Shown here: positions 1 through 22,388 of the stretch, piece after piece
Layout of the letters: the number at the start of each line of letters is the position of its first letter
Numbering within the stretch: the stretch's first letter is position 1
Assembly: GCA_048882045.1 (NCBI GenBank)
Contig: JBHLRZ010000045.1
Span: 1-22,388 of the forward strand
DNA: 22,388 nucleotides
DNA from: Candidatus Thorarchaeota archaeon
Lineage (GTDB): Archaea > Asgardarchaeota > Thorarchaeia > Thorarchaeales > Thorarchaeaceae
Direction of reading: 5' to 3'
Made by a program: the position numbers and the translations under genes
Notes under the pieces: generated by a model
Seen by the model: the letters and a program-made list of their open reading frames with translations, nothing else
Told to the model about the DNA's origin: nothing
Databases searched by the model: none

Positions 1-1284
1 CAAGCTCAAGGACGAACCATAGGATTGGCAATCTCAGGACTTGCAGGTGGTGCAATAGGGGGTTGGGAAATTGCTAAACAAAATGACATGGACCGAGTCA
101 TCACGCTGGATATGGGAGGGACCAGTTGCGATATCAGTGCAATTCATGGACAGATTGTGGTCAGACCAGATAATGAAGTTGGAGGACTACCGCTAAGAGT
201 ACCTTCAGTTGATGTAAAGACAATCGGAGCAGGAGGAGGAAGCATCGCATGGGTGGATGATGCTGGAATCTTGCATGTTGGCCCACAAAGTGCAGGTGCA
301 GTTCCAGGACCTGCTGCATATGGGACGGGAGGAGAACATGCCACAGTAACAGACGCGAATCTGATTCTAGGAAGACTCAATCCTGATTACTTTCTTGGTG
401 GTAGAGTTTCCCTTGATGTGGAAAAAACAAATTCTGCAATCGAGAATATCGCGTCCACTCTTCGAATGTCAATCCAAGAAAGTGCCCTTGGTATAATTAA
501 GATTTCAACAGCCAATATGGTCCAGGCTATCCGTGAGGTGACCGTGGAACGAGGCATAGACCCACGCGAGATGGTCCTGATACCATTTGGAGGAGCAGGA
601 CCGACACAAGCAGTCGATATTGCAGATGCACTCCGAATAGACCGAATTCTTGTCCCTCCGTATCCGGGAATCACTTCTGCAATGGGATTAGTATGTACTG
701 ATCTTCGAGTAGACCTTATGCAGACTTTACTGATTGGAGCATGTAGGGAGAATGAAACTCGTTTGCTCTCAGTTTTGAAGCAATTGTCTGCAGATGGAAG
801 ATCGAAACTAATAGACCAAGGTGCGGCATCAGGATTCAGGAACATCTGGAAAATCGATATGAGATATTCGGGTCAGTCCCATGAACTGATTGTGGACATC
901 CCATACGAATGCGATGACCTAGTTTCTGAATCTATCAAAAGGTTTGAGGACCTCCATGATGACTCATACGGGTATAAACTGCCAGAGCGAGATATTGAAT
1001 GGGTAACAGCTAGAGCTGAGGTTGTAGCAGTTTCGGAGGATTTCAAGACACTCAGATATACAGAGACAACAGTAGCAGAACCCGTTGCTCTCAGGCGAGT
1101 GCTAATGAATGATGGCACATATCAGAAGTCGAAGATCTATAGAAGATGGGAGTTAGCTGTAGATCAGATTGTGACTGGGCCATCGATCATTGAACAACTT
1201 GATACAACCACATACATAGGACAAGATTGGTCAGCTGAACAGAAGGCCAATGGAGCTCTCTTGATGAGGAGGAATGAGCATTGA
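1..1284 (+). CDS. Hydantoinase A / 5-oxoprolinase subunit (ATP-dependent), 5'-truncated by the window edge
   Basis: Frame is open from base 1 (QAQGRTIGLAISGLAGG). Family motifs DMGGTSCD, IGAGGGSIA, GPQSAGAVPGPAAY, TVTDANLILG, FGGAGP, DMRYSGQSHE, GPSIIEQLDTT. Confidence 0.92.
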   Translation, partial: QAQGRTIGLAISGLAGGAIGGWEIAKQNDMDRVITLDMGGTSCDISAIHGQIVVRPDNEVGGLPLRVPSVDVKTIGAGGGSIAWVDDAGILHVGPQSAGAVPGPAAYGTGGEHATVTDANLILGRLNPDYFLGGRVSLDVEKTNSAIENIASTLRMSIQESALGIIKISTANMVQAIREVTVERGIDPREMVLIPFGGAGPTQAVDIADALRIDRILVPPYPGITSAMGLVCTDLRVDLMQTLLIGACRENETRLLSVLKQLSADGRSKLIDQGAASGFRNIWKIDMRYSGQSHELIVDIPYECDDLVSESIKRFEDLHDDSYGYKLPERDIEWVTARAEVVAVSEDFKTLRYTETTVAEPVALRRVLMNDGTYQKSKIYRRWELAVDQIVTGPSIIEQLDTTTYIGQDWSAEQKANGALLMRRNEH

Positions 1285-2858
1285 TTGAAGATCCTATATC
1301 ATTCGAAGTCATCAAGAACGCACTCATCTCCTGTTCGAGAGAGATGAGTCAAGCCCTCAGACAAACCGCTTTCAGTCCGAACATCAAAGAACGCAGGGAT
1401 TGTAGCTGCGCAATATTCGATAGTGAAGGGAAACTTGTCGCACAGAGTAAGGATATACCTGTTCATCTAGGAGCTATGCCGATGTCTGTAAAAACCTGCA
1501 TTAATAAGCTCAACCATGAACTCGTTGATGGTTCAATGGCTTTGGTGAATGATCCATACTCAGGAGGTTCACATCTTCCGGACCTCACACTTGTCGCTCC
1601 AATCTTCTCAAGAGGAGAGAGAGTAGCTTTCACAGCAAACAGGGCTCATCATGCTGATATCGGTGGGGAGAGTCCTGGTTCCATGCCAGGGTTATCAACA
1701 TCTATTCATGAAGAAGGAGTTCTGATTAGACCAAGGATAGTGGGAAAGGACTTTCTCCTTAAGAAGAATTTAGTGAAGGATGTCTTGTCTGAAACAAGAA
1801 CACCGGATGAAAGACTCGGAGACCTTTCAGCTCAGGTTGCAGCGAATAATGTTGGAAGGAAAAGGTTGGCTGAAGTGGCAGAAACCTTTGGCTGGGAAAA
1901 ACTAACTAGCTCTTTCACTGATCTTCGACAGTATTCCACCCATATGATGAAACAGGCAATCTTGACCTATTACAGGAAGAGTGCGGATTTCACCGATTAT
2001 CTAGATAGTGATGGGGCAGGCAATTGGAATATCAACATCTCAGTCAAGATAGCAATTGAGGAAGGTGGAGTACAAGTAGACTTTGAGGGAACCTCAGAAC
2101 AGGTTTCAGGCAATGTGAACTGTCCTTTAGCATCAACACTATCCTCGGTCTATTACGTGTTTATCGCGTTGTTTGGACAAGACATTCCAGTGAATGAAGG
2201 ATGTTGGAGTGTGATTAATGTCAGAGTTCCGGAAGGCTCACTTCTCAATCCAAGATATCCAGCGGCTGTTTCCGCAGGCAATGTTGAAACTTCCCAAAGG
2301 ATTGTTGACACGACCCTTGGAGCTTTAGCAAAGATTGTGCCGGATAGGGTTCCTGCTGCAAGTCAGGGCACAATGAACAACTTGACTATTGGAGGGATAG
2401 ATCCACGTAATGGTTCGATGTTCTCCTTTTATGAAACCATTGGTGGTGGAGCAGGAGCTAGAAAAGGCATGGATGGAGCAAGTGGTATCCACACCCATAT
2501 GACAAACACCCTAAACACTCCGATCGAGTCACTTGAAACGGAGTATCCGCTCATTGTTCGTCGGTACTCCATCAGAAGAGGAACTGGTGGGAAGGGAAAA
2601 TGGGTAGGTGGTGATGGAATCGTTCGAGAGATTGAAGTCCTTTCAGATAGATGTACAATCTCAATCCAATCTGAGAGAAGAATGTCTGCACCATGGGGAC
2701 TCGGAGGTGGAGAGGACGGAGAAACAGGTAGGAATTTCCTGATGCTTGATCAGAGGGCCCATTCACTTGAGGCCAAGTCAACCATAGTGGTTCCAAAGGG
2801 TACTATTGTGAAGATTGAGACCCCAGGGGGAGGAGGATATGGACCTCCTCCTACCTAA
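1281..2858 (+). CDS. Hydantoinase B / 5-oxoprolinase subunit
   Basis: Motifs SPNIKERRDCSCA, PVHLGAM, NDPYSGGSHLPD, HHADIGG, YETIGGG, HTHMTNTLNTPIE, TPGGGGYG. TTG start overlaps the upstream TGA; SD GAGGAGG upstream. Confidence 0.93.
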   Translation: MIEDPISFEVIKNALISCSREMSQALRQTAFSPNIKERRDCSCAIFDSEGKLVAQSKDIPVHLGAMPMSVKTCINKLNHELVDGSMALVNDPYSGGSHLPDLTLVAPIFSRGERVAFTANRAHHADIGGESPGSMPGLSTSIHEEGVLIRPRIVGKDFLLKKNLVKDVLSETRTPDERLGDLSAQVAANNVGRKRLAEVAETFGWEKLTSSFTDLRQYSTHMMKQAILTYYRKSADFTDYLDSDGAGNWNINISVKIAIEEGGVQVDFEGTSEQVSGNVNCPLASTLSSVYYVFIALFGQDIPVNEGCWSVINVRVPEGSLLNPRYPAAVSAGNVETSQRIVDTTLGALAKIVPDRVPAASQGTMNNLTIGGIDPRNGSMFSFYETIGGGAGARKGMDGASGIHTHMTNTLNTPIESLETEYPLIVRRYSIRRGTGGKGKWVGGDGIVREIEVLSDRCTISIQSERRMSAPWGLGGGEDGETGRNFLMLDQRAHSLEAKSTIVVPKGTIVKIETPGGGGYGPPPT

Positions 2859-2871
2859 AAGCAGGGTACAT

Positions 2872-3606
2872 CTATACTTTCACAGAAACCGATCCATTCA
2901 CTGCGTTAATCTTGAGTGTCTGGGACTGAGCTCCTGCTTTGACTGTCACATAATAAATTGGGACATAGTACCCCTCGAGTTTCTTGAAGGAAAGTGAGTG
3001 TGATGTCACGCGTTTGGCCCCGGATGGTTTTTGACCTGCCATCTTAGAAACTGCTTTGACCACCTTCTCAAGACTGTTGAATTTTCCTGGAGAAATCTTG
3101 TTTTTACTGATCCATGCAGCACTGGCGCTCTTCTTTCCAGGACCTTTCAGTAGTGTTTCCATTGCTCTAGCTGGTCCACCTGTTCTTCCATCAAGAACCA
3201 TACCATCATTTCGTTTGATTTCGAATAGTTCAATCATATCGACCTTGATTGAATGAAAGTCTCCTTTTTTCTTCGGAATGTAAACTTCCTTTCCTATGAG
3301 AGTCCCCTTTACCTGCTCCGTGACTCCGATTTCTTGGGGACGCAGCCTCAAGAACTTGATGTCAAGCTCTGCATCATAGGAGCAATAGAAGTCGTACTTG
3401 ATTGAAGGTTTACCAACTGTAACTTCTGATACTCCAAGGATGTCTGGTCCATCAGTTCCAGCAATCTTTTTTGCTTTTTCAGGTTTAATCTTGATTCCAA
3501 AGTAATAGAGCTTCCTCTTGGAGTCAACTTTCATTTTTGCATTTGCACCAGTCACCTTGAACATCGAAGGCGAGATGGCAGCCTTCTTCTTCTTCTTCTT
3601 TGCCAT
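2872..3606 (-). CDS. Basic hypothetical protein with two similar halves (ends ...VLDGRTG / ...INAVNG)
   Basis: 244-aa ORF filling the gap between the hydantoinase B gene and gltX, co-oriented with gltX. Poly-Lys N-terminus. No family recognised with confidence. Confidence 0.75.
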   Translation of the reverse strand: MAKKKKKKAAISPSMFKVTGANAKMKVDSKRKLYYFGIKIKPEKAKKIAGTDGPDILGVSEVTVGKPSIKYDFYCSYDAELDIKFLRLRPQEIGVTEQVKGTLIGKEVYIPKKKGDFHSIKVDMIELFEIKRNDGMVLDGRTGGPARAMETLLKGPGKKSASAAWISKNKISPGKFNSLEKVVKAVSKMAGQKPSGAKRVTSHSLSFKKLEGYYVPIYYVTVKAGAQSQTLKINAVNGSVSVKV

Positions 3607-3658
3607 GGCGAACCACTAATTTGACAGTGTACAGCTAGCTATAAGTTCTCTTTGGCCG

Positions 3659-5395
3659 CTACTTATGAGCGAATGATGCTTTCACTGGATCACCAGTGTC
3701 GTAAATCTTGGCAAATCCAACCCTTTCGAACTGTAGAAATGTACCTTCCTTCAGTTCAGTAATTCCTGGTTCGCCCAATCCGGTTTCAACCGACCCATCA
3801 ATCATTGTCAGCTCCATAGGTATGGACTTCTCTTTTGGAATCCAGTGGATTATAGAACCTCCAACCTTTCTAATTTCATCAACATCATCGCTATGATACA
3901 ACAACTCAACAGGTTTGAGACCCGTTACCGTGAAGTTTGCGTAATCCTTCAGGCGGACTAGACTACCTTTCTTCATTTTCTCAATATCATTCTGCGTGAG
4001 ACCAACTATGCCAGACCCATCGCGCAGACCAAGTGGAATCGTTCTGACCCCTTGTTTTGGAAAGTCCGGGTGGACGGGAACCTCAGCTATTGTAATGTTA
4101 TGGGGAACACCCGATGTTTCAGTCCATTCTGGGTCTCTCACGAAGAATGCTCTGGGCGCATATGCATCTCTCAGTTTTCTGTTCTCGGAATAAACTGACT
4201 TCATGGATATGGTTATGTCAACAACGCTGAGTCCAAGGTCCAACATCACTTTACGAAGAGCCCTCTGGTCAATCCCTCGCTTCTTCAACGATTGCATACT
4301 CCATGTCCGTGGGTCATCCCAACCTGTGTACTTGCCAGAAAGGACCTCAGCACGCGACTTACTTTTACTCAGTTTTGCATCCGCGAACTTGAGGCGACCA
4401 TAATAGAGGAGCTCCGGTTCCCTCCATCCATAGATACGCCAGATGTGTTGTTCGATCTTTCCCTCTTTCACAAGGTCCTTACCACGTACTATATGGGATA
4501 TTCCTAGTTCATGATCATCAATACCCCAAGAATACTCGAGTAAAGGCCATACTCGATACTTTGAACCAACTCGAGGATGTTCTGTTTCAGAAATTCTTAG
4601 AATCACATGATCCCGCATTGCAGGGTCAGGATCAGTCATGCCTGTCTTTAGACGGACTGCTGCAGCTCTTTCAGGATATGTCCCGTCAAGCATCTTCTCC
4701 CATCTAGCTAGATTGTCTTCGACTGGGAGACCCTGACATAGACAAGGGATACCCTTTGCCTTGTGTTCAGTCCTCCAGATGTTTGCGTCACAGTCACACA
4801 CATATGCCTCTTTCTTCTTAATCAAGTCTACAGCATAGTCATAGAAGAGCTGGAGGCGGTCTGACTTGTAGATGGTCTTGTGAACCTTTACATCCAGATA
4901 GTCAAGACTTTCCGGAATGAGGTCGAAAGCATCAGGCTCAACGACCTTCTCAGCAGAACCAATCGTGTCATCAAAAACCAATATGAGCTCCCCTTTATAC
5001 CGCTTGACATAATAATCATTCAGAATCACCATCCTGGAGTTGCCTACATGAAGCGGGCCTGATGGAAACGGAGCCAAGCGCATTACAATCTTTTTCCACT
5101 TGTCTGCATTGGGCAACTCGGGAGGTTCCTTTTCCTCAGTCGGTTCAATCACGTCTGGGATTTCGAAGAGTTCAGGAGCAATTTGTTTTAGTTCAGTAAT
5201 CTGATCATCAAGTGGAATTTTGCTGACTTCATTGACGATCTTTTCGACTAGTTTCTTCACTTCTTCAGCCTTTGGTCGAAGATCAGCCCTAGAACCGAGG
5301 ATTGCACTCATGACAGATTTGGCACTAGGTTTCCCTTCATACTTGACCGCATTATCCAATACAGCCTTTCGAACCTCGAGTTCAAGATTGTCCAT
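3659..5395 (-). CDS. gltX: Glutamyl-tRNA synthetase (archaeal type)
   Basis: RLAPFPSGPLHVGN (HIGH-like), FDDT, YVCDC, DHELGISHIVRGKD, KLSKS (KMSKS), GWDDPR, QFERVGF. Start set at ATG 5395 (MDNLE) because GGAGCTGA lies just upstream. Confidence 0.96.
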   Translation of the reverse strand: MDNLELEVRKAVLDNAVKYEGKPSAKSVMSAILGSRADLRPKAEEVKKLVEKIVNEVSKIPLDDQITELKQIAPELFEIPDVIEPTEEKEPPELPNADKWKKIVMRLAPFPSGPLHVGNSRMVILNDYYVKRYKGELILVFDDTIGSAEKVVEPDAFDLIPESLDYLDVKVHKTIYKSDRLQLFYDYAVDLIKKKEAYVCDCDANIWRTEHKAKGIPCLCQGLPVEDNLARWEKMLDGTYPERAAAVRLKTGMTDPDPAMRDHVILRISETEHPRVGSKYRVWPLLEYSWGIDDHELGISHIVRGKDLVKEGKIEQHIWRIYGWREPELLYYGRLKFADAKLSKSKSRAEVLSGKYTGWDDPRTWSMQSLKKRGIDQRALRKVMLDLGLSVVDITISMKSVYSENRKLRDAYAPRAFFVRDPEWTETSGVPHNITIAEVPVHPDFPKQGVRTIPLGLRDGSGIVGLTQNDIEKMKKGSLVRLKDYANFTVTGLKPVELLYHSDDVDEIRKVGGSIIHWIPKEKSIPMELTMIDGSVETGLGEPGITELKEGTFLQFERVGFAKIYDTGDPVKASFAHK

Positions 5396-5533
5396 TGAAT
5401 CAGCTCCATTTGGATTGCCGACCCACTTCATTTAACTTTGACTGGCTGAACGGAAAAAAGTTCACCACGGAGATGCTTATATGGCAATTTTGGGGGTTCG
5501 TAATAAGAGAACATTGTCTTAGGTGCGCGAATC

Positions 5534-5824
5534 GTGTCTGAGTTGAAGTGTTGTAAGAGATGTGGTGCTTTTCTGACATGTACCACAAAGGGCGAGTGTT
5601 GTCCTGAGTGTGAATACTTCGACCCTGTTGACAATATTTGTATGGCGATTCCTAAGAGGAAGAAGTCAAAGCAGGACAGTTTTGATGACGAACCAGATGA
5701 GATAGATCCTGACACGTACCTCTTCGAAGACGATGATGAAGATGAGGATTTATCAGACCTTCCTCCAGAGCGTGAGGAGGAAGAGGATGATGATTTTGAT
5801 TTTGATGATGATGACGATTGGTAG
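5534..5824 (+). CDS. Small Cys-rich (zinc-binding) protein with a highly acidic C-terminal tail
   Basis: CCKRC...C...CCPEC...C cluster followed by a D/E-rich tail. GTG start with AGGTG SD at 5521-5525. Confidence 0.75.
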   Translation: MSELKCCKRCGAFLTCTTKGECCPECEYFDPVDNICMAIPKRKKSKQDSFDDEPDEIDPDTYLFEDDDEDEDLSDLPPEREEEEDDDFDFDDDDDW

Positions 5825-5825
5825 T

Positions 5826-6605
5826 TCAAGGTAGATTGATGAAATATAATCCCATAAATGCAATTGCAATCATTACCAAAAGTGACGCATTTCCAACCAA
5901 CCAGTTCCGGGCATTCTTTTGACTGATTTTGATAGGACCAAGTGGCTTTAGACCTGTTGGAGCTTTGTGATATGGATCTGCTGCTATCCAGAGGATTTCG
6001 AGTGGATTAGAATCACTCGGAAATATGTCCAAGTAGAGATGAGAAGCATATCCCAACAGGTATAACGCAGCAATATAGTACTCTACTTTAGCCCCTATAT
6101 CACCTATACTTCCAGCATTGGCCAGAGCAGTTGCTATATTAATCATAGTTGTGAGTATTACAAGAAGGGGAAGTATAACTGAATGGAAAATGATGTTCCG
6201 ATGTCTTGAGATTCCGAGAAACGGGATGTCCCAATCAGGCATGAGTGCACCAGCTACAGTGATGACCCCTCCAATAAAGACAGAGATGCCGCCTATGACT
6301 GCAATACCTGTTGACAGTTGATAGAAAACTGCGCCAGCAAGTGAGCCGATGCAGAAGGCGACAAAGAACATGGCACTCACTGCACTTCGATTACTCGTGG
6401 TCCTTGCATGCATGTCCTTGTTTGGAGCTTTCCAATAGAGAATTGGTACAGATACAACACTCACTGCAATACCCCCTGCAACATAATAGAATAGGAGGTC
6501 AGTTAGTGATCCTGCGGTGTCTTCAAAAACTGTGAAAGCATAGATGAGTGTATAGAGCCCAACGAACAATGCAAAAGCAAACATAATGTGTGAAAGTCGA
6601 TTCAT
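5826..6605 (-). CDS. Membrane-bound metal-dependent hydrolase (YdjM-like)
   Basis: Multiple hydrophobic segments plus the family's metal-ligand motifs: N-terminal SH, PDWD, HR...FHS, GYASHLYLD. Confidence 0.78.
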   Translation of the reverse strand: MNRLSHIMFAFALFVGLYTLIYAFTVFEDTAGSLTDLLFYYVAGGIAVSVVSVPILYWKAPNKDMHARTTSNRSAVSAMFFVAFCIGSLAGAVFYQLSTGIAVIGGISVFIGGVITVAGALMPDWDIPFLGISRHRNIIFHSVILPLLVILTTMINIATALANAGSIGDIGAKVEYYIAALYLLGYASHLYLDIFPSDSNPLEILWIAADPYHKAPTGLKPLGPIKISQKNARNWLVGNASLLVMIAIAFMGLYFINLP

Positions 6606-6653
6606 CTTCTGACCTCATGTCCTGACTGCATCAAAGGCAGAACTTCATCTATC

Positions 6654-8966
6654 TTATTTCTTTCCTCTCAGACCTGGAAACCAGTATTGGGTACTTTTGG
6701 AGTAGCTCTTCTGTTCCTTCGCGACTCCGTTTGATATCAGAAGCTCCAATGCGTTTCTTACTCTTTCCTCTTTCCAGCCAAGGTTGACTACTGCGTCTTC
6801 AATACTCAGGCGACCATCTTTCGTTGCGGCCAGGCTGAGTATCTCTTGGGGATCATCAGTCAAGGCGACTGGAACGAATTCAACCATGCGAGCTCCACCT
6901 TCCATGGTTGATAGTCCCTGAATCAGTCCCTCCTTTTCCATATCTTCTAAGAGGTCTTCTATCTCATCCGAATGAGTTCCCCATCCACTCTCATCCAAAC
7001 GTACCAAGAGTTCAGAGAATAGCATAATTCCGCCAAACTGCTTTGAATCGGCTGCCATCCTTAGGATATCGCGCCTCAAACCATCTGTTCTATCATCGCG
7101 CTTGAGTAATCTTTTAACCATCCCTGACTTCTTTTTGGCTTCTGCAATCCAAGACTCCGGCTCATAACCAAGTTCTGTCAAGAGCTCGACAAGGGCGGTT
7201 CGATAAGCGGGGATACTCAAAATAGTGCTCCCCTGATTCTCAAAGACTTCCCAGAGTCGTTCTCTAATCGAGTCCAAGCGTCTCGATCTATCTACTAATT
7301 CATCGAGTCGAACTGCAATCTGGTCTTCATGTGAGAGGGAATTGACAATTATTGGGATGGCCACATTACTTGTGGAAGTCAAGGTAAATTCAATCGTCTT
7401 ATCGAAGTATCCAGGGGCTACTACAACTCCTTCATAGTTGCTCATCGGTAATGAAACAACAATAGACCCTTTACTGTCAGATTTGGCTTGTAGAACTCCC
7501 AAGTCTAGTTCAGCATTTTCTAATGGTCTTCCGGCTTCATCCTGAATTTGAAACCTAACCCTACATAATGACTCGTCCGAGGTCACAGTCAGTTTTCTTC
7601 GCTTCAACTTGATCTTAGTTTCAGGAATTCCTGAGATGAGATCTTCAAGCTCTTTGATTAGTGGACGTTTGACTAGTCCATCTCCAAGGAGTGCTTTAGA
7701 ACCTTCCAGAATAGCTTCACGAGCCTCTTTAACTGACAACAAGTTATGAGTTTGAGACGAATCTCTGAGGAACTTCCTTAGAGCTACATCATTGTTTGCA
7801 CGTTCGCTAAGTAATGAAGCGACTGCACCGATTGCTCTGGTTGGAGTTTCAAACTCGTCAACGAAATCTCGCCGGCGACTCACTTTATCCCCCGTACTAA
7901 CCATCTGTGAGAGTGTGTAAATCTCGATTCCAAGTTGTCCTTTCTTCGAGAATCCAGCGAGGAAAAAGGGAATCATTATGAGAGTGCCTTTTGCATCTGA
8001 GTTTACAACAGAAAGTGGAACAGACAAGTCAGTCAGACTAGAAATCTGTTCCTGAATAGTTTTGTTAGCTGCTTGAACCTCGGCAAAGAAACCATCACGC
8101 TCCACTAGAAGTTCACGTGCTGAATCTTGAATATCAGCGAGGATTTCGTTTCGTTTGTCCTCATCTCGTTTGAGAGCCATCTTGCGAGATTCAATTGTAT
8201 TCCTAATTTCCTTGATTCTTGCTTTCTTCTTGTCTGAGGATGAAGTTTCTACAACCTTTAGTTCGGATTCCAGTTCGACAATCTGTTTCTCTAGAGATGC
8301 AATCCTTAGGTTCAATCGGGAAAGTGTTGGTGCAGATGTAGTTTCCTTGACACCTACTGTGTCCTCGACTCTAGTATTGATTATTTCTACGAGCTCAGAA
8401 ATAAGGTCATCAACTGAACTAATCACATCAACAGTTTCTCGCAGCAACTCTATAGATCTCATGAACTCCTTCTCTCCAAGGAGTCCGGATAGAGGAACTG
8501 CAAAATTCTCTATGCTGTTTCCCAGAGGTCTCTCGAGGAGCTGAGCTACTCCTCTTGACATCAGGCCACTCATCAGACCTAAGAGTGTTGAACGACTCGT
8601 ATTACGGAATGGAGTGATGATCTTTCGAGCACACTTGATTCCTTCCAGAAGATCACCAGTTCTCAAATCATCAAATGCAGAAGTGGCGTCGAACTTGCTA
8701 TGATGAGTCAATGATTCACTAGTAAGACCAAACAGCTCAACAAGAAAACTACGATTCTCAAATGGAGCAGGGACAATTACTACAGGCAGGTAACATTTGA
8801 GCATAAACTCGAGATCTCTACCATCTCTCTGCTCAATTGCTCGCATCACCATTCCAGCCATTACATAGTCTTCTGGGACAGCCTGTTCCATTGGCTGGCC
8901 TCCTGACAACTGGAGTCGCCTCGTAGCTGTTGCAGGTACAATGAGATTCCAGCGTTCAAAGTCCAT
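6654..8966 (-). CDS. Multidomain protein: N-terminal alpha/beta region with inserted coiled coil, beta-sandwich (carboxypeptidase-regulatory-like) domain, C-terminal EAP30/Vps22 (ESCRT-II)-like tandem winged helices
   Basis: C-terminus (PAYRTALVELLTELGYEP...GGIMLFSELL...FVPVALTDDPQEILSLA...NLGWKEERVRNALELLISNG...YWFPGL) follows the Snf8/Vps22 pattern. Heptad region about 8030-8400. QDEAGRPLENA...SDSKG...APGY beta-sandwich about 7340-7570. Start is ATG 8966 or ATG 8891 (GGAGG SD); the track's 9209 start overlaps the divergent gene. Confidence 0.8.
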   Translation of the reverse strand: MDFERWNLIVPATATRRLQLSGGQPMEQAVPEDYVMAGMVMRAIEQRDGRDLEFMLKCYLPVVIVPAPFENRSFLVELFGLTSESLTHHSKFDATSAFDDLRTGDLLEGIKCARKIITPFRNTSRSTLLGLMSGLMSRGVAQLLERPLGNSIENFAVPLSGLLGEKEFMRSIELLRETVDVISSVDDLISELVEIINTRVEDTVGVKETTSAPTLSRLNLRIASLEKQIVELESELKVVETSSSDKKKARIKEIRNTIESRKMALKRDEDKRNEILADIQDSARELLVERDGFFAEVQAANKTIQEQISSLTDLSVPLSVVNSDAKGTLIMIPFFLAGFSKKGQLGIEIYTLSQMVSTGDKVSRRRDFVDEFETPTRAIGAVASLLSERANNDVALRKFLRDSSQTHNLLSVKEAREAILEGSKALLGDGLVKRPLIKELEDLISGIPETKIKLKRRKLTVTSDESLCRVRFQIQDEAGRPLENAELDLGVLQAKSDSKGSIVVSLPMSNYEGVVVAPGYFDKTIEFTLTSTSNVAIPIIVNSLSHEDQIAVRLDELVDRSRRLDSIRERLWEVFENQGSTILSIPAYRTALVELLTELGYEPESWIAEAKKKSGMVKRLLKRDDRTDGLRRDILRMAADSKQFGGIMLFSELLVRLDESGWGTHSDEIEDLLEDMEKEGLIQGLSTMEGGARMVEFVPVALTDDPQEILSLAATKDGRLSIEDAVVNLGWKEERVRNALELLISNGVAKEQKSYSKSTQYWFPGLRGKK

Positions 8967-9066
8967 GGTGATACCTATGTTGAAGTCATGGGAACGCTTT
9001 TCATACTTTCTTATGGAGAATCCATTATCAATTTGAACGCGCCTGACAACCTGAGGAGTGAACGAA

Positions 9067-9414
9067 GTGAAAAGAGATGATCCAATTCTTCTACCAATCT
9101 GTAGTAAATGCAGGAAATACAAAGGAGTCGGATCATGCAACTGTAACGGTTCATCTGAGATGAAGAGCATTGTTACCAAATGTAGCCTGTGTGACAACGC
9201 AACTATCATCGAATGTGTGAGATGTGGTCAAGGATTCTGTCAGGTTCATGGATGGGAGGAAATTACAGGGCGCCTAACAAAATGGGACCAACGAATCGGA
9301 ACCTGTACAATCTGCAATCAATCAGTTTGCGAGAACTGCTGGCTTCTCGAGGATGATGGAAAAATAACATGTTTAGTCCATCATGAAGGACCTCCACATG
9401 ACTTAGAAGAGTGA
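9067..9414 (+). CDS. Zinc-finger protein with B-box-like Cys/His motifs
   Basis: CSKC...CNC, CSLC...CVRC...FCQVH, CTIC...VCENC...CLVHH. GTG 9067 lies 8 nt after GAGGAG; GTG 9058 is an alternative start. Confidence 0.78.
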   Translation: MKRDDPILLPICSKCRKYKGVGSCNCNGSSEMKSIVTKCSLCDNATIIECVRCGQGFCQVHGWEEITGRLTKWDQRIGTCTICNQSVCENCWLLEDDGKITCLVHHEGPPHDLEE

Positions 9415-9484
9415 ATTCAACCGCACCAATACATAACGGTCAAACATTTATGGACAAGCGTAACCTCAGATTATGTGGCGAGCC

Positions 9485-10600
9485 ATGCCAGAAGCGACTT
9501 TCGTAGTTCATCTAGATGATTTTCAAGGGTTCATTGTTAAACAGAGATACCCAAAGACCCTTGCATTAAATGAGAAGGTTCTCAATCTGATCTTCGTTGA
9601 GAAACAGGAGAGGAAAGAGAAGAACGAAACTCTTGCTGTGTCAGAGATAGAAGGTCTAAGAATTGCTACCTACAGTAACCCACAGTATCCAGGTTGGATG
9701 GTCTGTACATTACTCGAACCTGAAGAGGAAGTGGAGGAGCTCAGAGGTAGTCTATCAGGTTCAGGAAGACTCATCCTTGCACTAATGAGTGAGGACGATG
9801 AAGCGGTCAACCTAGAAGAGCTTGTTAAGAGTGGGAGCGTTCTGAAAGAGAAGAGTGAAGAACAGAATCTTGCGAGTATCTTTCTGACTCCATCTTCAGC
9901 CCTCCTTTTAGAACGAATGCAAGAAGAAGGTGTCGAGAAAGCAGCAAAACTGTCCATCTGGTTGAAGAACCAGGTCCAGGATGAGGTCGATCTAAGGGAA
10001 GCAATGGCACCCCTGATGAGTTCTGGGATAGTGAAGGTCGAACTAATAGGGAAGACTGCTGAAACGGTTTTTCTAGTCAAGGACTTGTTTGGCTATCGTG
10101 CTCCACCAGTTGAGTCAGTTTTGAAAGCTAAACACACTCATCCAACTATTGAACAAAAATACAGAGAGTTAGTAACTCAGTTCTTCTCTCCACCTCCACC
10201 AAATAAGGGTTACAACCCCACAATTCCAGTGAATGACCCGAATTCTCCAATTCTTGAAGACAGAGAGAAGATTTCTCGATTGATTGCAGATAGCCTGAAC
10301 TATATGGTTCTTGATACCCTCAGAGCAGAACCACTCACTGTCGCAGGTATCTCCGAGAAGACTGCATTGCCTAAGTCTTTAGTGATGAAGGTTCTATGGT
10401 CATTGGAAGCAGAGAAGGTTGTACTACGTTTCGAGGAGGAAGATGTTTGGGCTCTTCTGACCAATCCAAGAATTGAGTCCTTTGTTCCGGAATATGTCCT
10501 TCCAATGGTAGCCAAGAAGGTATCAGAGAAAGAAATAACACCTCAAGTAGCCCGGAGACATCTCGAACTCTTAATTCAGAATTGTGGTGAAGTACCGTGA
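9485..10600 (+). CDS. Longin/uDENN-like domain + two winged-helix domains (NPRL2-like architecture)
   Basis: N-terminal FVVHLDDFQGFIVKQRYP resembles the uDENN/NPR2 first beta-hairpin. Two wH-like units (LLLERMQEEG...LMSSGIVK; VLDTLRAEPLTVAGISEKT...LEAEKVV). Stop overlaps the GTPase start (GTGA). Confidence 0.75.
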   Translation: MPEATFVVHLDDFQGFIVKQRYPKTLALNEKVLNLIFVEKQERKEKNETLAVSEIEGLRIATYSNPQYPGWMVCTLLEPEEEVEELRGSLSGSGRLILALMSEDDEAVNLEELVKSGSVLKEKSEEQNLASIFLTPSSALLLERMQEEGVEKAAKLSIWLKNQVQDEVDLREAMAPLMSSGIVKVELIGKTAETVFLVKDLFGYRAPPVESVLKAKHTHPTIEQKYRELVTQFFSPPPPNKGYNPTIPVNDPNSPILEDREKISRLIADSLNYMVLDTLRAEPLTVAGISEKTALPKSLVMKVLWSLEAEKVVLRFEEEDVWALLTNPRIESFVPEYVLPMVAKKVSEKEITPQVARRHLELLIQNCGEVP

Positions 10601-11448
10601 TTAGAAGTGTCTACGTGCTTGGCGACCAAGGAAATATGTTGTATTCGAAGGATTATGCCAAGAGTGATTCAAAGGCGAACCTTGTAGAGTTCTTGATCAA
10701 TCTAACACATTTTCTGAAAACTGTGGACTTGGAGGAAAAGACAGAGTTCATGAATGTCGCTGTTTCACGAATCTTCTTTGCAAAGAGAGACACGTTCACT
10801 TTCCATTTTGTGGCTGACAAAGCAGATGATGCAACTCAGATAGAGGAGAAGATGGAACAACTGGTTGACTCATTCATGCGTGATTATGCCAACCTGGCTC
10901 TCGCAAATCAACCACTTGACGGATTTGACGAAAAAGTCGATGAGATCGCTGTCACAATGGTTAAGGTGGCCATTCTGGGATTTGCAGGCGTGGGAAAGAC
11001 AACAACACTTCATCTCTTGCGTGGCGAAACACTTCCACTTGTGCATGACCCAACAATTGGTGTCAGCATCAAGAAGCTGCCTGAAGAAGTTGAGAACGCA
11101 AACATAGTGCTTTGGGATCTTGCAGGTCAATCCCGCTTCAGCATCCTATGGGCGAAGATGATTGCCAATGCTCAGGTTGTCATCATCGTAACAGACAGCA
11201 CCCTGGAGAATGTTTTGAGGAGTAAGAAACTTGTCACTCTTGTCAAGGATGAGGTTCCTGATGCAAAGGTCATTGGGATTGCAAACAAGCAAGACCTTCC
11301 AACAGCTTTGACTCCAGAGAGAGTAGGTCAGATTCTTGGGATTCCCACCTACGAACTTGTGGCTATTGATATCTCTTACAGAGACCGTCTTATTCAGATT
11401 ATTCGTAGAGCTATCCTCGAAGGCAAAGCTGAAGCAAAAGCAGCATAA
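10597..11448 (+). CDS. Longin-domain + Arf-like small GTPase fusion
   Basis: N-terminus MIRSVYVLGDQGNMLYSKDY resembles longin/sigma-adaptin. G1 GFAGVGKTT, G2 PTIG, G3 WDLAGQ, G4 NKQDLP. Confidence 0.9.
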   Translation: MIRSVYVLGDQGNMLYSKDYAKSDSKANLVEFLINLTHFLKTVDLEEKTEFMNVAVSRIFFAKRDTFTFHFVADKADDATQIEEKMEQLVDSFMRDYANLALANQPLDGFDEKVDEIAVTMVKVAILGFAGVGKTTTLHLLRGETLPLVHDPTIGVSIKKLPEEVENANIVLWDLAGQSRFSILWAKMIANAQVVIIVTDSTLENVLRSKKLVTLVKDEVPDAKVIGIANKQDLPTALTPERVGQILGIPTYELVAIDISYRDRLIQIIRRAILEGKAEAKAA

Positions 11449-11551
11449 ACTCGAGACGTATTATGCGTTGAAGAGTGGGATATGCATCAAGGCAAAGGTT
11501 AAGAGTTAAACAGAGTGAGTTATCGCAACAGCCGCCTATAGGTGACTAACA

Positions 11552-12145
11552 ATGTCCTTTGATTTAGAAGGTATAATGGCCAAATTGAAAGAAATAGAAG
11601 GCTTCGCTGAGAACGTAACGCAAACCAAGAAGCTTGCAGATGACTTGGCTGAGAACTTCGCAAAGATGAAGACTAATATCAACCAAGCAATCAATGACGG
11701 CTTTACAGAGATAGCCAATCAGATTGAAGCACTCAGACAGAACATGGAGAAAATGGAAAGCGTAAAGACAGATGCCCCAAAAGTTGACGCTCCGGCCCCG
11801 GCAGTAACCCCAACACCGGCGCCCGCGCCGGAGGTTACACCAGCCCCAGAACCAGCTCTTGAGGTGGCACCTGAGCCTACTCCAGCACCTTCTCCTGAAC
11901 CAACACCAGCGCCTGAGCCAACCCCAGCACCCGAGCCAGCTCCCGCAGTGGAGGCAGCTCCTGCAGAGGGTGACGATCAGATGGATTTCCTTCTACAGCA
12001 GAAGGACAGACTGAAAGCTCAGTTGACTGATTTGCGGTTCGACTATATGCGTGGATACATCCCAGAGGACGAGTACAAGACCAAAGAATCTGAGCTCGAT
12101 ACACAGCTGGAAGATGTTGACAAGCAGATTGCTGCTCTGAAATAG
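11552..12145 (+). CDS. Coiled coil + Pro/Ala-rich linker + C-terminal SHOCT/steadiness-box-like helical hairpin
   Basis: N-terminal heptads, PAPEPT repeats, C-terminal LTDLRFDYMRGYIPEDEYKTKESEL. SD AGGTGA upstream. Confidence 0.78.
   Translation: MSFDLEGIMAKLKEIEGFAENVTQTKKLADDLAENFAKMKTNINQAINDGFTEIANQIEALRQNMEKMESVKTDAPKVDAPAPAVTPTPAPAPEVTPAPEPALEVAPEPTPAPSPEPTPAPEPTPAPEPAPAVEAAPAEGDDQMDFLLQQKDRLKAQLTDLRFDYMRGYIPEDEYKTKESELDTQLEDVDKQIAALK
11790..11965 (+). repeat. Coding low-complexity tandem repeats (PAPEPT-type linker)
   Basis: Imperfect repeats such as ccagcacctXctcctgaaccaaca / ccagcgcctgagccaacc / ccagcacccgagcca. Confidence 0.7.
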
Positions 12146-12166
12146 ACAGGTTTTCATAGAGTATTT

Positions 12167-12228
12167 GGCTCGCACTCTGGACTCTTCGAGTCTTAAGAAT
12201 AGAGTGCGAGGCCTACTTCTTCTTTTCT
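12167..12228. terminator. Long hairpin followed by a T-rich tract between convergent genes (putative terminator or structured 3' UTR)
   Basis: CTCGCACTCT (12169-12178) is the exact reverse complement of AGAGTGCGAG (12201-12210). Inner GACTC/GAGTC stem; followed by TTCTTCTTTTCT. Confidence 0.45.
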
Positions 12229-12284
12229 CTAAGTTTTCATTTCTCGAATATATGTGCTGACAAGTTTCTGTCTTGGGAGGTCCA

Positions 12285-13220
12285 TCACTCTTTCTTCTTA
12301 GTTGACCCTGATTTTGTTGCCTTCTTTGCAGTTGTCGTCTTGGCTGACTTTTTCTCTTCCGCCTTCTTTGATTTAGTCGTTTTCTTAGGAGAAGCTTTCT
12401 CTTCGGCTTTCTTCTTTGTAGTAGTCTTCTTAGCTGGTTTCTTCTCTTCGGCTTTCTTCTTAGCGGAAGTCTTCTTTGCTGCAGCCTTCGTCTTTGGCTC
12501 TTCTTTCTTTTCCTCTTTCTTCTTGGAGGGTGCTTTCTTCTTAGGAGCTTCCTTTTCCTCAGCCTTCTTCTTCTTAGTTGTCTTCTTGGCTGGCTTCTTC
12601 TCTTCTGCCTTCTTCTTAGCCGGAGCTTCCTTCTTCGTTGGGGCTTTCTTCTTAGATGGAGCCTTTTTCTTCGGTTTTTCTTCCAGTTCAGGTTCGGGAA
12701 TGTGTTGTGGTTCAAGAGGTTCGACAATGACCTCTGGTCGTTCATCCTTTCGCTCCTTCTTTTCACCAACCTCTCTTCGTTTCCAAGCGAGTTTACTTGG
12801 TTTAACTACACCGGGAGTTCCAGCGGCAAGGAGTGCGATATCCATCTCCTCAGTGATGATAGGTTGTTTGGGAACACTTGAAGCAATCTCTTCGAGGGCA
12901 TCAGCTACCATGATAGGAGCTCCTTCCTGTCTCTTCTCGAGCTCAGCAGGAATAGTATAGACAACGAATCCTCCCTCCCTGATATAAGGGACTACAACAC
13001 CTTCAGCTTCTTTCTCTCGTAGAATCTTTCGTGCTATACTCATGCGGATATTGAAACGATTGGCAAGATCAAAGCTAGTGACAGATTTTGCTTTCTGCAA
13101 GTATTCATCAATACTTGACAATGTATCGGCTTTTGGAACTGCATCTCTGATGATTCGCTCTGTCTTTGCGGCTGATTTGCCCCACTTTTTACGACTGATA
13201 TTAATTACTCTCCTAGGCAC
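12285..13220 (-). CDS. rps25e: 30S ribosomal protein eS25 (S25e) with a ~210-aa C-terminal extension, Lys/Ala/Glu-rich in its distal part
   Basis: N-terminal ~95 aa (RKKWGK...VTSFDLANRFNIRMSIARKILREKEAEGVV...VVYT) match the eS25 winged-helix pattern. Tail of KKKAEEKK repeats. Confidence 0.85.
   Translation of the reverse strand: MPRRVINISRKKWGKSAAKTERIIRDAVPKADTLSSIDEYLQKAKSVTSFDLANRFNIRMSIARKILREKEAEGVVVPYIREGGFVVYTIPAELEKRQEGAPIMVADALEEIASSVPKQPIITEEMDIALLAAGTPGVVKPSKLAWKRREVGEKKERKDERPEVIVEPLEPQHIPEPELEEKPKKKAPSKKKAPTKKEAPAKKKAEEKKPAKKTTKKKKAEEKEAPKKKAPSKKKEEKKEEPKTKAAAKKTSAKKKAEEKKPAKKTTTKKKAEEKASPKKTTKSKKAEEKKSAKTTTAKKATKSGSTKKKE
12290..12680 (-). repeat. Coding repeats KKKAEEK(K/E)xxKK / KKKAP(S/T)KKK in the eS25 tail
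   Basis: Repeated ttctcttc(g/t)gc(t/c)ttcttct units on the + strand. Confidence 0.7.
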
Positions 13221-13312
13221 CTGTAACTAGGTTCATCGCGGAAAACCTGGGTTTGACTTTTAAAGATGCTCATTGCTCTATTTTCATTGATGCTGTAGGA
13301 GCTAAATATCTG

Positions 13313-13975
13313 ATGATTTCAGTAGCTGATATCGACCATATAGCCAAGACCCTTGTGTCCCTAGTTTACCCAGAACTTCAGGAGAGGGAAATTGTTCTAT
13401 CATGTGGACGGACTTCTTGTTATGGTCAGGTTAGTTGGAGGGATGAAGACAACAAGATCAGCATTAGCTTAAATGAGAGCGTCAGAATGTGGCACCCAGC
13501 AGGTATCACAGGCCTTCTTTCTCATGAGTTAAGTCATCCATCACAAAAAGGTTCAGGTTTCAAGGAATGGAAGACTGATGAAGATGTGATCATGAGAGGA
13601 TTGGGACCATATCTTGCCATTGAAAGACTACAAACTGGTAAGTACGATGACCATGTAATTCAGAATGGCAAGGATAGATACTTTGGGTATCGAATGATTA
13701 GAAAAGCCTTGACTCCAATTGAAACTGAGAATTTAGACATACTTATGTTTCAACTAGCCCTCAAACCATCTCAAGTGAATCAACATGCTTGGTTCAGCCA
13801 CGATGTCGTAATCCATGAGCGTGAGGGAGTATCGTCGGTTGTTGTTGAAGGTGAACATTTCATACTTCCAAAAGGATTGGTTGAGCCAGATATCAAGACC
13901 GTAAATCGAAATGGCATTGTTTTTGTATATGCTGAGGAAACTCTCATAGGGCAATACACTGAGTCGGATATCTAG
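13313..13975 (+). CDS. Putative zincin-like metallopeptidase (HExxH)
   Basis: GLLSHELSH motif preceded by YG...ISISL strands. ATG 13313 with AGGAG upstream. Confidence 0.65.
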   Translation: MISVADIDHIAKTLVSLVYPELQEREIVLSCGRTSCYGQVSWRDEDNKISISLNESVRMWHPAGITGLLSHELSHPSQKGSGFKEWKTDEDVIMRGLGPYLAIERLQTGKYDDHVIQNGKDRYFGYRMIRKALTPIETENLDILMFQLALKPSQVNQHAWFSHDVVIHEREGVSSVVVEGEHFILPKGLVEPDIKTVNRNGIVFVYAEETLIGQYTESDI

Positions 13976-15261
13976 TCAGACAAATCCTTACGCTTTTTTA
14001 TGATGAGTTTTTGAGAGAGGGAAACATCACTGGCTGGAGGAATGTCTTCCGAAACCACACATCCTGCAGAAATGATGCTATTCTCGCCAATACGTGTTGC
14101 AGGATATATGGATGCATTGACCCCGATGTCTACATTGTCACCAACAATTGCACCAAACTTCCTCTGAGGTATCTCGACAGTTTCAGTTTCGTTCTTCAGA
14201 AATAAGGGATCCTTTCCAGGTCGCCAGTTCCACAGTTGTGCTCCTGCTTCGATACATGTATCCGCTCCAATGATGGAATCAGCCAAGTAGGTCATTCTCC
14301 CCACATTGACTCTGTCAAAGACCATCGAGTTCCTCATTTCCACAGCGTATCCTATCTTGACACCGTCACAAAGACTGCTGTAGTCGCGAATAAGCGAGTT
14401 ATTACCTACATAGACTCGTTTTCCAATATATATTGGTCCTCGAAGGGTTGTGTTCGGTCGGATTATACTCCCTTCACCGATATGCACGGATCCTTCAATG
14501 ACAACGCTTGGATGAACATCTGCAGATTCTGCTATGTAACTACCCTTACCAAGTAATCGTCTGTCCATGACGATGCGATTTGCCTTGAGAATATCCCAAG
14601 GCCAAGTGAACTCAGCCCATTCCTTCTCCCAGACTGCTGCAGATACTTGTCGTCCATCTGCCATAAAATGTTCAAAGGCCTTTTCCATTGCAAGGTGTTT
14701 TTCCAGAAATGGTAGGATGTCTGTTGAGAACACTGAAACTCCTGCTACTGCATAATTGCTAACGTATCGCTCCGGCCCACCCTTCTCAACTAGTTTCTCA
14801 ACAACACCATTAGATCCAATCTTGACTGTACCAAACTGCTCAGGATTAGATACTAGAGTGACTAGCATTGTGACGTCACTCTTCATGGTTTCATGGTTAG
14901 AGAGGGTTCTGGAAACCATTTGGGGTTCAACTAGTACATCACCATTAACCAACAGGAATTTCTTTTCACCATCCAATTCATCACGAGCAGTGAGGATTGC
15001 ATTTTCAACACCCTCTTGTTTGTGTTGAATCACATACCTAATCCTGACATCTTGGTCACCACCCATCTGAAAGTGGTCGATGAGTTCCTCTCTTCCGTGG
15101 CCCACAACTATGATGATATCGCGAATTCCATTCTCCATAAGACTGTCAATGATATACTGAAGAACCGGTCTTCCTGCGATCATCAGCATCGACTTCGATC
15201 TCTTTGCTGTAAGTGGTCTCAACCGTTGACCTTCTCCAGCTGTCAGAACAAGAGCTTTCAT
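13972..15261 (-). CDS. glmU: Bifunctional sugar-1-phosphate nucleotidyltransferase / acetyltransferase (archaeal GlmU-like)
   Basis: LTAGEGQRLRPLT...K, NGD, EK, PWDILKAN, left-handed beta-helix hexapeptide repeats, KFGAIVGD. Confidence 0.88.
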   Translation of the reverse strand: MKALVLTAGEGQRLRPLTAKRSKSMLMIAGRPVLQYIIDSLMENGIRDIIIVVGHGREELIDHFQMGGDQDVRIRYVIQHKQEGVENAILTARDELDGEKKFLLVNGDVLVEPQMVSRTLSNHETMKSDVTMLVTLVSNPEQFGTVKIGSNGVVEKLVEKGGPERYVSNYAVAGVSVFSTDILPFLEKHLAMEKAFEHFMADGRQVSAAVWEKEWAEFTWPWDILKANRIVMDRRLLGKGSYIAESADVHPSVVIEGSVHIGEGSIIRPNTTLRGPIYIGKRVYVGNNSLIRDYSSLCDGVKIGYAVEMRNSMVFDRVNVGRMTYLADSIIGADTCIEAGAQLWNWRPGKDPLFLKNETETVEIPQRKFGAIVGDNVDIGVNASIYPATRIGENSIISAGCVVSEDIPPASDVSLSQKLIIKKRKDLSD

Positions 15262-15326
15262 GATTCGTCACACACGTCTCCATCAGTATAATGACGCATA
15301 AAACTATTGGCTGTTGTGCAGTCGCA

Positions 15327-16052
15327 CTATGAGTCAATGAGACGGAAGTAGATTCGTCTTTTTCCAGCACCAACATTCTTGGACTTGCCTATCTGAATAC
15401 CTCCAACCTCACTTGTATTCTTGACATGCGTTCCAGCGCAGGATGCCGCGTCGAAGTCACCAATTATCAAGACTCGAAATTCCTTTACTGACTTTGGAAC
15501 CATGTCTAAGTATCGAGTCTGATAGCCGCGATCGTTTAGATAATCGATGGCTTCCTTGCGTGGCAGGAATCGAATTTCGACATCGATGTTCTCAGCCAGC
15601 TTTGCATTGACTGCAGTTTCAACATCCCGTTTCATTTCCTCATCGAATGACTCTAACGGTGAATAGTCAGCTCGACTCTCACCTGGTTTGATGTTATTCC
15701 CCACGGTTTCGACACCATATTCGAGCTGAAGATGTCGAGAAAGTACATGTTGGGCTGTGTGGAATCTCATGCACTCATACCTGAACTCCCATTCAAGTTC
15801 ACCATGTATCTTCGTTCCTTCGGGAAATGGCTGTTCATTAAGCCTATGTCGAATCTCGCCTTCGATCTTGCGAACCTCTGAAACATTGACTGTTCGATCA
15901 CCGTCTGAAAGTGTACCTCTGTCACTGGATTGCCCGCCCCCTTCAGGATAGAATGCTGTCTGGTCCAACACAACATAGTCATCTCCAGCTGAGGTGACTC
16001 TAGCATCAAAGGATCGAAGATAGTTATCTCTCATATGAAGAAGATCTGTCAT
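15327..16052 (-). CDS. alaXM: Alanyl-tRNA editing protein AlaX-M
   Basis: LDQTAFYPEGGGQ, HxxxH (HTAQH), CAGTHV; 241 aa; SD AGAGG. Confidence 0.93.
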   Translation of the reverse strand: MTDLLHMRDNYLRSFDARVTSAGDDYVVLDQTAFYPEGGGQSSDRGTLSDGDRTVNVSEVRKIEGEIRHRLNEQPFPEGTKIHGELEWEFRYECMRFHTAQHVLSRHLQLEYGVETVGNNIKPGESRADYSPLESFDEEMKRDVETAVNAKLAENIDVEIRFLPRKEAIDYLNDRGYQTRYLDMVPKSVKEFRVLIIGDFDAASCAGTHVKNTSEVGGIQIGKSKNVGAGKRRIYFRLIDS

Positions 16053-16064
16053 CCTCTAGTTCTC

Positions 16065-16589
16065 CTAGCCAGTGGTATGACCACGCAGATTGTTCCATTC
16101 ATCAACAGCAAGCTGCTTTGCCTTCTCTAACTCCACACCAGTAAGGTCAACATCAGGGGTATCAGCGGCAGCATCTATGATTTCACGTACAGATTCTTCA
16201 GTGGATTCCTCCATAAGCCCGTCGAGGATAGCACCGACAGTATCATCACTGACTCCACGCTCCTTCAGAAACCTTGCTAGCGGAGTATATGATACAGGAA
16301 CATATCCACTATCTGTAGAGGGCTCTAATCCAATAGCGTTCATTTGAACCTCGAATTTCTTAGTGATGATTTCTTCACGGGTCTGAACTGATGGTTCCAT
16401 GATTTCTTTCTCTTTATCCACTTCCATCAGCATTCGTCGCATCTGTCTAACCACTGGCATTCCTGCTGCTGTTTTTGTGCCTGATCTTCGTTTCGCGGCA
16501 ACTAGGACAATAACCATTGCAATGGCAAACAAGAAAATCGGACTAAGCAGGAAATCAGTGAGAAGGTTGATGATATCGGTTGGTTGCAT
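16065..16589 (-). CDS. Hypothetical protein with a single N-terminal membrane anchor
   Basis: Hydrophobic LLSPIFLFAIAMVIVLVAA followed by KRR. ATG 16589 with GAGGGG upstream; co-oriented with its neighbours. Confidence 0.72.
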   Translation of the reverse strand: MQPTDIINLLTDFLLSPIFLFAIAMVIVLVAAKRRSGTKTAAGMPVVRQMRRMLMEVDKEKEIMEPSVQTREEIITKKFEVQMNAIGLEPSTDSGYVPVSYTPLARFLKERGVSDDTVGAILDGLMEESTEESVREIIDAAADTPDVDLTGVELEKAKQLAVDEWNNLRGHTTG

Positions 16590-16674
16590 TCTGAACGCCC
16601 CTCTGATGCAAAGTGACACCAGTGTGATTTGACCACTGCGTAATCGCGACTATAAGGTTTCTCCTGATATGTTG

Positions 16675-17802
16675 TCATCCTGAGAAGTGGTCTGCAATCT
16701 CTAAATAGATGTCAACCGCTTGATAGAGCTCCTCCAGACGAATGAATTCATCAGGCTGATGGGCTTGTTCAATCGATCCTGGTCCACAGATTACATGCTG
16801 GATACCTACCTTTGGTTGAAGGACAGAGCAGTCTGTTCCATATGTAGCGGTAGCCAGTTTAGGAGATCGACCTAGAACCTTCTCAACAGCTGCTTGGGCG
16901 ATGGAAACAATCTCTGCATCTGCTGGAGTTAGCACAGCAGACATACCATGCACATATTCAACCTTTACTCGATCAGAAAGTCCAGCAGATTCAAGCCTTG
17001 AGTTCATGGTTGCGAGAAGTGAGTCCGAATCCTGCCCTAGGACAGTCCGCATGTCCAAAAGTGCTTCACAAGAATCCGGAACAACATTGATTTTTATTCC
17101 ACCCCTTATCACTCCAATGTTCATAGTAGGAGTTCCTAGCATTTCATGCTCATCGTACGAGTATGGTTCCCCGGTCAATACATTTAGAGCATCCATGCAA
17201 GCATTGATTGCATTGACTCCTTCCTCAGGTCTAGAACCATGAGCTGACTTTCCTTTTGAAACAACTTTGCTCCAGAACATGCCTTTCTCACCAATCAAGA
17301 TTCCAAGGCTTGTTGGTTCAGCGCAGACTCCAAACTTGATTCCCTTGAGTAGACCGCTTGCTGCGACCTCCTCAGCACCAGAGCAACTACTCTCCTCATC
17401 GGAAGTTGCTAGCATCACCAGAGGTTGGTCATGTTTCGCTTCAGTGTACAGGATGAGGGTTTCTGCTAGGGCAGCCATTGGACCTTTCATGTCAGCTGAC
17501 CCACGACCATACAAATTGCCATCCTCGATCTCCGATGCGAATGGATCATGGGACCAGTTCTCAACATCCCCTATCGGCACAGTGTCGAGGTGACCATGCA
17601 CCACTAGTTCCCCCTTCTCTCCCTCATGGCTTGTGAAGATTAGGTTGGGACGTTCATTTGGACCTACAGAGGTACAGGAGATTCCATGGGCTTCCATGTG
17701 GTCCTTCAGAACTTTGGCTGCATCCGCTTCATATCCTGGAGGATTCTCTGATTTAGCTGATATAAGATCCTTCAGAAGTTTGAGGACTCTAGACTCATTC
17801 AT
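16675..17802 (-). CDS. M20 family metallo-hydrolase (ArgE/DapE-like deacylase)
   Basis: HGHLDTVP, YGRGSADMKG, SDEE, AEPT, AHGSRP, GGIKINVVP, AHQPDE. ATG 17802 with GGTGG SD. Confidence 0.92.
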   Translation of the reverse strand: MNESRVLKLLKDLISAKSENPPGYEADAAKVLKDHMEAHGISCTSVGPNERPNLIFTSHEGEKGELVVHGHLDTVPIGDVENWSHDPFASEIEDGNLYGRGSADMKGPMAALAETLILYTEAKHDQPLVMLATSDEESSCSGAEEVAASGLLKGIKFGVCAEPTSLGILIGEKGMFWSKVVSKGKSAHGSRPEEGVNAINACMDALNVLTGEPYSYDEHEMLGTPTMNIGVIRGGIKINVVPDSCEALLDMRTVLGQDSDSLLATMNSRLESAGLSDRVKVEYVHGMSAVLTPADAEIVSIAQAAVEKVLGRSPKLATATYGTDCSVLQPKVGIQHVICGPGSIEQAHQPDEFIRLEELYQAVDIYLEIADHFSG

Positions 17803-17864
17803 TGGATGTTCCACCAAAAGTAGTCCGGTAACCCAACGCTATGAAGGTTCCTGATTAATCACAA

Positions 17865-17879
17865 ACACCTTTTAGGAAA
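17865..17879 (+). promoter_or_regulatory. Putative TATA-like promoter of the TPR-nitrilase gene
   Basis: ACACCTTTTAGGAAA is 13/15 identical to the ACAACTTTTAGGAGA motif upstream of both sRNAs. Confidence 0.45.
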
Positions 17880-17985
17880 CTAACCCACTATAACCTGTAG
17901 CAGTTGATAAGGTGGATATCGACCTTTCAGAAGAGTCTGGATTCTGGATTCATACATTGGTTGAGTTTGTTAGGTTCGGAGGAAG

Positions 17986-20900
17986 ATGAAAAAGGGAAAA
18001 AGCGAGAATCTTTCAGAGAGGAAAGACGTTGGGGAGATGGATTACGATTGGGTAGAAATAATCAAGCTTCACAAACAGGAGGCAGAGTCCAATCTGGAAA
18101 TGAAAAATATGGAAGAATCTGCTGTTGCATACAAGAAGCTTGGATATGCTTGTGCTCAGTTTGCAGAAACGGTTGATACTGCAGATGAAAATGTAGGCCA
18201 TACCAAAAATGCTGTTGATGCTTTCAGAAAAGCTGCGACACTCTATAAACAGACAGGCAAGAAGCCGGAGGAATTTGAATGCATTGGAGAAGCCTTCTTT
18301 TTCAATGGGTTAATAGCTGGGTCCAATATGGAAGGAAAGAAGGCGTTTAGCAAATCTTATGAGCAATTCATTAAATCAAGCGACCTCTTTACCAAGGAGA
18401 ATGATCAAGAGGGTCGAGCGCGGACTCTGAGTCGTGCTGCGTTGGCGTCATTCTATCTAGTTACTCAATATAGTGACAAACTAGAGATTGAACAGCTTAT
18501 TCAAGAAGGTATAACCATTGCAGGAGAATCTTGGAAACTTTCAAACAATGTTGGAAATGTTCAATCTCTTGCTGAATCATTATACGCTGAATTTTGGCTA
18601 TGTTGGGCGCATATGCTTGTTGCACCTTATAGATGGGATGAGAATTGGAAGGAATACAACAGGAAAATTCTATTGAGGTGTGATGAAAGTATAAAAGCTA
18701 CTGAGGATTGCGACAATCCTCTATTCATTAGTATGGTTCACCTTGCAGCTGGTACCCTATACTACTTCTTTGGATTTAATTTCATAAAGGATGAAAAAGA
18801 GCAGAGAGAATACACCGAGAAAGGATTTCAGTTAGGGGAGAAGGCTGTAGTCTTCGCAAAGAGAGCGAATAATAAAATTTTGATATTATCTTCACTATGG
18901 TGGTTGAACTGGAACGCCCTATCTACAGGAAGACACGAGTACCTCCAGAAACAAATATTCGAAGACATCTGGATTATGGAAGAGATTGGAAGAATATATG
19001 CAAACTCAAACAGCTTTTGGTTTCATTCCGGAAGAGGCATGCCCGCCTTCTGCTATGCAAACTTGGCTCGAATGAGTTTTTTCACAAGTACTCAAAGGAA
19101 ATCTTTTGCCGAGAAGGCAATTGAACATATCATGGAGGGTTTGAAGAAGTTTGCCTTCAGACCAGCAATTACCTGGCAATATCAGATGTTAACATGGGCA
19201 CATTCACTGCTATCTACTCTTGCTACTACAAAAGATGAGCGGAATCAACACGCACAGAAAATGCTTCAATATGCCAGACAGGGTGAAAAAATCGGGGAAG
19301 AATACGATGGTGGATGGGCTCGAGCCGCTGGGTACTCTTCCACCTATGGAGCCTACAAGACTCTTGCAGACATGGCACAAAACGAAAAAGAAAGAATCAA
19401 GCATCTATCAGCTGCAGTAGATGCTGCTACAAAGTATAATCAACATTCAGTGGAAAGCCGCACTGGCATCGTAGCAGCCCAAGTGCGGCTAGGGCTTCTC
19501 TTCGAAGAGCTTGGTAAATTAACGACGAATGTCAAACCGCTTAGAAAGGCAAAGGAGACATTTCTTGGAGTAATCAAGGAGAGTCGTGAGAGGAGATATC
19601 ATTTCTATGAAGCTGCTGGTCACGAATATACTGCACATATCGAAGATCGACTTGGCAACCATATTGCTTCAGCTGAACACTACGAAAAAGCTCAGGAGGC
19701 CCATACTAAGTCTTTGAAAACAATTGACTTCAAACCTTTGAAAGAGAGAGTTAAGGAGAAAATAGACTACGCTCGAGCATGGAACATGATTGAGAAGGCT
19801 AAGGCCCATCACAGGATGTCAGATTACCAAAAAGCCAAGGAAGATTATGAGAAAGCTTGTGAAATTTTGAAAGAACTACCAAGCTATGATTATGAAGCAT
19901 CCTACTTCGCAGCCTGGGGTCTGCAGGAAGAAGCTGAACAACTTAGTAAACAGGAAAATCATGAGCAGGCTTTGGAGAGATATGAAGCAACTAGGAGGAG
20001 CTTCGATAGCGCGATAAAATCACTAGAAGAAACCTCCACTTCTTTGGAAAACAGATGGGAAAGAGAAAGAATCGAGAAACTCAAGAAAGTTGCTAAGGTG
20101 AGAATGAACTACTGCTCCGGTAGAGCAAATATCGAAAGAGCACGAATACTAGGAAAGCAGGGTGACCACCTAGCAGCTGCAGAGAGATTTGCCTCAGCGG
20201 CTTCTGAGTTTAGCGACGTTCTCACTCAATTCAAAATCAAAGCGGAACGTAAGGAATTAGAAGCTGTATACAACCTCTGCAGAGCCTGGGAGAGCATGGA
20301 GCTTGCAGAGAACTATGATGACGCAGACAAATTCGCAGAAGCAGCAAGCCTATTCACCAAAGCCAGTAAGCTGTTCACTGATACCAAGCTGAAACTGCTA
20401 GCTACAGGCAACTCAGCCTTTTGTAAGGCTTTAGAACACGGGTGCAAATTTGATGAGTCAACTGAAACCGATGTCAAAGCACTACTTTATCCAAAGATCA
20501 AGACGATACTTAGAAAGGCAGCATCTGCCTATCGGAAAGGGGGTCACGATGGCGGAGCTGATTGGGCTCTGGCAACATCTAGCTATTTCGATGCGACATG
20601 GCACTTTATCAAAGCGGATGAGGAGCTGGATATTGACGAAAGGAAGAAATTCCTAAGAATCGCGACTAAATATCTGAAGTCAGCGGCTGAACTCTTCAGT
20701 AAATCGGGTTACAAGCACAAAGAGAGAGAGATTTTAGGTCGCCTAGAAATGGTAGAGAAGGAAGAGAGTATTCTAGTCTCCGCATTAGACATAATAATAG
20801 AACCATCTATCTCTAGAAGCACAGTAGGTATTGTCGCCCCTTCTTGTCCAACAGAAACCAGTCTCCCTCCAAGAATAGGTGAAGTTCGTCAGTTCACCGA

Positions 20901-21810
20901 AAGTGCAACAATGGTCAGAGATGAAGCCAGTCAGAGAAAATACGAACTCATCTACAAGAACCTACTCAAAGAACACTCAAACGTCCAGAGAACTGAGTAC
21001 AGAGTTGGCATCGCCCAGATAGGAGTTTCCAACACAAGCGACATTCTAAACGAATTCTATGAGATGAAGGCAGATGGCTTTCTAGGTCTTAGGCATGATA
21101 AAGTAGATGCAGTAAGATCCAAAGTCAAGAGCATGATAGAATTCGCTCAAAGAGAAGGAGTCAATATCCTACTCTTCCCGGAAATGACCATCGACCTCAA
21201 CTACAAGGAATTGCTTGAAGAAATAACTCATCAGGCTGAGATTTACGGAATGTACATAATACCAGGTTCGTACCATGATGATAATACAAAACAGAACCTC
21301 TGTGTGGTCGTAGGACCAGACGGAATCCTTTGGAATCAGGAGAAGCACATTCCAGCTACCATTCACTATAAAGGTGAAAGGTTCACTGAGAAAATAGGAA
21401 TTGGAGCACTCCCAAGGAGAACGTTCATTTGTGATACAGAGTTTGGGAGAATAGCAATTGTCATATGTCGAGACTTTCTGGACATGGACCTAAGGGTGGA
21501 GTTAAAGAACTTTGAACCTCCAGTGGATATAGTTTTCAACCCAGCATTCACACCAGTCACAGCAGACTTCAAAGCAGCACATTTTGATGCCCGTAGGTCT
21601 ATCTACGCCTATTGCTTCTTCGCCAATGTCGCTGAATTTGGAGATTCTCTCATTTACACACCTGAGAAAGAACGTGTCGAAAGGAGTCTGCCATCAAAGG
21701 AAGAGGGTCTAATCTACAAGGATGTACACCTTTTCCAACTTCGTTCAGAGCGTAGAAAATGGGAAAAGCAGCAGGAAAATCAAAGGTCGTTTATACAAAG
21801 CACAAGATGA
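17986..21810 (+). CDS. Large TPR/SNAP-like helical-repeat protein with C-terminal carbon-nitrogen hydrolase (nitrilase-family) domain
   Basis: About 950 aa of Ala-rich helical repeats (AAEHYEKA-, AKEDYEKA-, AAERFASA-type). C-terminal RVGIAQ...LLFPEM...IIPGS...QEKH...ICRDF...ANVAEFGDS with E-K-C triad. GGAGG SD at 17978. Confidence 0.88.
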   Translation: MKKGKSENLSERKDVGEMDYDWVEIIKLHKQEAESNLEMKNMEESAVAYKKLGYACAQFAETVDTADENVGHTKNAVDAFRKAATLYKQTGKKPEEFECIGEAFFFNGLIAGSNMEGKKAFSKSYEQFIKSSDLFTKENDQEGRARTLSRAALASFYLVTQYSDKLEIEQLIQEGITIAGESWKLSNNVGNVQSLAESLYAEFWLCWAHMLVAPYRWDENWKEYNRKILLRCDESIKATEDCDNPLFISMVHLAAGTLYYFFGFNFIKDEKEQREYTEKGFQLGEKAVVFAKRANNKILILSSLWWLNWNALSTGRHEYLQKQIFEDIWIMEEIGRIYANSNSFWFHSGRGMPAFCYANLARMSFFTSTQRKSFAEKAIEHIMEGLKKFAFRPAITWQYQMLTWAHSLLSTLATTKDERNQHAQKMLQYARQGEKIGEEYDGGWARAAGYSSTYGAYKTLADMAQNEKERIKHLSAAVDAATKYNQHSVESRTGIVAAQVRLGLLFEELGKLTTNVKPLRKAKETFLGVIKESRERRYHFYEAAGHEYTAHIEDRLGNHIASAEHYEKAQEAHTKSLKTIDFKPLKERVKEKIDYARAWNMIEKAKAHHRMSDYQKAKEDYEKACEILKELPSYDYEASYFAAWGLQEEAEQLSKQENHEQALERYEATRRSFDSAIKSLEETSTSLENRWERERIEKLKKVAKVRMNYCSGRANIERARILGKQGDHLAAAERFASAASEFSDVLTQFKIKAERKELEAVYNLCRAWESMELAENYDDADKFAEAASLFTKASKLFTDTKLKLLATGNSAFCKALEHGCKFDESTETDVKALLYPKIKTILRKAASAYRKGGHDGGADWALATSSYFDATWHFIKADEELDIDERKKFLRIATKYLKSAAELFSKSGYKHKEREILGRLEMVEKEESILVSALDIIIEPSISRSTVGIVAPSCPTETSLPPRIGEVRQFTESATMVRDEASQRKYELIYKNLLKEHSNVQRTEYRVGIAQIGVSNTSDILNEFYEMKADGFLGLRHDKVDAVRSKVKSMIEFAQREGVNILLFPEMTIDLNYKELLEEITHQAEIYGMYIIPGSYHDDNTKQNLCVVVGPDGILWNQEKHIPATIHYKGERFTEKIGIGALPRRTFICDTEFGRIAIVICRDFLDMDLRVELKNFEPPVDIVFNPAFTPVTADFKAAHFDARRSIYAYCFFANVAEFGDSLIYTPEKERVERSLPSKEEGLIYKDVHLFQLRSERRKWEKQQENQRSFIQSTR

Positions 21811-21840
21811 ATGATTTTTCACTCCATTTGTCAAGAGTAC

Positions 21841-21857
21841 ATACAACTTTTAGGAGA
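21841..21857 (+). promoter_or_regulatory. Putative promoter of sRNA 1
   Basis: ATACAACTTTTAGGAGA. TTTTA begins 29 nt before the predicted sRNA 5' end; identical 17-mer precedes sRNA 2. Confidence 0.6.
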
Positions 21858-21876
21858 AAGTCACTATTTTCTTCAC

Positions 21877-21952
21877 GTGGCATTTCTGTGAGGCGGTTAC
21901 CCCTGGCTGAGCTTCGGCGATGACGAGCCAAGAGCAAGCTGAGATCTGCCAC
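21877..21952 (+). ncRNA. Box C/D 2'-O-methylation guide sRNA (copy 1)
   Basis: Terminal stem GTGGCA/TGCCAC; box C GTGAGGC (21888); 12-nt guide GGTTACCCCTGG; D' CTGA (21907); GC-TTCG-GC hairpin; C' ATGACGA (21920); 12-nt guide GCCAAGAGCAAG; D CTGA (21939); T-rich tract after. Confidence 0.85.
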
Positions 21953-21968
21953 TCTTTCTTCTCAATCA

Positions 21969-21985
21969 ATACAACTTTTAGGAGA
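21969..21985 (+). promoter_or_regulatory. Putative promoter of sRNA 2
   Basis: ATACAACTTTTAGGAGA, identical to 21841-21857. TTTTA begins 28 nt before the predicted 5' end. Confidence 0.6.
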
Positions 21986-22003
21986 CACAGGAGATATTTT
22001 CCT

Positions 22004-22079
22004 GTGGCTAATCTGTGAAGCAGTTACCCCTGACTGAGCTCAAGCAATGAAGACACGGTGAGCAGCTGAGATTTGCCAC
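22004..22079 (+). ncRNA. Box C/D 2'-O-methylation guide sRNA (copy 2)
   Basis: Terminal stem GTGGCTAATC/GATTTGCCAC; box C GTGAAGC (22015); 12-nt guide AGTTACCCCTGA; D' CTGA (22034); GC-TCAA-GC hairpin; C' ATGAAGA (22047); 12-nt guide CACGGTGAGCAG; D CTGA (22066); T-tract after. Confidence 0.85.
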
Positions 22080-22161
22080 TCTATTTTTCGTTTCAACAGA
22101 AGTAGTAATGGCCAAGACCTTGTGGGAGGAGAGAGATAGGACACCCGGTCCTTTTGGAGGA

Positions 22162-22329
22162 CTAGACCTCGGACTTCAGAACGAGTTTGTTCTTCTCAAT
22201 CGAAATCCCGAATTCCTGCCCTTCGTCATCAAACAGGGATACATCCTCTTCCTTCATGAACACCTTCACGGTCTTCCGCAATTTCCTGGAAGGGATCTTT
22301 CCCATTGGGATGACATAGGTCTCGGCCAA
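22162..22329 (-). CDS. Small hypothetical protein, 55 aa (MAETYVIPMGKIPSRKLRKTVKVFMKEEDVSLFDDEGQEFGISIEKNKLVLKSEV)
   Basis: Translated by hand; below the apparent ~60-aa cutoff of the ORF track. TTG start with GGAG upstream, TAG stop, protein-like composition. Confidence 0.62.
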   Translation of the reverse strand: MAETYVIPMGKIPSRKLRKTVKVFMKEEDVSLFDDEGQEFGISIEKNKLVLKSEV

Positions 22330-22388
22330 TGTTTCTAACTCCGACGGATGCGGTAGTGGTGCGACAGTCTAAGAGGGATGCAAGACTT

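Follow-up and report, generated by a model that had tools for sequence, protein, structure and literature searches.

The locus and the gene

The window, i.e., the whole stretch of DNA that was analysed, comprises 22,388 nt of a Candidatus Thorarchaeota archaeon genome (contig JBHLRZ010000045.1, assembly GCA_048882045.1). It contains a gene for a long protein, hereafter the long form, in which an N-terminal module (N-module), a basic linker and a β-sandwich precede a Vps22-like unit (Table 1). The frame is open from 6654 to 9209 on the minus strand. The orthologues all begin with a conserved M-D-[LI], which matches the ATG at 8966, and the open frames upstream of the orthologues were short (2-93 codons at the 36 loci checked), so the gene was placed at 6654-8966, as an earlier note on this DNA had proposed.

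Table 1. Features of the long-form gene and of its divergent neighbour.
Feature	Residues	Position	Strand	Basis or remark
Whole gene, long Vps22 paralogue, 770 aa + stop	1-770	6654..8966	(-)	ORF and conserved orthologue N-termini
Head domain, part 1	1-160	8487..8966	(-)	AF2, pLDDT 80-95; order b-b-b-a-b-b-b-a-a-b-a
Antiparallel coiled-coil hairpin inserted in the head	165-314	8025..8474	(-)	
Head domain, part 2, β strands after the hairpin	316-372	7851..8021	(-)	AF2
Four-helix bundle, last part of the N-module	377-446	7629..7838	(-)	AF2, pLDDT >90
Basic low-confidence linker, ...KIKLKRRKL...	447-467	7566..7628	(-)	pLDDT <50 at 456-465
Transthyretin-like / CarboxypepD_reg β-sandwich	468-543	7338..7565	(-)	
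Complete Vps22/Snf8 (EAP30) module	546-770	6657..7331	(-)	phmmer, PDB profile, Foldseek, hhalign
 Helical domain	~546-621			
 Winged helix 1 (wH1)	~626-697			
 Winged helix 2 (wH2)	~699-766			
 C-terminal YWFPGL				
Cys-rich (B-box-like) zinc-finger protein, 118 aa, possible partner		9058..9414	(+)	Context only

The C-terminal Vps22 unit

The C-terminus of the long form is genuinely homologous to Vps22/EAP30. In a phmmer search against the PDB, residues 28-239 of human SNF8 (258 aa) aligned with residues 552-766 of the long form (E 5e-9), and yeast Vps22 was matched at E 1e-5; with a family profile the values were 5.4e-18 and 2.6e-10, respectively. The SNF8 alignment paired the same segments that had earlier been matched by eye, FENQGSTILSIPAYR with FASKHKQEIRKNPEFR, VPVALTDD with VPAELNMD and YWFPGL with YWLPAL. 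The homology to experimentally defined Vps22 extended over the helical domain, wH1 and wH2, and the predicted fold had the same order, a helical domain and then two winged helices; its best Foldseek match was Vps22 (3cuq_A, E 1.2e-7). Residues 546-766 share this organization and the C-terminal aromatic-FPGL with the Vps22/SNF8/EAP30 proteins (PF04157; 3CUQ_A, 2ZME_A, 1U5T_A), and other Asgard Vps22, which are 240-260 aa long (asCOG cog.002769; Makarova et al. 2024, PMC10936438), were aligned over their whole length (223 columns, E 3e-40 with hhalign). The Pfam EAP30 model (PF04157) scored 25.2 bits (E 1.5e-5) over profile positions 30-214 of 219, which is 1.6 bits short of the cut-off of 26.8 bits; the orthologue of G019, a genome of the second family of the order, scored 70 bits, and a PF04157 match is precomputed for several orthologues. 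No generic winged-helix regulator came close to Vps22, and such a regulator is not a better explanation of the C-terminus.

The unit is closer to Vps22 than to Vps36. All proteins that the C-terminal profile search found in the PDB were Vps22, and no Vps36 appeared up to E 1; Foldseek ranked the Vps36 chains 2zme_B and 3cuq_B (6e-5 to 6e-4) below Vps22. Eukaryotic Vps36 (GLUE/PH plus EAP30 core) resembles the long form in having a long N-terminal region before the tandem winged-helix core and in standing beside a short Vps22, but no PH or GLUE domain was matched by Pfam in the long protein, and the strand-and-helix order of the head appears to differ from that of PH domains. The likeness to Vps36 is one of analogy, and membership of the Vps36 family is not supported.

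The motifs FxPVxLxxD, GWxxER and [YW][YWF]FPGL were common to the long form and canonical Vps22. Identity among long forms was 44-87% in the Vps22 unit and 22-72% in the N-module, and by these values the Vps22 unit is the most conserved part of the protein and under strong purifying selection. One position departs from the canonical pattern: an invariant glutamine, Q752, aligned with D214 of yeast Vps22, where both canonical Asgard Vps22 groups have Asp. D214 of yeast Vps22 presumably contacts Arg83 of Vps25; if this contact holds, the D-to-Q change may alter the docking of Vps25 by the long form.

No further copy was found in the genome with tblastn searches using the N- and C-terminal parts, and stand-alone proteins closely related to the C-terminal unit were seen only as fragments cut by contig ends. 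A third EAP30-like match in this assembly (a 694-aa frame on contig C2) proved to be an MCM, whose C-terminal winged helix was the sole cross-match.

The N-module, linker and β-sandwich

The AF2 model of the long protein (mean pLDDT 82) showed, in order, an α/β head into which a long antiparallel coiled-coil hairpin is inserted, then a helical bundle and a β-sandwich, and last the helical domain with two winged helices, in line with the coiled-coil-interrupted N-terminal domain and β-sandwich that had been proposed from the sequence. The head, the inserted hairpin and the four-helix bundle together form the N-module of ~450 aa (pTM 0.79 when modelled alone). P11, Q28, P31, F54 and G130 are invariant in the first part of the head, and the second part contains the motif IPFxxAGFSKKG and the invariant P333 and G338, a stretch that the longin-fused relatives described below conserve as well. 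The hairpin is formed by two helices of ~70 residues each (165-240 and 247-314), with the conserved motif R217-L218-x2-R221 facing A264-x3-D268 on the other helix, where R261 and R267 are near-invariant. The basic character of the linker was kept in the family consensus. The β-sandwich is seven-stranded and matched the carboxypeptidase regulatory domains (PF13620).

The first part of the head had no Pfam or PDB sequence match, and the head profile found nothing below E 1 in the PDB. For the N-module as a whole, Pfam on 28 members, a PDB profile and a profile word-search returned only the family and coiled-coil noise, while phmmer over 1.84 billion representatives gave 31 matches, all to the same family or its fragments. 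In structure searches with the head, the match lists were filled by the inserted hairpin; the ESM Atlas yielded nothing beyond unnamed archaeal clusters (0.86-0.91), which serve as leads only.

Eight further Asgard families contain relatives of the N-module outside the long form, either stand-alone (~450-550 aa) or behind a longin domain (~650-710 aa). In hhalign these aligned with the long form at E 5e-12 and 2.5e-6, the shared parts being the hairpin, the strand motif IPFxxAG and the four-helix bundle, the last of which was matched by the N-module profile; they lack the β-sandwich and the Vps22 unit. The longin domain of the fused relatives is of the Fuz/Mon1/Hps1 type (PF19036, 29.2 bits, above the cut-off), which is typical of GTPase exchange factors. 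For the head itself being a longin domain there was no support from sequence: its profile aligned with the longin domains of these relatives at a probability of 0.1% in hhalign. The gene neighbours of the distant relatives were uninformative.

Distribution and relation to the ESCRT cluster

The long form was present in 74 of the 85 genomes of its Thorarchaeota family. The G019 orthologue has the same N-module, CarboxypepD_reg domain and a Vps22 unit ending in WWFPAL, and the same architecture was found in G023, of another Asgard family (hhalign E 4e-28 over 601 columns). The architecture is thus conserved in most of the Thorarchaeota searched and extends to at least one other Asgard family. 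No description of the long form was found in the literature searched.

No ORF of the window reached the Pfam cut-off for Vps25, Snf7 or Vps4, and neither vps25 nor ESCRT-III nor vps4 genes lay within 8 kb of the long form at 59 orthologous loci. The absence of ESCRT partners from the window that the earlier note had remarked on thus stands, and the gene lies outside the cluster; related genomes, however, have an ordinary ESCRT cluster encoding a Zn/SB protein, Snf7, Vps4, Vps25 and a short Vps22. The only reason why this assembly does not show the cluster is that contig C46 stops within vps4 and contig C47 starts past vps22, so that the lack of Vps25 and the short Vps22 reflects an assembly gap and not their true absence from the genome. 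Since the lineage also has an ordinary clustered Vps22, the long protein is a second, accessory paralogue and not the ESCRT-II of the lineage. Compared with canonical Vps22, it carries ~545 extra N-terminal residues.

The cluster Vps22 of Thorarchaeota (~252-275 aa, adjoining vps25) has been named ThorAB25_09030 (Hatano et al. 2022, PMC9192718) and KXH75178.1 (Makarova et al. 2024, PMC10936438). It shares with the long form the lineage and the wH1-wH2 core (34% identity over 145 columns, E 2e-21), but its N-terminus cannot be aligned to the ancestral helical domain, which the long form keeps. Against Vps22 of non-Thorarchaeota Asgard only wH1-wH2 aligned (151 columns), which fits the assignment of residues 1-70 of the Thorarchaeota protein to a Vps28-N/steadiness box (Makarova et al. 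2024, PMC10936438, Table S3). In a tree without eukaryotic sequences, the long form and the cluster Vps22 each formed a well-supported clade, each including a G019 member; the long form lay in a polytomy, and for the question whether the two are sister paralogues the p-AU was 0.48, with a Thorarchaeota-specific duplication neither supported nor rejected. Five Thorarchaeota genomes of 97-99% completeness (all three of genus g27, plus G334 and G340) kept Vps25 and the short Vps22 while no long form was found in them, and the long form is therefore not needed for ESCRT-II as such.

Possible roles of the long form

The preferred reading, which we judge about as likely as not, is that the gene product acts as an accessory, long version of Vps22 in ESCRT-II. 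In favour are the complete and strongly constrained Vps22 unit with its canonical motifs, its coexistence in the lineage with the short Vps22, Vps25, Snf7 and Vps4, and the recurrence of the architecture in G019 and G023; against it we count Q752, the five genomes in which no long form was found, and the position of the gene, which was never in the ESCRT cluster. Vps22 and Vps36 dock Vps25 in the Y-shaped ESCRT-II. By the same logic, the Vps22 unit of the long form would form homodimers or pair with a different EAP30 protein, dock Vps25, or do both, while the N-module and the β-sandwich would recognise a site, cargo or membrane. This would give ESCRT-III and Vps4 a second, ubiquitin-independent entry point in organisms without ubiquitin, and the arrangement would follow that of eukaryotic Vps36, with a targeting domain before the EAP30 core, from different parts. 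The role put forward in the earlier note, that of an alternative adaptor of ESCRT-II equipped with targeting modules, is plausible but putative. Self-interaction of Asgard Vps22 has been reported, and no ubiquitin and no Vps36 homologue were reported in Thorarchaeota; Asgard genomes were described as having a single Vps22/36-like gene, with Vps22 homodimers replacing the missing Vps36, and the origin of Vps36 was placed during eukaryogenesis (Hatano et al. 2022, PMC9192718).

It is possible, if rather unlikely, that the Vps22 scaffold was instead re-purposed for a trafficking or signalling module of small GTPases (longin/Arf-like) independent of ESCRT-III, in which the tandem winged helices would only dimerise or dock and the partners would be the neighbouring longin-containing protein, the Arf-like GTPase and the zinc-finger protein. 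The zinc-finger gene lies head-to-head with the long-form gene, 91 bp apart, and the order of the divergent neighbours (the zinc-finger protein, a protein of 375 aa and an N-terminally extended GTPase of the Arf family) was kept in nearly all 59 Thorarchaeota loci. In G019 the locus is rearranged, yet the zinc-finger orthologue (32% identity, E 1e-14) has kept its divergent, head-to-head position, with the genes for the GTPase and the coiled-coil protein within 4 kb. The fusion of N-module relatives to a Fuz/Mon1/Hps1-type longin, the D-to-Q change and the genomes that keep ESCRT-II but in which no long form was found also point this way. However, the housekeeping genes for GluRS, eS25 and a nucleotidyl transferase were equally syntenic at the long-form loci, so the neighbour order may be simply inherited; the G023 orthologue has unrelated neighbours; and the Vps22 unit retains all family motifs, with a strongly constrained helical domain. 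The G019 zinc-finger protein gave a weak ANCHR-like B-box match, and the zinc-finger neighbour had no detectable relation to the Zn/SB protein of the cluster.

A chromosome- or nucleic-acid-associated protein, whose basic linker would serve for nucleic-acid binding, is very improbable. The head, long coiled coil and tandem winged helices recall SMC-type arms with ScpB/MukE-like winged-helix pairs; the hairpin region had weak structural matches to SMC and Smc5/6 arms, the linker is basic, and winged helices are common DNA binders. An assembly or sequencing artefact joining two genes, suggested by the unusual length only and by the spurious 81-codon upstream extension of the ORF, is refuted by >160 full-length homologues (731-849 aa, 22-90% identity) from independent assemblies and samples, by 60 loci found in species-representative genomes, including two from records titled chromosomes (CP070658.1, CP070761.1), by the lack of internal stop codons in any long-form match and by the same domain order in G019 and G023, so that the doubt raised in the earlier note over the fusion is removed.

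The long form is genuine and conserved, a second protein of the ESCRT-II type, and it sets a second, long EAP30-core protein beside the single-gene statement of Hatano et al. 2022 (PMC9192718) in a group without any ubiquitin found. With it comes a new N-terminal module, recognisable across Asgard lineages both on its own and joined to longin domains of the GEF type. A wider proposal, tentative and in our view unlikely, is that in some Asgard archaea an ESCRT-II with two Vps22 paralogues arose independently, one short with a steadiness box and one long and 'Vps36-like' with a targeting module, and that the N-module is an undescribed Asgard-wide family, also found with Fuz/Mon1-type longins, which would physically tie scaffolds of the ESCRT-II type to trafficking by small GTPases in relatives of eukaryotes that lack ubiquitin. 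If the long form enters ESCRT-II, this would show that a short-plus-long subunit arrangement can evolve in archaea, and the protein would offer a handle on what Asgard ESCRT recognises without ubiquitin.

Vps22 unit of the long protein

The C-terminus of the long form is a genuine and complete Vps22 unit. EAP30 (PF04157), the Pfam family of Vps22/SNF8, matched the window protein over profile positions 30-214 of 219 (E 1.5e-5), with 25.2 bits, slightly below the Pfam cut-off of 26.8 bits. In phmmer searches of all PDB sequences, residues 552-766 aligned with residues 28-239 of the 258 of human SNF8 (E 5e-9), reproducing the SNF8/Vps22 pairings made by eye in the earlier note, and yeast Vps22 was matched as well (E 1e-5). 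The profile built from 24 orthologous C-termini found SNF8 (5.4e-18) and yeast Vps22 (2.6e-10) rather than a generic winged-helix regulator, which the same note had considered; Vps36 was absent from its matches, and the remaining matches were spurious (E above 1e-3). The top three Foldseek matches of the unit were 3cuq_A, 2zme_A and 1u5t_A, in that order. It was also the most conserved part among orthologues, with 44-87% identity to the window protein, followed by the beta-sandwich (24-85%) and the N-module (22-72%). Q752 was invariant in the long form, and both canonical groups carried Asp at this position, which aligned with D214 of yeast Vps22, presumably the residue contacting Vps25 Arg83.

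Architecture and gene extent

The Vps22 unit is fused to the beta-sandwich and a conserved N-module. The AlphaFold2 model of the full protein had a mean pLDDT of 82, and that of residues 1-460 alone a pLDDT of 89.7 and a pTM of 0.79. Within the hairpin that interrupts the head, the invariant motifs R217/L218/R221 on one helix faced A264/D268 on the other, the latter helix also carrying the near-invariant R261 and R267. In structural searches with the head, every match list was filled by the coiled-coil hairpin, and the head had no sequence similarity to longin domains.

The minus-strand open frame extended from 6654 to 9209. Since the conserved protein start M-D-[LI]-x-x-x-x-L-I-V-P of 36 orthologous loci equals the ATG at 8966, and the frames upstream of it were short in these loci (2-93 codons), the gene was assigned to 6654-8966 (770 aa), the limits proposed before. 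Full-length matches with 43-90% identity numbered more than 160; these proteins have 731-849 aa, come nearly all from Thorarchaeota and, where named, are called "hypothetical". The long form was encoded at 60 loci of species-representative genomes, two of them in chromosome-titled records. A mis-join of two genes was looked for and is contradicted by these full-length homologues and loci, and an assembly or sequencing artefact is extremely improbable.

Features of the long protein and of related or neighbouring genes
Feature	Location	Strand	Basis or remark
Alpha/beta head	residues 1-160; more strands at 316-372, beyond hairpin		AlphaFold2
Antiparallel coiled-coil hairpin, inserted in head	helices 165-240 and 247-314		AlphaFold2
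Four-helix bundle	residues 377-446		AlphaFold2
Basic linker, low confidence	residues 447-467		AlphaFold2
Vps22 unit	residues 546-766		Foldseek
Cys-rich (B-box-like) zinc-finger protein, 118 aa	9058-9414	+	divergent from long Vps22, 91 bp apart
Coiled-coil protein, 197 aa	11552-12145	+	downstream of Arf-like GTPase; counterpart L025 4307-5107
YdjM-like membrane protein	5826-6605	-	downstream of long Vps22
133-aa protein	5428-5829	-	downstream of long Vps22
GluRS	3659-5431	-	downstream of long Vps22
Longin + hairpin-and-bundle proteins	L094 3327-5453; L095 1955-4066; L096 3193-5238; L100 2216-4174		loci of other Asgard families
MCM	own-genome contig C2 69362-71446 (L012 5362-7446)		source of weak EAP30 match

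Distribution and relatives of the N-module

By phmmer over the full library and a profile word-search, N-module matches were confined to the long-form family. A more sensitive genome-level profile search of 400 Asgard genomes found the N-module in 74 of 85 genomes from the family to which the window belongs, and in G019, the single genome searched of the sister family, whose orthologue has 805 aa (EAP30, 70 bits). In G023, from another Asgard family, a 794-aa protein ran from N-module through CarboxypepD_reg to a Vps22-like end (WWFPAL) and aligned with the long form over 601 columns (hhalign, E 4e-28).

Weaker N-module relatives were found in eight further families. The first kind is stand-alone, about 450-550 aa, such as the protein of locus L097 (hhalign, 385 columns, E 2.5e-6, probability 89%). 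In the second kind, of 650-710 aa, the strand motif and helical bundle of the N-module are matched (E 5e-12, probability 97.5%) by a region that follows a first longin domain of the Fuz/Mon1/Hps1 type (PF19036, 29.2 bits, exceeding the Pfam cut-off). A conserved gene of unknown kind (~485 aa) lay divergently upstream in L094 and L095. These longin-fused proteins form an unnamed family that may deserve a separate study.

The full-length profile included, the long form was not found in five genomes of 97-99% completeness (all three of genus g27, G334 and G340), each with adjacent Vps25 and short Vps22 genes. It is therefore dispensable in some lineages, and accessory to ESCRT-II rather than core.

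A second paralogue beside the ordinary ESCRT set

The long form accompanies a normal ESCRT set as a second paralogue. EAP30 matched a 155-275-aa frame in 18 of 18 same-genus genomes searched (252-275 aa in 17), and the long form was among the matches listed for 13 of the 18. A recurring third, weak match in a frame of ~695 aa was MCM, whose C-terminal winged helix weakly matches EAP30 in the own and related genomes (E of roughly 1e-3 to 1e-4) and misleads counts of EAP30 paralogues. In G001, a relative, the cluster order was Zn/SB protein (536 aa), Snf7, Vps4, Vps25 (PF05871, 54 bits) and short Vps22, corresponding to ThorAB25_08990-09030, with which Hatano et al. 2022 (PMC9192718) worked. The own-genome cluster (Zn/SB protein, Snf7, Vps4; contig C46, 21096-22235) ended with the contig after 139 vps4 codons, and contig C47 (1-183) opens in the gene found beyond vps22 in G001; the vps4 remainder, vps25 and short vps22 therefore fall inside this assembly gap, which accounts for the apparent lack of Vps25 and short Vps22 in the own genome. 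The earlier note was right that Vps25, Snf7 and Vps4 genes are not in the window, but the ordinary cluster is held by relatives and is here cut by a contig break.

In hhalign comparisons with Vps22 of other Asgard lineages, the long-form C-terminal unit aligned from end to end (223 columns, E 3e-40), the Thorarchaeota cluster Vps22 over wH1-wH2 only (151 columns). The alignment between the cluster Vps22 and the long form spanned 145 columns (E 2e-21). In agreement with this, Asgard Vps22 is described as "fused to an SB" by Makarova et al. 2024 (PMC10936438), in whose Table S3 residues 1-70 of one Thorarchaeota Vps22 are given as the Vps28 N-terminal/steadiness box. By these alignment spans and this assignment, the long form has kept the ancestral helical domain, which is not seen in the cluster copy. 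In the maximum-likelihood tree, the long-form and cluster-form clades were each supported at 100/99 and each contained a G019 copy, so both paralogues are older than the split of the G019 family. The two clades sat in a polytomy among Asgard Vps22; constraining them together cost 0.35 log-likelihood units (p-AU 0.48), and a duplication at the Thorarchaeota level is a possible origin.

Genomic neighbourhood

On one side lay genes of a nucleotidyl transferase, a 240-aa protein, eS25, the coiled-coil protein, an Arf-like GTPase, a 375-aa protein and the zinc-finger protein, followed divergently by long Vps22, the YdjM-like protein, the 133-aa protein and GluRS. This order was conserved in nearly all 59 Thorarchaeota loci, but the synteny extends equally to housekeeping genes and so does not by itself prove a functional link. 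At the G019 locus, which is rearranged, long Vps22 was still head-to-head with the zinc-finger gene (32% identity, E 1e-14), and the genes of the Arf-like GTPase, the coiled-coil protein and eS25 remained less than 4 kb away; the neighbours of the G023 orthologue were unrelated. The G019 zinc-finger orthologue has 256 aa and a weak ANCHR-like B-box match. In about a dozen Thorarchaeota loci holding the upstream region, the zinc-finger gene was undetected by tblastn.

The 197-aa coiled-coil protein has a very conserved C-terminal segment of ~50 aa (…LTDLRFDYMRGYIPEDEYK…) and weak, sub-threshold similarity to the CdvA coiled-coil model PF18822 (E 1.4e-3 in the window and 5.9e-5 in G019). As Makarova et al. 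2024 (PMC10936438) equate PF18822 with the steadiness box, this sequence similarity may link the GTPase operon with ESCRT-I-type proteins. Downstream of long Vps22, a 48-bp gap precedes the YdjM-like gene, with 4-bp overlaps down to GluRS, all on one strand, and the order of the last three genes was conserved in nearly all Thorarchaeota loci. The four genes may be co-transcribed, mixing a housekeeping synthetase with a Vps22 paralogue.

Discussion

According to Hatano et al. 2022 (PMC9192718), Asgard genomes have one Vps22/36-like gene each and lack a Vps36 homologue, and Thorarchaeota are reported to be without ubiquitin. ESCRT-II paralogue diversity and SB-fused Vps22 were described by Makarova et al. 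2024 (PMC10936438), in whose main text and searched supplement parts the long architecture is not described.

We give about even chances to the long form being an accessory ESCRT-II-type subunit. In this role, the Vps22 unit would dimerise, dock Vps25 or do both, and site or cargo would be recognised by the N-terminal parts, a likeness to Vps36 by analogy. Such a subunit would act in organisms reported to be without ubiquitin. The main rival reading, which we consider rather unlikely, is that a longin/small-GTPase pathway has taken over the Vps22 scaffold for a new purpose. In its favor are the N-module relatives with a longin fusion, the gene neighbourhood, the D-to-Q change at the yeast D214 position and the loss pattern. 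A nucleic-acid role is very improbable.

Follow-up and report, generated by a model that had tools for sequence, protein, structure and literature searches.

Nitrilase effectors, as found in DRT1, UG5 and CARF-nitrilase, form a recently recognised class of immune outputs that still lack an assigned substrate, and TIR domains, like the nitrilase clade of the defence type, are effectors typical of conflict systems. In DRT1, a UG class 3 RT-nitrilase (9yfd; PMC13275509), one large polypeptide combines a region of helical repeats with a nitrilase at the C-terminus. This nitrilase is an oligomerisation-dependent effector, and its conserved C-terminus caps a neighbouring active site (PMC13275509). 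The UG5 RT-nitrilase (PMC13436386) belongs with DRT1 among the antiphage RT-nitrilase proteins, and CARF-nitrilases (PADLOC PDLC01989), which are candidate ancillary effectors of type III CRISPR, join a sensor domain to a nitrilase output.

The Thorarchaeota protein described here (P0001) shares some features with these systems and differs in others. Like DRT1, it unites helical repeats and a C-terminal nitrilase in one large chain; the extreme C-terminus is conserved in both, and the family profile aligns with the DRT1 nitrilase from the Cys motif as far as the C-terminus. However, P0001 has no reverse transcriptase, so that DNA-adduct regulation as in DRT1 would be absent; its partner is a ~926-aa TPR-like solenoid, the sequence likeness is remote (profile E 3.6e-4), and the hosts of the family are Asgard archaea, whereas those of DRT1 are bacteria. 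With CARF-nitrilase, the best-scoring HMM (E 1e-17 to 2e-18), P0001 shares the logic of a sensor fused to a nitrilase, but the match is confined to the nitrilase part (model positions ~159-392 of 457), and P0001 has no CARF domain. Avs/STAND NTPase-TPR and TPR-CHAT systems are likewise patchy single-gene systems with a repeat solenoid as presumed sensor and exchangeable effectors including TIR, but the nitrilase-, TIR- and Metallophos-bearing members of the present family lack an NTPase switch. In contrast to Avs, the effector is C-terminal and follows a conserved disordered linker, and the scaffold is far more conserved. A literature search found no paper on the family, PADLOC does not call it as a defence system, and it is absent from current defence catalogues. 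In the initial annotation, the architecture was not recognised as a characterised system.

Gene architecture and solenoid scaffold

In the window, that is, the whole stretch of 22,388 nucleotides that was analysed, the gene lies on the forward strand at positions 17986 to 21810. This ORF is open, as had been claimed, and codes for 1274 amino acids plus stop, with a 100% match in the protein database (P0002). The protein consists of a TPR-like solenoid (residues 1-926), a disordered Pro/Ser/Thr linker and a C-terminal C-N hydrolase domain, and among 107 full-length homologs conservation shows a gradient from a variable N-terminus to an extremely conserved effector. Neither an RT nor an NTPase domain had been expected, and Pfam, PADLOC and NCBIfam searches of P0001 found no RT, NTPase, P-loop or CARF domain; the neighbouring ORFs contain no RT domain.

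The ~950 aa of helical repeats noted earlier correspond, in the AF2 model, to an all-alpha solenoid of 38 helices over the N-terminal ~926 residues (mean pLDDT 89, pTM 0.82). Its variable N-terminal third, residues 1-400 (17986 to 19185), is modelled as helical hairpins with pLDDT >90; here the mean identity to the 107 full-length homologs is 32-49% and column entropy is highest, and this part is the putative recognition surface. Residues 401-926 (19186 to 20763) form the conserved part according to both conservation profile and structure model, and residues 720-926 are the best-conserved stretch of the solenoid, retained even where the protein is shortened to ~875 aa and in remote relatives. 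The Pro/Ser linker of the initial annotation is indeed present, at residues 927-975 (20764 to 20910); it is predicted to be disordered (pLDDT 40-58) and bears the conserved motif PSISRSTVGIVAPSCPTETSLPPRIGEVRQF.

The assignment of the repeats as TPR/SNAP holds in its first half only. All Pfam TPR models fall below cut-off on P0001 (TPR_12, 22 bits against the 30.1 needed) and SNAP (PF14938) gives no match at E<=1, borderline SNAP matches being seen in some homologs only (e.g., P0134, 27.9 bits against 25); thus, "TPR-like" is based on structure and "SNAP" is unsupported. The best Foldseek matches of the scaffold are long TPR scaffolds such as Ctr9, Ski3 and IFT-A subunits (E 4e-10 to 1e-7). 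These eukaryotic proteins, and TTC7, resemble the N-terminal 926 residues in overall shape, but TM-scores are just 0.2-0.35 and identities 9-13%, and Foldseek returned generic TPR solenoids with no specific counterpart. This similarity is a generic repeat likeness, and orthology is unsupported.

The C-terminal nitrilase domain

Residues 976-1274 (20911 to 21807) form a divergent nitrilase-superfamily (C-N hydrolase) domain, as indicated by Pfam, PADLOC, AF2 and Foldseek. The Pfam CN_hydrolase model (PF00795) matches residues 1042-1254 with 32.6 bits against a gathering threshold of 23.2 (36 bits in the genome-wide search). The AF2 model of the domain (pLDDT 80, pTM 0.85) has the alpha-beta-beta-alpha sandwich, and Foldseek gave 213 PDB matches at E<=1e-3, the top matches listed all being nitrilase-superfamily enzymes. 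The closest solved folds are Nit2 omega-amidase (2w1v, Foldseek E 7e-12), PH0642 amidase and beta-ureidopropionase. Structures of the Nit2/PH0642 type (2w1v, 1j31, 6ypa; E 7e-12 to 6e-11, TM 0.54-0.68) show the same tetrad spacing; however, identity is 19-20%, these are stand-alone metabolic enzymes of ~270 aa, and the P0001 family has motifs of its own.

The active site is intact and conserved. The catalytic Glu, Lys and Cys that had been placed at 21181, 21343 and 21466 have their codons exactly there, namely E1066 (LLFPE, 21181 to 21183), K1120 (QEKH, 21343 to 21345) and C1161 (ICRDFLDMDLR, 21466 to 21468), and the second Glu of the tetrad, E1135 (RFTEKI, 21388 to 21390; E160 of the domain alignment), follows the Lys by 15 residues. 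All four are invariant in 23/23 aligned homologs at identities of 45-85%. Family-specific invariant motifs are CRDFLDxDLR, DARRSIYAY and FIQSTR, and residues 1161-1200 average 94% identity to the query among the 107 full-length homologs. The FIQSTR tail (21790 to 21807) is kept in 23/23, with F-I-Q-S-T invariant and R or K as the last residue; its pLDDT in the monomer is <50 and, by analogy with the DRT1 C-terminus (PMC13275509), it is a putative in-trans lid. Overall, the nitrilase is predicted to be divergent yet catalytically intact.

By HMM matching, the domain does not group with housekeeping amidases. P0001 matches the PADLOC models CARF_nitrilase (E 9.8e-18) and RTasNitrilase (E 1.1e-11), and these two are matched by 23/23 family members, UG5-nitrilase by 22/23 and Drt1a by 10/23. 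The five ordinary CN_hydrolases of the genome, which served as an internal control, form a separate high-scoring Pfam set (104-213 bits against 36 for P0001) and give at most one weak PADLOC match (E 8.6e-4). NCBIfam has no match to P0001 at E<=1, and curated models gave no match to the characterised families (Nit1/2, beta-ureidopropionase, aliphatic amidase, NAD synthetase glutaminase, Lnt). The best nitrilase-superfamily PDB sequence match has E ~0.05 with the single sequence and 5e-5 with the family profile. The latter value is for Nit2, which the profile thus matches about as well as the DRT1 structure 9yfd (E 3.6e-4), so that affinity to a clade comes from HMM scores and not from a tree; the HMM cross-check with its internal controls stood in for a phylogeny including DRT1, UG5 and CARF nitrilases. 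The alignment with 9yfd runs through ICRDF/ICYDA and EFGDS/EYGGS and reaches the C-terminus. A second profile search, of a large protein database, recovered chiefly incomplete members of this family and nothing more remote. In the protein atlas, the nitrilase part finds unnamed bacterial clusters only.

Module exchange and proposed function

Whether homologous repeat regions carry exchanged effectors had been posed as a check, and TIR, Metallophos and other modules are found on the same scaffold. Close scaffold homologs, with 43-50% identity over ~950 aa, carry different C-terminal modules: TIR_2 in P0134 (L018:4440-7802), Metallophos in P0127 (L017:6788-10711), and a Cys-rich Zn-finger or a Roadblock-like module in others, the contexts of the TIR and Metallophos types being taken from genome-search loci. 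Motif PSISRSTVGIVAPSCPTETSLPPRIGEVRQF is kept in the nitrilase, TIR, Metallophos, Zn-finger and Roadblock types, and the swap point lies directly C-terminal of it. Further sister modules are wHTH-like or a beta-sandwich, and only distant scaffold relatives carry KaiC or AAA ATPases, at the C-terminus. The Roadblock/longin-like identity is a lead only (atlas scores 0.88-0.90). In a quick LG+G4 tree of the scaffold, which carries a long-branch warning, the module types are intermixed, with one nitrilase type as the sister of the Metallophos type (97) and a different one as the sister of the Zn-finger type (98); an AU test done after viewing the tree rejects a single clade of nitrilase bearers (p=0.006). 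One syntenic locus holds three nitrilase-type genes in genome G121, and a TIR type plus a nitrilase type in G065. The nitrilase module also occurs on canonical TPR_12, Ras/Roc plus kinase (P0150, with the nitrilase module of this family), beta-helix, alpha/beta-hydrolase and AAA_16 partners, and is itself mobile between partners.

Because relatives carry TIR, phosphoesterase and other modules on the same scaffold, the family looks like an undescribed one-gene sensor-effector family. We consider P0001 to be a sensor-effector in a single polypeptide, free of NTPase, from a modular family specific to Asgard archaea; it would most likely act in conflict or defence (abortive-infection-like) or in stress response, and we give this reading a probability of about one half. 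The sensor-effector reading of the initial annotation is supported as a whole by the grouping of the nitrilase, the exchange of effectors and the patchy distribution; its defence and ligand-activation parts we infer, and a defence or conflict role of the family is probable.

For P0001, we infer ligand binding, control of oligomerisation, substrate and biological role as follows. The variable N-terminal part of the ~926-residue solenoid may bind a trigger, probably a protein or peptide, and the conserved C-terminal part of the solenoid, together with the flexible linker, which is conserved as well, would hold the effector. This effector would be a divergent nitrilase-fold amidase active solely as an oligomer, as in other nitrilases and DRT1, with the FIQSTR tail possibly completing or capping the active site of the neighbouring subunit. 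Trigger-driven assembly or release might then activate the enzyme, which would hydrolyse a C-N bond of a small molecule essential to the cell. Since sister proteins have TIR or metallophosphoesterase at the same position, the favoured guess for this substrate is an amide- or amine-bearing nucleotide or a cofactor such as NAD+. A more specific proposal, which we hold tentatively and at less than even odds, is that these proteins are Asgard-specific NTPase-free immune receptors, in which the TPR solenoid detects an invader, or some disturbance of a host factor, and the linker controls interchangeable enzymatic effectors (nitrilase, TIR, metallophosphoesterase) that attack the nucleotide or NAD pool.

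Several sister modules are not toxin-like, which leaves room for a role outside immunity, as a cell-biological signalling or regulatory scaffold. The solenoid would then be a stable docking platform like Ctr9, Ski3 or TTC7 and the C-terminal module an output or adaptor acting on a partner, for example, by deamidating a metabolite or a protein within a regulatory circuit tied to the numerous small GTPases of Asgard archaea. Full-length identity is 51-82% across the Thor, Loki, Hod and Hermod lineages, with length steady at ~1275 aa across Asgard classes; such scaffold conservation, read from the alignments, is unusual for an arms-race sensor and counts against the defence reading, as do the missing association with known defence or mobile-element genes, the lack of relatives on viral contigs and the equally good profile match to Nit2. 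The old, ~50%-identical tandem paralogs retained at a locus of two genomes, the Roadblock/longin-like (as a lead), Zn-finger, wHTH-like and KaiC/AAA sister modules, the occurrence of this nitrilase together with a Ras/Roc GTPase and a kinase in P0150, the eukaryotic scaffold proteins as structural neighbours, the housekeeping flanks and a scaffold without PADLOC matches (scaffold relatives and sister proteins likewise gave nothing recognised) also fit. However, the gene is patchy even within the genus and shows insertion/absence polymorphism at its locus, one paralog is cargo of a swappable cassette, conflict systems are the typical setting of TIR and of the defence-type nitrilase, and the Foldseek likeness to eukaryotic scaffolds is generic (TM <= 0.35); we regard a signalling scaffold as less probable than the conflict or defence reading.

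A metabolic amidase or nitrilase for detoxification or nitrogen salvage, with the TPR region merely serving assembly, localisation or chaperone contacts, would account for the Pfam match above threshold, the intact tetrad, the metabolic nature of the closest solved folds, and the hydantoinase A/B and M20 peptidase among the window neighbours. This is improbable, because M20 and the genes around it are core and keep their synteny where this gene is missing, the genome already has its five ordinary CN_hydrolases, an NCBIfam match is absent and metabolic enzymes are matched weakly in sequence (E 5e-5 at best, profile), and TIR, Metallophos or ATPases at the same scaffold position would make no sense for a metabolic pathway. 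Least probable is a catalytically silent module in which the nitrilase fold is an oligomerisation core, as architecturally in DRT1 filaments. The DRT1 tetramer core is built of nitrilase domains (PMC13275509), and the top-conserved block 1161-1205 of P0001 overlaps a low-confidence region of the monomer model that is probably an interface; against this, the E-K-E-C tetrad is complete in every aligned homolog, and DRT1 defence needs the nitrilase catalytic residues (PMC13275509).

In this family, a nitrilase of the kind seen in DRT1, UG5 and CARF-nitrilase is mounted on a chassis quite unlike theirs, with neither RT nor NTPase, and its exchange of place with TIR and phosphoesterase constrains the likely target; the family is, in addition, a simple one-gene system for assay and bears on repeat-scaffold plus TIR signalling architectures in archaeal relatives of eukaryotes. 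If these were immune receptors, the nitrilase would be an archaeal counterpart of the substrate-less DRT1 and CARF effectors and would make their chemistry accessible to study, and the archaea known to be closest to eukaryotes would possess an immune architecture of repeat scaffold plus TIR; if signalling scaffolds, they would represent a class of Asgard scaffolds that is new and whose outputs are enzymatic.

Distribution and genomic setting

Family matches of any kind occur in 62 of 201 Asgard genomes. Within the genus, besides G000, one of 14 other genomes searched has a full-length match, and a fragment with 83% identity lies where a contig ends. Tandem arrays of 2-3 paralogs occur in several genomes, and the old paralogs mentioned above lie at a locus common to two genomes. 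The nitrilase module has 274 matches among species-representative genomes, and scaffold and/or nitrilase matches fall into 675 clusters at 50% identity, which defines a large, paralog-rich family that, by these searches, appears almost entirely restricted to Asgard archaea. No relatives were found on viral contigs.

A core gene, syntenic in all relatives, would have spoken against the sensor-effector reading; the gene is not core, but an accessory insertion in conserved synteny. In G000 it is inserted between the M20 peptidase gene and a C/D-box sRNA gene, a placement seen only in G000 and G167 (inverted in the latter), and in G206 it adjoins M20 before the contig ends. Other Thorarchaeaceae genomes with flank sequence have no long gene beside M20, and in at least 15 of them the sRNA lies ~100 nt from M20. 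No integrase or flanking repeats were seen at the insertion, no CRISPR-Cas genes in the window, and no known defence or mobile-element genes beside family loci. No conserved partner gene was found; flanks vary between genomes and are housekeeping. A 271-aa gene downstream of the G121 and G065 arrays was considered as a partner and rejected, being a UbiA prenyltransferase and a synteny marker. One paralog is cassette cargo between rps19 fragments.

Two tandem units of ~127 nt downstream of the gene (21841 to 22096) were considered as a CRISPR array and rejected, as they are two C/D-box sRNA genes; Rfam at gathering threshold gave nothing. In G206, a 27-nt piece of the sRNA element is found on the M20 side of the gene.

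A helical scaffold joined to a divergent nitrilase

The intact ORF at 17986-21810 (forward strand) encodes a protein of 1274 aa, the sole significant Pfam domain of which is a CN_hydrolase at residues 1042-1254 (32.6 bits against a cut-off of 23.2). The catalytic residues named in the initial annotation are borne out to the codon, with E1066 at 21181, K1120 at 21343 and C1161 at 21466, all on the forward strand, and E1135 completes the nitrilase tetrad as its other glutamate. Of the TPR/SNAP array proposed for the rest of the protein, the TPR-like part holds as a fold, but less well as a family assignment: AlphaFold2 (38-sequence alignment) models residues 1-960 with confidence as an all-alpha solenoid in which 38 helices are stacked, with a mean pLDDT of 89 and a pTM of 0.82, and the best PDB matches by Foldseek are long TPR scaffolds, namely Ctr9, Ski3 and IFT-A subunits, whereas the Pfam TPR models stay below threshold and the SNAP model gives no match. 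Because the TM-scores are only 0.2-0.35, this likeness is generic. Residues 927-960 form a disordered linker behind the solenoid in the same model. Domain model searches of the protein found no RT, CARF or NTPase domain, in agreement with the earlier reading as regards RT and NTPase, and NCBIfam gave no match to it.

Conservation is highest in the nitrilase, with a mean identity of 69% across 107 full-length homologs and 94% in the block at 1161-1200; over scaffold residues 1-400, mean identity to the same homologs is 32-49%. The motifs CRDFLDxDLR, DARRS (usually DARRSIYAY) and, at the extreme C-terminus, FIQST(R/K) are family-specific and invariant. The AlphaFold2 model of the module (pLDDT 80) has a nitrilase fold, the nearest structures by Foldseek being Nit2, the PH0642 amidase and beta-ureidopropionase (E 7e-12 to 4e-10, identity 16-20%). 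By sequence, the module is remote from everything solved: in a single-sequence search the best nitrilase-superfamily match among solved structures has an E of ~0.05, and a family profile reaches Nit2 at 5e-5 and DRT1 (PDB 9yfd) at 3.6e-4, the latter alignment running from the Cys motif through to the C-terminus.

The PADLOC models for CARF-nitrilase and RT-associated nitrilase match 23/23 family members, and those for UG5-nitrilase and Drt1a match 22/23 and 10/23, whereas the five ordinary CN_hydrolase proteins of the same genome, which served as controls in this HMM cross-check, give a single match (E 8.6e-4). In Pfam, these five score 104-213 bits, compared with 36-47 bits for the three TPR-fused proteins. 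On these profile comparisons, the nitrilase appears to belong among the defence-associated nitrilases, or closest to them, and not among the housekeeping amidases, which is in line with the initial annotation. The family would take its place among modular sensor-effector proteins and among nitrilase effectors of the sort known from DRT1 and CARF-nitrilase. PADLOC did not recognize the scaffold or its sister proteins, and full-text literature searches on Asgard archaea with nitrilase, TIR or TPR found no account of the architecture.

Module exchange on the scaffold

An exhaustive search over 1.84 billion cluster representatives returned 675 clusters, many of which have the scaffold (residues ~1-960) without the nitrilase. 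The effector swapping considered in the initial annotation is found here, in that the C-terminus of the same scaffold may be a TIR_2 domain (P0134; also L018:4440-7802), a calcineurin-like phosphoesterase (P0127; L017:6788-10711) or a Cys-rich Zn-finger (P0129), while a ~165-aa module resembling Roadblock/longin (P0132, P0135) is a lead only, with atlas scores of 0.88-0.90. P0136, P0143, P0176 and P0192 are labeled TIR on the strength of BLAST, in which their tails cluster with P0134, itself positive in Pfam. A distant scaffold subgroup (23-31% identity) has a beta-sandwich-like domain at the C-terminus, which either stands by itself or precedes wHTH-like, KaiC-like or AAA/STAND-like modules.

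Common to all module types is the linker motif PSIS(R/S)ST.GI.AP.CP.ETS.SPR..E..QF.EE, directly after which the module changes; in the window, the linker that holds it is predicted to be disordered and lies at 20764-20910 (residues 927-975). A looser form is retained in the relatives at 23-31% identity, and the motif could serve for cleavage, for docking or as a hinge. In a scaffold-only maximum-likelihood tree, one nitrilase type groups as sister to the phosphoesterase type (SH-aLRT 97) and a second nitrilase type as sister to the Zn-finger type (SH-aLRT 98). An AU test rejected a single clade of nitrilase bearers (delta lnL 83.7, p=0.006); the tree is a quick LG+G4 reconstruction that drew a long-branch warning, and the test was applied once the tree was known.

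The nitrilase module also occurs behind other partners, including a Ras/Roc GTPase with a protein kinase (P0150), beta-helix/NosD repeats (P0173, P0175), alpha/beta-hydrolases (P0201, P0207) and AAA_16 (P0148). P0150, a metagenomic protein of 785 aa, resembles ROCO proteins in its architecture, its output being the nitrilase. Two shorter paralogs in the window's own genome (837 and 851 aa) combine a canonical TPR_12/MalT-like TPR array with the same module, at 58-64% identity to that of the window. On either side of the 837-aa paralog (L005:7232-9745 on contig C12, forward strand) stands an orphan copy of the rps19 3'-end, one at 7059-7142 (28 aa, 75% identity) and one at 9849-9905 (19 aa, 100% identity), in keeping with this paralog being cargo in a swappable cassette; the intact rps19 lies at 10787-11197 on the reverse strand.

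Distribution and insertion site

Full-length homologs have a near-fixed length of ~1265-1290 aa and 51-82% identity, and their names place them in Thor-, Loki-, Hod- and Hermodarchaeota; the nearest bear the database names Thorarchaeota and Promethearchaeota. All genomes compared are metagenome bins, and that of the window, which is its contig C45, has 3.6 Mb and a completeness of 93%. Any match at all was obtained in only 62/201 sampled Asgard genomes. Within the genus of the window, 7 of 14 further genomes have a match, the sole full-length one being in G137 (55% identity); G146 has, where a contig ends, an 83%-identical fragment that comprises the final 324 residues. The full-length copy nearest to that of the window (82%) is in G167, which is of a different genus, and in several Loki-type genomes two or three long paralogs at ~50% identity lie in tandem. 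A nitrilase-profile scan of species-representative genomes gave 274 relatives, the best 80 of which are almost all Asgard. The non-Asgard labels among these 80 are one Nanopelagicaceae bin and two Bathyarchaeia/Bathyarchaeota bins (L092, L097, L128), with modules 68-70% identical to that of the window; binning errors would be more likely here than transfer. No relatives were found in viral contigs.

A block of NTP-transferase, AlaX, orf184 and M20 peptidase genes is kept across Thorarchaeaceae, with M20 in 42/45 genomes. Among 29 other M20 loci, the long gene adjoins M20 in G167 and G206 only, and it is therefore variable cargo at this site, outside the conserved block, rather than the core, syntenic gene that the initial annotation had set against its own proposal. 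At least 15 further Thorarchaeaceae genomes, among them three from the genus of the window, have next to M20 a sequence homologous to the window tail at ~21870-22388, which contains a conserved element of ~75 nt, ~100 nt from M20, and then a small ORF. This element is a C/D-box sRNA gene, and in the window's genome and in G167 the 3.8-kb gene lies between it and M20, in opposite orientations. In G206, the contig ends after the long gene; a 27-nt fragment of the sRNA element (L025 1377-1403) lies between M20 and the gene's start, on the side opposite to the full copies in the window's genome, and could be a trace of the gene's entry into the site.

Two such sRNA genes stand in tandem at 21841-22096 on the forward strand, with cores at ~21877-21952 and ~22004-22079. 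Each has a terminal stem GGCAG...CTGCC and, in this order, boxes C, D', C' and D, with GATGA for both C and C' and CTGA for both D' and D. Over 14 Thorarchaeaceae genomes, the D' guide GCAGTTACCCCTG hardly varies, and the D guide has two variants, CCAAGAGCA and ACGGTGAGCA, one of each being present in the window; Rfam gave only a weak sR17 match (E 0.76).

Other genes near the long gene encode EAP30/Vps36-like, Arf-family GTPase, S25e-like, archaeal-type GluRS, AlaX-like, M20 peptidase and hydantoinase A/B proteins. Three are eukaryote-like: an 851-aa protein (6654-9209, reverse strand) with a C-terminal EAP30/Vps36-like region (24.9 bits against a Pfam cut-off of 26.8), an Arf-family GTPase (10597-11448, forward strand) with an N-terminal extension of ~120 aa, and a 311-aa ORF at 12285-13220 (reverse strand). 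In this last, the S25e domain is confined to residues 10-89, and the length of the ORF may reflect the start call, as the ORF list is purely mechanical.

Possible mode of action and alternative readings

In DRT1, the nitrilase is the effector and requires oligomerization, conserved C-terminal residues of one protomer capping the active site of its neighbor; the substrate is unknown (PMC13275509). By analogy, the FIQSTR tail, which comes after a long helix and which the AlphaFold2 monomer model leaves unstructured, may act in trans, and the solenoid would control assembly of, or access to, the nitrilase, its variable N-terminal third being the likely recognition surface. A nucleotide or NAD-type substrate would be the most economical guess, because TIR and metallophosphoesterase occupy the same position in sister proteins.

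The strongest rival to this sensor-effector reading is a signaling scaffold without an immune role, which we regard as possible though rather doubtful; it would account for the high conservation, the old tandem paralogs, the sister modules of a non-toxic kind, the Ras/Roc-kinase-nitrilase relative and the housekeeping flanks. A plain metabolic amidase is improbable, given module exchange on the scaffold, the absence of an NCBIfam family match, and the separate set of ordinary nitrilases in the same genome. Least probable is a purely structural nitrilase, against which stands the invariant tetrad.

Module replacement may be approached at a locus shared by the related genomes G121 and G065, where the downstream UbiA prenyltransferase gene is 76% identical. 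Upstream of UbiA, G121 (C33; L021 6255-18021) has three nitrilase-type scaffold genes and G065 (C66; L018 4440-11777) has first one of TIR type and then one of nitrilase type, which makes the two a natural pair for such a study.

Follow-up and report, generated by a model that had tools for sequence, protein, structure and literature searches.

In archaeal box C/D guide RNAs, L7Ae binds the K-turns, Nop5 and fibrillarin join the particle, and methylation falls on the ribose of the base that faces D+5 (PMC6009581, PMC11542601). The closest described counterpart of the locus reported here is sR7 of Methanopyrus kandleri, whose D' guide is directed to 23S G2720 and whose D guide is directed to C2784, positions that correspond by alignment to 2446 and 2510 (PMC4644070 supplement). 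The sR101 RNA of Methanococcus maripaludis, a mesophile with few sRNAs, also has a D' guide to G2720 (= 2446; PMC4644070). In eukaryotes, the equivalents of 2446 are yeast Gm2815, guided by snR38, and human Gm4362/4392, and the human equivalent of 2510 is Cm4426/4456 (SNORD49), 64 nt beyond Gm4362/4392, with the equivalent sites of plants, algae and Dictyostelium likewise 64 nt apart (PMC8817022, PMC9941101, PMC11542601). Paralogues with one guide in common and the other different have been described in M. kandleri (sR24/25 and sR56/103; PMC4644070), and composite sRNAs of Pyrobaculum document guide replacement between families (PMC6009581).

Compared with these systems, the pair of RNA genes found in a 22,388-nt stretch of Thorarchaeota DNA (the whole stretch analysed, hereafter the window) is of a kind and mechanism already known. 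Copy 1 matches the published Methanopyrus sRNA in both targets and their positions, and duplicated sRNAs sharing one guide have precedents; the newer part is copy 2, which shares only the D' target with sR7 and carries a family-restricted guide. The guide bases of the Methanopyrus and Thorarchaeota RNAs each match the rRNA of their own organism, and the Thorarchaeota RNA stands apart from sR7 by its tandem paralogue, a longer terminal stem, C boxes of variant sequence and a D guide mismatched at D+2 and D+3. Unlike the Thorarchaeota copies, sR101 has a D guide without a predicted target. In comparison with the M. kandleri and Pyrobaculum duplicates, the pair is arranged head-to-tail, its promoter is repeated and its second guide is directed to the A-loop at 2555. 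The internal motif described for Pyrobaculum is an open K-loop, whereas that of the Thorarchaeota RNAs is a stem-closed K-turn. Finally, eukaryotes need two snoRNAs for the two sites, namely snR38/SNORD1 and SNORD49A/B, while copy 1 covers both.

The locus occupies positions 21841-22094 of the window, on the + strand; it follows a 1274-aa gene, whose stop is at 21810, and is bounded on the other side by a 55-aa ORF in convergent orientation. The first-pass annotation had described a duplicated unit consisting of an identical 17-nt motif, a 76-nt RNA and a T-rich end, and each element is found where it had been placed. The 17-mers have a spacing of 128 and the two 76-nt units, which lie in tandem, a spacing of 127; a whole-genome search returned exactly two exact copies of the 17-mer in 3.6 Mb. 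Both units follow the order terminal stem, C, 12-nt guide, D', GC-N4-GC hairpin, C', 12-nt guide, D, T-rich tail, with the following features:

21841-21857, + strand: putative promoter 17-mer of copy 1, a BRE-like element followed by the TATA-like TTTTAGG (21848-21854)
21877-21952, + strand: box C/D sRNA copy 1, 76 nt with terminal stem
21888-21894, + strand: box C of copy 1 (variant), forming the terminal K-turn with box D at 21939-21942
21895-21906, + strand: D' guide of copy 1, 11 Watson-Crick pairs with 23S 2442-2452, D+5 at G2446
21907-21910, + strand: D' box of copy 1
21911-21918, + strand: GC-TTCG-GC hairpin of copy 1, 2-bp stem and UUCG tetraloop
21920-21926, + strand: C' box of copy 1
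21907-21926, + strand: internal stem-closed K-turn of copy 1 (D' box, stem-loop, 3-nt bulge, C' box)
21927-21938, + strand: D guide of copy 1, 8 Watson-Crick pairs and one G.U with 23S 2509-2517, D+5 at C2510
21939-21942, + strand: box D of copy 1
21953-21964, + strand: T-rich tail of copy 1, putative terminator, T-enriched in homologues
21969-21985, + strand: putative promoter 17-mer of copy 2, identical to that of copy 1, TATA-like box at 21976-21982
22004-22079, + strand: box C/D sRNA copy 2, 76 nt with terminal stem
22015-22021, + strand: box C of copy 2 (variant)
22022-22033, + strand: D' guide of copy 2, 10 Watson-Crick pairs with 23S 2443-2452, D+5 at G2446
22034-22037, + strand: D' box of copy 2
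22038-22045, + strand: GC-TCAA-GC hairpin of copy 2, 2-bp stem and 4-nt loop
22047-22053, + strand: C' box of copy 2
22034-22053, + strand: internal K-turn of copy 2 (D' box, stem, loop, bulge, C' box)
22054-22065, + strand: D guide of copy 2, 9 Watson-Crick pairs with the A-loop/helix 92 (2552-2560), D+5 at U2555
22066-22069, + strand: box D of copy 2
22080-22094, + strand: T-rich tail of copy 2, putative terminator

The terminal stem, the four boxes, the uniform 12-nt length of all four guides and the GC-N4-GC hairpin that closes the D'/C' motif in both copies (UUCG in copy 1) were likewise as first described, with the refinement that the C boxes are variants. GTGAGGC in copy 1 and GTGAAGC in copy 2 deviate from RUGAUGA at positions 5 and 7, but pairing to the D strand is preserved beyond the sheared GA pairs, as G.U or A-U followed by G-C and C-G. 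The terminal C/D motif has the 3-nt bulge, the tandem sheared GA pairs and the flanking stems of a K-turn, and the internal D'/C' boxes form a second such motif, closed by a stem of 2 bp or more. A guide-blind pattern that includes both K-turn stems matched the genome twice, at these two units, and gave no match in the reversed or complemented genome; being modelled on these units, the pattern gauges the chance rate alone. Single-sequence folding of the two units was not significant (z -0.46 and -0.28), as is expected of C/D RNAs. No Rfam family reached its gathering score anywhere in the window.

Conservation of the element extends well beyond this genome. A DNA search recovered it genus-wide as well as from several further genera of the family, and the G2446 guide with its boxes is found in 54 of 86 family genomes (3 of 400 in the reversed control). 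The first-pass annotation had proposed a covariance-model scan and had made the boxes' conservation in relatives a test of its reading: a model built from 50 units gave matches in 36 of the 39 family genomes that are at least 90% complete, showing the element to be conserved across the family. Only two copies were found by the model in this genome, and copy 1, whose sequence is included in the model, scores 88.8 bits. In the alignment of the 50 units, pairing of the named structure holds in 93.6% of cells (88.6% after shuffling, 19-39% after sliding), and 4 of its 10 pairs show two-sided changes; since the rows are related and were chosen by pattern, these figures are supportive and are not probabilities. 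Both pairs of the internal 2-bp stem are retained in all 50 units, one of them with a two-sided change, and in some homologues the stem is longer and its pairing is maintained, which identifies the C'/D' motif as a stem-closed K-turn. We conclude that both units are real, unannotated guide-RNA genes. Weak model matches in other Asgard families (L236, L239, L240, L235) are other C/D-like RNAs, several of which have guides seemingly directed toward the P-loop region.

The assignment of the DNA to an Asgard archaeon also held, the glutamyl-tRNA synthetase encoded in the window having matches of up to 83% in Candidatus Thorarchaeota. The window also contains Arf-like, EAP30-like and S25-like genes, in a cluster at 6654-13220 that encodes an 851-aa EAP30/Vps36-like protein (a weak match), a GTPase of the Arf family and a protein of 311 aa whose N-terminus carries a ribosomal S25 domain. 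The genes for fibrillarin, Nop5 and L7Ae, whose presence had been suggested as a check, are all found in the genome: those for fibrillarin and Nop5 are neighbours on contig C2, and contig C11 carries two genes of the L7Ae family. The genome also contains an FtsJ/RlmE-family gene, the product of which could be a guide-free source of Um2552. The idea that the tandem pair might be the only C/D RNAs of this genome (G000) was rejected, as strict scans overlooked at least two others, located at C33 ~14723-14796 (+) and C31 ~13850-13925 (+), with guides to 23S helix 69 and to the 16S rRNA; the terminal stem of the helix-69 RNA starts and ends like the stems of the tandem pair.

Because the assembly contains no rRNA genes, targets were read on the 16S and 23S genes of same-genus genomes, using E. 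coli numbering and the D+5 rule. For every guide the top match in the combined 16S and 23S search falls in the peptidyl-transferase region of the 23S rRNA, and the D+5 pair is Watson-Crick in all four. The D' guides (11 pairs for copy 1, 10 for copy 2) are directed to G2446, with 2 of 60 shuffles equally good. The D guide of copy 1 is directed to C2510 by 8 pairs and a G.U (11 of 60 shuffles equal), with mismatches at D+2 and D+3 that may lower its activity, and that of copy 2 to U2555 in the A-loop by 9 pairs (13 of 60 shuffles equal); as neither D guide exceeds chance by match length, their assignment rests on conservation and covariation. A second target for the copy 1 D guide at 2491-2497 was rejected, involving only 6 Watson-Crick pairs that lie in variable 3' guide bases.

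Covariation between guide and target is seen at several positions. In the 23S rRNA of G035 and G371 position 2555 is A, and the D+5 base of the guide has changed from A to T; this is a single event in one genus (two genomes), but the U-to-A change falls on the target base itself and thereby fixes the register of the guide. Two further genomes were left out of this count, G034 having a T-type 2555 guide and no assembled 23S, and G011 having a fragment with A2555 at a contig end and no 2555 guide. In G037, a genome of another family, positions 2515-2516 of the rRNA are different and so are the guide bases that face them, by which one of the two pairs is re-formed. The rRNA at 2444 and 2448 differs between Thorarchaeota and Methanopyrus/Methanococcus, and the guides track both differences. 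G352 and G353 carry a T-type G2446 guide, yet show no compensation in the rRNA, and their retained G2448 would form a G.U wobble. T-type matches in G109 and on contig C24 of G358, which come without C'/D, were attributed to chance. Regarding the target region itself, the A-loops at L180 and L181 (G035 and G371) represent a natural A at 2555 in one genus, and the A-loop is marked family-wide by C2554 and, where the usual closing pair would be, by an opposition G2551.A2557. The 23S gene of G010 (L035 ~4082-4864) has a 783-nt intron-like insertion immediately 3' of A2451, within the segment that pairs with the G2446 guide, containing an open frame of at least 233 aa.

This covariation with rRNA also bears on the question of whether the guides might act on tRNAs, or the units be a repeat of some other type (CRISPR-like, MITE or riboswitch), an explanation of negligible probability. 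The D' guides do score 8-8.5 points against tRNA 5' regions; these matches lie below the 23S match and at chance level, so that tRNA targets were rejected, and the presence of just two copies in the genome, with no Rfam family at gathering score, is unlike such a repeat.

Taken together, these data make it highly probable that the locus comprises two paralogous archaeal dual-guide box C/D sRNA genes that direct methylation of the 23S rRNA, in line with the dual-guide reading of the first-pass annotation, for which conservation, covariation, the rRNA targets and the occurrence of the three core proteins in the genome all speak. Transcription of each gene would start at its own TATA promoter and end at a U-rich terminator; L7Ae would then bind both K-turns, the terminal one (C/D) and the internal one (C'/D'), followed by Nop5 and fibrillarin, and the guides would pair with pre-23S rRNA ahead of the folding of domain V, allowing fibrillarin to methylate the ribose opposite the fifth guide base before D or D'. 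The predicted products are Gm2446 (both copies), Cm2510 (copy 1) and Um2555 in the A-loop (copy 2). Judged from the sequences, these three nucleotides at the catalytic centre of the ribosome are most likely sugar-methylated.

A rival reading is that the RNAs bind these rRNA segments mainly as folding chaperones of domain V, connecting 2442-2452 with 2509-2517 or 2552-2560, with one or both D guides methylating weakly or never. Such a role has been proposed for dual guides (PMC4644070), pairing at D+2 and D+3 of the copy 1-type D guide is lost in most of the family, and Nm2555 is absent from the archaeal and eukaryotic lists compared. On the other hand, all four guides form a Watson-Crick pair at D+5, and this pair was regained after the change at 2555; 2446 and 2510 are methylation sites known elsewhere, and in 10 units the 2555 guide is kept though the D' guide has lost its match to G2446, so that bridging to 2446 is evidently unnecessary. 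A predominantly chaperone function is therefore regarded as improbable, although a chaperone role alongside methylation is possible and the two readings are compatible.

The methylation guides occur in two kinds with different distributions. Among the 50 distinct units, 33 are of the G2446/C2510 type, 6 combine G2446 with 2555, 10 have the 2555 guide with another D' guide, and the last one belongs to the C2510 type, its G2446 guide being a variant. Units of the G2446/C2510 type are also present in G037 and in at least nine genomes of a distant Asgard family, in which the D guide pairs fully with its target, and copy 1 would represent this old and widespread type. The same layout in other Asgard families favours common descent with the Methanopyrus gene, bearing in mind that guides can converge. 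The 2555 guide is found in 20 of 86 family genomes, in five genera, a patchiness suggesting that it can be dispensed with or frequently escapes assembly; a search of 260 genomes from other Asgard families, made with a relaxed D-guide pattern, did not find it. The D' guide that accompanies it is directed to G2446 in some genomes and to A2587 in G367, and lacks a clear target in others. The G367 sRNA (L153 ~1466-1530) has a D' guide that matches the 23S rRNA around A2587 with 10 pairs, and decayed versions of it are observed in G033, G034 and G365.

Copy 2 would be a paralogue built on the same scaffold, which has kept the G2446 guide and bears a family-restricted A-loop guide. Its D' guide is redundant with that of copy 1, it is missing in many close relatives, and one genome (G024) has a decaying tandem duplicate, all of which might be expected if copy 2 were a non-functional remnant of a recent duplication. 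However, the boxes and stems of copy 2 are all intact, its D guide is not a drifted copy 1 guide but a distinct one that occurs in five genera and shows covariation, and the pair has the same order in G004, G012 and, in another genus, G364; a remnant is accordingly very improbable. The duplicate in G024 (L016, - strand, ~1467-1670) lies upstream of, and in tandem with, an intact G2446/C2510 sRNA.

The tandem pairs themselves show signs of exchange between copies. In G000 and G364 the promoter and D' guide of each copy are nearer to those of the neighbouring copy than to the equivalent in the other genus, a likeness that fits either homogenisation of a long-standing pair by gene conversion or duplication on repeated occasions. 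Where a single unit carries one or the other D guide, the second copy may truly have been lost or may have collapsed in assembly. On balance, and with modest confidence, we lean towards a lineage-specific guide in part of the Thorarchaeota family that methylates A-loop position 2555, tracks the U-to-A change and swaps D' partners (2446, 2587 or none), the promoter and D' guide being apparently homogenised in tandem pairs while the D guides stay distinct.

As to expression, the claim that the two RNAs are independently promoted is well supported by inference from the sequence. The TATA-like box lies 28-29 nt 5' of the terminal stem in both copies and is equally spaced in stand-alone homologues; the TATA-like word begins 37-39 nt ahead of the K-turn bulge in 29 of 49 units, with T-rich tails downstream, and similar boxes occur 5' of tRNA genes in this genome. 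A scan for sigma-70 promoters and intrinsic terminators, the models of which are not applicable to archaea, found none. Each copy is likely transcribed from its own promoter, to judge from this spacing. In copy 1 the 17-mer begins ~30 nt past the stop of the same-strand 1274-aa gene, so that read-through may occur.

It is conceivable from this proximity that both RNAs are cut from a longer transcript, either dicistronic or continuing the mRNA of the upstream gene at its 3' end, the 17-mer then being a leftover of the duplication, and sRNA dicistrons are known in Pyrobaculum (PMC6009581). This we consider unlikely: the 17-mer is identical whereas its flanks have diverged, the TATA-like box is equally spaced in stand-alone homologues with other upstream neighbours, and it precedes both copies in G004, G012 and G364. 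A longer transcript would in any case concern expression alone and leave the identity of the RNAs untouched.

The protein of the upstream gene (17986-21810, +), directly 5' of copy 1, has TPR-like repeats and a C-terminal carbon-nitrogen hydrolase domain. The 55-aa ORF that faces the sRNAs (22162-22329, -) adjoins the locus in many same-genus genomes and has no match in Pfam or Atlas. Four sequencing runs matched small parts of the stretch, as assembled low-depth contigs that are uninformative for a 76-nt RNA: those of three RNA runs cover only the 55-aa downstream ORF, and those of one run, probably DNA, carry relatives of the sRNAs.

The eukaryotic guides invite a comparison with the Thorarchaeota D' guide. 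In the snoR38 consensus (RF00213) the guide precedes D' in the same register, and it differs from the commonest Thorarchaeota guide core by one base, facing 2448. This family is the best, though weak, Rfam match, at 21 bits (E 5.7) against a gathering score of 45, which places the RNA outside it. A special link between Asgard archaea and eukaryotes was rejected, since Methanopyrus and Methanococcus guide the same sites, and copy 1 is hence an expected member of an old type rather than an Asgard-only bridge. Position 2555, the base of which stacks on C74 of the A-site tRNA (bioRxiv 10.1101/2022.07.15.499945), is absent from the 719 predictions in seven archaea (PMC4644070) and from the eukaryotic methylation tables compared; wheat Um2924, considered as an equivalent, corresponds to 2552 and was rejected. 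The status of 2555 as a new methylation site is provisional and applies to the tables compared.

The pair adds well-supported, unannotated guide RNAs to the Thorarchaeota lineage, for which no published catalogue of guide RNAs was found within an incomplete coverage of the literature, and it provides three exact methylation predictions for the Asgard ribosome, at 2446, 2510 and 2555. The first two sites are common to Asgard archaea, euryarchaea and eukaryotes, which makes them candidates for modifications older than the eukaryotes, and at these sites one archaeal dual guide does the job of two eukaryotic snoRNAs. Methylation at 2555, if it takes place, would be new to the A-loop, and the family as a whole displays the birth, swapping and decay of guides on a scale at which they can be traced.

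Follow-up and report, generated by a model that had tools for sequence, protein, structure and literature searches.

The two short units that follow one another in tandem near the end of a contig from a Candidatus Thorarchaeota archaeon raise the question of which RNA their common guide addresses and whether eukaryotes share the same guide/target pair. The window, that is, the whole stretch of DNA analyzed here, comprises the 22,388 nucleotides of contig C45 and belongs to a 3.63-Mb genome of 44% GC in 93 contigs. An initial annotation of this DNA had proposed that a guide present in both copies targets the peptidyl-transferase center (PTC) of the large-subunit rRNA in the register of eukaryotic snR38/SNORD1; the span that it gave, 21895-22037, runs from the D' guide of copy 1 through the D' box of copy 2. 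By reading the sequence between 21500 and 22388, we found two tandem archaeal box C/D sRNA units on the + strand (Table 1). Both sit in the gap after an unrelated open reading frame of 1274 amino acids (17986-21810) that has a CN-hydrolase domain at its C terminus.

Table 1. Positions of the two sRNA units, their boxes and guides, and the upstream motifs in the window.
Feature	Position	Strand	Remark
Promoter-like motif ACAACTTTTAGGAG (TATA-like TTTTA)	21843..21856	+	~27 nt upstream of copy 1 sRNA
Box C/D sRNA copy 1, 76 nt	21877..21952	+	5' stem GTGGCA, 3' stem TGCCAC (terminal stem GUGGCA/UGCCAC)
C box GTGAGGC, copy 1	21888..21894	+	family consensus RTGANGC
D' guide GGTTACCCCTGG, copy 1	21895..21906	+	N+5 base C at 21902, predicted to pair with 23S G2446
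D' box CTGA, copy 1	21907..21910	+	from sequence
Loop GCTTCGGCG, copy 1	between D' box and C' box	+	from sequence
C' box ATGACGA, copy 1	21920..21926	+	from sequence
D guide GCCAAGAGCAAG, copy 1	21927..21938	+	predicted N+5 target 23S C2510
D box CTGA, copy 1	21939..21942	+	from sequence
Promoter-like motif ACAACTTTTAGGAG, second instance	21971..21984	+	ahead of copy 2, again ~27 nt upstream
Box C/D sRNA copy 2, 76 nt	22004..22079	+	stem GUGGC/GCCAC
C box GTGAAGC, copy 2	22015..22021	+	from sequence
D' guide AGTTACCCCTGA, copy 2	22022..22033	+	N+5 base C at 22029, predicted to pair with 23S G2446
D' box CTGA, copy 2	22034..22037	+	from sequence
C' box ATGAAGA, copy 2	22047..22053	+	from sequence
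D guide CACGGTGAGCAG, copy 2	22054..22065	+	predicted N+5 target 23S U2555, A loop (helix 92)
D box CTGA, copy 2	22066..22069	+	from sequence

The boxes follow the canonical order C, D', C', D in both copies, and all four guide spacers are exactly 12 nt long, where the archaeal criterion is 10 to 12 nt. The C boxes keep RUGA-N-G and depart from the RUGAUGA consensus at positions 5 and 7, a feature found family-wide, and the D' box also occurs as CCGA or CGGA in relatives. In agreement with the initial annotation to the base, GTTACCCCTG lies exactly one nucleotide ahead of the D' CTGA in copies 1 and 2. The motif ACAACTTTTAGGAG was conserved upstream of all six aligned sRNA genes from three genomes and, judged by its position, is a candidate promoter. 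With a stem that we specified, the terminal helix was 83.5% paired across 35 members (slid controls, 25 to 48%), and in four of the pairs both sides had changed; the terminal stem was not recovered by RNAalifold on the family alignment. A search of the window with Rfam at gathering thresholds gave no match, and a relaxed scan returned only sub-threshold C/D matches.

The genome encodes the three proteins expected of a host of archaeal C/D sRNAs. The fibrillarin gene (C2:103611-104276, 294 bits) adjoins that of Nop5 (C2:104402-105079) in one operon, and two L7Ae-family genes are located on C11. Two metatranscriptome runs contained one short contig each over the sRNA of relatives; these contigs reach into DNA-like flanks, and their ends and strand are unreadable.

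The sRNAs are widespread among the close relatives of this organism. A BLAST search found the copy 1 family in 27 of the 28 genomes of the genus, and near-identical sRNA genes are present in Candidatus Thorarchaeota archaeon records, including SMTZ1-45, AB_25, and OWC2. The exact pattern was detected in 48 of the 85 genomes of the Thor family and in 54 of 400 Asgard genomes, while the reversed-pattern control gave 0 in both sets; the shared guide exceeds chance. Among 35 distinct members, the decamer formed by positions 2-11 of the D' guide was invariant in 33, and the other two carried a single U/C change, unlike the loop, the stem, and the flanking guide bases, all of which vary. Both units are real, well-conserved, and previously unannotated box C/D sRNAs.

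We searched for 16S and 23S rRNA in the organism's own 93-contig genome and found none assembled; pairing of the guides was therefore measured on congeneric rRNA. The reference was the full-length 23S of the congener G001; that of a second congener, G010, is in agreement with it as far as an intron. We derived the E. coli numbering by aligning the G001 23S to rrlH. At the PTC, this 23S reads ACUUACC-CCAGGGGUAACA-GAGUUGUC, in which CCAGGGGUAACA corresponds to E. coli 2442-2453 (C2442, C2443, A2444, G2445, G2446, G2447, G2448, U2449, A2450, A2451, C2452, and A2453). We found that the D' guide of copy 1, GGTTACCCCTGG, forms 11 contiguous Watson-Crick pairs with 2442-2452, and that of copy 2, AGTTACCCCTGA, forms 10 such pairs with 2443-2452 through guide positions 2-11. 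In both copies, the fifth guide base upstream of the D' box (N+5) lies opposite G2446. The G at position 2448, which the initial annotation had named as needed for the pairing of copy 2, is present in this same-genus 23S.

The complementarity was assessed by shuffling the guides and scoring the same Watson-Crick run through N+5 in the 23S and in two 16S sequences. For the D' guide of copy 1, 2 of 1000 shuffles were as good, and for that of copy 2, 23 of 1000. The G2446 site also gave the best duplex in 23S plus 16S, with -21.6 kcal/mol for copy 1 and -19.6 kcal/mol for copy 2, as compared to -17.7 and -15.9 kcal/mol, respectively, for the next-best duplexes. In the 17 tRNAs of the genome recovered by aragorn, we found nothing above 8 bp. 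Thus, the proposed PTC target, G2446 in the snR38/SNORD1 register with a complementarity of at least 10 bp, held against congeneric 23S and 16S and the recovered tRNAs, among which there was no better partner.

The same guide might instead address the 16S rRNA. Around position 258 of the congeneric molecule (congener's own numbering) lies a GUGGGGUAACU stretch, with which copy 2 can form nine contiguous pairs through guide positions 4-12 when matched to one congener's 16S (-15.9 kcal/mol). A related core, GTTATCCCCG, fits the 16S sequence (A)CGGGGAUAAC(C) as well as 23S in other archaea, and Dennis et al. mark two sRNAs, sR101 and sR414, on both rRNAs. However, the 23S duplex is longer and stronger than the 16S duplex and takes in positions 2-3 beside the box. 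These two positions (TG) are invariant though unpaired on 16S, while position 12, which is required for 16S, varies freely. Moreover, the Thor guide departs from GTTATCCCCG at exactly two bases, those where the Thor 23S differs (A2444 and G2448). Because the Thor D' guide follows these lineage-specific rRNA substitutions, it is unambiguous for 23S, and we consider a 16S target very improbable. In a covariation test, the guide of a sister genus (G341) kept U opposite G2448, forming a G-U wobble with no compensatory change, which is compatible with the A-to-G change in the rRNA having come first and the change in the guide later.

Helix 69 of the 23S, a known hotspot of archaeal methylation (PMC4644070), had also been put forward in the initial annotation, as an alternative target paired with no irregularity other than G-U wobble. 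In the congeneric 23S, this helix (CGCCGGGACUAACUAUGAG, with the segment CCGGGACUAACU) leaves two central mismatches plus a wobble against the guide and falls outside the top duplexes. The alternative thus fails, and we give it virtually no weight.

The D guide of copy 1, GCCAAGAGCAAG, is complementary to UCGGCUCUUGGU of the congeneric 23S through eight Watson-Crick pairs, flanked by G-U pairs at both ends; it pairs with G2509-G2516 (GCUCUUGG) and places N+5 on C2510, 64 nt 3' of the site of the D' guide. This duplex is not significant alone, as 239 of 1000 shuffles were as good. The assignment to C2510 is supported by four observations: it is the best duplex for this guide; guide positions 4-11 (CCAAGAGC), which are nearly invariant among the 35 distinct members while positions 1-3 vary, coincide with the paired span; the Thor-family 23S carries GG at 2513-2514 (CUCUUGGUAUCC), as compared to CC in other archaea, and CCAAGAGC matches the GG; and the same pair of D' and D targets recurs elsewhere. 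A match of this guide to tRNA-Ile was rejected, as it needs guide positions 2-3, which are variable in the family. The D guide of copy 2, CACGGTGAGCAG, forms nine contiguous Watson-Crick pairs with GUGCUCACCGAU, which corresponds to U2552-G2560 of the A loop and places U2555 at N+5; 41 of 1000 shuffles gave as good a run, and this is the best duplex of the guide, at -17.3 kcal/mol. Against a threshold of at least 9 to 10 bp with a Watson-Crick pair at N+5, the guides thus show sufficient complementarity, with the D guide of copy 1 falling at 8 bp plus G-U. The best duplexes of all four guides lie within ~110 nt of domain V.

We consider it highly probable that the locus contains two independently promoted box C/D sRNA genes whose shared D' guide directs 2'-O-methylation of G2446. 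Each RNA would fold as a C/D kink-turn with a terminal stem of 5 to 6 bp and an internal C'/D' motif, and would be bound by L7Ae, Nop5, and fibrillarin, presenting two guides of 12 nt. The shared D' guide would pair with C2443-C2452 in the central loop of the PTC, so that the fifth guide base upstream of the D' box faces G2446, which fibrillarin would methylate. The D guide of copy 1 would direct the enzyme to C2510, 64 nt downstream, and that of copy 2 to U2555 in the A loop. In this way, each sRNA would clamp two nearby strands of domain V, leading to their methylation and possibly helping them to fold. The proposal rests on the gene anatomy, the conservation, the complementarity to congeneric rRNA, the register, and the presence of the protein genes; from these, we infer transcription, RNP assembly, and methylation. 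It predicts that the organism's own 23S contains CCAGGGGUAAC.

In the PTC region, the two guide sites are separated by 64 nt for copy 1 and by 109 nt for copy 2, a spacing that would also suit RNAs that act chiefly as folding chaperones of domain V, holding 2443-2452 together with 2509-2516 or with the A-loop strand during assembly, so that methylation would be absent or secondary. Such a role has been proposed for closely spaced double guides by Dennis et al. (2015) and Lui et al. (2018). In every family member, however, the N+5 pair is a Watson-Crick C-G, which is a requirement of methylation, and the two roles are not mutually exclusive. We regard a function chiefly in folding as unlikely and guide-directed methylation of G2446 as the preferred reading.

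Copy 2 is a chimera, in which the G2446 D' guide is combined with a D guide from another sRNA family. The D guide of copy 2, (A/C)ACGGTGAGCAG, is found in other congeners at other loci, beside unrelated D' guides. In one of them (G012), a D guide of this type is located in the adjacent gene together with the D' guide GCAACCTTTGA, while three genomes (G000, G004, and G030) and a few more Thor genomes join it to the G2446 guide. This corresponds to the modular shuffling of guides known from Pyrobaculum and others (PMC6009581, PMC4644070).

The G2446 guide extends well beyond Thorarchaeota. When one genome of each prokaryotic species was scanned with TGANGNNGTTAYCCCYGNCTGA, more than 118 loci were obtained, and 70 of the 80 titled matches were archaeal. 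They included Thorarchaeota and other Asgard archaea, Nano- and Woesearchaeota, Methanothermococcus, and Methanosarcinales, as well as Pyrodictiaceae/Desulfurococcales, Marsarchaeota, Thaumarchaeota, and Hydrothermarchaeota; the C'/D half was absent from every bacterial match among those listed. In two of these groups, the guide could be compared with 23S from the same genome: the Methanothermococcus 23S, CCGGGGAUAACA, fits the guide TGTTATCCCCGG, and the thaumarchaeal 23S, CCAGGGAUAACA, fits the guide AGTTATCCCTGG. The core GTTATCCCCG common in archaea fits 16S too, and part of the phylum spread may therefore consist of 16S guides; the flanking guide bases divide the matches of the scan into 23S-like and 16S-like types.

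Several published archaeal sRNAs resemble those described here. The closest in its targets is the double-guide sRNA sR7 of Methanopyrus kandleri (MKAsR7; Dennis et al. 2015, PMC4644070, Additional file 1). When we parsed the sequence as published, N+5 fell on G2446 for the D' guide, GGTAATCCCCGG-CCGA, and on C2510 for the D guide, CGGAGAGCCGG-CGGA, an arrangement of D' and D identical to that of copy 1. In contrast to copy 1, sR7 has guide letters that track the Methanopyrus rRNA (A2448, G2444, and CUCUCCCC), a weaker D' duplex, and more degenerate boxes, and it lacks a tandem second copy. The D' guide of sR101 from Methanococcus maripaludis (MmasR101), TGTTATCCCCGG-CTGA, matches its own 23S CCGGGGAUAACA at 12 of 12 positions with N+5 on G2446, as in the present case, and sR414 of Ignicoccus hospitalis (IHOsR414) carries AGTTATCCCCGG as a D guide, as compared to the D' guide in Thor. 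Both differ from the Thor sRNAs in their partner guides, and their core also fits the 16S sequence GGGGAUAAC. The published prediction for them is accordingly ambiguous, with both placed on both rRNAs (PMC4644070), while the Thor guide is 23S-specific. Two further sRNAs of Dennis et al., NeqsR03 and TtesR140, were rejected as G2446 guides, as they misfit the PTC of their own 23S, and NeqsR03 fits 16S. Thus, the G2446 guide is neither Asgard-specific nor new to archaeal data, and published sets held comparable guides that went unremarked.

The pairing of G2446 with C2510 in one sRNA was found in Thorarchaeota, in an unclassified archaeon, in Methanopyrus sR7, and probably in a second Asgard family (f15). 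In the latter, the D guide fits C2510 with a mismatch at position 4, as judged from one full 23S from the same genome, and the assignment is tentative. The recurrence of this pair in distant archaea is the best hint of the antiquity of the double guide.

We compared the two copies with their proposed eukaryotic counterpart. The Rfam family snoR38 (RF00213) matched only copy 2, with 21 bits and E = 1.2, as compared to a gathering threshold of 45. In this alignment, the consensus CAGUUAUCCCUGUCUGA (...ACAGUUAUCCCUGUCUGA...) is superposed on copy 2 D' box on D' box, and the register is therefore that of snR38/SNORD1, with a score below the threshold; 15 of the 17 bases of guide plus D' box match. 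Like both copies, snR38, SNORD1, and plant snoR38Y target the nucleotide G2446 through a guide located upstream of D'. Their sites are Gm2812/2815 in yeast, Gm4362/4392 in human, and Gm2805/2816 in Arabidopsis (PMC3511168, PMC11542601), and the snR38 family has been dated to the last common ancestor of eukaryotes (LECA) (PMC3511168). Unlike the archaeal copies, eukaryotic snoR38 is a longer RNA with a spacer of ~18 nt after box C and one functional guide, and, opposite 2448, its guide has U (for A) where the Thor copies have C (for G).

The D guide of copy 1 has a eukaryotic parallel as well. U49/SNORD49 (RF00277; plant RF00337) directs a Cm located 64 nt 3' of the snR38 site, since the U49 sites, Cm2869 in A. 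thaliana and Cm4426 in human, lie at +64 nt from Gm2805 and Gm4362, respectively (PMC3511168). By this position arithmetic, the U49 site is C2510. The yeast 25S sequence presumably agrees with this equivalence. In eukaryotes, U49 is a separate snoRNA, in contrast to the double guide of copy 1, and the U49 families of Rfam gave no match in the window at E up to 10.

These comparisons bear on the suggestion of the initial annotation that the locus represents a guide/target pair conserved between archaea and eukaryotes. The equivalence of the site stands; the pair, however, also occurs outside Asgard archaea and was already contained in archaeal data. Because the target dictates the guide sequence, the likeness to snR38 does not demonstrate homology, and because only a target-dictated guide and generic boxes align, there are no independent homologous characters. 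It is somewhat more probable that the guides converged, that is, that a near-universal PTC strand dictated the G2446 guide and that the Thor and eukaryotic guides arose independently or as modules re-created or shuffled across scaffolds. This would be consistent with the placement of the G2446 guide, which is found at D' in Thor, Methanococcales, and DPANN but at D in Crenarchaeota and Thaumarchaeota and has different partners, and with the module swapping that copy 2 shows inside the genus. The exact pattern is likewise patchy across Asgard archaea: apart from the 48 of 85 genomes of the Thor family, it was found in 4 of 22 genomes of one other family and once in Baldrarchaeum, and in 0 of the remaining Asgard families searched, including 0 of 135 genomes in the largest. 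Baldrarchaeum belongs to the same phylum as the genome of the window. Furthermore, nothing beyond guide and boxes resembles Rfam snoR38, and Hoeppner and Poole concluded likewise for other matches between archaeal and eukaryotic sites (PMC3511168). The convergence of the guides is, however, harder to reconcile with the recurrence of G2446 and C2510 in one sRNA from Thorarchaeota to Methanopyrus, both sites being methylated in eukaryotes. Shared ancestry would explain this more economically than chance, and functional constraint is a further possibility.

In its strongest form, shared ancestry would mean that the G2446 and C2510 double guide descends from one sRNA older than the archaeal-eukaryotic split, and that snR38/SNORD1 and U49/SNORD49 are its two halves, parted when eukaryotic snoRNAs became single-guide. 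We consider this scenario quite unlikely, and independent origin or re-creation of the guides remains our favored account of the likeness to eukaryotes.

For only a few ribose-methylation sites in rRNA is it known that archaea and eukaryotes share both the site and its guide. In their 2012 study, Hoeppner and Poole identified essentially a single convincing case and none for snR38 (PMC3511168), and a cross-kingdom table from 2024 lists no archaeal (P. abyssi) equivalent of Gm2815. According to our predictions, one strongly conserved archaeal guide RNA would target both G2446, the site of snR38, and C2510, that of U49, and Asgard archaea would join the lineages with guides aimed at the catalytic core. 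The picture of how C/D RNPs function is unchanged. Should the common origin of the double guide prove true, two LECA snoRNAs would for the first time have an archaeal orthologue, and the splitting of double guides could be modeled concretely. The locus also offers a clean test case of whether methylation of the PTC is ancestral to archaea and eukaryotes.

Upstream of both tandem box C/D sRNA copies, by about 27 nt in each case, we found the same 14-nt motif (ACAACTTTTAGGAG), which also precedes sRNA genes in relatives. This motif is likely to be a BRE/TATA promoter common to this group of sRNA genes. An ORF upstream of copy 1 encodes a 1274-aa protein of unusual domain architecture, with a carbon-nitrogen hydrolase domain at its C terminus (PF00795, 32.6 bits) and weak TPR and MIT-like matches in the middle region.

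Features in the window and insertions in 23S
Feature	Location	Strand	Size	Remark
ORF	window 17986-21810	+	1274 aa	stops 67 nt before copy 1
Motif ACAACTTTTAGGAG	window 21843-21856 and 21971-21984		14 nt	identical at both places
23S insertion, congener G010	L006:4072-4865		~784 nt	ORF inside
23S insertion, Asgard genome G016	L005:4036-4390		~345 nt	

Guides of the G2446 type were also detected in Crenarchaeota (Pyrodictiaceae/Desulfurococcales), where they occupy the D position and recur with a D' partner of the form NTCGAGGTANNC. This arrangement is seen at nine loci (L047, L059, L077, L095, L110, L118, L130, L134, and L151), and the 23S strand UACCUCGA, at about 2493-2501 in E. coli numbering, is complementary to the D' partner. 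Thus, the crenarchaeal guide pair is another predicted two-strand clamp on the PTC loop. Among euryarchaeal sRNAs whose guide is 16S-like (GGTTATCCCCGT), many have a second guide, NGGGAGTAACTG, in common, as found at loci L096, L119, L127, L142, and L153 (Methanosarcinales and others).

The 23S of the congener G001 (L004, E. coli-equivalent numbering) revealed Thor-family deviations from the usual archaeal PTC sequence, namely A2444, G2448 (GGGGUAAC), and GG for CC at 2513-2514, all of which fall at otherwise highly conserved positions. G2448 is shared with the 23S of N. equitans and with that of several other Asgard archaea.

Within the target strand of the D' guide common to both copies, the 23S of G010 and G016 carry an extra segment immediately 3' of GGGGUAA (A2451). 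The insertion in G010 contains an ORF of the LAGLIDADG type, which is 233 aa long and matches Pfam PF14528 (E = 1e-8). On an intron-containing pre-rRNA, the D' guide would be able to pair no further than A2451, which raises the question of the order in which splicing and methylation would take place.
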